The position numbers and the translations under genes were made by a program. The notes under the pieces were generated by a model that saw nothing but the letters and a program-made list of their open reading frames with translations, was not told where the DNA came from and did no database searches. Positions 1 to 64,000 of a stretch of DNA of 64,000 nt are shown in pieces. Positions within the stretch are counted from its first letter, which is position 1, and every line of letters begins with the position of its first letter. The stretch is from Camelus ferus (taxonomy: Eukaryota): assembly GCF_009834535.1 (NCBI RefSeq), contig NC_045696.1, positions 11,162,001 through 11,226,000 on the forward strand, written 5' to 3'.

Positions 1-104
1 GGTGATCTTTCCCATTTTCACGTTGTGGGAACCAACATTGTGAAAAAGCTAATGAACAATCACATGAAGCTCATCTGTGAGTCCCTGTATGCCTCGGGTT
101 ACAA
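1..104 (+). CDS. URB1: URB1 exon 3 (partial)
   Basis: GDLSHFHVVGTNIVKKLMNNHMKLICESLYASGY; donor AA|GTAAGT. Confidence 0.95.
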
Positions 105-3100
105 GTAAGTTGCCTGCCTTTACGTGGCAGGACTGGCCTTGGGCTTGGTCTGCGCTCAGCTCCCCACGAGCGCACTTGCCCTTTCCTCCACCTGCAGATA
201 GAGCGGAGCCAGTTCCAAGGCCTTGACTGTGGCTCTAACCCCCCCTTCCTCTGTTGACCGGCCCGTCACTGTCACTGACTCCTCTCCTCCCACGTGTCCC
301 TCTGCTCCCATCTGCTGCTCTCCTCACTGTCTTGGGAACACTCCAGACTTCCTTTATGCCGCCTGTCCTTTTGCCCCAAGGGCTCTTCTCCTTCAGGGCT
401 TTGCAGAGGTGTCATCTCAAGGAGGCCTCCTCTGACCACCCCATCCATCTACAGTTTTATGTGTGATGTGACAGTCCATGTCAGTCTGTTGACTCTGTCT
501 CCCTCCTCTTGAGTGCAAGGTGCATGTGGGTGGGGGCCTTGACCATCTTATAAAATCCTGTCTTCCCAGCTCCTAAACAGTGTCTAGTACGTAGTAGGTG
601 CTCAGCAACCACAGATTATGAGTACCTGCAGGATGGAAAGGCAGCCCAGAGCTTGCTTTTGGAGATGCCCACCACGCGGAAGTCTTCTTCTGTGCCGTAT
701 AAAGGCAGGGGTGATGGGGGTCTCCCAGCTATGTGAGGATTTCCTGGAGACGGAAATTGCCATCTTCTTTGTGTCTTGTGTCTTGTGTTCTTGGATCCTC
801 CTCAGACTCAGTTTTTTAGCTTTCGTTGAAGATCTTGTTAGGATATTTTAAAGAAAGCGTGTCTTCATGTCTCCTCCATTCTGTTTTCTGCTTTGGGGAT
901 AGCAGAGCACACAGCCAGGTGTGCAGTTGGCTCGTGGTGAGGTGGCTGTGTGCTCCTGCTGTCCTGACGTGCCTGATTTCCCTGTTGTCCCTGAACAGGA
1001 TGGCCCGAGCCTGCCTGAACCTGATGGCCGCCATGGTGACCCAGGGTCCGGAGGCTGCCAGAGACGTCTGCAGCCATTTTGATTTGAATAAAAAGACCTT
1101 TGTACACCCTGGTGACCAAGAGGGATTCAAAGGTGAGAGGCCAAGTGTCTTGTACCCCTTGAGTGTTTCCGTTGCCTTTGTGTGTCCTCTTCCCTCTGGC
1201 CTCGGTCCTCATGTGGATGGAAGGGAGGCTTCCCCGTGGAGAGTCCGGGGCCTTGGCAGCCTCTGGGGTCCATGAGGAAGGGAGGCCTTTCTCGTGGCCG
1301 GTGGTGGGGCCCAGCTGCCTACAGAGCCTGAGTGACAGGGTCACCCGAGGACAGCTCTCTCGGGGCTCAGCATCGCCGGGCCTTCCTGGCCCGTGAGGAC
1401 GGCTGAGCTTGTGAGATGGCCTCCAGGTGCCTCGTGGTGTGAACCTCGTAGTGTCCTGGCCGCCTGCATGGGTTCCATCCACTCTGCAGAAATCTGCTGC
1501 AAGGCTCAGCCAGTGACATCACCAAAGAGGACACTTACTGGCTTTTTAATATATTTCTTGCACCTTCCAATTATAAGTCTTCTAATGAGTAGGGGCTGCT
1601 TTGTGCCAAAGAGAATGGAAGTGTGAATGGCTGGTTTTCAGAAGAACTGTCGGAAAAAGAAAAGTTTCCTGGTGGCTCCAGAAGTTTCACTTGGGTTTGG
1701 TTCTTGAGGAAGAAGCACAAGCTTCAGGACTCCTGAGCTGGTGGAGGGGTGGCCTCCCGCCCACGTGCTGGCTGCAGGCTGTCCAGGCCTCTTTCCACGG
1801 GCCGGGCCGGGCCGGCCCTCCTTGCCGTCGCCGCGGTGCTATGGCAGCCCTGGCCTCATCCTCCACACCCTCCTCCTGAGCAGAAGGACCAGGCCGCCCG
1901 ATGGCCGCCTGTCCGCCCAGGCAGAGAGCCATGTTGGAGTGGTGGACTTCTGCAGCCACGTGACCTTGCTCTCTGACTCTTCTTGGGAGTTGAGAGCTTC
2001 TGCGTGGCAGGGAGGGTATAGCTCAGTGGTAGAGCTTAGCATACACAAAGTCCTGGATTCAATCCCTGGTCCTGCCTCTAAAAATAAATAAACAAGTAAA
2101 CCTAATTACATCCTCCCCCGAAAAAATTAATTAATTAAAAAAAAAGTTTCTATGTTGCCGGGTTGTAGACTAAGTTAATCATCCAGGTAACAGCAGGTAA
2201 TCTTACAGCCCAGTGTTGAGAGTTTTCCTGGAATTACGAATAAGGTTTTCTCTGAGGAGGACATTTCCAGGTCCTAGTGTTTCATGGATACCGTTCTTTA
2301 TTAATGTGTCAAAGGTTCCGTTTAATGAGTAATGGCTCCTGGCATTTAAATGCGTTATCTAACGAAAAGAATGTGCGTGCTGTTTGCACACTAGGGCCAG
2401 TATCTTGGCTCTTTGGTCTCACCTGGCTGTCAGCCTAGCAGTAATGACCTATCAGAATCCCTTCTCCTTCCCCCTGTCTCACCCCCAACCGGCCCCCAGC
2501 CAGTAAGTAAAACATCCGGCAGTAGATAGGCCACCCGCCAGGGCACAGCCAAGGCACAGCGTGGGAAAGCCCGGCCTGGACCCCGGCCCGGCCCCGGCTG
2601 CCGCTTCCTCTCATTATTTTACATCTTTCTTGATCTGTCAAACAGGGGTCATGGTCAAAATGAAAGCGCTTTTATTTTCTTTCATTCATCGTTTGTATCA
2701 AGTATCTTAAATACTCTGTAGACTGTAGGAAATGGTTTCTAGATGTTATAAAACAATTTTTTTTGCATATAGGAAATGTGAGGGACCTTGAGAAATAGCA
2801 GCACAATGAATCCCCACGTACCTGACATCCAGCTTCACAGGCTGTCAGCTCTCCCACATTTTGGTTTGTTGTGGGGCAGCCAGCCTAGCACAGCATATCC
2901 CACATGTGTATCGTATTTCACTGTGAATGTTTCCATGTGCATCTCTGATAGTGCCATCATTGTACCTAACACCTTGAATAGTTTCTCAGTACCACCTAGT
3001 GCCCAGCTCAGGCTCTGCTTTTCCCCGACTGTCTCAAAAATGTCTTTATACCTCCTGGTTCACATCAAGATCCAAATATGGGCCCCACATTGCCTTTGAT

Positions 3101-6100
3101 TGATACCCTTCTTAAATCTCTTCTTATCTTTGAGTCTTCTGCCGCTCCCTCACCTTTTTTTTTTATTAATGCCATTTAGTTATCCAAGAAGCTGGGAGAT
3201 ATGTTTTTTTTTTTTTATGAGTGTGTTTTTCACATTTTGAAAGGAGTTATTAAAGCCTCATGAAGAAAGAGGATTATGGATATTTTTTCATCCAAAGAAA
3301 GCATTGTTAAAAGTCTTGTGTCCAAGAGCAGTTTTACCAAATATGTTTTGGTCTATTTTAGACAGTGTTTTGCAGAACAAGCCATAGAGATCAGGACACT
3401 TTCTTCCTGGGATAATAACCCTGTGTCGTAACAGGGTAGGAATGAGGAGTAGGCGTGCAGCCTTCTTGCCTTTGATGGAGTTGCTGCAGCCGGGGGCGGA
3501 GGGTCGAGGGTAGTGAGGGACTGTGGTCAGGTGGCCGAGGCCTGGCGGTGGCTGCGTGAAGGAGGAGCAAAGGCTGTGTCTTGGGGGTTTTGTTCTCTAC
3601 AATGTCAGGAGCCAGAAATTCGGGCTTCTCTGGGATACAAGATGGATGCTAGGAGGGGAGAACTAAATTCCACTTCAATTCAAAATTTGTTGCTAGAGGC
3701 ACTTTTAAGAGGATCTGATCCAACCCTGCTGTGTGCACACAGGATAGAAAGACCCGGAATGGCAGGTCGGGACCAGCATCCCAGGGGCCTGACCCCCAGT
3801 ACTTCAATGAAACCAAAAAAAAACCAAAACTGTGGAGCCTTTCCAACTCACTGGGAAAGGATAAAACGTAATTTAATTTTACTAGGCAAGTTTTAGCATT
3901 TTGCCAGAATTCTTTTGCAGTACAGAGACCAAGGTAACAAGCTAACTGTGCTTGAATTAGGTGGCACATTTATCTGAAAGATGAGGTGTCTGGATAGTCT
4001 GGGAGCAGTGGTTACTCGAAGCTTCCTGAGGACAGGGACAATGTAGTAGTCATCTTTTGCATCCTCTCTATCTGGGGTTATGGCGTCTTGAGTGTAATTG
4101 CTGTTTTATTAACATTAAGTTGGTGCATGACGGCACCAGAGCACTGCTGAAAGTGCAGCTCATTTTCAAGACTTGAGCGATCGTTGTCCCTAAACTCCAT
4201 AGTGTGAAGAGGACCACAGGCTGGTCCCCAGACAGGAGGATAGTGTGCAGCTCTTAGCGTATCTGGAGTAAAGCAGCATCAGTCTCACAAGGTCTTGCTG
4301 AAGGGCCCAGTGGTTTGGCTGGAAGGAGACTCAGAAAGTACAATGAATGTGCAAGGCCCCACCAGGTGTTACAGAGCATGGGTCAGGTGTTCGTTCTCTT
4401 CTCCAGAAGAAACATACTCAAAACAAGACAGAACTGAAAGACTCATGTAGATGCCTAAATGGTGCCAAGTGTGGTCCTTGCACCCTGAGAAGTGGTGGAG
4501 TGAAGATGCCGTGGGAGCCCTGAGAGGAAGGAGCTACTCTCTAGGCAGACATGTGGTCCAGAGTGAAGCAGTGTGTTTGTACAGTGACTTCTTACGTCCC
4601 AATCCCAGTGCTTACTCACTTAGTAGTTGTGTAACCTTAAGCCTAGAGTTTTCTAAACCTCGGTTTCCTCATCTGTAAAATGGGTATGGTGGGCATCTGT
4701 ACCTCAGGTTGCTGTAAGGAGTAGCCGAGATAACAAATGTGCAGCATTTGACAGTGTCTGGCACGTGGTAAGTGCTCAATGAATGCTTTTAATGTCATCG
4801 TCACTCCTGCCACCATCTCTGCTGCTCCTCCTGAGTGGAGTGGGACTCTCTGGAAGGCAGAGTCTCCTTCATCTTTTCAGGCATTCAGGGCAATAGTTCT
4901 CTGTAGTATCAACTTATTTCTTGTCAGAAAATTAAAGTGTCTTCGGAATGACTGTGACATAGGAAGTTTTCGGTTTAAGCAGTGGAAGATCGAAGTGTAT
5001 GTGCTGGTTCTGGTCCAGCTGACAAGAGACCTGCATGACCACATGCCGTGGGTTCTTTGGGTGGAAAACAGGAATGTTGAAGACACAGGTTTGTCTTAAA
5101 GTTACTGGGAGGGGAAACTGATCAGGTGGCCCAGGTGGCTTCCCCTGAAGTGTTGGCTGCTGGTCATGGCCTTTGGGCCCTGGTTGAGGATGCCCGCTGT
5201 CCTGGGTCACGGCTGATGCCTGTGGGACAGCGCAGACTGCAGCCCTGGGAGGGCTATGCCAGCTTTGTCACATGACAGCGTCTGTGCGTTGGTGTCAGGT
5301 GTAGATTTAGAATATCTAACAAAGACCAGACATCACGTCATTGGTGTTTCATCAAAAGCAGCACTAGACTTTCCATTATCTCTGGATTTTATAAAAGACA
5401 GATACATTGTTTCATTAAGTGAGAGTACATGGTATCTAGACAGGTATTAGGCACTTTACAGAAGTGGTCTGTGAGCTAAAAATGTGTATTACTACAGTTG
5501 GCGGAGGGGACACCTCTACTTATGTATTTAGAAAGAGCTTGAAAGAGAAGGAGAAATAGAGCAGGAGACTGAGGGGGAAGGAGCAAAGGAGAAACCCCTT
5601 TGTTTCTGTAAAGAGCTGAGAGTGGTGTTAGACTTAGACCCTCCAGTGGCACAAGCCCGGGAGGCCTCTGTGACGTTGGGATGGGACGGGTGTGCCTTCC
5701 CCCATGGTCCTGCTTCCTCGGGTTGTGTTTGGATACATCTGTGACACGTGTCTCCTTCGTCCCGCAGGGAGTGCCCGACGTCCGGCTGGCCTACATTCAG
5801 TTTGCCCTTTCCTTTTTGATCGCCGGCGATGACAGCACAGTTGGGCAAGTGCTGGAGTTGAAAGGTAGGTGTGCCTCTTTGTCTCGGGGTGAAGCCAGCT
5901 CATGGTTTTGAAAAACCTACTGCAAAGCATTTTGCAGGTTAAAAGAAGCCTGCAGCCTTGGTGGCTGCAGAGTGCGCCAGGACCAGGGGTGCGTGTGCGG
6001 CGGGCCGTGGTCAGTGTGGTCTTGATACCGCCGCTCAGCGTGGACGCAGGTGTCCCTGCTCTGCTCTCTGCGGTGCTGAGCCGCATCCTCACTGAGGAGA

Positions 6101-9100
6101 AACCCAAACCTCAGGGACTCATGCAAACACAGGAGGCTTTGTGTCTCCAGAGCATACATGGATTCCTAGCCTGGCTACCTGGCTTTCCTTAGTAGTTGTG
6201 TTTTTAAAAAATAAAGTTTAACAACTTTGATGGCTTTGCCCAGTGTTACGAGAATGTCAGTAGTAGAGCTTCAAAGGTTTCCAACTGGACCGCCTCCTGG
6301 TGCCTGTCTCACTAGGGCAAGCTGGGCATGGCGTGGTTTAATCTGTTGGGGCCGCTTGCATTTTAGCAAGAAATTCAGGATGACAGTAAGTGGCAGCGCA
6401 TAGACGGTGCTTAGCATGTGCAGTCATTCACTGAGGTCCCCCAGGGTCATACCCTGTCTGCAGGTGGGGAGGGGCTGGTGTCCTGGCTGTGCTCTGGGCC
6501 TCATGGGAGGAGGAACAACGTGGTGCTGCGATTCGGTCTCCAGCCTCCCCTTGCCTCCCCCAGCGTGGGAGACCCAAGCCCCCTCCACAGCCAGCTGCCA
6601 AGACCCTTTATGAGCAGGTGCGGGTGGCAGTTCCCCACATGTTGTCGGTCCTGATCCGCACAGGTTGCCCTGTTGCTGTCGGGGCGATGCTGCCTTTGCA
6701 GGTGCAGCTGACAGGTCTTCCCTGATGGTTGCCTGGTCGGGGTGCCCTCTGCTGCCAGGGCTGGGTCTTTCTGCAGAATCCCCTTGGGTCTTCTCAGCAT
6801 CTGGCCTTTTATTCAAGGAGAGTGGTTTGGGGTTTTCCGTCCACCCTGCTGCAGGGCAGGGATGCACTTCAGTCAGTGTTCCTGCCAGGCAGTTTGGCCA
6901 AAGGCATCTAAACATGTACAGTGTCTGATCCAGCCACTCCGCGCCTAGTCATTTATCCTAAGGAAATAATTAAGGATGTGAATAGAGGTTTTGTTAGGGG
7001 ATATTTTTTCATATTAGCTGAAAATTGGACTCCTAACTACCCACCAGCAAGGGATTGATTAAGTAAATTGAGTGCTGGTCATAAGGAGTGATGCAGTTCT
7101 TAAAAATGATGTAGAAATGTACTTACTGATATCAGATTTTTAAAGGATGTATGATTGGGTGTAAACTCACTTATAAAACTGTAAAGTATGACCCCATTTT
7201 ACTAAAAGTTAAATTTAGCAGAATATGGATCTATCAGAAGGTTGATGGTCAGCCGGTAACCCAGATAGTAACAGTGTTAACCTCCAGGTAGTGGAGGAAT
7301 GGTTTATTTTAAGTTTCTTTCTTTCTTTCTTTTTTTTCTTTGATATTTTCTCATTTTTCTTTTTCTTTCCTTCTTTTCTTTTTTTTTTTTTTTTTAAGAA
7401 TAATGAACTTGCTTTTATAGAAATTACGTGTGCCTGTTAAGCATGTGTGGAGCAAGAGAAATTGTAATTGCTGTGACGCTGTTGACCAGTGTCACCAGCA
7501 CATTAGTAGTGACGCAGTGCCAAGCCATGGTGACCGACTCCCCCGGGGTTGGGAGGTGAAAGCTAAGCAAACAAATCAGCCCAGATTCTCCTGCCGATCA
7601 ATAAAGTGAAAACCATCCTTTTAAATACATCTCTGAGCAGGTCTAAGCAGAGAGAGAAACATGAGAAAACTGTAACCATACCATACATTCTCTTTCACAC
7701 CGTGAATGTTATATTAATTTTACTTAAGTTAGTGTGAAAACAGGAAAGTAAAACAGAACTAAAGCACTGTTGAACTTTAATAATAGTTCAGTCATTGTTT
7801 TGCCTTTAAATATTGACTTCCTGTGTCACAGAAAACATTTTTCCTACTGTGAACTTGTATAATTAAAAAGAAAAAAACTTAAAAAAAAAGCAAGTAAATG
7901 GCATTGTTTGCTGTACTGTTGTACTGTTTAAAAAGTGATGTTCTCTTGTCTGTTCTCGTATTTGAAGTAATGTTGAGTTTAATGCTTTGAAACTTTTACT
8001 TTCAGAATTTATTCCTTGCATTTTTAGTTCAGGCATAAAGGAGGACAGGATCTCTACCATCAATATTTTGTTATCCACACTGAAAACAAAGGTACGTGTG
8101 TGGTGATGAAGGCTCCTCTCATTTGTTTGCTCTGACGTTTTGCAGGACTGTAGAGCCATGGGTTATGCAGGTTGCTTGGGAAGCCGGTCTGGCAGTGTGT
8201 GTCAGAGGTCTTAAAAATGTTAGTACACCCAGGTGGAGGGTGGGAGGTTGCCTCAGAATCCCCAGGGAACGTACTTGAAATACATAAACCCTCTCAGAGG
8301 TTCGGAGTTTGAGGGGTAAGTTTGGGTGGAGCTGAGAATTTGTGCCGTAATTCTGAGTCCATAGTCAGGGATGCAGTGTGGACTTTGTATAAGGATTCTG
8401 TCATAGCCAGAGTTTGGAAGGCACCTAACTGTACACACCCAGGGAATAATGGTTAAATAAGTTATGGTCACTCATAGGCTGAAGGATATCCAGCCACCGA
8501 ATGAGGCTCTAGAGGAATTTTAATGATGTGGAGACAGCTCATGCTGTAAGTAAAAATAGGCACAAAACTATATGAAAGTATAATCCCAAAGAGACCAAAA
8601 AAAACCCACCCCAGCAAAAACTTAATACTACACACACATGTGTATTTTATGTGTGGTTAGGGGACAGGGAGGCTGAAAGGAAATATACCAAAAGGTGAAC
8701 TGTGGGTGTTTTAGGATGGTGGTAATATTGGTGAGTTTTATTTTCCTTTTTATGTTTTATTTTGTTTTTGGCTAAGTATTTTGCCATAGAGCTATGTTAT
8801 TTTTATAATGGCCAAAAAAATAAACACTATTTGAAAAATGAAATTCCTTGCAATTCATTTTTTTTTCCTGTTATTTTCAGGTAGTTCACAATAAAAACAT
8901 CACAAAAACCCAGAAGGTGCGTTTCTTTTCCGGGCAAGTGCTGAACCACATAGCATCTCTCTACAGCTGGAACGGGATTGTCGACGTGAGCCTGGAAAGT
9001 ATCGAGGTACGGTCGCCTCTGGTTTCACTTGGCCTCGCTGTTAGTGTGTGGTACCCACAGCTGGAAGACTGAAGAATCTGAACATACACCTGCCTTTAAA

Positions 9101-12100
9101 AAAGTCTCCGCATTTAATCTGTTTCTTTTTGGCTTGTGGTTACATTAATTCTCTGCCTAGATGCAATATGATTTTCAAATTTTGTTTTTTTACAGTAAGA
9201 TTTTTTTTTCTATCTCTGAGGTTTCATGATAGTAAATTTTTTTCTTTTTTCTAAATGAGAACACTGTTATTCCCTTTGGCTGAGTGACGTCTTAATTTTC
9301 CCTGCCAGCGTGCCCAGTAGACTGACAGGGGTGATCCTGTCTCCCTCCTCCTCCTCGCTTTCCTCTTCTCCTCCTCACTTTCCTCTCCTCCTCCTTCCAT
9401 TCTTTTCACATCCAGCCGTTGGCATTTCAAGGCCTGTTGCTTTTGTTTCAGGATCCTAGGGAACCTCAATTTCCTCACCTACTGACATGTGTAGTTTGTT
9501 TTGTAACAAGTGCTAAATTGTGACAGTTGCTCTCACATTGACCCAAAGCCAGTGTACCTTTTAATTCTCCTTGTTTTGATTTTCCTCGGGTGTTTCTCAA
9601 CATGGACTTGGCCGGAGTTGTGAAGGCTCAGACTTCTTGCTGATTTCATAGTAATTCACCTCTCAAGAGCTCACTATTTTACTCCCTTTTATCTTCATGC
9701 CTTGCCCACGTCCTCTTGTTTTGAACACATTTTGTTCGTTCTATAACCAGGAGGCCTCAGGGGCTTAATAAAAACACTCCCAAAGGTGGAATTTTATTCA
9801 AAAGAGCAAGAGAAATTAAGTCATTCATAAGCTTGTTTAAAAATACAGGTTTAAACCTGTTTAAAAATACAGGTTTAAACCTGCCCCTCTTAGGAGTATT
9901 TTTTTAATCTTTATTTTTTAATGATTCTATTTAATAGGTGATGACATTCAGATTCAGGGGGTTAAGTGATGCTCTCATTCCTGGTTACGTTGTGATGCCC
10001 AGACCCCATCCTGAAGCTCTGCAGGAGCCCCTTTAGAGTTGCCTCATTAGAACGAAAGATACTTGTGTCATCTGGGAAATCCCGAGGGATTTAGAGCTCC
10101 GTGTGAGACATGACTCTCATCCCATCACTCAGAAAATTATAAGGGTTTTAAGAGCTCTGTGCCAGGAACTGGGGACAACAACCAAATATTTATTTTTTAA
10201 TTATGTCACAGTATCACAATGCAAAAGCAAGAAAAAGCTTAGAAAAACATTTTCTATTTAACGCATATGCTGTGGCCACTAATACTGATCTGCTCTGTAC
10301 TTCCTAGCGCAGTGATGACTTAGCTGCCTGATCCAGTTTGCTCATATGTAAAATGGGTGTAATCGTGTCTGCGCTGCCAGACTCACAGGGCTGCCGTAAG
10401 ACTTAAATGAGAACCCTTATTGTGAAGTGCTGGGAAACAAGAAATGACATAAAATCTCAAGTTACCTGTAGTTTCTTGTTGTTCCAGCAACTCCCTCTTT
10501 ATTCAACTTTAAAAAGAAAAAAATTTTAATTAAGTTTGTTTGAACTAAAAAAGAAATAAACAAATAATCAAAAAACCCCAGTTGACTCATTCCCCTGCCC
10601 CTCTGACCCCCACCTCTGACAACCACCAATCTTCTCTCTGTATCTCTGAGCTTTTTTAAAAAAATTATTATTTTATTTATTTATTTGTTTCAGATTCCAC
10701 ATATAAGGGAGTGTTTTTTAAGTTTGATTGGTGTTTCTCTTTTGGCAGGTGGTGGGGAGTTGTTTGGTTTTGAATTAGAGCAAGTGTTTAAAATGTTGTG
10801 TGAGTTGCCATTAGGTGTGTGATTTTGTCTAGTTTTTACTCTGGATCTGTTGCTAAGGCTTATGAACTTGGGGTTTTCATTGAATTTTTTTTTTAACCCT
10901 CATAGACTTCTGCTGAAGACGCAGGGAAAGCCATGGTGCGGGAGCTCGTGCATAACTTCCTGACGGACCTCTGCTGTTCACTCAAGCACGGGATTAACTT
11001 CTATGACGCGTCTCTCGGTACCTTCGGCAGGTAAGTCCTGAGTGTGTGTTCCTTCTAGGGGAAATCTGTCAGATGATGGATTTGAAGTGGGTTAGAACTA
11101 GAATTTTAGACAGTAAGTCTAGTGAACCTTTGGGGACCCAGAGGACTGCTGTTCACTTTGTGCCCTCAGGGCAGAGTCTCAGGGTAGCAGCTGACTTAGA
11201 CACACAGTATGTGGTGTGTCACCCAGGGAGGTGCTGTGTGTGTTCACCTGGGGACAGTGGCGTCCACTGGATCTGCGAATAAGTCTGTTATGTCCACCTT
11301 CCCAGAGACGGTGGGCCCCACCATGGGCCTCACCACAGTCCTGAGGTGGGAACCACTGTTACCCCAGTTTTGCAGATGAGGGAACTGGGCACAGAGCAGT
11401 CAGGTCACTCGCCCTGTAGGTGGCAGAGCTCAGACTGGAACCTAAGAAATCTGGTTCCAAGTCCATGTTCATGATAGCTAGTCAGTCCTCCCTGTCCCCA
11501 GGGATGGCTGCTGAAGAATTAGAATTTCAAAGTTTTGTTTTTACATTTTGTTTCATACTTTACCATTATGGTAACATTTCGTCAGTAAGGAAACATTAAG
11601 TCTACAGCTAATGGTTTAGATTCTGTTCTTCCAGGCTTTCTCTTTAGAGCCATAGATCTATAATACATACCGTGTCATTATCTTTTAAACCAAAAAGGCC
11701 TCCAGTTGGATATATTGTTCATCAGCCTGCTTTTTTCCATTTGACAATAAGAAATATTGGACTTATTTCCTGGTCATTGTAAATGACCCTTAGTTTTAAC
11801 CCCTTGACATTTTAAGGACAGAGATGGTTTGATTTCAGCCAGTCAGGAACCGGCTGATTCCTTCATCGTGGGGTTAATGTGGTGGGAACTTTTCTCTTTG
11901 CTTTTGTGGCTTTGAACTTGGTTCTGTGACTGTTGTGAATTAACTTGCCTCATCACTTCTTTTTCTTGTAACTTTGTTTTGGTCGTAGTGTAGCTTTTCT
12001 CCCGGTAAGAATAAGCTCATTTTCTTGCTAAAATGAATCCGCAGGCTTTGACGGTCTAGTGTACTGTAACACCATGCTTCAAACACATTTTTCCTGTTAA

Positions 12101-15100
12101 ATAAACCCATATTGAATCAACTTGTGGGTGTGGGTCGTTGGAAATAAGCTGTGGTTTATGTAAAATTTTTCAGCCATGGGCAAAAAACAAATGTTTGTGC
12201 TGATGGGGGACGGAGGGCATTTTGTTTGTGGAGTGTTAATGGAAAGCTTTGAGACGATTGAAATGCGTGGTTTCCCAGCGGTTGTAAAGCTCCTTCCTTT
12301 CCTTCAGGTTTCTAGGTAAATGTCGCCTTCCCTGGCAGCCCTCTTCGGAGATAGTCCTTCCACTGTCACTGTCCTTTGGCCTGGCCCTTGCTTCTGACAG
12401 GGACTTACCACCGCCTTGCGTATTTGTTCGTCCTTTCGTTCATTACCCAATAGGCAGGAGTCGGTGAGAACAAAGGCTGGTCTGTTTTGAATCCGCAGTG
12501 CGTAGGACAGTGCTTGGCACGTAGTAGGTGTTGAAAGTGAGGCATTAGTGTGTGGGCAAGGGTTGGCAAATCTTTTCCGTTTGGGGCCAGATGGTAAGTA
12601 TTTTAGTCATGGTGAGCCATGTGGTCCCTGCTGTGACCACCCAGCTGGGCCATTGTAGGACCAAAGCAGCCGTGACATAAGTGAGTGATGTAACTGGTTC
12701 CAGAGAAGCTGTATTGACAGAGGAGGCTGGTGGCCAGAGCTTGCAGCCCGCCGTTTGGAGGTTCAGAGAGCAGTTTTTGGAGTGGCTGTGAGACCTCAGC
12801 AGGTTACTCCTCTCTGGCAGTGTCGCCTCGTCTGTAAAGTGGAAGTACGGTTACTGCCCACCCTAGAGAGAGGTGGTGTGTGCTCGCTGCCTCGAGCAGC
12901 GTCTGGCATGTGCTGCAAACTCTGTGGGTATAAATGCTGTTCATTTTATTAAATCATTTATTAAAATCGTGTGTGTGTATGTGATATTTTGGGCACTCTT
13001 TGCAGATTCAACATTCCATTTATTTGAAAGCAACAGGTATGTTTTGCTTATGAAATTTTCCTATTAAGAATTTTAAGCTTATTATAGAATAGCTTTCTGA
13101 TCAAAATTGTGCTTTTTCTAATTCAGTTGTTGAAAACGTTTCTTATCTGTAAAGTGTCATACTGCATTTATATGAGACTACAAAACAGTGATTATCCTAG
13201 AAACCAGCAACATGACACGCCAGTGAGGCACGTTCTGAGGCTTTTCTGGATGTTACGATTTTCCAGGGACCAGCAGACAGGAAAAGGGACCTTTTCTTAA
13301 AAGGTAGCTGCGGGTAGAACCCAGAGTCCTGGGGGTTTGACCACGTAGATCCTCGGCTAGGTGCTCACTTTCTTTAAGTTGTAGTATCTGCAGGTTTTCC
13401 TGTTGTTATCATCTTATGTCTTTGAAAACTGCTCACTTTGGGACAAATTTTGACTATTTACATACAGTAGATCCCGCGTGCCTCCCTCCCATATTAGCTT
13501 CCTTCAGTGTCTAAGTGAAGGTGTAGAAATTTGAAATAAGCTAGAAACAGAGGAGGCAGAAGACCTGTGGAAAAACTGTGTGCCTTCTGGCTGAGTTCTA
13601 GAAATAATTTTGAGGCGCTCTGGACCTGTGGCAATTCATCAGTACTTCATGGGAAAGAAAAACAATGTAATCTTTTCAAAAGCAAAATACATTCTCTATT
13701 TTTTTATACTTAACGCGCACATCTTTACATACTTGCTTTTTCATGTGTGGTTGGAGGAACGAGGTCAGGAAAATCACAAAAAGAAATTTTAAAATTCACG
13801 CTCGCCTTGACTTGTAGCAGACTGAAGGTGGCTGGGGAGAAGGGAGGCTGGTTTATTCCTCTTCTTTAAAAGTCAGGTGGAACTCGAGGTGGGGAAAGAG
13901 AGATGGGGAACAGGACAAAGTAGAGACTTTTCTAGCCACTCCGAGGTAGAGGAGTGAAGTTGAGGCTTTGGGGTGGAGAGCGAGAACCCCACAGACCACG
14001 AGAACATCCCACTTTCGTGCCGCGAGGGAAATTCACCGGAAATGAAACTTGCCCATCGCTGTGTTACAGCCGTGTTCACTGAGGCCAGTTCCTCAGGATG
14101 GAGCTGCCTGGCACCCTGAGCTCTCCGTGGGGCCGTGAAAGCTCTCTACTCACCCTTTCTCTGCTCTCTCTCTGACAGAGGAGGGAACCTGACCCTCCTG
14201 CACTTCCTGTTGGGTTTGAAAACCGCTGCAGATGATGAGCTGGTGGCTGAGCTGGTGGTCAGCATCCTGAAGGTGTGCCCTGACCTCCTGAACAAGTATT
14301 TCAAGGAAGTGACATTTTCCTTTCTCCCAAGAGTGAAGTCTACTTGGTTAAATAATATCAAACTGCTAAACAAGGTGAAGCTCATGGGTGTTTTGAAGTC
14401 TCCTAGATGGGGTCGTGGGCGGGGTGTGTGGAGTTGGGGGTACAAGCTGGTGTGGGGGGTGACGTTCTGATAAACTCTGCGGGACGAAGACCTGGCTTCA
14501 GCCGTTCTTCAGGGGATGTGTTAGATGACACCTTTATCCTCCGAGAACGACTTGCTTTTCACTGAGCTGAATTTCGAGGTTTATGCTTTTGAGTCTGTTG
14601 AGCCAATTTCATCGTCTTCATCCAGACTTTGCTTGGAGTGAGATCTGGATGGGTTCCAGCAGTGAGGCTGGAATTAGTGAAACATCTGAACTGTAGGATG
14701 GTTTTTAAAGATTGCTATTTCAGGTACTTGCAACAGCCTGAAATAAGCTGTGAATCATTTCACAGTCTGTTTGACTGTGGTCTGTTTGTTTAAGTGGTTG
14801 TGAATTCATTTCCTTCTGATCACAGATGTCAGCCTCCCCTCATCTACCAGCTACACAAATTCTTTGGCAATACTGCCTCGATCAGTTCACACCTCTCTCT
14901 CTCCGCTCCTCTCTCTTGCCCGTTGGAGGGCTGGATGTGAGTCCTTCCACCTCTGCCTTCCAGCCTTCGGGCCCCAGGGAAATCTCTCACTCTCACTGAG
15001 GTCTAGTTTTGTCATCTGTAAACACTGTTTATTTTGAAATAAAGTTTCCCTACCCCAGAGCGTTGTCATGAAGTGTTAAAAGATGACATAATTTGTCAGG

Positions 15101-18100
15101 TGCCTGTCAGGGGCAGCAGCTGATGAGGGAGTAATCCGTTTGTCAGTTGTAGCAGTGACTCATTTGCCAGCAGAGGTTTTAAGAGGCTCCCGAGACCGCA
15201 GGCCAAGCTCTGCTTTGCAAGTCCTTGGGAACGCCAATCCTGTGACCTGACTTGATTTTAACAAGTGGGTTTTGGGGTTGATCTTCTGGATCCTGTTCCT
15301 TGTGGCGAGCCTTGGACCTTTATTACTATCAGTTGTTTCTTCGGAGCAGCTCACTGTTGGGTGCCTACAGTTAGACTCGGGTCTGAAAGTTCACTTCCAG
15401 TGCCAACTCATTGTCTGTTCCCCTCTCCGTAGATCTATGATGCCCAGCCAGACATTTCCCGGGCATTTCAGACCAAAGAGTTCATCCCCTTGCCTCGGCT
15501 TTTGACGATGGTGATGGTGACCACCGCGCCCGTCGTGTGCAATAAGATCATGTTCACCCAGGCATTGAATGTGAGTGGGTACCCTGCTTCCAGACTCCCT
15601 CCCGCCCACCCACTGGCCGTGCTAGGGGGTGGTTCTGAAAATATCAGCCTGGATGTAATGGATCGTGTTTAGTGAGCCTCTGAGACTTTCCACATGTCCA
15701 TTCATCTAAGAAAGGGGTCCGGGGGCCCGAGGCACATTCCTGCTGTGGGATGGGGGGTTAAGGGGTGTCTGCACAGCTCCAGCACGGAGCAGGACCGCTG
15801 GATCCCTGCACCTCGGCTCTGGGCCTTTCCGAGGGTAGGAGGGAGTCAGAGGAAATGTGTCCAGCTCCAGCCCAGTGTCATGCGTTAAAGTCTCATTAGG
15901 ATTTCTGGACAGGATGGGACTGAAATTTACCTAGCAAATCCTTTCTTTTGTGGTTCAAATGAATAGTGTTAAGTTTTCTGGGGAACATTTACTTTGAAGA
16001 CCAGCTGTTTTAGGAGTTTGAGGAAGGATGTGTTTGTGGAAAAAATGGATACCTGCATTCCATATCACTGTTTATTATAAAGGTCCCCAGGTCCCATCAG
16101 AAGGCCACTGTGAGGGACTCATGCATTTTTCACCATAGCATCCTGGCCTTAGGTGAACGGCTGTGAGGTGGGTCCTGGCCCTGCCAGCCCCTCCTAAACC
16201 CAGGTTGCCTCACTGCCTACCTGGGGGAGGCCAGGTGTGCAGAGGGATGCAGGGCCTGGGGTTTCCATGGGGCGGGTGGAGACCACATCCTGTGTTATGT
16301 GAACACAGCAGGACCAGGGTCTGCCGTGGTGGGTTGACCTTGTAGGACCTGGTGGCGATGGGGCCGTTTCTGCAAAGTGGTACACACTCCTCGGATTGTG
16401 CGGTGGGATGGAGCATATTTTTATACCTGTCCAGGGTTTGTGCTGAGAGCAGCTGGTGAGGGGGTGCAGGGTCAAGAGAAGGAGGCCTGGGTGGGACCAG
16501 GCAGGAAGGCCTTTTGTTCTGTTGCCAAACCCTAATAACCAAAGTTAGGTCCCAGGTGGCTGGCCCAGCTGTTTTGTGAGAGACACCAAATATTTTATCT
16601 CAAGGGACCTGCAAGGAAGTGGAATTGAGAGGAGGTTGTCTGGTGCTGCCTCCTCCTGGGAGGAAGATAACTCCCCTGGCTGCATTCAGGGTCCCCTTCG
16701 AGCTGACGCCGGGCAATCTGGGCTAGAGAGGCTGTCTCGCCCCCTTGCACACTCCTGTTCCACGGGAGAGGGGTTGTGCCCCTAGGATGTGCTCCGTCCT
16801 CTGGGTAGAGGACACAGCCTTCTGTCCTGCGGATGCTACCATCCTGTGCAGGCCCGTGTGTGGCCATCAGAGGGGAAGCCGCAGCTCTGCCTTCCCGTCG
16901 GCGGCCCTTTCTGTGCTGACAGTGTGTTCATATGAGTGACACCAGTGACAGGTGTGTCTGGGGGTGGAGTTACGAGTGTGTGGGGTTTTTTTCTAATGAC
17001 ATTTTTCTTTTATTCTTTATGGTATTATCGGCAAAATTTTAATAGCATACATTTTAGAATCGGAAAGAAAAGAGTGAAGTTATTTTAGAAACAGGAAACA
17101 AGAAAGTGTTTGGAGACAGGGTCTCAGGCTGTTGGGTGAGCCTTGTGCTCTAAGCCGGTGGGTGTATGTGTGAACACCTGTTTGGGTCCTGCCTTTGAAG
17201 TGGTGATGGGTTGGGAGTCATTCCTGGTTTAGGACACTTAGCATAGTGCTTCTTTAGTGTACAGTGAACATGTGAAATGAGCCCCCAGCTAACTGGACGG
17301 CTGGGGGGATGGGTGTTATTAAACTAAAAGTACATCAGAAAACCTTATTGTTTCTACCTGGCTGTGAAGGTCCAGTATCCCAGCCGGTGCTCCCAGGACT
17401 TCCCTGCCCTAGGGAATCACCTGGAGCTGATGGTGTCGGTCTGGTTGGACCCTGAGATTGAACATGTCTCCAAATGCCCAGGAGATGCCCTCACTGCTGC
17501 TGGCCCAGGACACATTGCAACCAGCTGGGCCCAGCCTTCCCCCCTTTTAGTAGCAGCACAGGTTCTTGAACCTTATTCAGACTCTGCAGTGAGTTCAGAC
17601 CTTGAAGGCCCGCCTGGCTGTCGTTCTGAATCCAGGTAGAGAGTCTGGATGTGGGAGGCCTGTGATGGGGCTGCGCTCCGAGCCTGGAGGCAGCTGTTCC
17701 TGCTCCGGTTCCTGGAGCCTCTGCCTGTCACCCTCCACCTGGTGTGAAGTGCTTCTCACAGGCTGGTCGGCTTCTGGTGGGCTCTGAATTGTTGCTGCTG
17801 CGTCGGGATAATCCGTGTGAGCTGAGCGGTTGTCAGAGGAGACTTCCCAAAACAAGCAGTGAAACAAAACTTAAGGCTGACTACTAGACTCCTGCTTTAT
17901 TTAGTAACCGCCTTCAGGGTGACTGCTGAGGTCAAATCTGTAGGTCAAGGGGAAAGGGTCACCGGGCCATGTCTGCACAGTGCACAGTCCGCTGGGCTCC
18001 TGTGGCCTTCCCTGCGTGCGACCTGGGGAGGGCCAGGGCCCTGGCGACCTGTGTCCACCAGCGCGGCCGCAAGACATTGGTGGATTTAACTCTTTTTCTT

Positions 18101-21100
18101 CCAGTTGGACAGCAAGGCAGTGAAACACACAGCTTTATCCCTCATTTCCGTCATTTTGAAGAGAGCATTGAAAACTATTGACCACTGTTTGAATAAAGAG
18201 GCCTGGGAGTCGGGAGTGTACACAGCCGCGATGATGGAGGACTTCGTGCAGCTCTTCAGAGAAGCCCTGAGCAAGGTGGGCACGGAAGCCGGGCTTCCAG
18301 GGCTTTCCTTCCAGGGGTCCCAGCACACCAGGTGGGAAAGGTGTGCTTGGGGGCACAGAGGGTGGGTGCAAAGTGAGGTGAAGGGGTTGGGGTGCTCCTG
18401 GGACCCCGTCTCATCAGGAGCTGTTGTGCCCCTTGCTTCCCCCTACAGCTGCACACACGCGGGGCTGGGGCCGCGGTGATGGGGTGGCCTGCTCCCTCCT
18501 CCCCGGGCTCAGTCTGGTGAGCAGGAGAGGCTGGTTGTCTGCAGACTGGCTGGCTCCCCTGAAAGAGCCGAGGGCTTGCTGGCCAGGGTCCCTGTCGCCT
18601 GTCATAAGGATGAGTTTATTGGTTCCCAGTGTCTTGCTCAGGTAAACAAATGTTAAGGCATTTGTTTTAATAATCAATCCTTGTATTTTCACCAAATCTT
18701 ACTGTGGTTAGTTCTAGGATTACACCCCAAACCGAGCTCCCAGAGGACCTGGGCCTCTCTCACGCCCCCACTGGCCCGCCCTTCTCCCTGTTCTGTGCTC
18801 CTCGTTCGTAGGTTCAGTCCATTTGTTTCTCTTCCTTTTAACGTGACTGATTTTCTGTTCGTTTTCCCTTTTAGATTTTACCAGACCTGAACACCATCGT
18901 CTGGGTCTGGCAGTCATTTAGAAAGCAGGAAACGAAACAGGACGACGAGAAAGGAAAGAAAAGGGACAGCGGGACCCCTGCCACCTGCGTAGCTCCCCAG
19001 AGCGGTGAGGGCTCTGTACGGCCTCTGCGGTTTGCAGACGGGGCTGACCCAGGCCGCCTGGGACGACTCTTGTCCGGAGGGGCCTGTCTAGAGGGACTTT
19101 TGAGGGCCTCACCGGCTGTGGTTGAATTTTGTGTCCTTTTTTGCTTGGCATGGCATTGTGGATAGAATTTTAACATCTGTTAGGAGTGTGCCCAAGCTTT
19201 ATGCAAGCACTGTGTCTCTCTAGAAACTTGTATGATGGGTGCCATGTGCTCTGGCCTTTCAAGGAGGGTGGAGGTGGGAGGGAGGGCTCTCTGGTTCTGC
19301 AGAGAGAGGTACAGATCGAGGTGGGGTACGCGGTCTCCTCTGGTAACAAGGTGTATTGGCTCCGACCTTGTCATTGGCAAGGCACTGGGCTTTCTATCTT
19401 GTGTCTCTGTCCTACTTAATTTTTACAGCAGTCCTATGGGGGTAGGCACTGCTGTGTGTCCCCATTGTTCAGATGAGGACACTAAAGCATAGAGAGACAG
19501 AGTAGCTTTAACCTGTCCAAGGTCACAGCAGTGAAATGGGGAGTTAAACCCAGCCTGTTTGAACAGTCTTGACTTTTTCACCACGTCAACTCCTTAACTG
19601 TAGTCCCGTGGAGATCGGCCTGCAGCCCCAGTGTCCGGCACGCAGCTGACTGTGGTGGGTCATGGGTGGCTCAGCTGCCACTGATTGCTGATTGTGGCAA
19701 AGAAAACGCATGTTTCCTAATTCCGGCAGTTTTATTTTGGTTCAGATGATGCCGAAACCATCCTTCTGAAAGCTGTCCTGCTCCAGGTCATCTGCCTCTA
19801 CCAGAAGGTGGTCCCGCATGTGGTCATGCAGTATAACTTTGACTTCAGCAAGCTCCTGAAAGGTGCAACTCCAGGGTTTGGTGGGCGCCCCTCTGCCGTT
19901 CCCGACAGTGGGGGTGAGGGAAACGCGGGGAAACCAGAGCAGAGTCCCCGGAGCCAAGGACTGGGAAGGCAGACGGGCAGTTTGTCTGACGTGTGTGACC
20001 CGCTAGCAGACTGATGTTCTTAAGTTGCTGCGTCCAGCACAGTTCAGGACCATATCTGAGGACGGGCGACACAAGACTTAAGAAACAAAGAGACAAAGTG
20101 AAGAGCCAAGATGGGACCAGGGGACTCAAGATCTCATGGATCAAGTGTCCCGAAAGCCTGGTCGACATCGTATTTATTAGGAGGGTACAGCTCAGAAAAA
20201 AATGCGATCAAAGAGGTGGGGCTTTAGAAATTCCACGCCATAAGCACTAAGTTCTGCTTGCTGGTTAACTGATTAATTTCAGGCTCATCCCTTCCAGGAA
20301 CAATCACCCTCCTCGGGGTATGCGAAATTTCTGTCTATTCCTGTTACTGCCTCCGGTACATCTTGAGATAGATACTTCCCTCCGGTTAAACAGCATGCTT
20401 TCATGCCAGAACAAAGTTCTGTTAATGGATGATCTGGCTTTCCAGGACCTTCCATTGTTTTACCCTAAGGAAATATCTGCCATCTGTTGCGCCCTCACGG
20501 TCAATCTCAGGATTGCCCCTCACACAATTTCTTGAGCATCATACATGTTATAGGTCATCGACTGTGTAAAACATGAAAACAAAGCAGGCGTGTGCATTTT
20601 TAAGCAAGTAAGTGTGAATGTAAGATTTTACGCTCATGGAAATGCTGGTGCAGCTTGGTTTCTAGTTGCTGGTTCTCCAGCAGCTTGTTTCCCAGCATTA
20701 AGTAGCCTGTCTTCCTTAAGGAAGTAATCTGATGATCACTGAACAGCATGAGGAGAGAAGGGAGAAGCCAGCCAGCTGAGTTGCCTGCCATAGGGGATCA
20801 ACAAATAAGATTTTGTGACATAAATGCTAAAGCCTCTTTTTAAAGGAGGAGGGTGCAGAGGGGTGCAGAGTGAGAGGCTCTTGGAAGGATGTCATGTTCA
20901 CACAGAGGCTCTTCTGACGTAGTTGCTCATATTTCACCCAGTGAGTCAAGTGCAAACCACATCTTGTAAAAGTAACATTATGCTTGTCTGGCCATGTTTC
21001 CTTGATGGAAAAATTTGTCTAATAAAATTGACTTTATAATTGGGCCTACGGAGGAAGACTTGCAGAAATATCATTCTTGGGACTTATGTAAGCCATTGAA

Positions 21101-24100
21101 ATAATCCTATTCAAAAGATATAATTAACTTTTTGATTGTTTGGAGGCAAAAAGTTCTCTTGCTCTAAGAATATGAAATCTACTAGAATGTGGCCATTTAA
21201 TATTTAGTTCTGTGTCCTTCCCAAGCAAAGGAGAAGCCTGGAAATCAGGCCAGAGGCTAAGGACCCAGTCTTGGGCTTGGGTGGCCACAGCCGCCCACCA
21301 AGTGCCTGCAGTCTGGGAACAAGGTCTGCACCCCCTCCCGGGGACAACAGTAATGAGGGGCGGTACCTGGAGGGCAGCATGTGGTGAGGGGTCAGGGTGG
21401 GCCGAGTGCAGGCCAGGCTTCCTTGGGCAAGTGCAATCCCAGCTCTCTGTTGAAGGATTTGGACAGATCTTGGGAGGGGAGGATGTGTCGGGTAAGATGG
21501 GTGGGCAGAAGAGCGGGCACAGCTCGTGATCAGGGACCACAGGTCAAGGGTGGACTGAACCCCGTGTTCTTCCTGCCTATTTCCACAGACAGTTTCTTGT
21601 TCAGACCTTGTGGCAGGGGCAGCAGTAGCTGGGCTGCCTCCTCTTAACTTCTTATCTGTTTTCCTCTTTCTTGCCCCCAGGGGTCATCTCAGAGGAGGGC
21701 CTTCGAGAGGAGGTGCCTCCAATCCTGCAGCACCACATTCTGAAGGTGGCCCTGGAACTGCCTGCCAGCAAGTTTCTGTGGCTAAAGGCACAGGTAGGAG
21801 GCCGAGACGCTGCCTTCTGTCATTAACCACCCTGCTGGCTTGTCAGCTTCTGGGCCCGGGAGTTCCTAACTGGATCAGAACCCTGACAGTTATGAAGGAA
21901 GACATTAACAGTTCTCCTTTTAGAGAGGAGCCTTTAGAGCAGAGGCCAGGTCCTGATTTATGAGCCAGGAATCTCTTTGCTTTTGCAAAGTATGGTACTT
22001 AACTGTCCCTACTGAAAATATATTATTGCTGGGTATTGGGGGTTTTAATTTTTTTTTAATCTTGATTATTTTAAGTTATTCTTATCCTTTTTCAACCTTT
22101 TTGAAAATAAACAAACTACATTCCTTTTTCTTTGTCCTCATCCTTGGAGAATTTAAGACAGAGAGGGGAATAGACACCAACCCAGGAGAGGGTCAAGGCT
22201 GGTGGAAAAATTAGTTAAAGTTGCTGGCATTGTTTTCTGTGTTTCTGATAATGTCTTCTAGGACTTTCTGGAGAACATAGTGCTTAATCATAAAGGGAAC
22301 TCATGATGAGACAAGTATTTACCTGTGTATTTAAACACAGGATGCCACATTACTTCTGTCCAAAGAGGGAAAATGACCAGGCAAAACCGTGTTGTCTAAG
22401 CGTGTTTCTCCGTAGCTCAGATGGCTTATTTTCATGACTTGAACCATATGTGAGATCTTGTATGAAACCAGCAGTGTGGAGATGTACGTTGGCACTTTTG
22501 CAGGTGGTGTTTCCAGAAACATACAAGCATGCTGTGGCACTGGGATCTGTGTGCCACGTGAGTCCTCCCTCTAAGGTTCACCTACATCGTAGTTGCAGAT
22601 AATTCTCATCAAGAACTTAACTGCGCACCAGGTTTAACACAAGTGTGCTAAGTGCCATCTCATTTACCAACACGTGAGGGTGAGACAGCTGGAGGGGAGA
22701 GTGGTTAGAAGGCGTCTGCAGGGTCCCAGCCACAAGTGGAGGGTCCAGGATTGGACCCAGGCTGTGTTACCCAGGGCCCTGCTCTCACCCTTTACATATC
22801 CCGTGAGGTCGCTCCCAGGATCCCAGAGAGATGACGAGTCTGAGGTGTTTGGTGTGTCACTCCAGCTGAACTGAGCCATTGGGACCTTGATGATTTGGTT
22901 GGAGAATGAACAGAGGCCTCTTACTTTGAAAGAACTGCTGTTAAGATATTAATTGATACCCCTTGTCTCACCTTCTGCTTATAAGATGGGTCTGCTGGCT
23001 TTGTGAACGCCGGCCCTTCACATGTTGGGGTCAGGGCTTTGGGGAGACACAGACACAGCGGGGTCTGGGCTGGGAATCTGGAGCTTCACACATTCTAAGC
23101 CCAGAAGCCTTTGTTAAGAGGCTTAATTACGTATAAGGGACTGATTATATCAGCAGCGGCCTCCTGCTGAAATGTGGCGAGTGCTGTGTTTGACGGAGTC
23201 AGGCCACCCTGGGGTGGTCTGTTTCTCCACAGCCACCAGCCTGGCCCCGTCTGCACCAGGACTCCTGCGGCTTGAGTCCCACCTCAGCTGTTGAACAGCC
23301 TGTTGCCTCCTTGTGCCTCAGCGTCCACACGTGTGAAATGGGGTAACAGCGCCCCCCTCAGGCTGGTTGGGAATATAGAGAAAATGTGTGAGAAGCACCT
23401 GAGGAGGCCTGTGCTTCCTGCTGGTACTCTGTTATCACTCCAGCTGCTGTCGGGGTGCTGGGTGGGCTCCCTAACTTCTGGGGTTCCTCAGTAAAATCCT
23501 GGCAGCCTTGCTGAGTTGTGGTTAAAATGAGATGAGACAGGAGGCTGGGAAGGATACCGGGCCTGCAGGACCTGTTTGCTCACCAAACAACGGCCTCTGT
23601 TACATTTATAATAAATATCCTATCATTCAAACTCCAGGAAGGCCCAGATGCAGAAATTATTGGAGGAAAACGATCCGTGTTTTACTTACTGATGAAAATG
23701 TTTGTGACCAGTAGCCATTCACAACTCAAGTCATCGACCAAACTCCTGATCGTGAAGGTGAGCACTTTCTTCCAGTTCCTTGTTCTGAGAAGCGTTTGGC
23801 ACAGTCTTCCTTATAGTGGGTGCTTAGTCAGTCACCAGTTGTTGAATTCAGGGATGGATTAGGACTGTTACAATTTAAAAATAGAAGGTTTTATGGTAAT
23901 TATTACTTTTTCTGTCTTAACCTGGCTGTGTTCCCAGAGGCAGCCTGGTGAAATGGGAAAAGCATGCCCGTTGAAGTCCTGTCCCTAGGTTTGAGTCCTG
24001 GTTCTGCCACTTCTGGGTGGCACTGAACAAGTTGCTTGGCCTCTCTGAGTTTAGTTTTCTCCTGGTCAGTGGGAACAATAAAGCCGCAGGATTACAGAGG

Positions 24101-27100
24101 AGATTACACGTGATCAAGTAGTAGGCCACGCCTGGCGCATTCGGGGCTCAGTAAGCAGATTTCGGCCCTCGGGGAGCTGTTCTGATAGGCGGCGCCCCTT
24201 CCCTCGGCCCCAGACTCAGCCTTCTCCAGGCGTCGGCCTCTTGACCTTGCCCATCACCCACCGCATGGGTGCCACTGAAGTCGGCAGGAAGGAACGAGGA
24301 CCTTGACTGTTGGCTTCGCTTCCTTCTTGCTCTTGAACTCGTTCCAGGGCTGTGTCAGTTCTTGCTGCAGCAGCAGGAAATCCAGTTCCTTGGTCTGCTG
24401 TGTAGCAGGCACCTTGGGGATGCTGCAGAAATCACATTCACCGGTTTTAAGGTGCAGACATTTTACCTCTCTTTGAGGTGCTGATAATCTTGCTACCCTT
24501 TAGCCTCACCTGACCTGTGTGGAGGATGTGAACGTCTCGGTCTTGACCTCTCTGAGTTGCCGTTTCCTTACAGGTTGTGGGTGTGAACTTGACCCCAGCC
24601 GGGCTTCGTGGTCACGTGCTACACGGGGGTGGAGTGGCACGGTCGGCTTCCCCTCGGTGCGCTCGGTGCAGGGCTCATGCCATGGGGCTGCTTGGACCCC
24701 GAGTTCTGTCATCAGGCCATTTGGGGGTGTCACTTAACCACCCCTGCCAGTGCAGGTCCAGCCTCGTAACAAGTCCTGTTCCTCTAGAGATGGCGGTGCT
24801 TCTTGCCCGAGGCTGGAGTCCTGAGGGGCCACGTTGAGATGGTGCAACGTGACCTGTTCCCTGTCTCAGACACTTTCACACTGGCCGGGGATTGAGTAGC
24901 TATGAGGAGTGAGTCATGCACATTTACCTGGGTCTTTGTGGAAATCAGACTTCTAAGCAGCAGCTGGATTCTTTCCCTTTTTATTATTTAGGGAAGTGGA
25001 AGGAAAGGGATCAGCGGCTGCAGAACAAGGGATTCTGTTCTCCTTGATCGAGCCCCGAGTGACCGCTTTTCCTTGTGTTCTCGGCCATGGCAGTATGGTT
25101 TTGAAGCCGAGCTTTAAAATTGGTTGGAACTTCGCGCCCCTCTGTGCCCCTGGGGTCTCTGCGTTGTGCTGCGGCTCCCCCAGAAGGCAGGTTCCACACT
25201 CACTTTTCACCGGTGTCTGCCTCCCGACAGATCCTGCGGGACACGGGGGTGTTTGAACACACCTGGAAGGAGCTGGAGCTGTGGCTGGAGCACTTAGATG
25301 ACACCGCAGAGGAGAGAAAAGAAGCTGTGATTCAATTTTTGGAACGTGTAAGCGCGTATTTCCCTATAAAGGAGCACGTTCAGGACAGCATACTAAGTGA
25401 TCCGCAGTATAACTAAGGCATTTTTCATGCACCGGAGCCAAAAGGCCTCTCTTTCTGGCTCACTTCCTAATTTTTGCTGAGATGTCAGAACCTACTTAGT
25501 TTTAGAATCTGTAAAATGGGAATATATTACTGTGTGCTGTTTAATTCCCTTTTGGGAATTTGTCTTTGCAGGCAGGAATAGTGATACGCTAAAAGTGGAA
25601 TTAAAAGCAGTGGTTTAAATGAAAAAGGTATTTTTCTAAATTCTACGACAAAACGTTAAAAGAAAAAGACTTTGCAGAAGAAGTATTGTACTTATGCAGG
25701 CCTGTTAAGATTTTAGCTCTTCCCTTTATTTTACCAGTGACATTGTAGGGCATTTTTCACTTCACGTGAAAGTATTTCCCACTTGGCTCTTTAATGCTCA
25801 GGTTCTCCTGACGCTGGTGGCGAATCCCTATTCATACACAGACAAGGCTTCCGACTTTGTGCAGGAAGCCAGCACCCTGCAGGCCACCATGACGAAGCAG
25901 GACGCCGATGATGTCAGCATTCCCGTCTCCCACATTGACGGTGGGTGCCACTCCCTGCCCCTCCTTGGCTTCTGAAGAGCCAGCCAAGGTGGCATATTAG
26001 AGACAAAACAAGAATCACGCTGAAGCCTTGTGCAGAGTGCAGACATCCCATTTCTTTGTGTCAGAGATCAGCTTCCCCTGGAAACGAAAACCTTATTTGT
26101 TTATGTAACAGGAAGTGTGTGCTGGGCTTGTTGGCTGGGTTTTTATTTGTCCAGTGTTTGACCTTGCTCTGGGTGCTGGTCTAAGCCCTACAAATCTTAA
26201 CTCATGTGACCTCATAAACAACCCTAAGTGGGGGATATGTCCTCATTTTATATGTCGACAAGGCAGCTGAGGCACAGAGAGGTTAAGCAATCTGCTCAAC
26301 CTCACACAGCTAGTATGTAGTGAAGTCAGGATTTGACTCCAGACGCTCTGGTCCTAGTCTGCACATTAACCCTTATGCTCTTCTGCTTCTCAGATTTTGG
26401 CTCATTCCCTTGAATATCCAGGTTAAAGTTCCTGGGCTTCTCAGTGTCATCTGAGGAAACTTCAGCCTGTTATCACCTGAACTGGATAAACCTGCATTTT
26501 GTTTGGCAAAGAATATGATTTTATAGGCCATGCTCTTATCTGTTTAGAATCAAACATTACATTAAGCATTTTCCCCCAAGGGAAGTTTAGCTTTTATTTT
26601 TTCCTCTTTGGACAAGTATTCTCTTGCTCATCCTTTCCTGGGGTTCCTTCTTGCTCATCCTTCCCTGGGGGTCCTTCTTGCTCATGGGGGTCCCTGGGCA
26701 GCTTTTTCCTTGGCTGGATCCCCCCTTTCTGTCTCAGATGTTCTCGACATGGTGGACGTCCTGGTGGAGGGCAGCGAAGGCTTGGACGAGGAAATTGGAT
26801 TCTCACTGAGTGAAGACATGATCCTGCTCACGTTCCCGTTCAGTGCTGTGGTCCCTGCAGCCCTGGAGGCCAGGAATAAGTTGCTCCTGGGGACAGAAAA
26901 TGAAGCAGGTACCTGTGTTCAGTCAGGATGTGCTGGGTGCATCAGGCCAGCAGGGTCTCTGTGGGGTAGGAGGTGGGATTCCAGGGGCTCTGGAAATAAT
27001 TGCTGGAAAACCAAGGTATCAAGGGTTCAGACTCACCCACGTGATGGCTACACAGCTGGTGGAACTAAGTGTTTAGGGGTAGGAATCTGGAGGCAGGCCA

Positions 27101-30100
27101 GGCTGTTGGGAAGGGGGTCATTTGACAGATGAGTCTGAAATACTGTGTTTGCGTGGCTGCACAGATACCTGCTGTAACACTGATGTTTTCTCTTCAGTAT
27201 TTATTCTTGATGTCTTAATGCTAAGGTATGAGTCCTTCATCCTTACTGGGTATCCAAGCAACGCAGACCCAAGGAAGCACTCACAGATCACAGTGGTGTA
27301 ATTAGTCAGGATTGCTCAGGCTTTGCTGCAGTAACAGATAAGCCCCAAAACATCGGGGGTTTAATAAGTAAAGGTCTCTTTCTTGATCTTGTCGGAGTTC
27401 CGGACAGGTTAGGTTGCTCTCCTGGGTGGCTGTCCTCCAGAAGGTAGCTCAGGGATCCAGGCTGCTCGTGTCTTGTAGCTGTGCCATCTCAACATATGGC
27501 TCGAGGGTCACTGTGGAAGGGTTGATAGTGGACAGTCAAGCAGGGTGTTCTGTCCGGGCCTGGGAGTTGCTAAACCAGTCCTGTGGTCCCAGCGTGACTG
27601 CTTGTGTTCCAAGGAAGAGGAAATAGATTGGTTGGCACTAAGCAGGTTGCAGTCCTGGGTGGCTTTGGCCTCACCTCTTCTATACCTGGGTCTCTACTTA
27701 TGGGCCTCAGCATCTGAAGTCTGACTGTGTGCTGTATGTTTAATAAAATGAAGCCTGGTATGGTCTACAGTGGTCAGACCTGCCTTTCGGTGTGGTTATG
27801 TGATCCCTTGTGGAGTTAGTTGTTGGGGGTTTTTCTGGGTCTGGAATGTATGTGGGAGTTGTTACTGATGGATCACAGAAGGGCGGTCCCAGCAAGCATC
27901 TCCCCGCCGTGCCTCCCTCCCCTGCAGGAGACAGCATCGTGGCATATCTGACGGGGGTGCTGACGGATCTCCTCCACACCCAGAGAGACCCGCTGGCTCT
28001 GTGTCTTCTGCTTCAGTCTTACGACAGATTGGAGCCTCCAGTCCCACCTTGCTGCCGCCAGCTGTCCTGGTTCAGCCGATATTACAGCCGCTGGATCCCA
28101 GAGCCGGCCCGAGAGGCCTTGGTGAGCTGGGGCAGCCACCGCTTCTGGGAAAACCAGGCCTTTCTTTCCCTGGAAAACCCAGAGGTCTCTCCCTGCGGGT
28201 TGCAGCGGTGTGTGGAAACCTCCCCGATTCAGTGCCCTCACGTGAACACACACTAGGAAAATGTGTGTCACTGAAAATGTTGGGACTTGAATAAAATGCC
28301 GCAGGGTCACATATTTTTCAGCATCAGTAGGAGGTTTCTGTGAACTAGGCCTCTGTGTGTCGCCCGTCCCTGTTTCAGTGCATTGGGCCCCTTTGCCCTC
28401 TCTGCTGATCTGTTTTTCCTCTTCTCGGCCTCTGCTGTCTCCCCCAGCCGCTGCAGACGTCTGGCAGCCCTGCCCCGCCAGGACCCCCGGACCCCTCCTT
28501 TGCCGCCCTGCTGCAGGCGGCCTACATGGGTGAGGAATCGGGCCCGCTCCAGCTCCTGGACGAGGCGGTTCAGGCACAGCTGCAGGCCGCCCTCCTGCGC
28601 CTCCCAATGCACCAGGTCCTGCGCTCGGCCAAACACCTACTGCTCTACGTCAGGAGCACCGTGGAGAACTTCGGCCAGGTCAGCGCTGCCCCCGCTCCCC
28701 TGCGGCCCCCACGTGCTCCCCTGTCCCTGCCTACAGAGAACATGGCCTCTTGCAAGCGGCGGTGTTGATGGAGTCTAGGGACCCCATTGTCACCCCATTT
28801 GTTCCACACGTGGGGAGGGCGGTGGCCTGCTGCGTGGGTCCCCGGGCAGGCCTGCAGTGTAGGGGCTTGGCCACTCTGCTGGTCCAGCGCCCTTCCTTCC
28901 TGAAGCAGAAGCAGGCTGTGCACCTGCTTTCTCCAGGCCTTAGGTGCAGACCCGGCGGACCTCAGACTTGGGAGTCAGGTGCGGCCGAACTCTGTCACTG
29001 GGGCAGCCGAGTCAGGATGGGGCCCTTCCCCTCTCTCCTGCAAGTTTTAATTCAGAAGTTCATTGCTGAGTCTTCTGTCCCTGGTGTGGTTTACAGAATT
29101 TTAGTTTAGGTCTTCAGGTGGGCCTTTTTCCCTTTTCCTCATTTTGGTCAAAATACACCTGTGTGTTTCATCAAGAGGACATGTCTTATTAAGAAATGAC
29201 TTTGAGGTTGTTGGCATTTATGGGGAGTGGCCACTTCAGCCTATCTCCCTCCTTGATTCTCGTTTCTGGCACCTTCTGGCCCCGAGGAACCTGCTATCAC
29301 TGTTCTGGTGACTGTCAGCTCTTCCGTCTCGTCCTCACAGCTGGGCAAAAGCACAGGGCCTCCCCTGCTGCAGTTCCTCCTGGATCTCCTCAGGCGCCTG
29401 GTTGTCCACTGTGAGCAGCTGGACGCCCAGAACCAGCAGAAGTGCCAGGCGGCCCAGGCCGAGTCCGACCTCTTTTTGGACATGGAGTCCATGGCCTTGC
29501 TGGAGTTGGCCAATGACAAGGTAGGGCCACCCTTCTTCCCCAGGTCTCCTTCCTGGTGGCCTTTTCCTGCAAGGTCACAGACACAGGCTTTCCCTCCATC
29601 CTGGTTAAAAACAAATGCATGTTCGTTGCAGGAAAATAGGGAGATGCAGAGAACTCTAGAGGAGACACTGAAAACCACCCGTGACTCCCCACCCCGAGAT
29701 AAGCACGGTTGCCTTTGGGCATCCGTATTTGCAGGCACTTCTCTCCGCTCACACTTGCCCTCCTGCGAGCACTTCTCCCTCCCACTGTGTGCTGTGAGCA
29801 TCTCGAGAACTCGGCCTGCGTGTTTTCCTTTTAAAGAGTTGCAGCCTGAGTGGAGTAAAGGCCGGGCAGTGGATGGGGCCCTCGGTTGTAAACACACACA
29901 GTGAGTGCACTGCGCGGAGAGGCGTGAGCCCTCCTCTCTGCTGTTAGTCTTGTGAGGCAGGCTCTTCAGTTGGGGCCAGGCCGAACCTTTCCCACCACTT
30001 GCCATCTGACCTGTTGTACTGGGTCCAGGAGGCAGGCATGCCCCGCATTTCACAGTGCAGTGCACGCCTCCCTCCTTTGATCTCCATGGGGGCTCCGGGG

Positions 30101-33100
30101 GTGTTGCTGGGGCAGGACCACCTTAATGTCGTCTGTCAGCGTGCTCCTAATGTGCGCTTTTCTGTTTTTATTTGACGAAGCTCAATTGGAAAGTGTGATA
30201 TGCTTCTCTTTCCTTCCCTCGAGAGTAAACGAGGAAAGGATGGTTATTCCCATCCCTGGAGCTGGGGTGACCTCGTGGGCTAGGTGTCATGTTCAGTGAG
30301 GCTGCATCAAGTTCTGATCCAGCAAGGGCTCTCAGCCCTTTTCTGCTCAGTGGTTTAAACTAGTCTCAGGGTCAGAGCTAGTTCCTGGGGAGGGTCACTC
30401 GGTGGGGGTCACTCGGTGGGGGTCACTCGCAGCCCAGTCTTCTTCTGAAAGTGGATGCAGGATGAGCTTCAGTTCTGGATAGTGGGCATTCATAGCAGTT
30501 TAACTCCTACCCGTCTTCCCCAGCCACGGGGTCTCCTAAGCCGAGGCCGCCCTGTCCAAGTTGCCAGGTGATACCCACAACCCTCCACCAGATCTATTTA
30601 GGCTGGTAGGCCTGCTGGGGAGAAACCAGATGACTGATCTTAATCCCATATTGGTGTTTCTGCATGGCTGGAGCCTTGAACGAGTGATGGTGGAGAGCAG
30701 TTTTGCTGCACAGCAAATTCATTTGGGCTCCATTTATCAGATACCTGCTGGTCTGGGTGGGGCACTGACCAAGTCACAGTTCAGCCCTTGTGGTCATCCA
30801 GGGGAGGAGGTGCGTTACAGTTGGGTAACGGCTCTGACTGGGCTCGGGTGCCTCGTGCACCCCTAAGAGAGGCATGGAAACATGGGCTTGAGGATGCACC
30901 GGCTTAGGAAAGTTGTCTTCTGCTCTTCGTCCTGCCGCTGCCTGCTCTTAGCTGGCTGGGGCCGTGGGTGAAGTCCGGGCTTTGTCACTGTGTTTCAGAC
31001 TCTGGAGGAGGTGCTCGGGGCCATCCTCAGACATCCCACACTGGAGGGCTGGTACCTGGCCCTGGAGCGGCAGGCCCTCCCTCCGCACACCCTCAGCCCC
31101 ATCCTCGTGAAGCTCCTGGCAGCCCATCTCAGCAGAGGAGTCCTTCAGCTGCTGGTGGCCAGTGCCCCAATCCTCCAGGGCATCGGTCAGCTGGGCCTCC
31201 TGGCCAGGTACTCGGAAGCCATCACCCAGAGCGTCCTCAGAGAGCTGCGAAACCGGAGGGCGGGCTCAGCCTCAATGACGCCAAAGACCCTTCCTCAGCT
31301 TGAAGCCCTGCAGGGGCTGCATCCGTACATGGAGGGTAACCAGCTCCGGGAGGTCACCCTGGCCCTGCTGAGCCTGCCGGTGGCCCACCTGGTGGCCCAG
31401 CGACCTGCCAAGTCCCCCAAGGAGAGACGGCTGAGCGCTCTTGGGAGGGCGCTGGTCCAGCTGTTGACCAGCAGCCCCCGGGATCAGCTGCAGAGCAGCG
31501 AGCTCCTCTGGGCCTCCGAGTACGTGAGGGGCCTGGGGGCCCTGCTTCCCACGCTGGCCGTGGACGAGCTGGACGCTGTGCTCCTCCACGCACTGCAGAG
31601 AGAGCCCATGCTGGCCTCTGTGGTTGGAGTCGACCTGCTGGACTACTGCCTGGCCCGGCGGACGCAGGCGGCCCTGGGCGCGGCGGCCCTGCTCCTGCAG
31701 CGGAGCTGCACCCACCTGCTGCGGTTTGAGCGCTGGTGCGGGCAGCCCGGTGTGGGGCGCTGCCTGCGGGAGGCCCCGGATGACCTCCTCCCCGTCATCA
31801 ACGTGTACCTCCAGTGCCGGGCTCGGGGACCCTTCACGCGCCCCGCAGGAGGTATGGGAAGGGATGGCCGGGCGGGCAGCCGGGGGACGTGAGAGCACAG
31901 GTCCAGTCTTAAGCCCGGGAACCTCACGTTCCTCACCGTGCTTTTGTTCTGTTTCCCCTCTGGTGTCTGACTCGGCTCTGGAGGTGGGGAAGGATGGGGA
32001 AATTTCAACATCCTTCCCCAGACCCCAGACTCCTGACCCTCTGGCCTGAGGTGTTGCCCCGTGCTGCCGTCTACTCGGAGTTACCCACAGGGAGCTGGGG
32101 TGGGTGGGGGGCAGGAGATGAGGGGGCAGTAGCTGCAGCCACTGGGGGCCAAGGAGGGAGCCGCCCGGGGCTGGGTCTCGTCAGGTTGAGGAGTCATTGG
32201 GTGACGGTCCTTTGAAGCGGTGGTGAGGCGGTGCTGAGCCAAGGCAGCCTGGGCCTCGCTCTCTTCTCTCTCTACCAGTCTGGTTTCAGATCGGAGGCAC
32301 TTTGTGATCACCTTGAACTTGAATTGTCTTGTGTATGAATGAGTTCTCAGTCACTGCTTTGTCTCTGTGCGGCCTAGCTTTGCATGGATGACAGATGTTA
32401 AATTTTAAAAAATAAGAGCCCCCACAGAAGCAAGCCTTCCAGTGGGTTGTTCTCGGTGCCCCCTCCTGTTCCCAAGTGAGCTCAGGACTAGAAGGCTCAC
32501 CGTCTGGTCATGACCTTGAGCTAGGGGCCCACTGGGTCGAACCGTCCCTGTCAGGGTTGAGTGACGAGAGGTATCAGTGGCGTGCTGGTGAATGTTTAAG
32601 ACCTGGCTCTTAGGGGAGAAAGATTTGTAGCATTTACCAATTTCCATGGTGTTATTACACCTGTCATGGCCAATTTCAAGCTACTAGTGTGACATCACCC
32701 ACGTGACAAGACCCCTGAAATCCAGCCACCAGCTCACATGAGCGGGTTCTAGCGCTCCGCAGTGATGGACTTCCCCTCCTGTTTGTCTCCGCCCCAGTGT
32801 CCTCTGCTGTCATTCCTGTCTTGAGGAAGGCCCTGTGGCGGCAGCTGCAGACCAGGCTGCTGAGTGCTGATGGGCCCCCAGAGTCTGGGCTGCATCAGGA
32901 GATCCTGGCCCAGCTGGTCCCATTTGCAAGAGCCAAGGACCTCCGTGTTCTCATGGACCATTTGCCCAGCTTGCTTCGGGCTCCAGGCAGTCACAAGAGG
33001 TATGAAGGCTTCGATGGTCTGGCTTTCCCATCTCAGAGTCACTTCCCCCTGTCGTGTTTATAAAGCAGTGAAAATTGCAGTGTTGCTGTTGCCTTAGTTG

Positions 33101-36100
33101 GTGAGAACAGTTCTGTAAGAACTCTTCCAGCATCCTGGCTAGAGTGAGTTCATCTCCGCAGGTGGATGGCTCCAATTCCCTTAGAGCCGTGATTCTCAAC
33201 CAGGGGTGATTTTGCCCACTCCAGGGAACAGTTGGCAATGTCTGAAATTTTTTGTCATGATTTGGACGTAGGGGGAGGGTGTTGCTTCTGGCTTCTAGAG
33301 GGTAGAGGCCAGGGTGCGTCTAAATATCCTGTAATGCAGAGGACAGCCCTCGTCCCCCTCAAGAAAGAATCATTTGGCTCCAAATGTCAGTAGGGCCGAG
33401 GTTGTGATTGCCTGATTTAGACCAAGTTGTATCCTTTTTCTGGTGTGCTGATGTGTTTCCCCTAGTCGTAAAAATTCTGGTACGTCTTTGATGTTTGAGG
33501 AAAGGGCAGAGGAGGCCTGTGATTTCTGTGCTTGGGTAGCGTCGGTACCAGGACTCAGGGCACCTGTCTTATGTGGCCCATTGCAATGCTGGGTTATATT
33601 TCAAGCTAGAGGGGTTGAGGCCATGCCTGCCTCTAACTGTGACTGCTGTCTTCTGCTACAGTTGGATGGTGGCCGACTCCATCTCAGCCGTCCTGGAAGA
33701 GTCAGCAGAAGAGCTGTGTGCCTGGAAAAAGACTCTGCTGGAGGCCTGTGTGCAGTGGCTGGTCGAGGCCTTCGGTGGCGGCCAGCAAGACGACGGCACC
33801 CAGGACCAAGAGAAGCAGATGCTGCTGAGATTAAACGAGCTATTGGTAGGTGTCTTATCAGAGGCCCTAGTTGGATTTTTAAGGGGAAGAGTGTGCTAGA
33901 AAAACCGAGGTTTACAGGTACATTCCAAGCCAGGTGGCATGACTTGGACCTGGCGGCCAGTGGGAGGGGCTGTGTCCAGGAGGCGGAGCCGCAGGTGGAG
34001 GGCGAACTCTGAACTGACAGGCCATCGTTACCAGGGACAGATGTAGGAATTTGTCAGGACACCTTTTGTTGCCTCTCCTGAGATGGTTGTAGAGTTTTGG
34101 TTTTGTTCAGACTGTTAATGAGGTGAATTATATTAATCGATCTTTGAATGTCAAACCACCCTTGCTTTCCCTGGTTAAACCTATGTGGTCTTGATATATT
34201 ATCATCTTTATATATTGTTGGATTTGATATGCTGATGTTTTATTAAGAATTTTTGTGTCTGTGTGCATGAGGGATATGAGTTTATAATTTTATATTCTTG
34301 AAATGTCCTAGTCTGGCTTTAGGACCAGGTTATACTGGCCTCAGAATGAGTTAAGAAGAGTTTCACTGGGTGTAAAATTCCAGGTTAACAGTGGTGGTTT
34401 TCTTTCGGGACCTTAAAGACATTGCTTTACTGTCTCCTGGGGCACATTGTTTCTGATAAGAAATCTCTCGTTCTTACCTGTTTCTCTGTACATCACGTCT
34501 TTTTTCTCTGGCTGCTTCCAGGGCTGTTTTTCTTTACATTGCTTAGAACAGTTGGACTGTGATGTGCCTCAGGGTGGCTTTCTTAAGGTTTCCCGTGCTT
34601 TGGGTTCAGTGAGCTTCCTGGCTCTGTGAGTTTAGTGTTTTCATAGAATTCGGAAATTATTAGCTGTTTTTGGCCTTTATTCCCTTTTATTGATGCATCC
34701 TTTTTTTTTTTATGTACAAAATACTCATGTGTTTATGAATTAATGACCAAGTTAAATATGCAACTGCATATAAAAAGGGGCGTGTGTGTGTGTGTGTGTT
34801 TCTCTCCCCCATCTGCTCACTCTCCTCTGGAGCAGCTGGGTGACGCTGGTGCAGGGGTGGGTGCCCTTGCTGGGTGACCCGCTCCTTCCTTCTCCCCTTT
34901 ATGCCTGACGCATCCTTTTTTTTTTAATGTTGTATTTTTTCACGGAAATAATGAACCTCTTGAAGGCTAGAGTGCGAGTTTTTCCTCAATGCACGGTGTA
35001 AAATTGTGTTAAGAGTCATAGAGTCTGTGACTTGTATGTAAAGAAACACTGAACCCAAGACTTAAAAGGGAATCCTGAGGAAAAGGACCCCAGGTACAAG
35101 TTAATAAACGTGCGACAAATACATTTGGGTTCTAGGTCAGTTGTAGTGCCCACGTAGTTGTGTTTAGAGACTTTATAACCAGTATTTCAGACTGAATTTG
35201 TTGTGTTACAGGTTTGTGAATTTCAGGCCTGTAGGCACCCAACGCGCCAGGACCAGGGAAAAGGAGGGACAGCCCCGAGATGTGGGGAAGCCGCGCTGTG
35301 GACGAGGGGTGCCGGGCCCGGCCGGCGGGCGTGAGGGCTGGGGCGAAGGCTGTGCTGTGCTAGGCATTTGTGTTCTCAGGGCCTGCCTCCCTCCTTACCC
35401 CACTTTTCTTTTTTCTTTCTCTCTCTCTCTCTCTCGCTTCTTTTCCCTCCTTTTTAACAGTCAGTTTTTAGAGCAGGTTTGGGTTCATGGCAGAATTGAG
35501 CAGAAAGTCCCAAGCTCACATAGGCCCCCGGCCCCCATCCGTGCATAGCCTCCCCACTGCCAGCATCCCAGCAGCCCTTTTCTTCAACTAAGGTGTAATT
35601 TTCATCTTGTGAAGTGCAGGGTCTTGAGTGTATAGTTTCGTGTTGATGAATACCCCTGTGCCCACACCCCTGTCCAGAAGATTTTCATCATCCCAGGAAG
35701 TTCTCTCATGCTTTTTCCTTGTCACCCCTTCCCTCCAGAGCAGCCCCTCTTCTGATGTAACGTATCCTGTGTTTGGAGATTCTCTCCTCATCAGAGGCTG
35801 TGGACCTCTGTCGGCCCTGTTGGTGGTGCGGTGGTCTTGCCCTGGGTAGACATGCTCTTGTGAATTTAAACAGTCATGTGTGGCTGCACATGTGTGTGTT
35901 GTAAATCAGTCAGTGTTGCTCAAAATGGTGGGCAACAAAGAAAGTTACAGGACAATTTGGAACTTCTCTTTTGGTCATTTGAGGATCGTAGGTGTGCTAA
36001 CAAAATGACAGAGCTATTAGTGGAAATAAAACAATTTAAAAAATCAAAGAAACCACCACATGTTTTTGTGAATTGCTTAGGTAACTGTATTCCATGTTTA

Positions 36101-39100
36101 CTGAGGGACATTAATTTAAATTGTATGTTTTAAGCTAATTGGGATATTCCACATACACTTCTCATTTTATTCATAGAATTCACTTAATGAAGTTGATCCT
36201 GGGGCTTGGCAGAAATTTGTGAAGACCGGACTCAAGTAAGTGGAATTTATTTTCTTGGTGTGATTCAGGCAGGCGGTGAATGCCTTCGCTGGTGCAGAGC
36301 CGGCGGGGTAGCTTGTTACTAGTGTAAAGGACGTGGTGAGCAGGTGCCACTGCTGTGTTAGAGACACTGATACTGGGGAGGTTAAATGATACCTGCCCAT
36401 TGATACGTGTGTGCTTTTAACAATGATGAGGGGGCAGCCTTTAAAAAATGAAATATTTTTTAAAAGCAGAATTGTGCAGAAAATCGTATCAGCACCCAGA
36501 TTTAATACATGCTGACAGTTTTCTGTTTGTCGAAATCAATTCTCTTCCCTCTTTTCGCCCAAAAGCGTCACCTTTCTGAGCCTGAGCTTTGTCATGGCCC
36601 TGTGTGTTCTCATACTTTGGGTGCTTGTTAGTATGTCTCTAAGCAATAAATAACATTGTTTAGTGTGTCTGACGTTGTATACAGATGTGCTACTTTGTGG
36701 TCTTTGCTTTGCATTCAAATGTTTTTGAGTTACCCGTGTTGATACTGGAGATCTAAGTCACTCCTTTATGCTGTCTGATGACTGTACCAGAGTTGGTTTA
36801 GCCAGCCCCCTGCTGATGGACCGCCCCTCCCATTTCTCCCGCCCTCCTCCCGCCCTTCCACTCCTGCCATGAATGGTGCAGGTCTCTCCTGGCCCACGTG
36901 CCAGGTTTTCAGTTTACTCTCCAAGGTGTTTGAGCTCACGTGACACAGTGTGGAAGATCATTTGTTAATTCATGCTCACTAGCAGTTGATATAGTCAGAC
37001 CTTTTGGCAATCAGATAGTCATGAAACATTTCATTGTGCCTCTGATATTCGTTTCTCTGATTATTCATCCATTTGAGACAGAAAAATACTCAAGAAGACG
37101 AATAACTGAAGGCGGGTCAGAGGTTAATGGCAACCAAGTATTACCATCGTGAAATGAGGCATTTCTTTCAGTCTCTGGTTAATGTGTGTTTCTAGAATGT
37201 CTGCTCTGTGCTAAGTGATTCTTAACATCGTTCGCATGTGATTAAAAACTTGTTTCCTAGAGCAGGATGCTTTCATTTCTTCAGTGGGTTCTGAAGGGAG
37301 TTAAGATGAGAAAGCTTCTGAACCATTTGATGGGAGTGGCTTTTTTTTTCCCAAATTTTTTTTGTTTGTTTATTTTGGTTTTTCTGTTGTGTTCTGGGGC
37401 AGTGGTAATTAAGTTTATTTATTTATTTTAGCGGAGGTACTGGGGATTGAACCAGGACCTCGTGCGTGCTAAGCGTGCACTCTACCACTGAGCTGTACCC
37501 TCCCTGCTTGATGGGAGCTTTGAGTAGCTGAAAGGAAGGAGGGAGGGAGGCTGGCCAGCAGGGTGGGCTGGGGGCAGTGAGCATTGTCTTTATTTAGACT
37601 TGGCTGTTATGCTGCCCCCTGGCACTTCAGAGGGCTGGAAAGTTGGTGTGGCATTTGCACTGTCGAGAACAGAAGCGGGCTGCATGCAGCCCTTGCTGTG
37701 CGAAGCGCCCCCTGTGCTGGGGGTGGCTGATGGGGGGGGTGGCGGCGGGTGAGGTGCAGTGTTGGGTGGAGTCGGGATGTGGGGTGGATAAGTGTGCACT
37801 GTAAAACCCTCGCCTGGGTGGCATGTTGGAAGTCTTCCTCAATAAAACGCTGAGAAAAAGGTTTTTTATCTTTTATGATAAGCCGTTTCCCCCTTGGGTT
37901 CTTGCCTCCCAGATACCGGTATCAGGACCACGCATTTTTAAAGGCCCTCTGTGCTGCCATAGAGATCCTGTACCTTCCAGAAAACTCCATGTGCTCAAAG
38001 CTCACCCAGCTTCCGGTGGTCCACACGATGCTTACCCAGCACTCGCTGTTCCTGCCGACCCTGCTGGAGTCCGGTGAAGAGGGAAACCCAGACAGCCACG
38101 TGAAAGGTGAGCCCTTACCCCACCTCCCATCTCAGATCTATATTTTGTTTCCTGGTTTCATTGAGCTTGCTGTGCACCTAAGCTTAGCACCCACATGTTT
38201 TCAGAGCTAAGGAAGCATTGCACAAACGGTATTCAAATATTTCACTTTTGTCAAATCAAAGCTCAGATTTAAGTGTTTCCTCTAACTTAGGGTCAAACAG
38301 CAAGTGCAGACCTCTCTTCAGAGCCTGTCCTGGCTCACAGACATCATATTTAATATCCTCTTGCCAAATTATGGGCAAGTCTTAAAACTGGAAGTTAGGA
38401 GAAAGTAGGAGCGGGGTCTGACCTGAGAAAAATTGTTCAGTTACATGAAACATCTTAACGGGGTGGGTGAAACTTATCAAGGGTGAAGTGTTCGGAGGTC
38501 CCTGTGGATGGTTCACTGCCGGGGACTCTTTTAAAGCCCAGGCCTCAGCTACATCCCTAGTTAGTTCAATAAGCTTGTGCTTAGGGGTGGGGGAAGGCCA
38601 CGGAGACATCAGAGGTCTGAAGGGTCCCGCCTTCTGAAGCCATGCTCTGTTAGAAACAAAATTAACACCCTGCACTGTTGGAAATCACTGCGGAGCTGGT
38701 CTGTAACAAACTGCTGAACTGGAGAGAGCCATGACCCACATTCCTGGTCCAGGCAGTAGAAGTAAGAAGGCCCCACCGTTTCAGGCGGGAGGAGATGCTA
38801 GATTTTAGCAACACAATCGTGGGGGGAAATGCTTTGGTTTTAAACTCTTTGTTGGTTTAAAATTTGGGAGGGGGCTGGAAGAGGCTGTCCGCAGTTTTGA
38901 CAAAGACCTAGGAAGAGAGACGACTGTGAAGACATGTTTATTTTTAAAAAGGAAAAAGTAGGGAAGGGATTAAGACCAGTATTAGTCCAGTCCCAAGACC
39001 AGTATCATTCAGAGAGGGTATTTCAAGCATTTACGTTCCCTGAAATGCTTCCTCCTTTATTCTGAACGTGCACACCCCCCGCACTGTTGTGCATTTCAGT

Positions 39101-42100
39101 GTGCTTTTCTTCCAGAAGCCCTGGTGGACCTGATGTCGGTGGTGGTGAGGATGTGCCCCTCTGTTTGCAAGAACAGCCACTTTGCAGTGCTCCTCGGGGC
39201 CTACGGCGCCACGCTCAGCATCCTGGGTGAGGGTGTGGGGACCGGGTGGTGGGAGCTGGTGGTGTGGAGACTGGGCGGTGGGACCGGGGACGGTGTGGGG
39301 ACCGGGTGGAGGGACCGCAAATGTGTATAAGGAATAGGATGCTGCCACCAAGAGGTTTTCTAAACTGACTCCCAACTGACTTCTAGACCAGAAGATTTTA
39401 CTTCTCCTCCGGGCGTATGAGCAGAACAACCTCAGCCTCATTGACTTCAGGTGAGTGTTGGGCCTGGCGGTGTGAGCGGCAGAATTGGCCTGTGGCTCAC
39501 ACTCCGCACAGCGAGCGCCACACCCGGGATTGTCTCTCAGGGAAGGGTGTGCGGGGCGGACCCCTCAGCTCACACTCCAGCTCTGGCATGGGCTGCTCTG
39601 GCCTCCCACCTGAGGGTGCTCTCTGGTGGTCCGGGGCCACGCCACTGAAGGACAGGTGTGTGTCTGTTGTCAGTATGCCCCCAGACTTACTCCTGGTTCA
39701 GGTGTCATTTAGTGGGTTTTTCTGAAAACCTTTCCTTCAAGCTTTGCTTTAGGTGGGAATGACTTGTGTGGGGACATGGGAGAAGGGTGAGGAGTGCTGA
39801 CCGGGTGTTAACCCACTCTTCCCCATCTGTGTGTGTGTGTGCAGTGTCTGTCCCTGGATTTGTCTCTTTCCTGTCTGTGTGTCTTTCTCTCTGTGTTCAT
39901 CTTGTCTGCCTTTCTCTGTCTCTGCTGGGTTTCCGGGGCTGCTTGCTGGCCTCTGTGGTGAGCGCAGCCCTGGGCTCCACGGGCGGGCGATTCCTCTCTC
40001 CAGGGCCCTGCCCCAGCTCTGCAAGGGCCGGGGCTAAGCTGTCTGTAGACAGCATCTGAGAATCTCTTTGCTGCCCTGGTTTCTTTTCTCCTTACCCTTT
40101 GGGACCAGCACCCTAGCATTATGAGGCGCTTTGTGTGCTAAGACAGGAAGTAAGGTTTCTGGGCCAAGGAAAATAGTTCAAGAGAACTCTTCAGGGAAGA
40201 GAAAAAAAATTTCCCTTGTAGAATATTTGGGGAAAAAAAAAAGATTAAAGATGTATTAACTAGAACCCACTCCCCACCCCCCAAAACAATAGCAAAAGCA
40301 ATTAAAAGAAGTCATTTTCTACCTCTTAAGAGTGCCCAGTTCATGCATGAACATTCTCCTTCCCTTCCCCTCATGGCCTCACCCTTTGGCTGCCTTGGAG
40401 CTGGTGCCACGGCCGCTGTGCCCTTTGTGGAATAAACAGCCCTGTGTGCACACGAGAGAGCAGAGGACACAGAAGCAGTTTCCCTCACGGCAAAGAGTGC
40501 ACCGTCCTCCCCACCCACCTCGGCAGCAGAACGCCCTCTTGGGGTTGACAAAAGTCCCACGAGGTGGCCCCTTGCGCACAAGGGTGAGGTTGGGCCCAGC
40601 TCCCGGGAGAAGAGGGTGTGAGCAGAGGACGGGCAGCTCACGGCACCCCATGCTGCTCAGGAACAGACTCAGGGTGGACGTCGCAGCCGCACTGTTAGGC
40701 GGGGGCACAGGCCTGAGTCAGAGGCTGTGCGGGGACCACTGGGCGCTCAGGACTGTGCCAGCAGGGTGGGCTTGTCCCGCTCCCTGCCTGTTCGAAGCCA
40801 AGGCCACCAGACCCCCTAAAGAAGGGTCTTCGCTTTCTAACTTGAGTGTCGGCTGTTGACTGTTATGGAAATGAGTCTATTTAAAAGAATTCTGTTTAGA
40901 AGTAGTTAACTCAATAGATGCTTGCTGAGTACCTGCTGTTTACAAGGCCCAGTGCCCGGCACTGGTGGGAATACCAGGAGGAGTAAAACACGGTCTCGCT
41001 GTCTGTTAGGGGATCAGACTGTCCTAAACGTGACTCTTTAAATTGGCTTCTGATTCACACACATGCTGTCACCCAGCTGTTCCAGGGCACACGGGAGCAT
41101 GCTGTCCCCTTGGGAGTCAGGGAAGACTCCAAGACCAGGTTGACACGGGAAGGGCAGGGAGGGACTTGACTGAGATGAGGCTGGTGGAGGAGCCTGGGGG
41201 CACTGGGTGGAGGGAGTGGCATCTTGACAGGTGGGAGGTGGGGAAGTCAGAACATCCCCGGGAATGGTGAGCAGGTCAGTTTGTCTGAATCATGGGTATG
41301 TCCTGTCTTCCCTAGAAAAGGTGGTGGGAAGGCCAGACAGGTTGGTTGGGAAGAATTTTGAGTACCAGCCTGAAATGTTCCTGTTTCCATCCAGGGGACG
41401 CCAGAGAGCTGATAGACATCTGGGGGCAGAGAAGTGGCCCTCAGCACAGCTGGGCTTTCCGGGAGCACCTCCAGTGGTGGGGAGGTCGATGAGCGGAGAG
41501 CAGGGACAAGGGTAGGGAGGAGGAGGGAGGCCTGTGTCATTTCCCAGGAGGAAGGCAAGATGGCCTCTCCAGGCAGCTGCCATGGGGGCTGGTGGTGTGA
41601 AAGGCAGTGGTGTATACGTGGGGGACTCTGGAGGTGGAGACAGCTCAAGGCCGTGCAGGCAGACCTGATCTGCTCGTGGCCACATGTTGAATGGGGAGAG
41701 GTTTGTATCAGTAAAGCATCATCGAGCTGCCAGGGTTCTGGCACAGTGGTCCAGCACAGACTCAGGAACTAGATGCCCCAGATTTGAATTCCTGCTCTGC
41801 CGCTTACCAGCTGGGCAGCTGACCAGCTGAGCTATACCTTCCAGATCCTTTCTGTGCCTCTTTTCCTGTTTTGCAAAAAGGGGATGATAATAGCACCTAC
41901 TTTATGAGATTGTTGTGCAGATTAAGTGAATTATTACATCTAAAAGGCTTAGTGTCCGTACATCATAAACTCTCCTTAAGCGTTGGCTCTGTCATCATCC
42001 TCTGCGCCATCACCGCACCCTCATCGTTGTCAGCCTCTCCATCACCCCTCCTTACCCCTAAATGGCGGATTAAATGACAGAACACATGAACTGCCCTTGG

Positions 42101-45100
42101 TACCTGGCACGTGCTAACTTCTCAGCAAAGCTGCTGACAGTGGTCATGCCGTCGTCTCCATCATGACCTCTGCTCCTGGCGGGGCCTGTGACCAGCCTGC
42201 TCTCCCCTCCGGCTCTAGGGTGCTGCTCTGGGGCCCAGCCGCCGTGGAGCATCACAAGACGTGCCGGAGCCTGGGCAAGTCGCTGTGGCAGCAGCCGAGC
42301 GTCGGGGACATCCTCCGCCTGCTGGACCGGGACCGCGTGATGAAGACTATCCTGCACTTCCCCCAGACCCGGAGGCTGCTGCCCCGCGAGGTGCGGGGGC
42401 TCGGGGCGAGGCCATGAGGGAGCCATCACGTCCCGTGGGTGCTATTCTGCCCGCCCCTCCGAGTGCTCCGATTACACCCTCCGCGTCAGCCGCTGTGAAA
42501 TCCAAGCACTGTTTTTCTTGTACTTTGGTAACTTAGAAGTAAAATTCCAACCATATGCAGAGGTGCAGAGACAGGACCCCACCACCCAACCTCAGCAGTT
42601 GTCAGCACTGGCCACGCTTGTTTCATTTATAACTTCTTCCCCCAAAAGCAAATCCCAAAGACATCATTTAATGTACAAGCGCTGTTTTTTACAACATTCA
42701 CGTATTACGTTTCTGAGGTTGAGCTGCACGTTCTGTTTGTTTTGGGCTATTTCAGGATGCACAGGAACTGATATTTAAAGACAAGAGCACAGCCGATCTC
42801 GATGGCCTTTATGACCCCTGCTTTCTCCTTCATCTCTTCAGTGAATTGACCCGGCCAGGTAATTGCAGCCTTGGGGGTGGGGGTTACTATTACCATAATT
42901 ACCACATTAGGACCTTGATCGTGAAAATAATTCTTGAAGGAACACAGCTGCCTTCTCACTTTTCCATTCCAGTGATTTTCAGCAAAGTGATAATTCATGT
43001 TTTGAACGTACAGTAATTTTTTTTAAGGGCATGTATAATTTTAAAATCCAGAGCATCCCTATGTCTTCGATGTTTTCCTAACCCTTAATGCTAAGAGCTG
43101 TTTCTGAATTTTTGCTGGATAGTGGTCATCTACCAGCAGAAATGAGAGATTTTGTCCTTGAGAATCAGTGAGAGCCTGCCGAGGTTGGCTTTTTCTTGGT
43201 TTAAGTATATTTTTGAAATTGCATTTTGTGTCTACTAGCCTGAGGGTGGAAGTCCTTGCGGGTGAACAGATGGAGGAGAGACAGAAAGAAGAAAAAGCAT
43301 TGCGTGTACCAACTGGTGAAGACCAGGGTCTGACTCCCATGCTGGTGGGATCTGTTGGTTTGGGGCATTTTGTCATCATTGGTGGGTAGTGATGTCTCAG
43401 TGTGGTTTGAATTTGCATTTTCCTCAGGGCTAATGATGTTGAAGATCTTTGGTAAAAATGTCAGTTCGTGTCTTTTGCCCAATCCTAATGGACTTGTTTC
43501 TTTGTTTTGTTCTTACTGTTGAGTTTTGAGGGTTCTTTATATATGGTAGATAGTAGTCCTGTTGATACGTAGTTTGCAGGTGTTTTCTCCCAGTGTGTGG
43601 CTTATTTTTTTACCCTCTTAACAGACTTTTTCTAAGAGCAAAAGTTTTTGATTTTGATGAAGCTGAGTTTATCAGTTTTTCCTTTTATGGGTCACATTTA
43701 TGGTGTCAAGTCTTAAGAAATCTTTGCCTATCCCTCGATCCCAAAGATTTTCTCCTATCTTTATTTCTGAAAGTTTTATAGTTGTAGGTTTTACATTTAC
43801 ATCTGAGATCTGTTTTGAATTAATTTTTGTACAAGGTGTGACCTTTAAGCCCAGTTTCATTTCTCGGCCTGTGGATGTTCTGTTCCAGCCCCATTTGTCT
43901 ATCTGCCATCTCCTCATCCTTCCTCCCAGTTACAGCCGGGCGGGGCAGAGTCCCAGCTCCCTGCGCTGACGCCTCCTCCTGGGAGGGCAGGAGCAGCCCA
44001 TCACTGCTCCTCATGTGGCCTCCACGGGCACCAAGCCAGGAGCCCTGTCCTTCCTCTGTACTAGGTGCCCAGTGGGGACCAGCAGAGCTGTCACTACAGG
44101 CAGGGTGCGGTGAGAGAGGCCAAGGCCTGTACCCTGCCTGTCTGCTCGTTGAATGGCCAGCGTGATGCCGGAGGAGCTCCCCGACTCCTTCCTCCCGGAC
44201 GTAATGGCCACGTGGATTAGGCGCTCCGGGAGACTGCGCCACTGATCTCCTGTTTTCTCCCTCTTTAGACGTGAAGTTGTCTTTTTATACTCAAATGCTC
44301 CTCCTTTGAACAGATTTGCTGATCCTCCACCACTGCCCTTTAGTTCCCAACAGGAAGACGAGAGGGCTGTGTTCCCAGAGGCTGCCCATCAGTAGCCCCT
44401 CCACAAACGCTGGGTCCTATGACTGAGCTAGATTTTCTTTGCAAGAGAGCAGGGGCATTTCATTTCAGGCAGATGTCAGAGGATGGTAACGGCAAGCGGA
44501 TCGGATCTCTTAATAGCCTGGCGACTGTTAGCAGCGACTAAGTGAGGCACGTCTCTAAGCTCTCTGACCCCTCCATGCCTTGGCGGTGCTGGCGAAGTCT
44601 GTTTCTCATCAAACATGAAAATAGATTTCCCACAGTCTAAAAATATGCAACTTCAGTCAGTTACAACAAATCATTTAGTCTGTTGATCTATCTCTCAGTA
44701 GAGCTTTTAGGAGACAGAAGGCCAAGGTTTGGAAAACTCTTAATAGAAAAATAGAATCAAGGCAGTGTTTTTCTGAGTCTTGAATATTGCCCTTTTGGGC
44801 GGCAGTAGCGAGAGGGCAGGCAGGCTCTGGAAGGCCTTTTGTGAGGAGAGGTAAGTGGTAAATGCTCTTGCAAGTTAGGGAAATCTCTAAATACAGCCTG
44901 CTTTACGTTTTACTGGTCTAATATAGATCAGAGTTCATCATCTGATAAAAAGAAGCCCACCAGCTCACCAAGAGAGGAAGACCCGAGCAGGAAAATGAGA
45001 CGTTGAACAGACCAGAGATCTGTGAACAGCTGAATGTCCAGTGTAGACCAGGTTTACTGTAGTTGAATTAAGCCACAAATCTTTTTTTATATTACTATTT

Positions 45101-48100
45101 TTTAAAGTTACTCCATTTACTTTTGCCCTGGTGGATGAGTAAGCATGAACAATGTCTAAAATAAACTTTTATCAAAGTGTGATAAGTAGGAACCCACACA
45201 AGTCATATACGTGTGGCTCGAGTTTTGGCCAAACCTCCAGCAGATAAAGGAACGGAACCTAATAACAGTTCCTCAGGCCCCTCCCTGGTCAGTACTCCTT
45301 CCTTCCCAGTGGGAGCCAGTGTCGTGTATTTGAACTTTATGTAAATGGCATTAAACACTATATATTTTTTGTATCAGTTCCATTTATCCACATTATATTT
45401 ATGAGATTCGTCCTTGCTGTGTGTAGCAGAAGTTCTCTGTGGCATGTTTTTACTTCCTGCAGTGGCACCTGGGTCCAAGTGTTGCTAAACATTTTGCAGT
45501 CCTAAATTGAGTGTGTGATTAGTTTTTATGTGTAGAGGCCAGGCTTCGGAGAAGCTAGTCTTACTGCTCCATTTCAGCCCTTCGCTGAAAATGGGAACCT
45601 GTTTTCTTAACCCCACTGCTACCCTTCTTTGAGTCCTTGGCTGAGAGGCAGGGCCAGCCAAGGCTGGTAGCAATGGCAGTGACAGATGCTTTTCCCACAG
45701 CAGATTCTTGCCCTCAAGAGACCCGGGCTGAGAGCTTGAGCTCCTAATTCACATATGCCACGGAACAGGGAGGCCTGTGTGCGGCTCTCCGAGCCTTGTC
45801 ACCAGGCCACTGGACACAGGCTCTGAGGGCCCCTCCTTGTGACGAGCCTTCTGGCCAGGCCGCCGCTTGGGAGGTTGTGTGAGAGGAGGCGTGAGGGAGA
45901 GCTCTTCATCCTCCCACGGGATCTGCACTAAAGCCCATAAAGCATGGGGTGCTTTTCATTTTAATCCTTGTAGTTGTCCTGGTTAAGCCATTTTGATCTG
46001 AAGATCTGTTATCACAAGGCCACACTGCTGTTTATGAGGCTCTTGAGACAAAGAGAATGGCATTTATAACTATTTTTAAATAGCACAATATATTTTCAAT
46101 ACCTGGAGGCAGTTCTTTTCCATACGTGTTACAAAGCCAAGCCTTCCGGAGAATAACAGAAATGAGCACAAAACATGAAACTGCCTTTTCCCCATGGACA
46201 TGTGGAAAACCCTTTTCTCTTAGAGAATGTCAGTGATTACTAAAAATATCCCTACCAGCTGAGTACTAGCTATTTTTAGTGAATGTGATATTAAATGTTC
46301 AGAGTTCTCTTTCTCGAATATATTCTATTTGTACGTTTTTTGTTATGTAAGTATGTAGGTGTATCTTAAACACATTTCATCTTTTCCAAAACAATACAAT
46401 TTTATGCCACAGTTTGATGCTTTGTAAAGTGTTCAGGTTTTTTCCTGCCCTTATCAAAGTAGTCACTTGTTAGAAATGAGAAAATTCAGTCCATAAGCTG
46501 TTAGAGCCCAGGAATCTTCTGATTGTTCTTTTTCCATCCTTTTACTTTTTTTTCCTTCCAGTTTTATTGAACTATAGTTGGCGTACAATTAAGGTGTGCA
46601 GCATAATGATTTGACTTACATACAGCATGACATGTTCACCACAGTAAGTTTAGTGAGCATCCATTATCTCATATAGATAGAAAGTAAAAGAAAGAAAAAA
46701 ATTTTTTTTCTTTGTGAAGAACTCTTCGGATTTACTTTCTTAACAACTTTAACATAGAACATAAAGCAGGGTTGATTAAATTATGTTGTACGTTACATCC
46801 TTAATATTTATTTATCTTATAACTAGAAGATTATACCTTTTGACTGCCTTCATCCAATTCGCCCTCCTTCTACCCCTTGCCTCTGGTAACCACAAATCTG
46901 GTTTCTTTTTCTGTGGGTTTGTTTGTTTGTCATTTTTAAAGTATAATGGACCTAAAACACTTTGTTAGGTCCTGGTACACAAAATAGTGATTCAGTATTT
47001 CTGTATATTTCAAAATGATCACCACTTTATCCTTTTACTTAAAGTTTGCATTTGATATTAAAAGTGGTTTCTTGTAGACAGGATATGCTTGGGTTTTGCT
47101 TTTTTATCCAGTCTGACCATCTCTGCCTTTTAGTCAGAATGTGTACACCATTTACATTTAATGTGATAATTGATCTGATTCCACCTTATTGTCTTTATTG
47201 GCTTTTAGCTATAATTTGTGTGTGTGCTTGTGAGTGTGTGCATTGGTTGCTTTGGGGTTTATAGTATACATCTTCAATTTATTGTGGCTTACTTTCAAGT
47301 GAGTTTATACCACCTGATGGATAATAGAAGCACCTTACAGTAGTATCGCTCTATCTCTCCCCTCCTGGCTTTGTGCTGTAATTACCTTTATTTTCACTCC
47401 ATAGTTATCATTCCTTGTTTTCTTCATTCCTTCATGTAGATCCAGATTTCCATCTTCTATAATTTTCCTTCTCCCCAAAATACATCGTTTAAGAATTCTT
47501 GTAGTTCAAAGCTGCTGGTGATAAATTCTTTCAGGTTTTTTATATCTGTAAAATCCTTTTTTCTCTCTGTGTTTCAGTTTGGATAGTTTCTGTGGCTGTC
47601 TTTAGGTTCATTGATCTTTTTTTCTGCAATGTCTAATCTGCTGATAATTCCATTCAGTGCCTTTTTCGTCTTAGACATCTTAACTTTCATCTCTAGAAGC
47701 TTGATTTGAGTTTTCATATCTTCCATGTCTCTGCTTAACATGCCCAGTCTTTCCTCTGAAAATGTAGAATTCAGTGATAATAACTGTTTAAATGTCTTTC
47801 TGTACTAATTCTGTTACCTGTATTATATCTGGGTCATTTTCAAATGGTCAATTTTTTTCTTTATAATGGGCCATATTCCTGCTTTTTTGAATGCCTGGTA
47901 ATTTTTATTGGAAGCAAGACATCGTGAATTTTACTTTGGTGCTGGTTATTTTTATATCCCTGTGAGTGCTTGTAAGCTTTTTTTTTTTAAATTTATTTAT
48001 TTTTTATTATTATTATTATTATTTTCGTGAGCTTTGTTCTAGGGCACACTCAGGTTACTTGGACATGGTTTCATCCTTTCCAGTGTTAAACGTCTAAGCT

Positions 48101-51100
48101 TGGTTAGGTGGGACCAAAGCAACATTGAATCTGGGACGAACTTTGCCCCACAACTGAGGTGAAATCCTCTGAGCACTCTGCCCTAGCCCGTGAGGATTCC
48201 GCCCTGGCTGGTGGGAACAGGAGCTATTTCTGGGCATGTGTGAGCCCAGGGTTGTCTCCGCCCATCCCTTTGGGTGCTTCTTTCCCAGCCTTGGGTGGCT
48301 TCCTCTTGCGCCCTTGCTGACTGGCACTCACTCAGCTGAAGACTGACACTCTCTCAGTGGCACGCTCTTCTCCAGGACTCTGCCTTGTCACTTCTGCCCC
48401 CTCGACCTCCCAGGTTCCCACCTCATCCACTCAGAGTTCCCCAGTCTCTGCCTCGTTTGCCTCCCAGTGCAACTCTCCAGCTGGGACGCTCAGAAGGTCG
48501 CCTTGTTTCCCATCTCGCAGGGACCGCTGTCCTTTGTTGCTTCGTGTCCAGTGTCTTGAAAGTCCTGGGTTCATTCCTTCAGTCATTTTTTCGTTGCTTG
48601 AGGTAGACAGCTGAATCTGGTTCCTATCACTCTCTCCTGGCTGGAAGTAGAAATCCTGGTTATTCTTTGATATGGTGTAAAAATTGAAAGACAGAGGAGG
48701 GGAGCTGTATGTAAGCGGCCCGCCCCCACCAGTCTGCCCTGGGTGGGATGCTGGCAGAGCTCCGAGGACCCTGCTGCTTCTGAGGGAGGGCAAACACAGC
48801 TCGCCCAGTGGGTAGGTCCCGGTCCCCTGGCGTGCCTCAGCCTCTCAGACCTCATCACCCCCAAGCAGAGCTGCAGGCATGGCCACAGGTCTCCGCTTCA
48901 TGGTTTCTAGTGACTTCTACACTTTGGGACAACCACCTATTTGGAGACCATTATGCGATTATGTAGCTTTTTGGACTAAGAAGTAGCTGATTATTATCAC
49001 TTTTCTTCTTGATTTACTCTTAGTTTGTTTTTGTTTTTAACTGCAAGCATTATTCTTTTAAAAGTCTAACTTTGGAGAGAGAAGAGGAAAAAAGAGTTTG
49101 ACTTTTAAAAAATATCATCAGTGGTATATGACTTATTCGGGATAGTCATTTCAGTTGGTTTATGTTTGGTTCCTAATTTAACTGGGTCACCAGTCCCTCA
49201 TTCTAGGTGATTATCATGGCCAAATACTGCATAGTCATTTTTAAACTAAGTGACCTAGGTCTGTTCTGAGGTTTTTCTTGACAGTATTTATATTGTAAAA
49301 AGGCCTGCGTTTTTACTAAAGAGGATTTCAAGTGTCCTGAATTTCAGGTGTGGTCAGGTGGGTCCCCTCATGGATCTGACCTTCTCTCTTGGTCACATCC
49401 TCTCCTGGAGCGATATGAGTTTCTCAAGGCCTCACAGGTGATGAATGGATATTAGTCAGCAGGCTCTCTGGCTGCAGCTTTTGCTCAAGCTCAGTGAGCT
49501 GCTCTTCTGTATGATTTTTGTCGTTTGTTTGAAGAAAGAACTAGGGTTGCAGAGTGGATATAAGTTAATCCTTCGTCAAATTGATGGGCCAGCTCAGGCT
49601 GGTTTGCACTGGCTCAGTTTCCCAGCATCACTGCCTTATGTATTTTCCTTGGCGGCATTTGTAGTTAGGAGCTCAGAGGCAGCAGGCTGGATGAGGTAGA
49701 TACCGTGAGCTGGCTTTCCTGCTGGCACCCAGTGGGACCTCACCTCTGTTCTCTGGCTCATTGAGTATTTGTGAGACGTAATGAAAGAATCCTGGTTGGG
49801 ATTTACAAGCATCTTAAAAGCTGGAGGCATGGTGATGATTGGCATGGAAGGGGAGATAGTCTTTTATCCGGTGTCAGAAGAAGTGAAGGGGAGCAGGAGA
49901 GAGACTTGCATTTCTTGTATCTGGCACACACACGTAGCCAACAGTGGTAAAATGCAAAAGGAAATCGAATTCTCCGTGTTGCACAAGCATTGCGGAATCG
50001 TGTGTGTGTGTATTTAATGCTTTATTTTATTTCTCGTAGAATTTGTGGTGGATTGTCGAAAATTTGTGGATTCCAATGCTCTGGGCCTCACCGTCATGGC
50101 CCTCAGCAGCTATGACCCCCAGATGCGAGCAGCGGCCTACTCCGTCCTGGCGGCCTACTACTCGCAGCTGGAGGGGGCGCGGTTCCGGGAGCAGTCCCAG
50201 GTGAGCAGGTGGAAGGACCCCTCAGGAACACAGAGGCGTGTTGCCAGGAGACCTGAGATAAAGAACAAAAGTCTGTCCCCTCCTGGGGGATGATGCTAGA
50301 GGTGGAGAGAGGTCTCCCCTTATAAACGCTCTTCTTGCATTGTGGGTGGGCAGAGCAGTTCTCATTTCTGTCGACTGTTTCCCTGGTCTGAAATCAGAGG
50401 TTATAACAGCTGTCATGCAGGACATATGAGGCCTCAGAAGCCATGCCCTGAGCTGTAGGGAACAGGAGTCACCTTTGGTGGTCCCCCAGGTGTGAGGAGG
50501 ATGCCTACAAAGCTGTGGTTTAGGCTGCTTAAGACCAGGCTGGTCACAGCTGTTCTGAAAATTCTCTTTTTTCCCCTTTTTTCTTGGTTTTAAGGTACTG
50601 TATCTCTTGGATGTTGTCCGGAATGGGATCCGAACTCAGAACATGAGACTCACCTTTATCCTGGCTCTCTTCATTGCCAAAGCAGCCCTGCAGATTTTGA
50701 AACCAGGTACCACTGATTGAAATCTGTCATAAAACTTTTTTTTGTTTTGTTTTAGTTAATGGTGAAAAGTCATAGAGTGTTGGTACTCTTAGAGACCACA
50801 TTCTTTGAGCCTAACGTGGTCATTTTCAGATGAGGAGACAGCCTCCCATCCGAGGCCCCCAAGGTCAAATAGCTTGTCCAAAGCCCCACAATTAGTCTGA
50901 AGTCAAGTTGCCATTAGAATTCAGGTCTGATTTTTATCTGTTCCTATATCATTTTTATTATGTGGTTTTTTTCCTTTACTTTAGAAATTATGGGAGGAAA
51001 GAAGGTAGTTAAGCATTTGTAGACTCTAAAGAAAATCCCAGCAGAGGTCACAGTGAATGGTCTCGGCCTCCTGTCCAGTCCGTGCCACCTGGGCGAGCCG

Positions 51101-54100
51101 TGTCCCACCTGAGACCTCATGTCGGGGTCAGGGCGCAGGGCAGCAGTGGTCGTGGGTGGGCTCTGAGGCTGCAGGCGGTCTGCACAGATGGGAGGCAGTG
51201 ATCCGAGGGTGGAACGAGGGGGAGGAGGTGTCGGCCCCGTTGCACTCTAGAGCCAAGTGTTCCAGGGCATGTCTGAGCCCTGTCTTCTCTGTGGTGGTTC
51301 CCTCAGTGAGAGGCCAATGGGTTGGGTGTTAGCTGTGCTGTCTTATGTGAGGCCAAGCCTGGCTGATTGGAGCTTAGGCAGGAGGCTGATGACTGGGCGA
51401 GGGGAGCGATGTCTCCGAAGGACCTGACATCCAGGAGTGGTTTCTGAACCACGAGGGAAGCCTGTATGCGTGCAGAACTAAGGTGTCCTACTGCATTTTA
51501 ATTCTTGAGAACTAATACCCTGGACAAGGATTAGAAAGCCCCCAAGGACAGGGATTTTTGATGTTTGATGTCCAGCCCCTCACTTGCCTGCTCCAGCCGA
51601 CCGCGGGGTGTCCTGCTGGCACCTCTGTGAGTGACTGTCTGCCTGTGTCCACAGAGGAGCACATGTACCTGAAGGTCAACAAGTTCCTGCTGTCCCACGA
51701 GTACCTGAACATGAGCAAAGTCCCGGGCTTCTACCAGTTCTTCTACAGCTCCGACTTTGAGGTACTGCTCCCGCAAAGTCTCCCCAGTCACTTTCCCGGC
51801 GCCCCCGTCCAGGCTGTGGGCTGTGCAGCATGGGTGGGACAGGAGGCCAGGCGGGTGGGGGCGATCGCAAGCCTGCGTGCAGAGGCACTGTCCAGCCCAC
51901 GCGGTGACTCTTAGGTGGCTTCTCAGACGTCGCAGGGCCCTGTGTGTCATGGTATCTTCGTTCTATTCTTTTGGCGAATCACTGGATCGAATATTAAATG
52001 TGCTTTTAGAGGACACCCCCCTGAATTAGCACAGTTCAGTGTTTGAACTTGACCTGGTCCTTTATTCCTGACCTGAAGAAGCCAAATCAGAGAAGAGGTG
52101 GAGGACTTTTAATAGCACGTCCAGAAACAGGGGGTTGGGGCTGCGGTGCCGCCGTCTGTGCCACCACCCGAAAATCGTGGTGTTTGAAGGGTTTCCAGAG
52201 ACAAGGGCCTTCACTTACTCAACTAGTGTCTTGTTTGCTTGGGTTACAGCAAAAAGCGGAACAGGAGTGGGTGTTCGGGATTCTGCGCCAGGGGCTGCGG
52301 GACAAGCACTGCTACGAGCTCTGCGCGCGGCGGGGCGTCCTGCACGTCCTGCTGGCCTTCTTCCACAGCCCACTGTGCAGCGGCCAGGCCCAGGTAGGCG
52401 GCGTCAGGGGGCCTGAGGCTCCGCCCTTCCTCCGGGTCTGTTTGCAGGTCAGGTCCGATGGATTCTAACTCCAGCCTGACCCACTAGTTTGACATGAACT
52501 TCCTGTGCCCTCGCCCGAGGGCGGGGCCTGCGAAGAGGGAGGAGCTGTTGAGTAATCACGAGGCTTTGAGAGTTCTGGAGACACGTGGCCCCCAAAAACA
52601 AGTGAGGTGCTTGGAGACACTCAAGCCGCCAGGACGTCACGTGGTGCACAGAAGCCATAAGACATCCAAACTGGGAAACTAGGGCCAGGGGTCGAGGCTG
52701 CCCGCCTCGCAGCAGCTGACGGGGGGTGGGGGGCATCGGCAGTAAGCCCCGCCCCCTGCGGCGGGAGCGCGTGCGGAGCGTGTACACGCAGGGGCCGCTG
52801 GGGGAGTGACTGGGGAGCCTGTGGCATTTTGATTAATTCCTAGTGCGGTCAGCTTTTGTTTCTGATATTATGTACAATGTGGGTAAACAGCAGTGACTCA
52901 GGACTCAGAGACACATTTGAATAAACTGAATTTAAATAGGGTAGATTCTTATTTTTTATGGTTTGTGAGCATTCTAGAGCACCCAGTTAGCAGTTCTGGG
53001 GACAGTCCCGTCTTTCTGTCCTCCTTCCCAGGTGGTAGAATTGAGGTGATGAAATGAGCCTTCAGCAGCTCATGGCTGGGCTAGAAATGGGTCCGCATTC
53101 TCTCCCCACTCAGGCTGCTGCGGATGCAGGCCGTGTGGTTTCCACACTGAGTCTTTGCTGGTGATGGATCAGCAGACGTAGCGTCCGCCCGGGCCAGTGA
53201 CTGCTGTGGCGGTCTGTGTCCTCTAGCTGTCGCTGGTGGGGAGAGGGGTGCTCCCGCATGGCCACCACTCTTACAGACTTAGCAGATGTCACATGCAGCC
53301 ACCACCTATCATTGTAACATACCATGCTGTGGTTTAAAGTATTCTTTTGATCAAATGAGTCAAGTTTCCCCACTGAAGAGTGACTTTTTTGTTTTGGGTT
53401 TTCAGAATTGGATTTTGGAAATACTGCAAAATGCTGCCCGGGACGCCAAATCTGCCTACGAGATCCTGCGGGACTACAGCCTCTTGACATGGATCTTACA
53501 CATCTTCGAGAGCAAGTGAGCACCTTGTGTGTGAGAGACCTTGTGTGTGAGAGGTGTGTGTCAGGCAGAAGGCGGGGACGGAGACAGTGGCATCTCCCTC
53601 TGGCTCTGGTGTCAACTGGAAATATCCAGTAGCATCCATGTTCTCCGACACAGCGTCCTCTACCTACCTGTCACCAACCTCCTGGTGATGCCAATATGGC
53701 ATTTCTTCACTTTAAATCTGTCTTCTGAGCATCTTGTCTGCCGTGGAGTGACAGGCGCCAGCTACTGCCTGCGTTTGGTGGAGGCTCTGCCCGCCGACCA
53801 ATCTGTCCTAGCTGCGCAGCCCAGAGGCCTCCCCTGGAGTGGTGTCCTCCATCTGAGGTGTCAGGACAGCTGCCCTGCCTGAGGTAGAAACCAGGAGCCC
53901 TCAGTGTCAGGAGCACTCGTTTGGCGATGTGGGTAACAGCCCTCCACTCCCGCCCAGTGTCAAGGTGCTTGGGGAGGGGCCAGTGCCCGAGTGTGTCCAG
54001 AACCTGGTGGGCATTTGTCCTGTTATCTGGGGGGACTAACCACTAGGGTTCAGTTTCTCACTGTTCTGGAGGCCGAAAGTCTGAGATCAGGGGCCAGCAT

Positions 54101-57100
54101 GGCCGGGTTTGGGGAGTGCTCTCTCCATGGCTGCCAGACTGCTGACAGACTGCTGATTGCCTGCTGTTCCCTCACAGGGCGGGTTAGAGGGAACGGGGAG
54201 CTCTGGTCTCTCCCTCTCCTTACAGGACACCAGTCACATCATGGGCTCCAGCCTCGTGACCACATCTAAACCTAATGGCCTCCCAAAGGCCCCCCTCCAA
54301 ATACAGTCACATTAGGGGTTAAGGGCTTTGACACCCGAGTCTAGGGAGGGGTGGGGCACATGGTTCAGTCCGTAGCCTGGTCTCTATGATTCCTGATAAT
54401 CTCCTGAGTTTGAGGCTGTGTGAAAAGATGAAGACCTTGTCTCAGCAGACAACCCTTGGCTCAAACAGCTGTCCGCGATAAGCCCAGGGATATCCAGGCT
54501 CTTCTGTGCATTTTTTAAATGAATTTTTAAAATATTCTCCAAAAGAAAGTAACACCTTACATCTAGAATGGATATATGGACATCAACTTCTAGACTGTCT
54601 GAGATTTATGAAAGGCACCGTTGGCTGATCGCCTGTTCCCGGCTGTGACCTTTACGATTTAGAGCTGAGCTGTCCTCGTGGGCAGGATGGCTCTTACGGT
54701 GCTGTGGTGGCTCCAGAATATCTCTGTCAGGACTTCAGTGGTCGTCTGGTTAGAAAGGAGGGTTGGGGCCTTGCCCTGGGATGGAGCTGTGTTTCTGTGG
54801 CAGGCACCTGCTCTTACTCAGACGCTGTGCCTGTGTGGGGGCTGCGGTGGCGGGTTGAACCGCTCAGGTGGCTGCCCTGTTGTGGTCTCTTTGTGGTTCC
54901 CACCCCCGCTCCCCTGGCAGATGTCAGTGGGAGGAGAGGCTATGACAGAGGGTGGACTTTGCCACACTTGGTTTCAGGTTTCTGGAGACTCCGCTGCTGT
55001 CCAACGTCATCTCCCTGCTGCACACGCTGTGGGTGACCAACCTGGGGGACAGAGGAGCGGAGGTGGGGGAACAGCCTCCTCGCAGCCTTGGTTCCCAGGA
55101 GCCCCCGAAGCTGCTTGCCCTGCACTTGGTCAATGAGTTCCTCTACGTTCTCCTCGTGCTCTTGAAGCACCTGAGGTGAGCCCCTCCCCGGCGGGTGGGA
55201 CCCCAGGGAGGTCACCCCCAGGCATCCCCTTGGTCACGACTCCACAGGTGGGCTCTGGGCTGGGATTGCCATCATTGTGGTGACATCAGAAAACCTGTTT
55301 CAGCTCTTCCTCTCTCCACTTCGACTTTACGAGGTGCCTTTGAAGACCATGAGAACTTACACACTCAAAACACCTAAAATGTGTCGTGAGATCATTATTA
55401 GCAGACAAACCATCTATCTGGAGATCAGGATTCAGGCGCTCAAAACGATATTTTGTAGAAAGAACGTATTTTCCATGATCTTAACCCAGGGAAGTTAAGC
55501 TTTTCCCAGACTTGCCTCTACCTTCATTAGCCAGCATGGGCTCCCTTATCCATGAATTTACTTGAAAATTTCAGTATTTTCATCTGATCCCTTAGAATTA
55601 CACTCTTGGTTTCCTCAGGGGCGCTCAGTTCCTCTCAGACCCTGCTGTGTTAGAGCAAATACACTGTGCACTGGTGTTTCTGCTTTGGGAACGGGTATGC
55701 TGATGGGAACCAGAATGACAGCAAATGGATTGTTATCTCAGAATGAAAACTTTCTTGACAAAGAGCAGGCGTTTGGTTTTCTGTTCTGAATTCAATTGTT
55801 GAAGCAGTGCTGGACCACCCTTGTTTCTTATTTTGGGTTGTCCAGGACACCATGGTCTCTGAGAACTGATTGTTATTCAGAATAATAATGATTGTAATTT
55901 AAAAATTGTGTGGAGCAGATGGTTTTGAACTTTCAGTTCCTTAGAGCTCAGAGGACTGTGTGTCCTCCGGGGCCCACCGTCAGGTTTGGCCATGGAGGTG
56001 CTGTCCTGGGGCTTTTCTGAGCCTTTTCACTGGGAGCTCCTGAGACGGAAAGGCAGTCCTGGAGTTGTTCTGCGAGGCGGCAGTGCCCTGACCGCCAGGC
56101 TCCTCCGGGCCCTCCCAGTTAGCCGTGGTTTCCTGAGAGCTTTCTGTGCCTCCGGGGTGGAGGCCAGACTCTGGTTCCCTTCTTGCCTTCCCTGGAGCGG
56201 CTCGCTTTTTCCTGCTCTGTGTGCTGGGGTCCACGCTCTTGTCTGTTGAGGACGAACTGTTTGCCCTCTAGGTCTGTGGCTGGTCTGTTGTCCAGCCGCC
56301 TTGGTTATGGGCTGCGGGGTGAGGAGCTGGCTCTTGCTCAGCAGGTGACCTTGGCTCCCAACAGGCCCACCTTGGCCTCTACCCAGCTGACTAGCTTCTT
56401 TGAGACACTCGACTCCGTGCTGAGGTACCGGGCCACCGTCCTGCAGGCCTTCAAGGACCTGAACCGCTTCACCGTGAACGAGGCCGTGCTGTCCACCAGG
56501 GATGTCCTCGTTCTCCTGCACAAGTGGAGCCTCATTGGGAGGGACGTCCGGCTCCAGGAGGACCTGAGAGCAGCTGCGGAGAAACACCAAGTCAGGGAGC
56601 TGCTAAGTGAGTGTCAGACCCATGATCTGTCTTGTGCTCCCCAGAAAGGGCTGGCTTCCACCCAGAGCCGCCAGCATCTGTCCTCTGAGCAGTGTTTCCA
56701 AAGCTGATGAGGCTTGGAGACAGGGCCTGTCTGTCCTCATAGCCCTGGTCGGGGAGGAGATGGGGACCTGGCTTTGAGTTCCAGCTCTGCTGCTCACAGG
56801 TGCTCGGCACAGCTCTAAGCATGGGGCACGCCTCACCATCTGGATCTGTGTGGGGACGGGGGACACTGGTCTCACTGCCTTTCTTTTCTCTGTGTGTAAC
56901 AGAAATGCTCAAAGATAAGAACAAGCCTGTCATGCCAGCGAGAGCCAAAGGCCCTCGGGGCCGGAAGAGGAGGCCTGGGGAGGCAGAGGAGATGGCCGAC
57001 CCTGAGCTGCAGGTGTCCACCCTGGAGACGTGCAAGGGCCTCCTGAGGTCCATATTGACCCACTGGGGGCCGGTGTTCCCCGGGCCGGAGCCCGCTCAGG

Positions 57101-58172
57101 AGCCCACGGACCAGGCCACCCCCGAGAGCGAGGCCCCAGGCGCCGTACACACTGTCACCTCCCTGGTGGCCAGCTGGGCGCTGCACTCGGTGGCCGAGAG
57201 CCCACTCAGCGGGGCAGGGGCTGCCGGCCTCCTGGGCTGGCTGAAGAGTCACGTTGTGCCACAGCCGCTGGTTGTGGCCGACCTTCTTCAGGACGATGCC
57301 GTGAGGAGCAGCTTATTTCGCCTGTATGGCCGGCCCTGCGACGCCGAGGGGCTGGCGGGGCCCGAGCAGGCCATGGCCTGCCTGCTCAACACGGTCATGC
57401 TGCGGCTGCTGGCGGCCCGGGGTCCCGCGGGGAGCGCCGTCCCGCCGGCGGTCGAGGCCCTCCACCTCTCCTCTCTGAGTGCGGAGGATGGAGCCACACA
57501 GGGTAACGCGGGGTCCTGGGCTGGGGGCTGAAGAGATGGGAGAGTGGGCTTGGGGGTGAGGAGCACCTGTTCCTTAGAGCCTGTCAGGTATTGTTGGTTA
57601 AGTATTTGGGCCCCTTATCACCACGTGAAGAATTACGTTTCTCATCGTGACCAGACGTGTGCCTTGTGTGTGTGCGGGCACGCAGGTCCCACAGTTTACA
57701 TGCTTGGCGTCTAGCAGGTGCTTAGTAAAGGGGTTTGACTACACAGATGAAGAAACAGCAAAGGCCGCAGGAGGGCGAGATTAAGCCCAGAGTTAAGCAA
57801 AGGCAGAATTAATTTGTTTTATCTGCGCGTTCACCGCACGTTGCATTTAAGGGCTTGGCTGAGCCTGGGGCCCCGTGCACGTGGGCGGGTGACTTGTGGG
57901 CTGGTAGATTGCGTCCTAATGGTCCTGTTGTCCCTTCCTCAGCCACTGCCACATTCCTGGTGTCTCTGTACATTAAGGATGTCTGGCTCGGGGCCCAGCG
58001 GCCAGACACCCTCTTGACCCACATCCAGATGGTCCTCGACGCCGCAGAGGATGCGCAGGCTGGTGACGAGGAGGCCGTCGTCAGGCTCTGCAAGGACATC
58101 TCAGCCCAGTGCCCCGCTGTGGATGCCCAGCCGGCCGGTGCCTCCAGCTCCGGCTTCTGGGACTCGGGTTGA
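1..58172 (+). CDS. URB1: URB1/NPA1 ribosome biogenesis factor, 37 coding exons (human exons 3-39), 5' partial, about 2177 aa in window after correcting one extra base
   Basis: Spliced translation is colinear with recalled human URB1 from DLSHFHVVGTNIVKK to FLVSLYIKDVWLGAQRPDTLLTH; all introns GT-AG with compatible phases except the +1 in exon 4; synteny with MRAP. Confidence 0.98.
240..625 (+). mobile_element. L2 3' end relic
   Basis: CAGTGTCTAGTACGTAGTAGGTGCTCAGCAA terminal motif; boundaries approximate. Confidence 0.65.
999..1132 (+). CDS. URB1: URB1 exon 4 (apparent +1 frameshift at 1099-1101)
   Basis: MARACLNLMAAMVTQGPEAARDVCSHFDLNKKT, then YTLVTKRDSK in the shifted frame; cag| acceptor, |gtgaga donor. 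Confidence 0.93.
2009..2145 (+). mobile_element. tRNA-derived SINE, Vic-1-like (camelid)
   Basis: GGGAGGGTATAGCTCAGTGGTAGAG (A box), GGATTCAATCCC (B box), AAACCTAATTAC body, A-rich tail, degenerate TSD. Confidence 0.85.
4590..4795 (+). mobile_element. MIR SINE
   Basis: MIR core CCTCGGTTTCCTCATCTGTAAAATGGG and 3' end TGGCACGTGGTAAGTGCTCAATGAATG. Confidence 0.85.
5768..5864 (+). CDS. URB1: URB1 exon 5
   Basis: GVPDVRLAYIQFALSFLIAGDDSTVGQVLELK; cag|...|gtaggt. Confidence 0.95.
6920..7330 (+). mobile_element. L1ME-type relic
   Basis: CATTTATCCTAAGGAAATAAT and downstream L1 3' motifs; boundaries approximate. Confidence 0.55.
8006..8091 (+). CDS. URB1: URB1 exon 6
   Basis: FIPCIFSSGIKEDRISTINILLSTLKTK; ttcag|...|gtacgt. 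Confidence 0.95.
8410..8835 (+). mobile_element. L1ME-type relic
   Basis: GGTTAAATAAGTTATGG..GGAAATATACCAAAA; boundaries approximate. Confidence 0.55.
8881..9006 (+). CDS. URB1: URB1 exon 7
   Basis: VVHNKNITKTQKVRFFSGQVLNHIASLYSWNGIVDVSLESIE. Confidence 0.95.
9834..9883. repeat. 24-bp perfect tandem duplication containing palindromes
   Basis: TGTTTAAAAATACAGGTTTAAACC x2. Confidence 0.95.
9985..10215 (+). mobile_element. MER21-like LTR fragment
   Basis: TCACTCAGAAAATTATAAGGGTTTTAAGAGCTCTGTGCCAGGAACTGGGGAC. Confidence 0.6.
10906..11030 (+). CDS. URB1: URB1 exon 8
   Basis: TSAEDAGKAMVRELVHNFLTDLCCSLKHGINFYDASLGTFG; |gtaagt. Confidence 0.95.
11330..11480 (-). mobile_element. MIR SINE
   Basis: CCCAGTTTTGCAGATGAGGGAACTGGGCACAGAG. 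Confidence 0.75.
12290..12540 (+). mobile_element. L2 3' end relic
   Basis: ACAGTGCTTGGCACGTAGTAGGTG terminal motif. Confidence 0.65.
12557..12756 (+). mobile_element. MER58A-like hAT DNA transposon relic
   Basis: AAGGGTTGGCAAATCTTTTCCGT..GGGCCAGATGGTAAGTATTTTAG. Confidence 0.7.
14179..14374 (+). CDS. URB1: URB1 exon 9
   Basis: GGNLTLLHFLLGLKTAADDELV...WLNNIKLLNK. Confidence 0.95.
15433..15570 (+). CDS. URB1: URB1 exon 10
   Basis: IYDAQPDISRAFQTKEFIPLPRLL...MFTQALN; |gtgagt. Confidence 0.95.
18105..18275 (+). CDS. URB1: URB1 exon 11
   Basis: LDSKAVKHTALSLISVILKRALKT...FREALSK. Confidence 0.95.
18875..19004 (+). CDS. URB1: URB1 exon 12
   Basis: ILPDLNTIVWVWQSFRKQETKQDDEKGKK...APQS. Confidence 0.93.
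19400..19580 (-). mobile_element. MIR SINE
   Basis: CCCATTGTTCAGATGAGGACACTAAAGCATAGAG..CCAAGGTCACAGC. Confidence 0.75.
19746..19862 (+). CDS. URB1: URB1 exon 13
   Basis: DAETILLKAVLLQVICLYQKVVPHVVMQYNFDFSKLLK. Confidence 0.95.
21681..21793 (+). CDS. URB1: URB1 exon 14
   Basis: VISEEGLREEVPPILQHHILKVALELPASKFLWLKAQ. Confidence 0.95.
23638..23757 (+). CDS. URB1: URB1 exon 15
   Basis: EGPDAEIIGGKRSVFYLLMKMFVTSSHSQLKSSTKLLIVK. Confidence 0.95.
23935..24155 (+). mobile_element. MIR SINE
   Basis: GGTTTGAGTCCTGGTTCTGCCACTT..AAGTTGCTTGGCCTCTCTGAG. Confidence 0.75.
25231..25347 (+). CDS. URB1: URB1 exon 16
   Basis: ILRDTGVFEHTWKELELWLEHL...IQFLER. Confidence 0.95.
25802..25940 (+). CDS. URB1: URB1 exon 17
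   Basis: VLLTLVANPYSYTDKASDFVQEAS...VSHID. Confidence 0.95.
26150..26390 (-). mobile_element. MIR SINE
   Basis: CTGAGGCACAGAGAGGTTAAGCAATCTGC..GGATTTGACTCCAG. Confidence 0.8.
26622..26685. repeat. 27-bp tandem repeat, about 2.4 copies
   Basis: TCTTGCTCATCCTTYCCTGGGGKTCCT. Confidence 0.9.
26738..26908 (+). CDS. URB1: URB1 exon 18
   Basis: VLDMVDVLVEGSEGLDEEIG...NKLLLGTENEA. Confidence 0.95.
27297..27655. mobile_element. Old MLT1-type MaLR LTR
   Basis: TGTAATTAGTCAGGA..GCTGCAGTAACAGATAAGCCCC..CTCAGGGATCCAGGCTG. Confidence 0.6.
27928..28121 (+). CDS. URB1: URB1 exon 19
   Basis: DSIVAYLTGVLTDLLHTQRDPLALCLLLQ...WIPEPAREAL. Confidence 0.94.
28448..28678 (+). CDS. URB1: URB1 exon 20
   Basis: PLQTSGSPAPP...LLLYVRSTVENFGQ; a second in-frame CAG ends at 28456. 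Confidence 0.88.
29341..29520 (+). CDS. URB1: URB1 exon 21
   Basis: LGKSTGPPLLQFLLDLLRRLVVHCEQLDAQNQQ...LELANDK. Confidence 0.95.
30392..30429. repeat. 14-bp tandem repeat, about 2.7 copies
   Basis: GGGTCACTCGGTGG. Confidence 0.9.
30999..31851 (+). CDS. URB1: URB1 exon 22 (853 nt)
   Basis: TLEEVLGAILRHPTLEGW...YLQCRARGPFTRPAG; lies inside the 300-aa ORF 30990-31892. Confidence 0.97.
32575..32765 (+). mobile_element. MER63-like hAT relic
   Basis: CAGTGGCGTGCTGGTGAATGTTTAA..GTAGCATTTACCAATTTCC..TTTCAAGCTAC. Confidence 0.65.
32798..32999 (+). CDS. URB1: URB1 exon 23
   Basis: SSAVIPVLRKALWRQLQ...APGSHK. Confidence 0.95.
33186..33412 (+). mobile_element. MER20-like hAT DNA transposon relic
   Basis: GTGATTCTCAACCAGGGGTGATTTTGCCC..TTGGCAATGTCTG..CCAAATGTCAGTAGGGCCGAGG. 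Confidence 0.8.
33662..33845 (+). CDS. URB1: URB1 exon 24
   Basis: WMVADSISAVLEESAEELCAW...MLLRLNELL. Confidence 0.95.
34060..34670 (-). mobile_element. Old L1M fragments
   Basis: TTTATATATTGTTGGATTTG..TTAAGAATTTTTG..TATACTGGCCTCA; boundaries approximate. Confidence 0.7.
34701..34905 (-). mobile_element. Unidentified poly(A)-tailed retroposed fragment
   Basis: T11 tract; direct repeats TGAYGCATCC(T)n at 34691 and 34906; TTTT/AA at the right end. Confidence 0.65.
36177..36235 (+). CDS. URB1: URB1 exon 25
   Basis: NSLNEVDPGAWQKFVKTGL; catag|...|gtaagt. Confidence 0.93.
37341..37506 (-). mobile_element. tRNA-derived SINE, Vic-1-like (camelid)
   Basis: Reverse complement of the same head with A and B boxes; poly-T tail; TSD TTGATGGGAG at 37327-37336 and 37508-37517. 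Confidence 0.88.
37913..38106 (+). CDS. URB1: URB1 exon 26
   Basis: YRYQDHAFLKALC...QHSLFLPTLL...DSHVK. Confidence 0.95.
39116..39226 (+). CDS. URB1: URB1 exon 27
   Basis: ALVDLMSVVVRMCPSVCKNSHFAVLLGAYGATLSIL. Confidence 0.95.
39232..39316. repeat. About 30-bp G-rich minisatellite, 3 copies
   Basis: GGTGTGGRGACYGGGYGGWGGGA at 39232, 39261 and 39292. Confidence 0.85.
39387..39450 (+). CDS. URB1: URB1 exon 28
   Basis: QKILLLLRAYEQNNLSLIDF; |gtgagt. Confidence 0.95.
41740..41995 (+). mobile_element. MIR SINE
   Basis: TTTGAATTCCTGCTCTGCCGCTTACCAGCTG..GGGGATGATAATAGCACCTAC. Confidence 0.8.
42219..42390 (+). CDS. URB1: URB1 exon 29
   Basis: VLLWGPAAVEHHKTCRSLGKSLWQQPSVGDILRLLDRD...LLPRE. Confidence 0.95.
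42756..42858 (+). CDS. URB1: URB1 exon 30
   Basis: DAQELIFKDKSTADLDGLYDPCFLLHLFSELTRP. Confidence 0.95.
43365..43910 (-). mobile_element. L1 ORF2 C-terminal relic
   Basis: Minus-strand translation TPCTKINSKQISDVNVKPTTIKL...GIGKDFL and MQIQTTLRHH resemble L1 ORF2p. Confidence 0.85.
46548..47028 (-). mobile_element. 5'-truncated L1 3' UTR with 12-bp TSD
   Basis: L1 3'-end-type sequence; ATCCTTTTACTT at 46536-46547 and 47029-47040. Confidence 0.8.
47041..48690 (-). mobile_element. Old L1M fragments
   Basis: Motifs such as TTTCTTGTAGACAG..ATCCAGTCTGAC..CCATTTACATTTAATGT; boundaries approximate. Confidence 0.7.
50040..50200 (+). CDS. URB1: URB1 exon 31
   Basis: FVVDCRKFVDSNALGLTVMALSSYDPQMR...FREQSQ. 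Confidence 0.95.
50595..50706 (+). CDS. URB1: URB1 exon 32
   Basis: VLYLLDVVRNGIRTQNMRLTFILALFIAKAALQILKP. Confidence 0.95.
51655..51761 (+). CDS. URB1: URB1 exon 33
   Basis: EHMYLKVNKFLLSHEYLNMSKVPGFYQFFYSSDFE. Confidence 0.95.
52250..52393 (+). CDS. URB1: URB1 exon 34
   Basis: QKAEQEWVFGILRQGLRDKHCYELCARRG...SGQAQ. Confidence 0.95.
53406..53515 (+). CDS. URB1: URB1 exon 35
   Basis: NWILEILQNAARDAKSAYEILRDYSLLTWILHIFES. Confidence 0.95.
53522..53553. repeat. 16-bp tandem duplication next to the exon 35 donor
   Basis: ACCTTGTGTGTGAGAG x2. Confidence 0.9.
54015..54376. mobile_element. MLT1-type MaLR LTR
   Basis: TCTCACTGTTCTGGAGGCCGAAAGTCTGAGATCAGGG..CCTCCCAAAGGCCCC..CCAAATACAGTCACATTAGGGGTTA. 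Confidence 0.8.
54978..55175 (+). CDS. URB1: URB1 exon 36
   Basis: FLETPLLSNVISLLHTLWVTNLGD...VLLKHL. Confidence 0.95.
56365..56606 (+). CDS. URB1: URB1 exon 37
   Basis: PTLASTQLTSFFETLDSVLRYRATV...QVRELL. Confidence 0.95.
56903..57502 (+). CDS. URB1: URB1 exon 38
   Basis: MLKDKNKPVMPARAKGPRGRKRRPGE (basic NLS-like stretch)...AEDGATQ. Confidence 0.96.
57943..58172 (+). CDS. URB1: URB1 exon 39 coding part, TGA stop
   Basis: TATFLVSLYIKDVWLGAQRPDTLLTH...GFWDSG*. Confidence 0.95.
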
Positions 58173-58339
58173 GCTGAAGGTTCCCGTGGAAGGCCTGCGA
58201 GATGACCGTGTTGTATATTGACTCGGTGTCCTGACAGGAAGTTGACTTTACTTAATTGACAAATAACAAGCTCAGGGGACTGTGTGTGCAAGGTGATCAG
58301 AGTCACAGGGGGCTTGGGGCCTTCGGGCCACGAGCAGGG

Positions 58340-58429
58340 AAGACCCTTCTTAGGGTTTCATTGTTCCTCAAAGAAATACCTCAAATTGAGGTAGCACTTC
58401 TGAGCACTTAAGGGATTCGTGGATGTTAG
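58340..58429 (-). pseudogene. MRAP: Out-of-frame counterpart of the human MRAP-beta terminal exon
   Basis: Minus strand tttcag|CT AAC ATC CAC GAA TCC CTT AAG TGC TCA GAA GTG CTA CCT CAA = NIHESLKCSEVLPQ, versus recalled human beta NTDESLLHSEVLPQ. Confidence 0.75.
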
Positions 58430-58443
58430 CTGAAATGTCCAAA

Positions 58444-58697
58444 AATAAATCAAGCTCAAGAGCATGAAGAGAGATGTTGAAGTTTCCTTTCTGTAGGAAA
58501 TCATGACAACAACTTGTGTGGCTTTTTGAATAAATAATCCCTGCCAGTGTTGTGTTGATTTTTTATTAAATAAAAAGATGTCAAAGTAAATCCTTACAGT
58601 ATCAAACTGACTTGACTTCTGCTTTGGGAAGATAACCTGCATTTTTTTAAATTGTGTTTCAAAGAAGGGATTGTACTTTTTATAACTTGTTAATAAA
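58444..58697 (+). terminator. Cluster of candidate URB1 polyadenylation signals
   Basis: AATAAA at 58444, 58529, 58569 and 58692; the last is followed by GT/T-rich sequence. Confidence 0.65.
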
Positions 58698-59895
58698 TGT
58701 CTATTTTTGTTAGGTTTCTGTGTTTTGCTTAATTGATGTTAATAAGCTACTTTTATTCCACAGAGACTTGCATTTTAGAGGTCAGATTTGACTTTTAAGA
58801 TTCCTTTGTTAATTGATGTTGTAGCTGACACATGCTGAATGAGGAATGTCATGGGTTTCCCAGATAAAATTCGGTCCTGTTCATTTAAAGCTCTGCGTGT
58901 ACCCACATCCCTCCTGCACACCTGGGCTCCTGGGAGTCTGCTGGGCCCTTGTCCCATGTCAGCACACAGCATCCCTGTCTGTCACCTGAGAGACGGCCGT
59001 TTATTTGCCCGGATGATACATACAGCACTGAGAATGGCTTGGTTTCAGCTTAAACACTTACCTTTCTGTTTACCTCCAGTGGTGTTTAGACTTTCTTCTG
59101 GTTTTTTTAATGACTTGGAAGATTTTTACCAAGAGTAATGCTGACCTGCACATGTCCCCTTACCACAGATAGGGCTCATTGACTAGAAAGCAAGGACCTG
59201 TTACCTGCCCTTTTCCCTCCCCCACAAACCCCCACAGTGATGTTCGTAGAATATTCTGAAGCCAGAATCCTTGGTTTCGATTCAAGTTGGAAAGGCCATG
59301 TATTCCCCTCTCCCGCTTCCACATCCCTGGGGCCCATCAATCTCCCTCCCCTCGTCTTCCCTTCCCACCACTGCCCCCAAGTCTGGCCCTCACCTCGGGG
59401 GACTTTTCTTTAGTCACCTGGGATGGGGGGGTGTTTATGGGTATGTGGCATGGTGCTGGCTCCTGGCCAGGGGCAGACTGTCAGGCACTAAAGAGCTAGG
59501 GTTTTGGGGGGTCTCACATCAGAGGTCACATGAAGTCACACCCAATATGGCACCCTCCTGCCACTTGGGCTTAGGCCCTGTCTGCCGGGCCAGGCTGCTT
59601 CCTCTGGGGAGACGCCTCCTTGGGCTCTGTCAGAAGTCTCGGGGAGGTCAGGTGTGATTCAGGTCCCTTGACCACAGTCAGTGACCCTGGCCAGGCACAC
59701 ACTGTTCCATTTTGGTAACAGTGACTATCAGTGGCAGATGGATGGGAAATTGGCAAGCCCTCGCTGGGCGTCCTGAAAAGAGACAGATCAGCCAAGCCAA
59801 CTCAGGGCCGATATTACAGAAGTAACAGTTGAAACTGAAAAGTGGCATAAAAAGATTAGTGAGTGAAGACTTTCAAATTTTTAATTCATACATAC

Positions 59896-59901
59896 TTTAT
59901 T
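59896..59901 (-). terminator. Candidate MRAP polyadenylation signal
   Basis: TTTATT on + (AATAAA on -), about 315 nt past the MRAP stop. Confidence 0.65.
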
Positions 59902-60215
59902 TCCAAATATTTCTCCCCTTCCCAAAGCAAGCATAAGCAGTAAGAAGGAGCTCAAGTAGGGTAAATAAAATGAGCAGTCTGGACTATTTCCCTCTGCTAG
60001 GTGGGTGATTGCCGGCCTTGGATAAAAGCAAACATGTGCCCACTTGTACTGTCATCTTGCCTAGGTGCACGTCCTGCCACTGTGAACGGGCTTTCAGAGG
60101 CACGTGTGTGTCCGGGTTGGCTGGAGTCCCCCGGTTCCCTCAGCAGCGGCTCCGGTCGGTTCTACGGTCAGGAGGTTGTGTCTGCAGGGGAGGCTCGCTG
60201 GGCTCGTTCCCGATG

Positions 60216-60489
60216 TCAGCGGATGCCGTGCGAGTCCGCGTCGAGGGCCAGTTCCCAGAGGAGAGCGGTGGGGGCCTGGGGGGTGGTGGGGGGCGAGGTG
60301 GAGGGGCTCTCCAGCTGCGGCTGCTGCTGGGCAGGGCTGGCTGCTCGGCGGCCTGATTCCTCACCCACGCTGGGTGGAGGCTGCGGGGTCCCCTGGGGGG
60401 CCCTGTGGCACAGGCAGTGCCTCCAGACGCAGAGCGGGAGGTTGAGACTGAGACTCCAGCGGCACATGGAGTGGCGCTGCGTGCTGTTC
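60216..60489 (-). CDS. MRAP: MRAP last coding exon (alpha-type)
   Basis: Acceptor tccacag|; NSTQRHSMCRWSLSLNLPLC...PTALLWELALDADSHGIR*, resembling recalled human NSPKHHQTCPWSHGLNLHLC...PTLLWELTL; phase 2 matches the TM exon. Confidence 0.9.
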
Positions 60490-62334
60490 CTGTGGACAGA
60501 GCAGATGGGGGGCAGGCATCCAAGCTGCCTGAAAGCAGTCCTTCCCGGGGGCTTTCCTGCTGCACCCTCCTGCCTGTCCAGGTCCCATAGGGGAGGCTTC
60601 TGGGCAAGAAGTCCTCTGTCAGGGGAGCAGTCCCCGGGGAGGGTCAGCCCGGCTCATCCAGGTCGCCCAGGTCGCCATGGTGGAGAAATGGAAGAGAAGA
60701 GGAAGTGCTTGATGGAGACCCTGACCTTGGGGCTTCCCCTTTGACCTCTGGTCACAGCTGGGGGGGTGAGGGGGAGGGGCAGGTTGACCTTCCCTCCGTC
60801 CACGTGTTTGAGTGTAGTTCATCTCATATCCATGCCTCAAGCCTACTTGTATCTTAGCCAGAAACCCATCCTCCCTGGACAGAGCCTCCTGCACTCGAGA
60901 TGCTGGGGGCAGTGGGCACGTCCCGCCTGCCCTCACTTTCATCAATGAAATGGGACTATAATTGCCTCGTGGGTATCATTAGGATGAGATGAAGCGATGT
61001 ACTGATAGCTGTCTAAGCTAGAGACCTAGTTTAAACATGGTTATCAGTGAATGAAGAAGGCCAGGAAGGGAGCATGAGGGAGCAGAGTCCTCCTTTCTGA
61101 TGATTCAGATGATGGTAGCATGATTTTTTCTTTTTAAGTGTGGACAGAACCTTGGGAAGCAACTTGGCATCTTCATTCCTAAATCTAACTAAGCACCCTT
61201 TTGGCTGCCCTGAGCATTCCTCATCTGTTAGAAAGTTCCTGGAGAGCATTTTCTTTAGTGAGCCATGTGGCCAGTCAGGGCAAACAGTGTCAGCATTTCG
61301 CCCTGTTGTAAAATTGTATGTAGCCCAGAAGATGCTCAAGACCCCTGTGTGCCCACAGAACCGGGGAACTTTCCACTTGCAAACTGTTGTAGCATAGGGC
61401 TTGCTCTAATTCACCTCAGAAGAGCAGAAAAGAATGGTAATTTCATTAGTTAGTCCCTCAGGGATCTCTTAGGGGTAAATATCGGCTTAGATTCGATGTG
61501 AGTTCTAAATACTGAAAGAAAAGAATGGATTTCTTCATTGCTGGAAAGCCAGTCCCTGCCTCCCACGTGTGACCCAGAGAAACCAGATAGAGAAATGACC
61601 TGTTGTGTGTAGACCTGGTGGATGAGACACTGTGGGCAGGGTGAGTGGGGGAGGGGGTAGAGGAAACAGAGGCCCCTCGAGGTGGGTCTGTCCACAGGTG
61701 CTCACAGGAACGGGCAGTGGGACCCTCTCGGGCACAGGGGCTGCCATCTCTGGATCTTTCAGGGGCTTAGAGGCTCCTCATCCCTTCCTGTCCCAGAACA
61801 GCTCTGCTCACCTCTCCCTGCTACCAGCCTCCTAGGCTGACATGGTTTCCACTCCCCAAGACTTCTTGGTCCACAATGGATTCCAGTCCTGTCTTCCTCC
61901 TGGTCCCCCAGGGCCTCCAGGTGCCAGCTTTCCTGCCAGGCCTCACGTGCCCAGGGGCATTGGCCAGCCCTGGACCAGCCATCTCCTGGTTAGCTGCCCA
62001 CCCCGGTCCCATCAGCTGCGGCCGGGAGAGAGATGGTATAGGGACCCTAGTAAGCACTGTCACCGGGGCAGCGGTAGCTGCATTGGGCAGATGAAGCTAC
62101 CTGGGAGAACCGGACAACTGTCTAGTAAGGAGAATTAACAAGTCCTGAGCTCGGCTCGAATCACTACTCGGAACTCATAGATTTTACCCCCAATTTAATT
62201 TACCCACTGAGGCACACAGTAGGCATTCAATGACAGACAGTGGCCATAGATGCCTCAGTGAGGGTCCCATTTTCCTGGTGAGCTGGTTGGCAAGACCTAA
62301 CTAACACAGAGAGTCACCTTGGCTTCACTGTCTG

Positions 62335-62710
62335 CAACAGCTTAACTGAGATCTGTTTTATACACAACGAAATTCTTCCTTTTAAAATGTAAAATTCAGT
62401 CATCTTTAGTATATTACCCTGAGTTGTGTGACCACCACAATCTGTTTCAGAATATTTACACCATTCCCCCCAAAATCCCTGTACCCGTCGGCAGTCACTC
62501 CCCTTCCTCTGCCTCCCCCAGCCCTAGGCGACCGCTAGCTGTTCTCTGTCTCTACAGGTTTGCCTCTTCTAGGCACTTCACATCCCCGGAATCGCACGAC
62601 GGTGGCCTTCAGTGTCTGGCTTCTCTCACGTAGCCCGATGCCTCCAAGGTTCATCCGTGTTGCAGCATGAACCGGCTTCATTCCTTTCTGTGGCCAAATA
62701 ACATTCCACC
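62335..62710 (-). mobile_element. L1MB-type 3' end
   Basis: GAGTTGTGTGACCACCACAATCT..TCCAAGGTTCATCCGTGTTGCAGCATG. Confidence 0.75.
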
Positions 62711-62779
62711 CTGAGGACAGATGGTCACTCCCTACTTGGCCGGGTAAGTCACCACCGCCCCCGCGCCACCCTTACTCAC

Positions 62780-62879
62780 CTGGTCTGCGAGGGGCCTGAC
62801 CAGGACATGTAGAGCAGGATGAGGAAGAGAAACAGCACGAAAGCAGCCAGGCTCACCCAGAAGGCGATGACGATCGAGT
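62780..62879 (-). CDS. MRAP: MRAP (melanocortin 2 receptor accessory protein) transmembrane exon
   Basis: 100-nt exon [32 protein letters not shown]; acceptor cccgcag|, donor |gtgagt; the first coding exon lies outside the window. Confidence 0.96.
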
Positions 62880-64000
62880 CTGCGGGAGGGGGACACGCGT
62901 CTCCACGTCAGTGAGGGAGATACGGGCCCCCACGTGCTGTGGGAACAGGGCCCTGAGTGTAAGCGTTCCTGGCTGTGACCAGGGAGAAGATGTTTCCATT
63001 ACCCTTGAGAAGGAACAGGGCAGCAGGGACCTGGCTTTTTCCCTGAGCCACTGGCCACTGGGTCAGCTTAGGGTGGACACTGAGTGGAAAAGAGTAACTG
63101 AGATTAGGTGGCATCTCATGGATTTGTTTTATCGGCTGCTCCTGCTGCTCAGAGGATGATTTCCGCTCCCGTCTCTCTCCCTGGGAGGGAGAAGAAAGAT
63201 CTGTGGGAAACCTCGTGCGGCAGACTGGCCTCCCCTTCCCAGTGAGGGCTGCGGCCCCTACCAGGAGCCTTTCATGACCAGCCCATTGGGGACAGCTTCA
63301 GAGACCCCAAGATGAGAGACTTAGAGAAAGGATGTGTGCAGACAATGGTGCCAGCTGCTCCACGGAGGGCCAGGCCCTTCCCTCTGCAGAGTAGTTAACC
63401 GTGGCCCGCCCTGGCCAGCCTGCTCGGGGACGTGGGGAGAGCTGGCCCCTTTCTTGGCGGTGGACAAGGGGCCAGGGGAAACCAGAAAAGACGCTTAGAC
63501 CTTTCCAGGCCCTGGGTCGAACCTCGCAGGTCAGGAGTGCCTTTTCTCTGGGGCTCCAGTTCAGGAACATTCGGCAAATTGCTAGGGAACTGCAGCCACC
63601 TGACAGTTTTTCTTGGTGGTTGTCTATGGCTGTGGGCACCAAGTACCAGCTCATAATTAGTGTCTGCAAGCATCTCATCCCAGACCCACATGCCCCAGGA
63701 TGAGATGCCCCCAACCGGGATGTGCTAGGTGCCTACATGTGGGACCAAAGGAGGCTACTAAAGGATGCTAATCAGCAGGTAGGTATTAAGCACCTTTGTG
63801 AGCCAGGTCCTGCTGGAGGCTGTTAAGGATTCAGAGCAGGCCAACCTGGCACCCCAGAAACCACTGACACCTTTCCCCTGCCCCTCCTCCTGCAGCATCC
63901 TCCTCGAAACCCCTGTTGTACCAGCAGCGCTAGCCCTGCCCTGCTTTCTGTTCAAAGAGATGTTTTTGTGTTGTATTTAAAGGAAAAGATGTTTATAAAT

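Follow-up and report, generated by a model that had tools for sequence, protein, structure and literature searches.

Organization of the camelid URB1/MRAP locus

The window, that is, the whole 64-kb stretch of Camelus ferus DNA that was analysed, spans C1:11162001-11226000 of the assembly and is the camelid URB1/MRAP locus, in which the two genes lie tail-to-tail (Table 1). The gene on the forward strand was assigned to URB1, because three exons above the cut-off of the Pfam family PF16201 (NopRA1) lie upstream at 50081-52390 on the + strand and RNA contigs run from 57942 into the untranslated region. MRAP lies on the opposite strand. Its transmembrane (TM) exon ends in ...CAG ACC AG/gt at 62780 and belongs to the Pfam MRAP family PF15183 (E-value 3.6e-15; score 56 bits, cut-off 27), and it has 100% identity with the MRAP proteins of Camelus ferus, C. 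bactrianus and Vicugna pacos. The N-terminal exon, which holds the start, was found on the same contig and strand, 11 kb past the end of the window. No Pfam family was matched by the last URB1 exons, the MRAP-alpha exon or the 64-aa frame over the candidate exon.

Table 1. Features of the URB1/MRAP locus, numbered from the first letter of the window.
Feature	Positions	Strand	Details and evidence
URB1 last coding exon	57942..58172	+	TGA stop 58170-58172; RNA contigs start at 57942, loose letters before
URB1 3' UTR	58173..58712	+	poly(A) tail after 58712; AATAAA at 58444, 58529, 58569 and 58692
Candidate counterpart of MRAP-beta terminal exon (human exon 6)	58340..58429	-	tblastn of beta tails; shuffle nulls
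Candidate 3' splice site	58430..58453	-	AG 58431-58430; C at -3; 11/16 pyrimidines at -20..-5
MRAP-alpha terminal coding exon	60216..60489	-	R-NSTQRHSMCRW...SHGIR, stop 60218-60216; tblastn of P0002 (60489-60219); RNA joint
Alternative MRAP terminal exon	62047..62077	-	S+YRCPGDSAY then TAG; tail of P0001
MRAP TM exon	62780..62879	-	phase-2 donor AG/gt, GT at 62779-62778; PF15183 match; RNA contig piece 62779-62879

RNA was examined over the region 57500-63000 in four of 24 listed runs, as contigs for X1, X2 and X3 (three studies) and as raw single-cell reads, about 1 in 100 of which were sampled, for X21. The URB1 3' UTR was deeply transcribed in all four. The URB1 contigs passed through the AATAAA at 58444 and ended at 58652 (X1), 58664 (X3) and 58712 (X2). 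The X2 contig closed with 17 A behind 58712, 15 nt past the AATAAA at 58692, and in the runs examined this last of the four hexamers was the only one with a poly(A) tail behind it. In X21 the first mate lay on the minus strand in 39/39 reads, which in most stranded libraries denotes + strand RNA, and the reads showed a 3'-biased peak at 58420-58603. The UTR also holds one ATTAAA, at 58565. At 58597 all four runs carried A (the X1, X2 and X3 contigs and 15/15 X21 reads) where the assembly has C, a difference due either to an error in the assembly or to a private allele.

The candidate exon sits antisense in the middle of this UTR. A first-pass annotation, made from the letters of the window alone, had placed a counterpart of the MRAP-beta exon there, and the mapped limits of the URB1 UTR agree with that placement.

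The candidate exon and its putative 3' splice site

On the minus strand the boundary reads cttgatttatttttggacatttcag followed directly by CTAACATCCACGAATCCCTTAAGTGCTCAGAAGTGCTACCTCAA, so that the first base of the candidate exon is the C at 58429, immediately after the AG. The block of homology (NIHESLKCSEVLPQ) occupies 58427-58386; similarity in the same frame reaches about 58374, and other frames are weakly similar as far as about 58340. Frame 3 of the candidate exon reads NIHESLKCSEVLPQFEVFL and then a stop. When the TM exon is joined at 62780 to 58429, AG+C gives Ser and the next codon is TAA (58428-58426), and thus no open frame continues in phase with the TM exon. The acceptor, the frame, the Ser and the TAA are letter for letter as the first-pass annotation had read them.

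A possible branch point for this acceptor is ttgAt, with its A at 58450. Its pyrimidine score equals that of the acceptor of the alternative terminal exon at 62077 (11/16 each). Taken alone the site is unremarkable: a crude filter, which asked for at least 11/16 pyrimidines and a pyrimidine at -3 with no upstream AG, was passed by 28 of the 629 AGs on the minus strand from 62778 to 55000. One of the 28 would start an exon at 58490, 60 nt from the candidate. This AG was considered as a route to in-frame use and was set aside; it is a plausible acceptor, but the sequence behind it has no homology to the beta exon. The AG at 58456-58455 was also rejected as an alternative acceptor, since the frame that follows it is unrelated to the beta tail.

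The T-run that precedes the candidate AG is the complement of the + strand AATAAA at 58444-58449. From this the first-pass annotation had suggested that one element may serve both strands. The complementarity is real, but URB1 polyadenylation at this hexamer is not, in so far as the contigs X1, X2 and X3 read through it; a double role of the element is therefore unsupported in these samples.

The candidate stretch occurs only once in the 2.09-Gb assembly. From 58268 to 58522 neither the contigs of X1, X2 and X3 nor the raw reads of X21 have an inserted or deleted letter, and hence the short spacing behind the first exon base is not an artefact of the assembly. This spacing, C-T-AAC, is 2 nt shorter than in human, as had been proposed.

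Homology to the tails of MRAP-beta

MRAP-alpha and MRAP-beta are described as human isoforms (PMC5292628, PMC8591103, PMC4461818, PMC6652236), MRAP-alpha consisting of exons 1-5 and MRAP-beta of exons 3, 4 and 6 or exons 1-4 and 6 (PMC5292628, PMC4461818). Among the papers searched on MRAP together with URB1, or on MRAP-beta, no title or abstract opening deals with the age of the exon or with its overlap with URB1.

Beta tails for comparison were taken from proteins returned by database searches. They comprised human isoform 2 (P0038, 102 aa, tail SFNTDESLLHSEVLPQTRAISCDELQAPREEGAA), beta-type models of apes (85 and 101 aa), of Old World monkeys (84, 102 and 103 aa) and of Aotus (P0113, 102 aa), the mouse lemur protein P0101 (83 aa, tail SFNIHESLLHSEVLL) and the dog protein P0135 (100 aa, UniRef A0A8C0TTM8, tail SLNIYKSLRCSEMLLQGLFFQEQQSREEGSTF). 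Searches of a word index returned beta-type tails from primates alone. That distribution was abandoned when a profile built from 10 primate beta proteins, run with HMMER in full against 1.84 billion representatives, retrieved the dog protein; the word index had missed P0135, itself a cluster representative, and absences from it count as weak evidence.

Twelve beta tails were compared by tblastn with the whole window on both strands. For eight of them (five hominoid, Aotus, mouse lemur and dog) the top match in the window was 58433-58374 or 58433-58392. E-values were 0.015-0.044 for the five hominoid tails, 0.001 for Aotus, 0.007 for mouse lemur and 0.003 for dog. Of 1000 shuffles, the score was reached by 6 for a 17-aa ape tail, 3 for Aotus, none for mouse lemur and 2 for dog. 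The full 34-aa human tail, one of the hominoid five, also found its best match in the window at the candidate (E 0.044), and its score was reached by 91/1000 shuffles because its long unrelated end adds noise. With the four Old World monkey tails, in which one Leu is missing, the candidate site was not the top match in the window, and was second for one of them. The queries are mutual orthologues, and hence these results are not independent tests.

Identity to the camelid block is 10/14 residues for human, 10/12 for lemur and 9/14 for dog, and a hand count places 13 of the 14 camelid residues in one or more of the four species human, lemur, Aotus and dog. The dog tail, SLNIYKSLRCSEMLLQ..., is alike at 10/16 positions when set against 58433-58386, and it shares with the camelid block a Cys that the primates do not have. 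The candidate site follows the alpha exon on the MRAP strand, and the similarity begins exactly at the AG. The junction residue is S or N in all beta-type proteins, which fits a first exon base C. Similarity above chance thus coincides with an acceptor at the equivalent boundary and with the same first base, and we regard the candidate stretch as very probably a homologue of the MRAP-beta terminal exon. The first-pass annotation's count of 10 identities in 14 with human MRAP-beta holds against the retrieved P0038, and so does the homology that it deduced from them.

Like the camelid stretch, human exon 6 gives Ser from AG+C, shares 10 of the next 14 residues and presumably lies on the same strand after the alpha exon. 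The camelid stretch differs in being 2 nt shorter after the first base, in reading Ser-stop, in having more stops downstream and in that its joint was unseen in four RNA runs. In gene maps, human exon 6 presumably extends over the 3' end of URB1 too.

A search with a 19-nt query from the block also returned an ocean metagenome scaffold, where the agreement covers 20 nt only and is attributed to chance.

Probable loss of the frame in camelids

(S/N)-(F/L)-N stands in frame at the junction in the dog model as well as in all 11 tabulated beta-type proteins of primates. In these species one base is followed by a full codon and then AAC, whereas the camelid has C, T and AAC, which is two bases fewer. 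Further on, the camelid frame continues after LPQ with FEVFL and a stop, and the Aotus tail can still be aligned for four of these residues (LKLF against FEVF). By eye, FFQEQ of dog resembles YFFEEQ in camelid frame 1 and EEGS of dog resembles EGS in frame 0; REEG comes later, in the same frame, in both primates and dog. The camelid sequence thus differs from that of the in-frame species by several insertions or deletions that are not multiples of three, and it has stops in the homologous frame. The predicted Ensembl/UniRef model of dog, unlike the camelid, remains in frame for 32 codons.

Dog, a member of the Laurasiatheria, is closer to camelids than are primates, which belong to the Euarchontoglires. 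The camelid shortening by 2 nt is therefore read most simply as a derived loss of frame: dog and primates flank the camelids in the tree and are both in frame, so that one loss in the camelid line would suffice. This polarity is drawn from protein models of two lineages, the dog entry being a predicted one. The first-pass annotation had left two directions side by side, an exon that arose from URB1 UTR sequence or one that decayed to it; the in-frame dog model favours decay. It had also described the exon as one known mainly from human and other primates. The exon sequence appears to be older than that, and with a dog model in frame its confinement to primates does not hold.

Splicing of MRAP in RNA

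The alpha joint from 62780 to 60489 (60488/9 to 62779/80) was seen in X3 alone, in one contig at a depth of 4.7, and over the four runs the alpha exon was the only partner of the donor at 62780 seen in RNA. No joint from 62780 to 58429 was present in any of the four runs (0/4), of which only X3 shows any MRAP joint and whose tissues are not given; a joint to 62077 was likewise absent from all four. The contigs are unstranded and drop rare variants, and in X21 even the alpha exon is without minus-strand reads, so that the missing joint to 58429 argues only weakly against use of the exon. The tailless MRAP that the first-pass annotation had proposed to arise from this joint is thus unsupported in these runs.

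On the minus strand from 58429 to 55000 (3.4 kb) there is no AATAAA or ATTAAA, the only related hexamers being AGTAAA at 58252 and 55562; a canonical poly(A) signal, as expected downstream of a coding beta exon, is therefore missing from this interval. None of the camelid MRAP proteins found (78, 143 and 184 aa) uses the candidate exon. No camelid MRAP of 69 aa was returned by protein searches that covered this length, the word-index search among them not being exhaustive.

Origin and possible use of the candidate exon

The camelid stretch is probably the relic of an orthologous exon which has lost its frame, is silent or rarely used and lies antisense in the URB1 3' UTR. Under this explanation the minus strand from 58429 to about 58340 would be the orthologue of the alternative last exon of primate MRAP-beta, also present in the dog model. 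It would have retained the acceptor, with its AG and moderate pyrimidine tract, and the first base C. Two bases would have been lost between this C and the Asn codon, so that splicing of the TM exon to the stretch would yield Ser-stop, with more frame shifts and stops behind. Camelid MRAP would be produced via the alpha exon. The stretch might persist as part of an abundantly transcribed URB1 3' UTR, or might simply not have diverged far enough so far. Both the non-use of the exon and the loss on the camelid side are the most likely reading of the evidence above.

By analogy with known truncated forms, the broken frame would be no bar to function. A Ser-stop form could work if it were made, since the C-terminus of MRAP is reported to be dispensable and most primate beta models, which end 16-17 residues past the junction, are already short-tailed. 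According to one review, MC2R trafficking and activation do not need the MRAP C-terminus (PMC4923161), in agreement with what the first-pass annotation had stated. A second review reports that MRAP1 constructs truncated at the C-terminus restored surface expression of the receptor, and it lists as functional parts the LDYL region at the N-terminus, the LKANKH topology motif and the TM domain (PMC5292628). All three would be present in the hypothetical 69-aa product, as in those constructs; the constructs are engineered, whereas the camelid product is read from DNA.

It is nevertheless unlikely that the acceptor is used in MRAP-expressing tissue, to give a 69-residue MRAP of N-terminus, TM domain and one Ser from a transcript antisense to the URB1 3' UTR. 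The acceptor and the first base are intact at a conserved boundary, the rescue by truncated MRAP1 shows what such a protein might do, and short-tailed MRAP models of 71-85 aa exist in other mammals. A stop codon in the last exon escapes nonsense-mediated decay, and the Ser-stop transcript, with its stop in the would-be last exon, would be expected to do so. Against these points stand the joint that was absent from four runs while the alpha joint was seen, the 3.4 kb of minus strand without a canonical poly(A) hexamer and, with little weight because the word index is not exhaustive, the lack of a 69-aa camelid MRAP in the protein searches.

The reverse order of events, in which the camelid state is ancestral, appears quite unlikely. 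The stretch would then have been non-coding URB1 UTR with a fortuitous AG, and the in-frame exon would be a later gain of primates and also of carnivores, whether independently or through common ancestry. The location in a UTR with high RNA depth in all four runs would suit such an origin, as would the T-rich acceptor tract that complements an A-rich UTR motif and the single MRAP form that one review gives for rodents (PMC4461818). But primates and dog have the same in-frame spacing and the same REEG, and one loss is more parsimonious than two gains.

Another quite improbable scheme is that the exon is an old alternative 3' end of MRAP, at least boreoeutherian in age, in which the peptide is irrelevant and the acceptor and the antisense overlap with URB1 are what is conserved. 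Camelids would then still make the 69-residue tailless MRAP, together with a transcript that could pair with the mRNA of URB1.

A chance likeness of a short peptide, with the stretch unrelated to the beta exon, is very improbable: the match covers only 14-20 codons, E-values in the window are only 0.001-0.17 and 91/1000 shuffles equalled or beat the 34-aa human tail, but tails from dog and from four primate groups all have this one site as their top match, shuffles of short tails reach the score in only 0-6/1000 cases, and the match, which lies downstream of the alpha exon on the MRAP strand, begins precisely at an AG.

Taken as a frame-lost relic, the camelid stretch makes the beta exon look older than the primates, being present as sequence in camelid and in frame in the dog model, while reviews present MRAP-beta as human. 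The camelid copy would be a natural example of a beta tail cut to a single residue and, if it is spliced, a natural test of the dispensability of the MRAP C-terminus. As it stands, it is an ordinary alternative exon decaying within the 3' UTR of a neighbouring gene, a matter of comparative annotation and no surprise.

Other short tails of MRAP

The 78-aa Camelus ferus model P0001 takes its tail from the exon at 62077-62047. It resembles the hypothetical 69-aa form in its short tail, in its use of the same phase-2 donor and in its Ser junction codon, and differs from it in that its terminal exon lies outside URB1, at a distance of 0.7 kb from the TM exon. This exon has a good acceptor, and the tail of rabbit isoform X2 (P0123) begins with SYRG; on this likeness the exon may be common to more than one mammalian order. 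If the intron past the TM exon is retained, the reading is ...SQT-R followed by TGA at 62778-62776, which would likewise yield a tailless MRAP of 69 residues.

The catarrhine tails were compared among P0038, P0097, P0106, P0109-P0112, P0096, P0098 and P0099. Ends in ...LPQT or ...PQT (84-85 aa) are found in the NCBI models of chimpanzee, gibbon, siamang, orangutan, gelada and red colobus and in the UniRef entry of bonobo (P0106). The position after PQT is R in human and W in baboon, both of which read 17 residues further, and exactly this one residue is missing from the UniRef models of 101-102 aa (gorilla, orangutan and macaques). In these protein models the pattern fits a stop codon after PQT in most catarrhines and a long beta tail that is open in few lineages.

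Very short tails, R-ANFVS and S-NM, end the models of the bats P0240, P0241 and P0238 (74 aa) and of the elephant shrew Rhynchocyon (P0121, 71 aa). ANF.. and NM.. are faintly like the camelid ...gct aac atc at the acceptor, over a very short length, and these tails may be further uses of the candidate exon.
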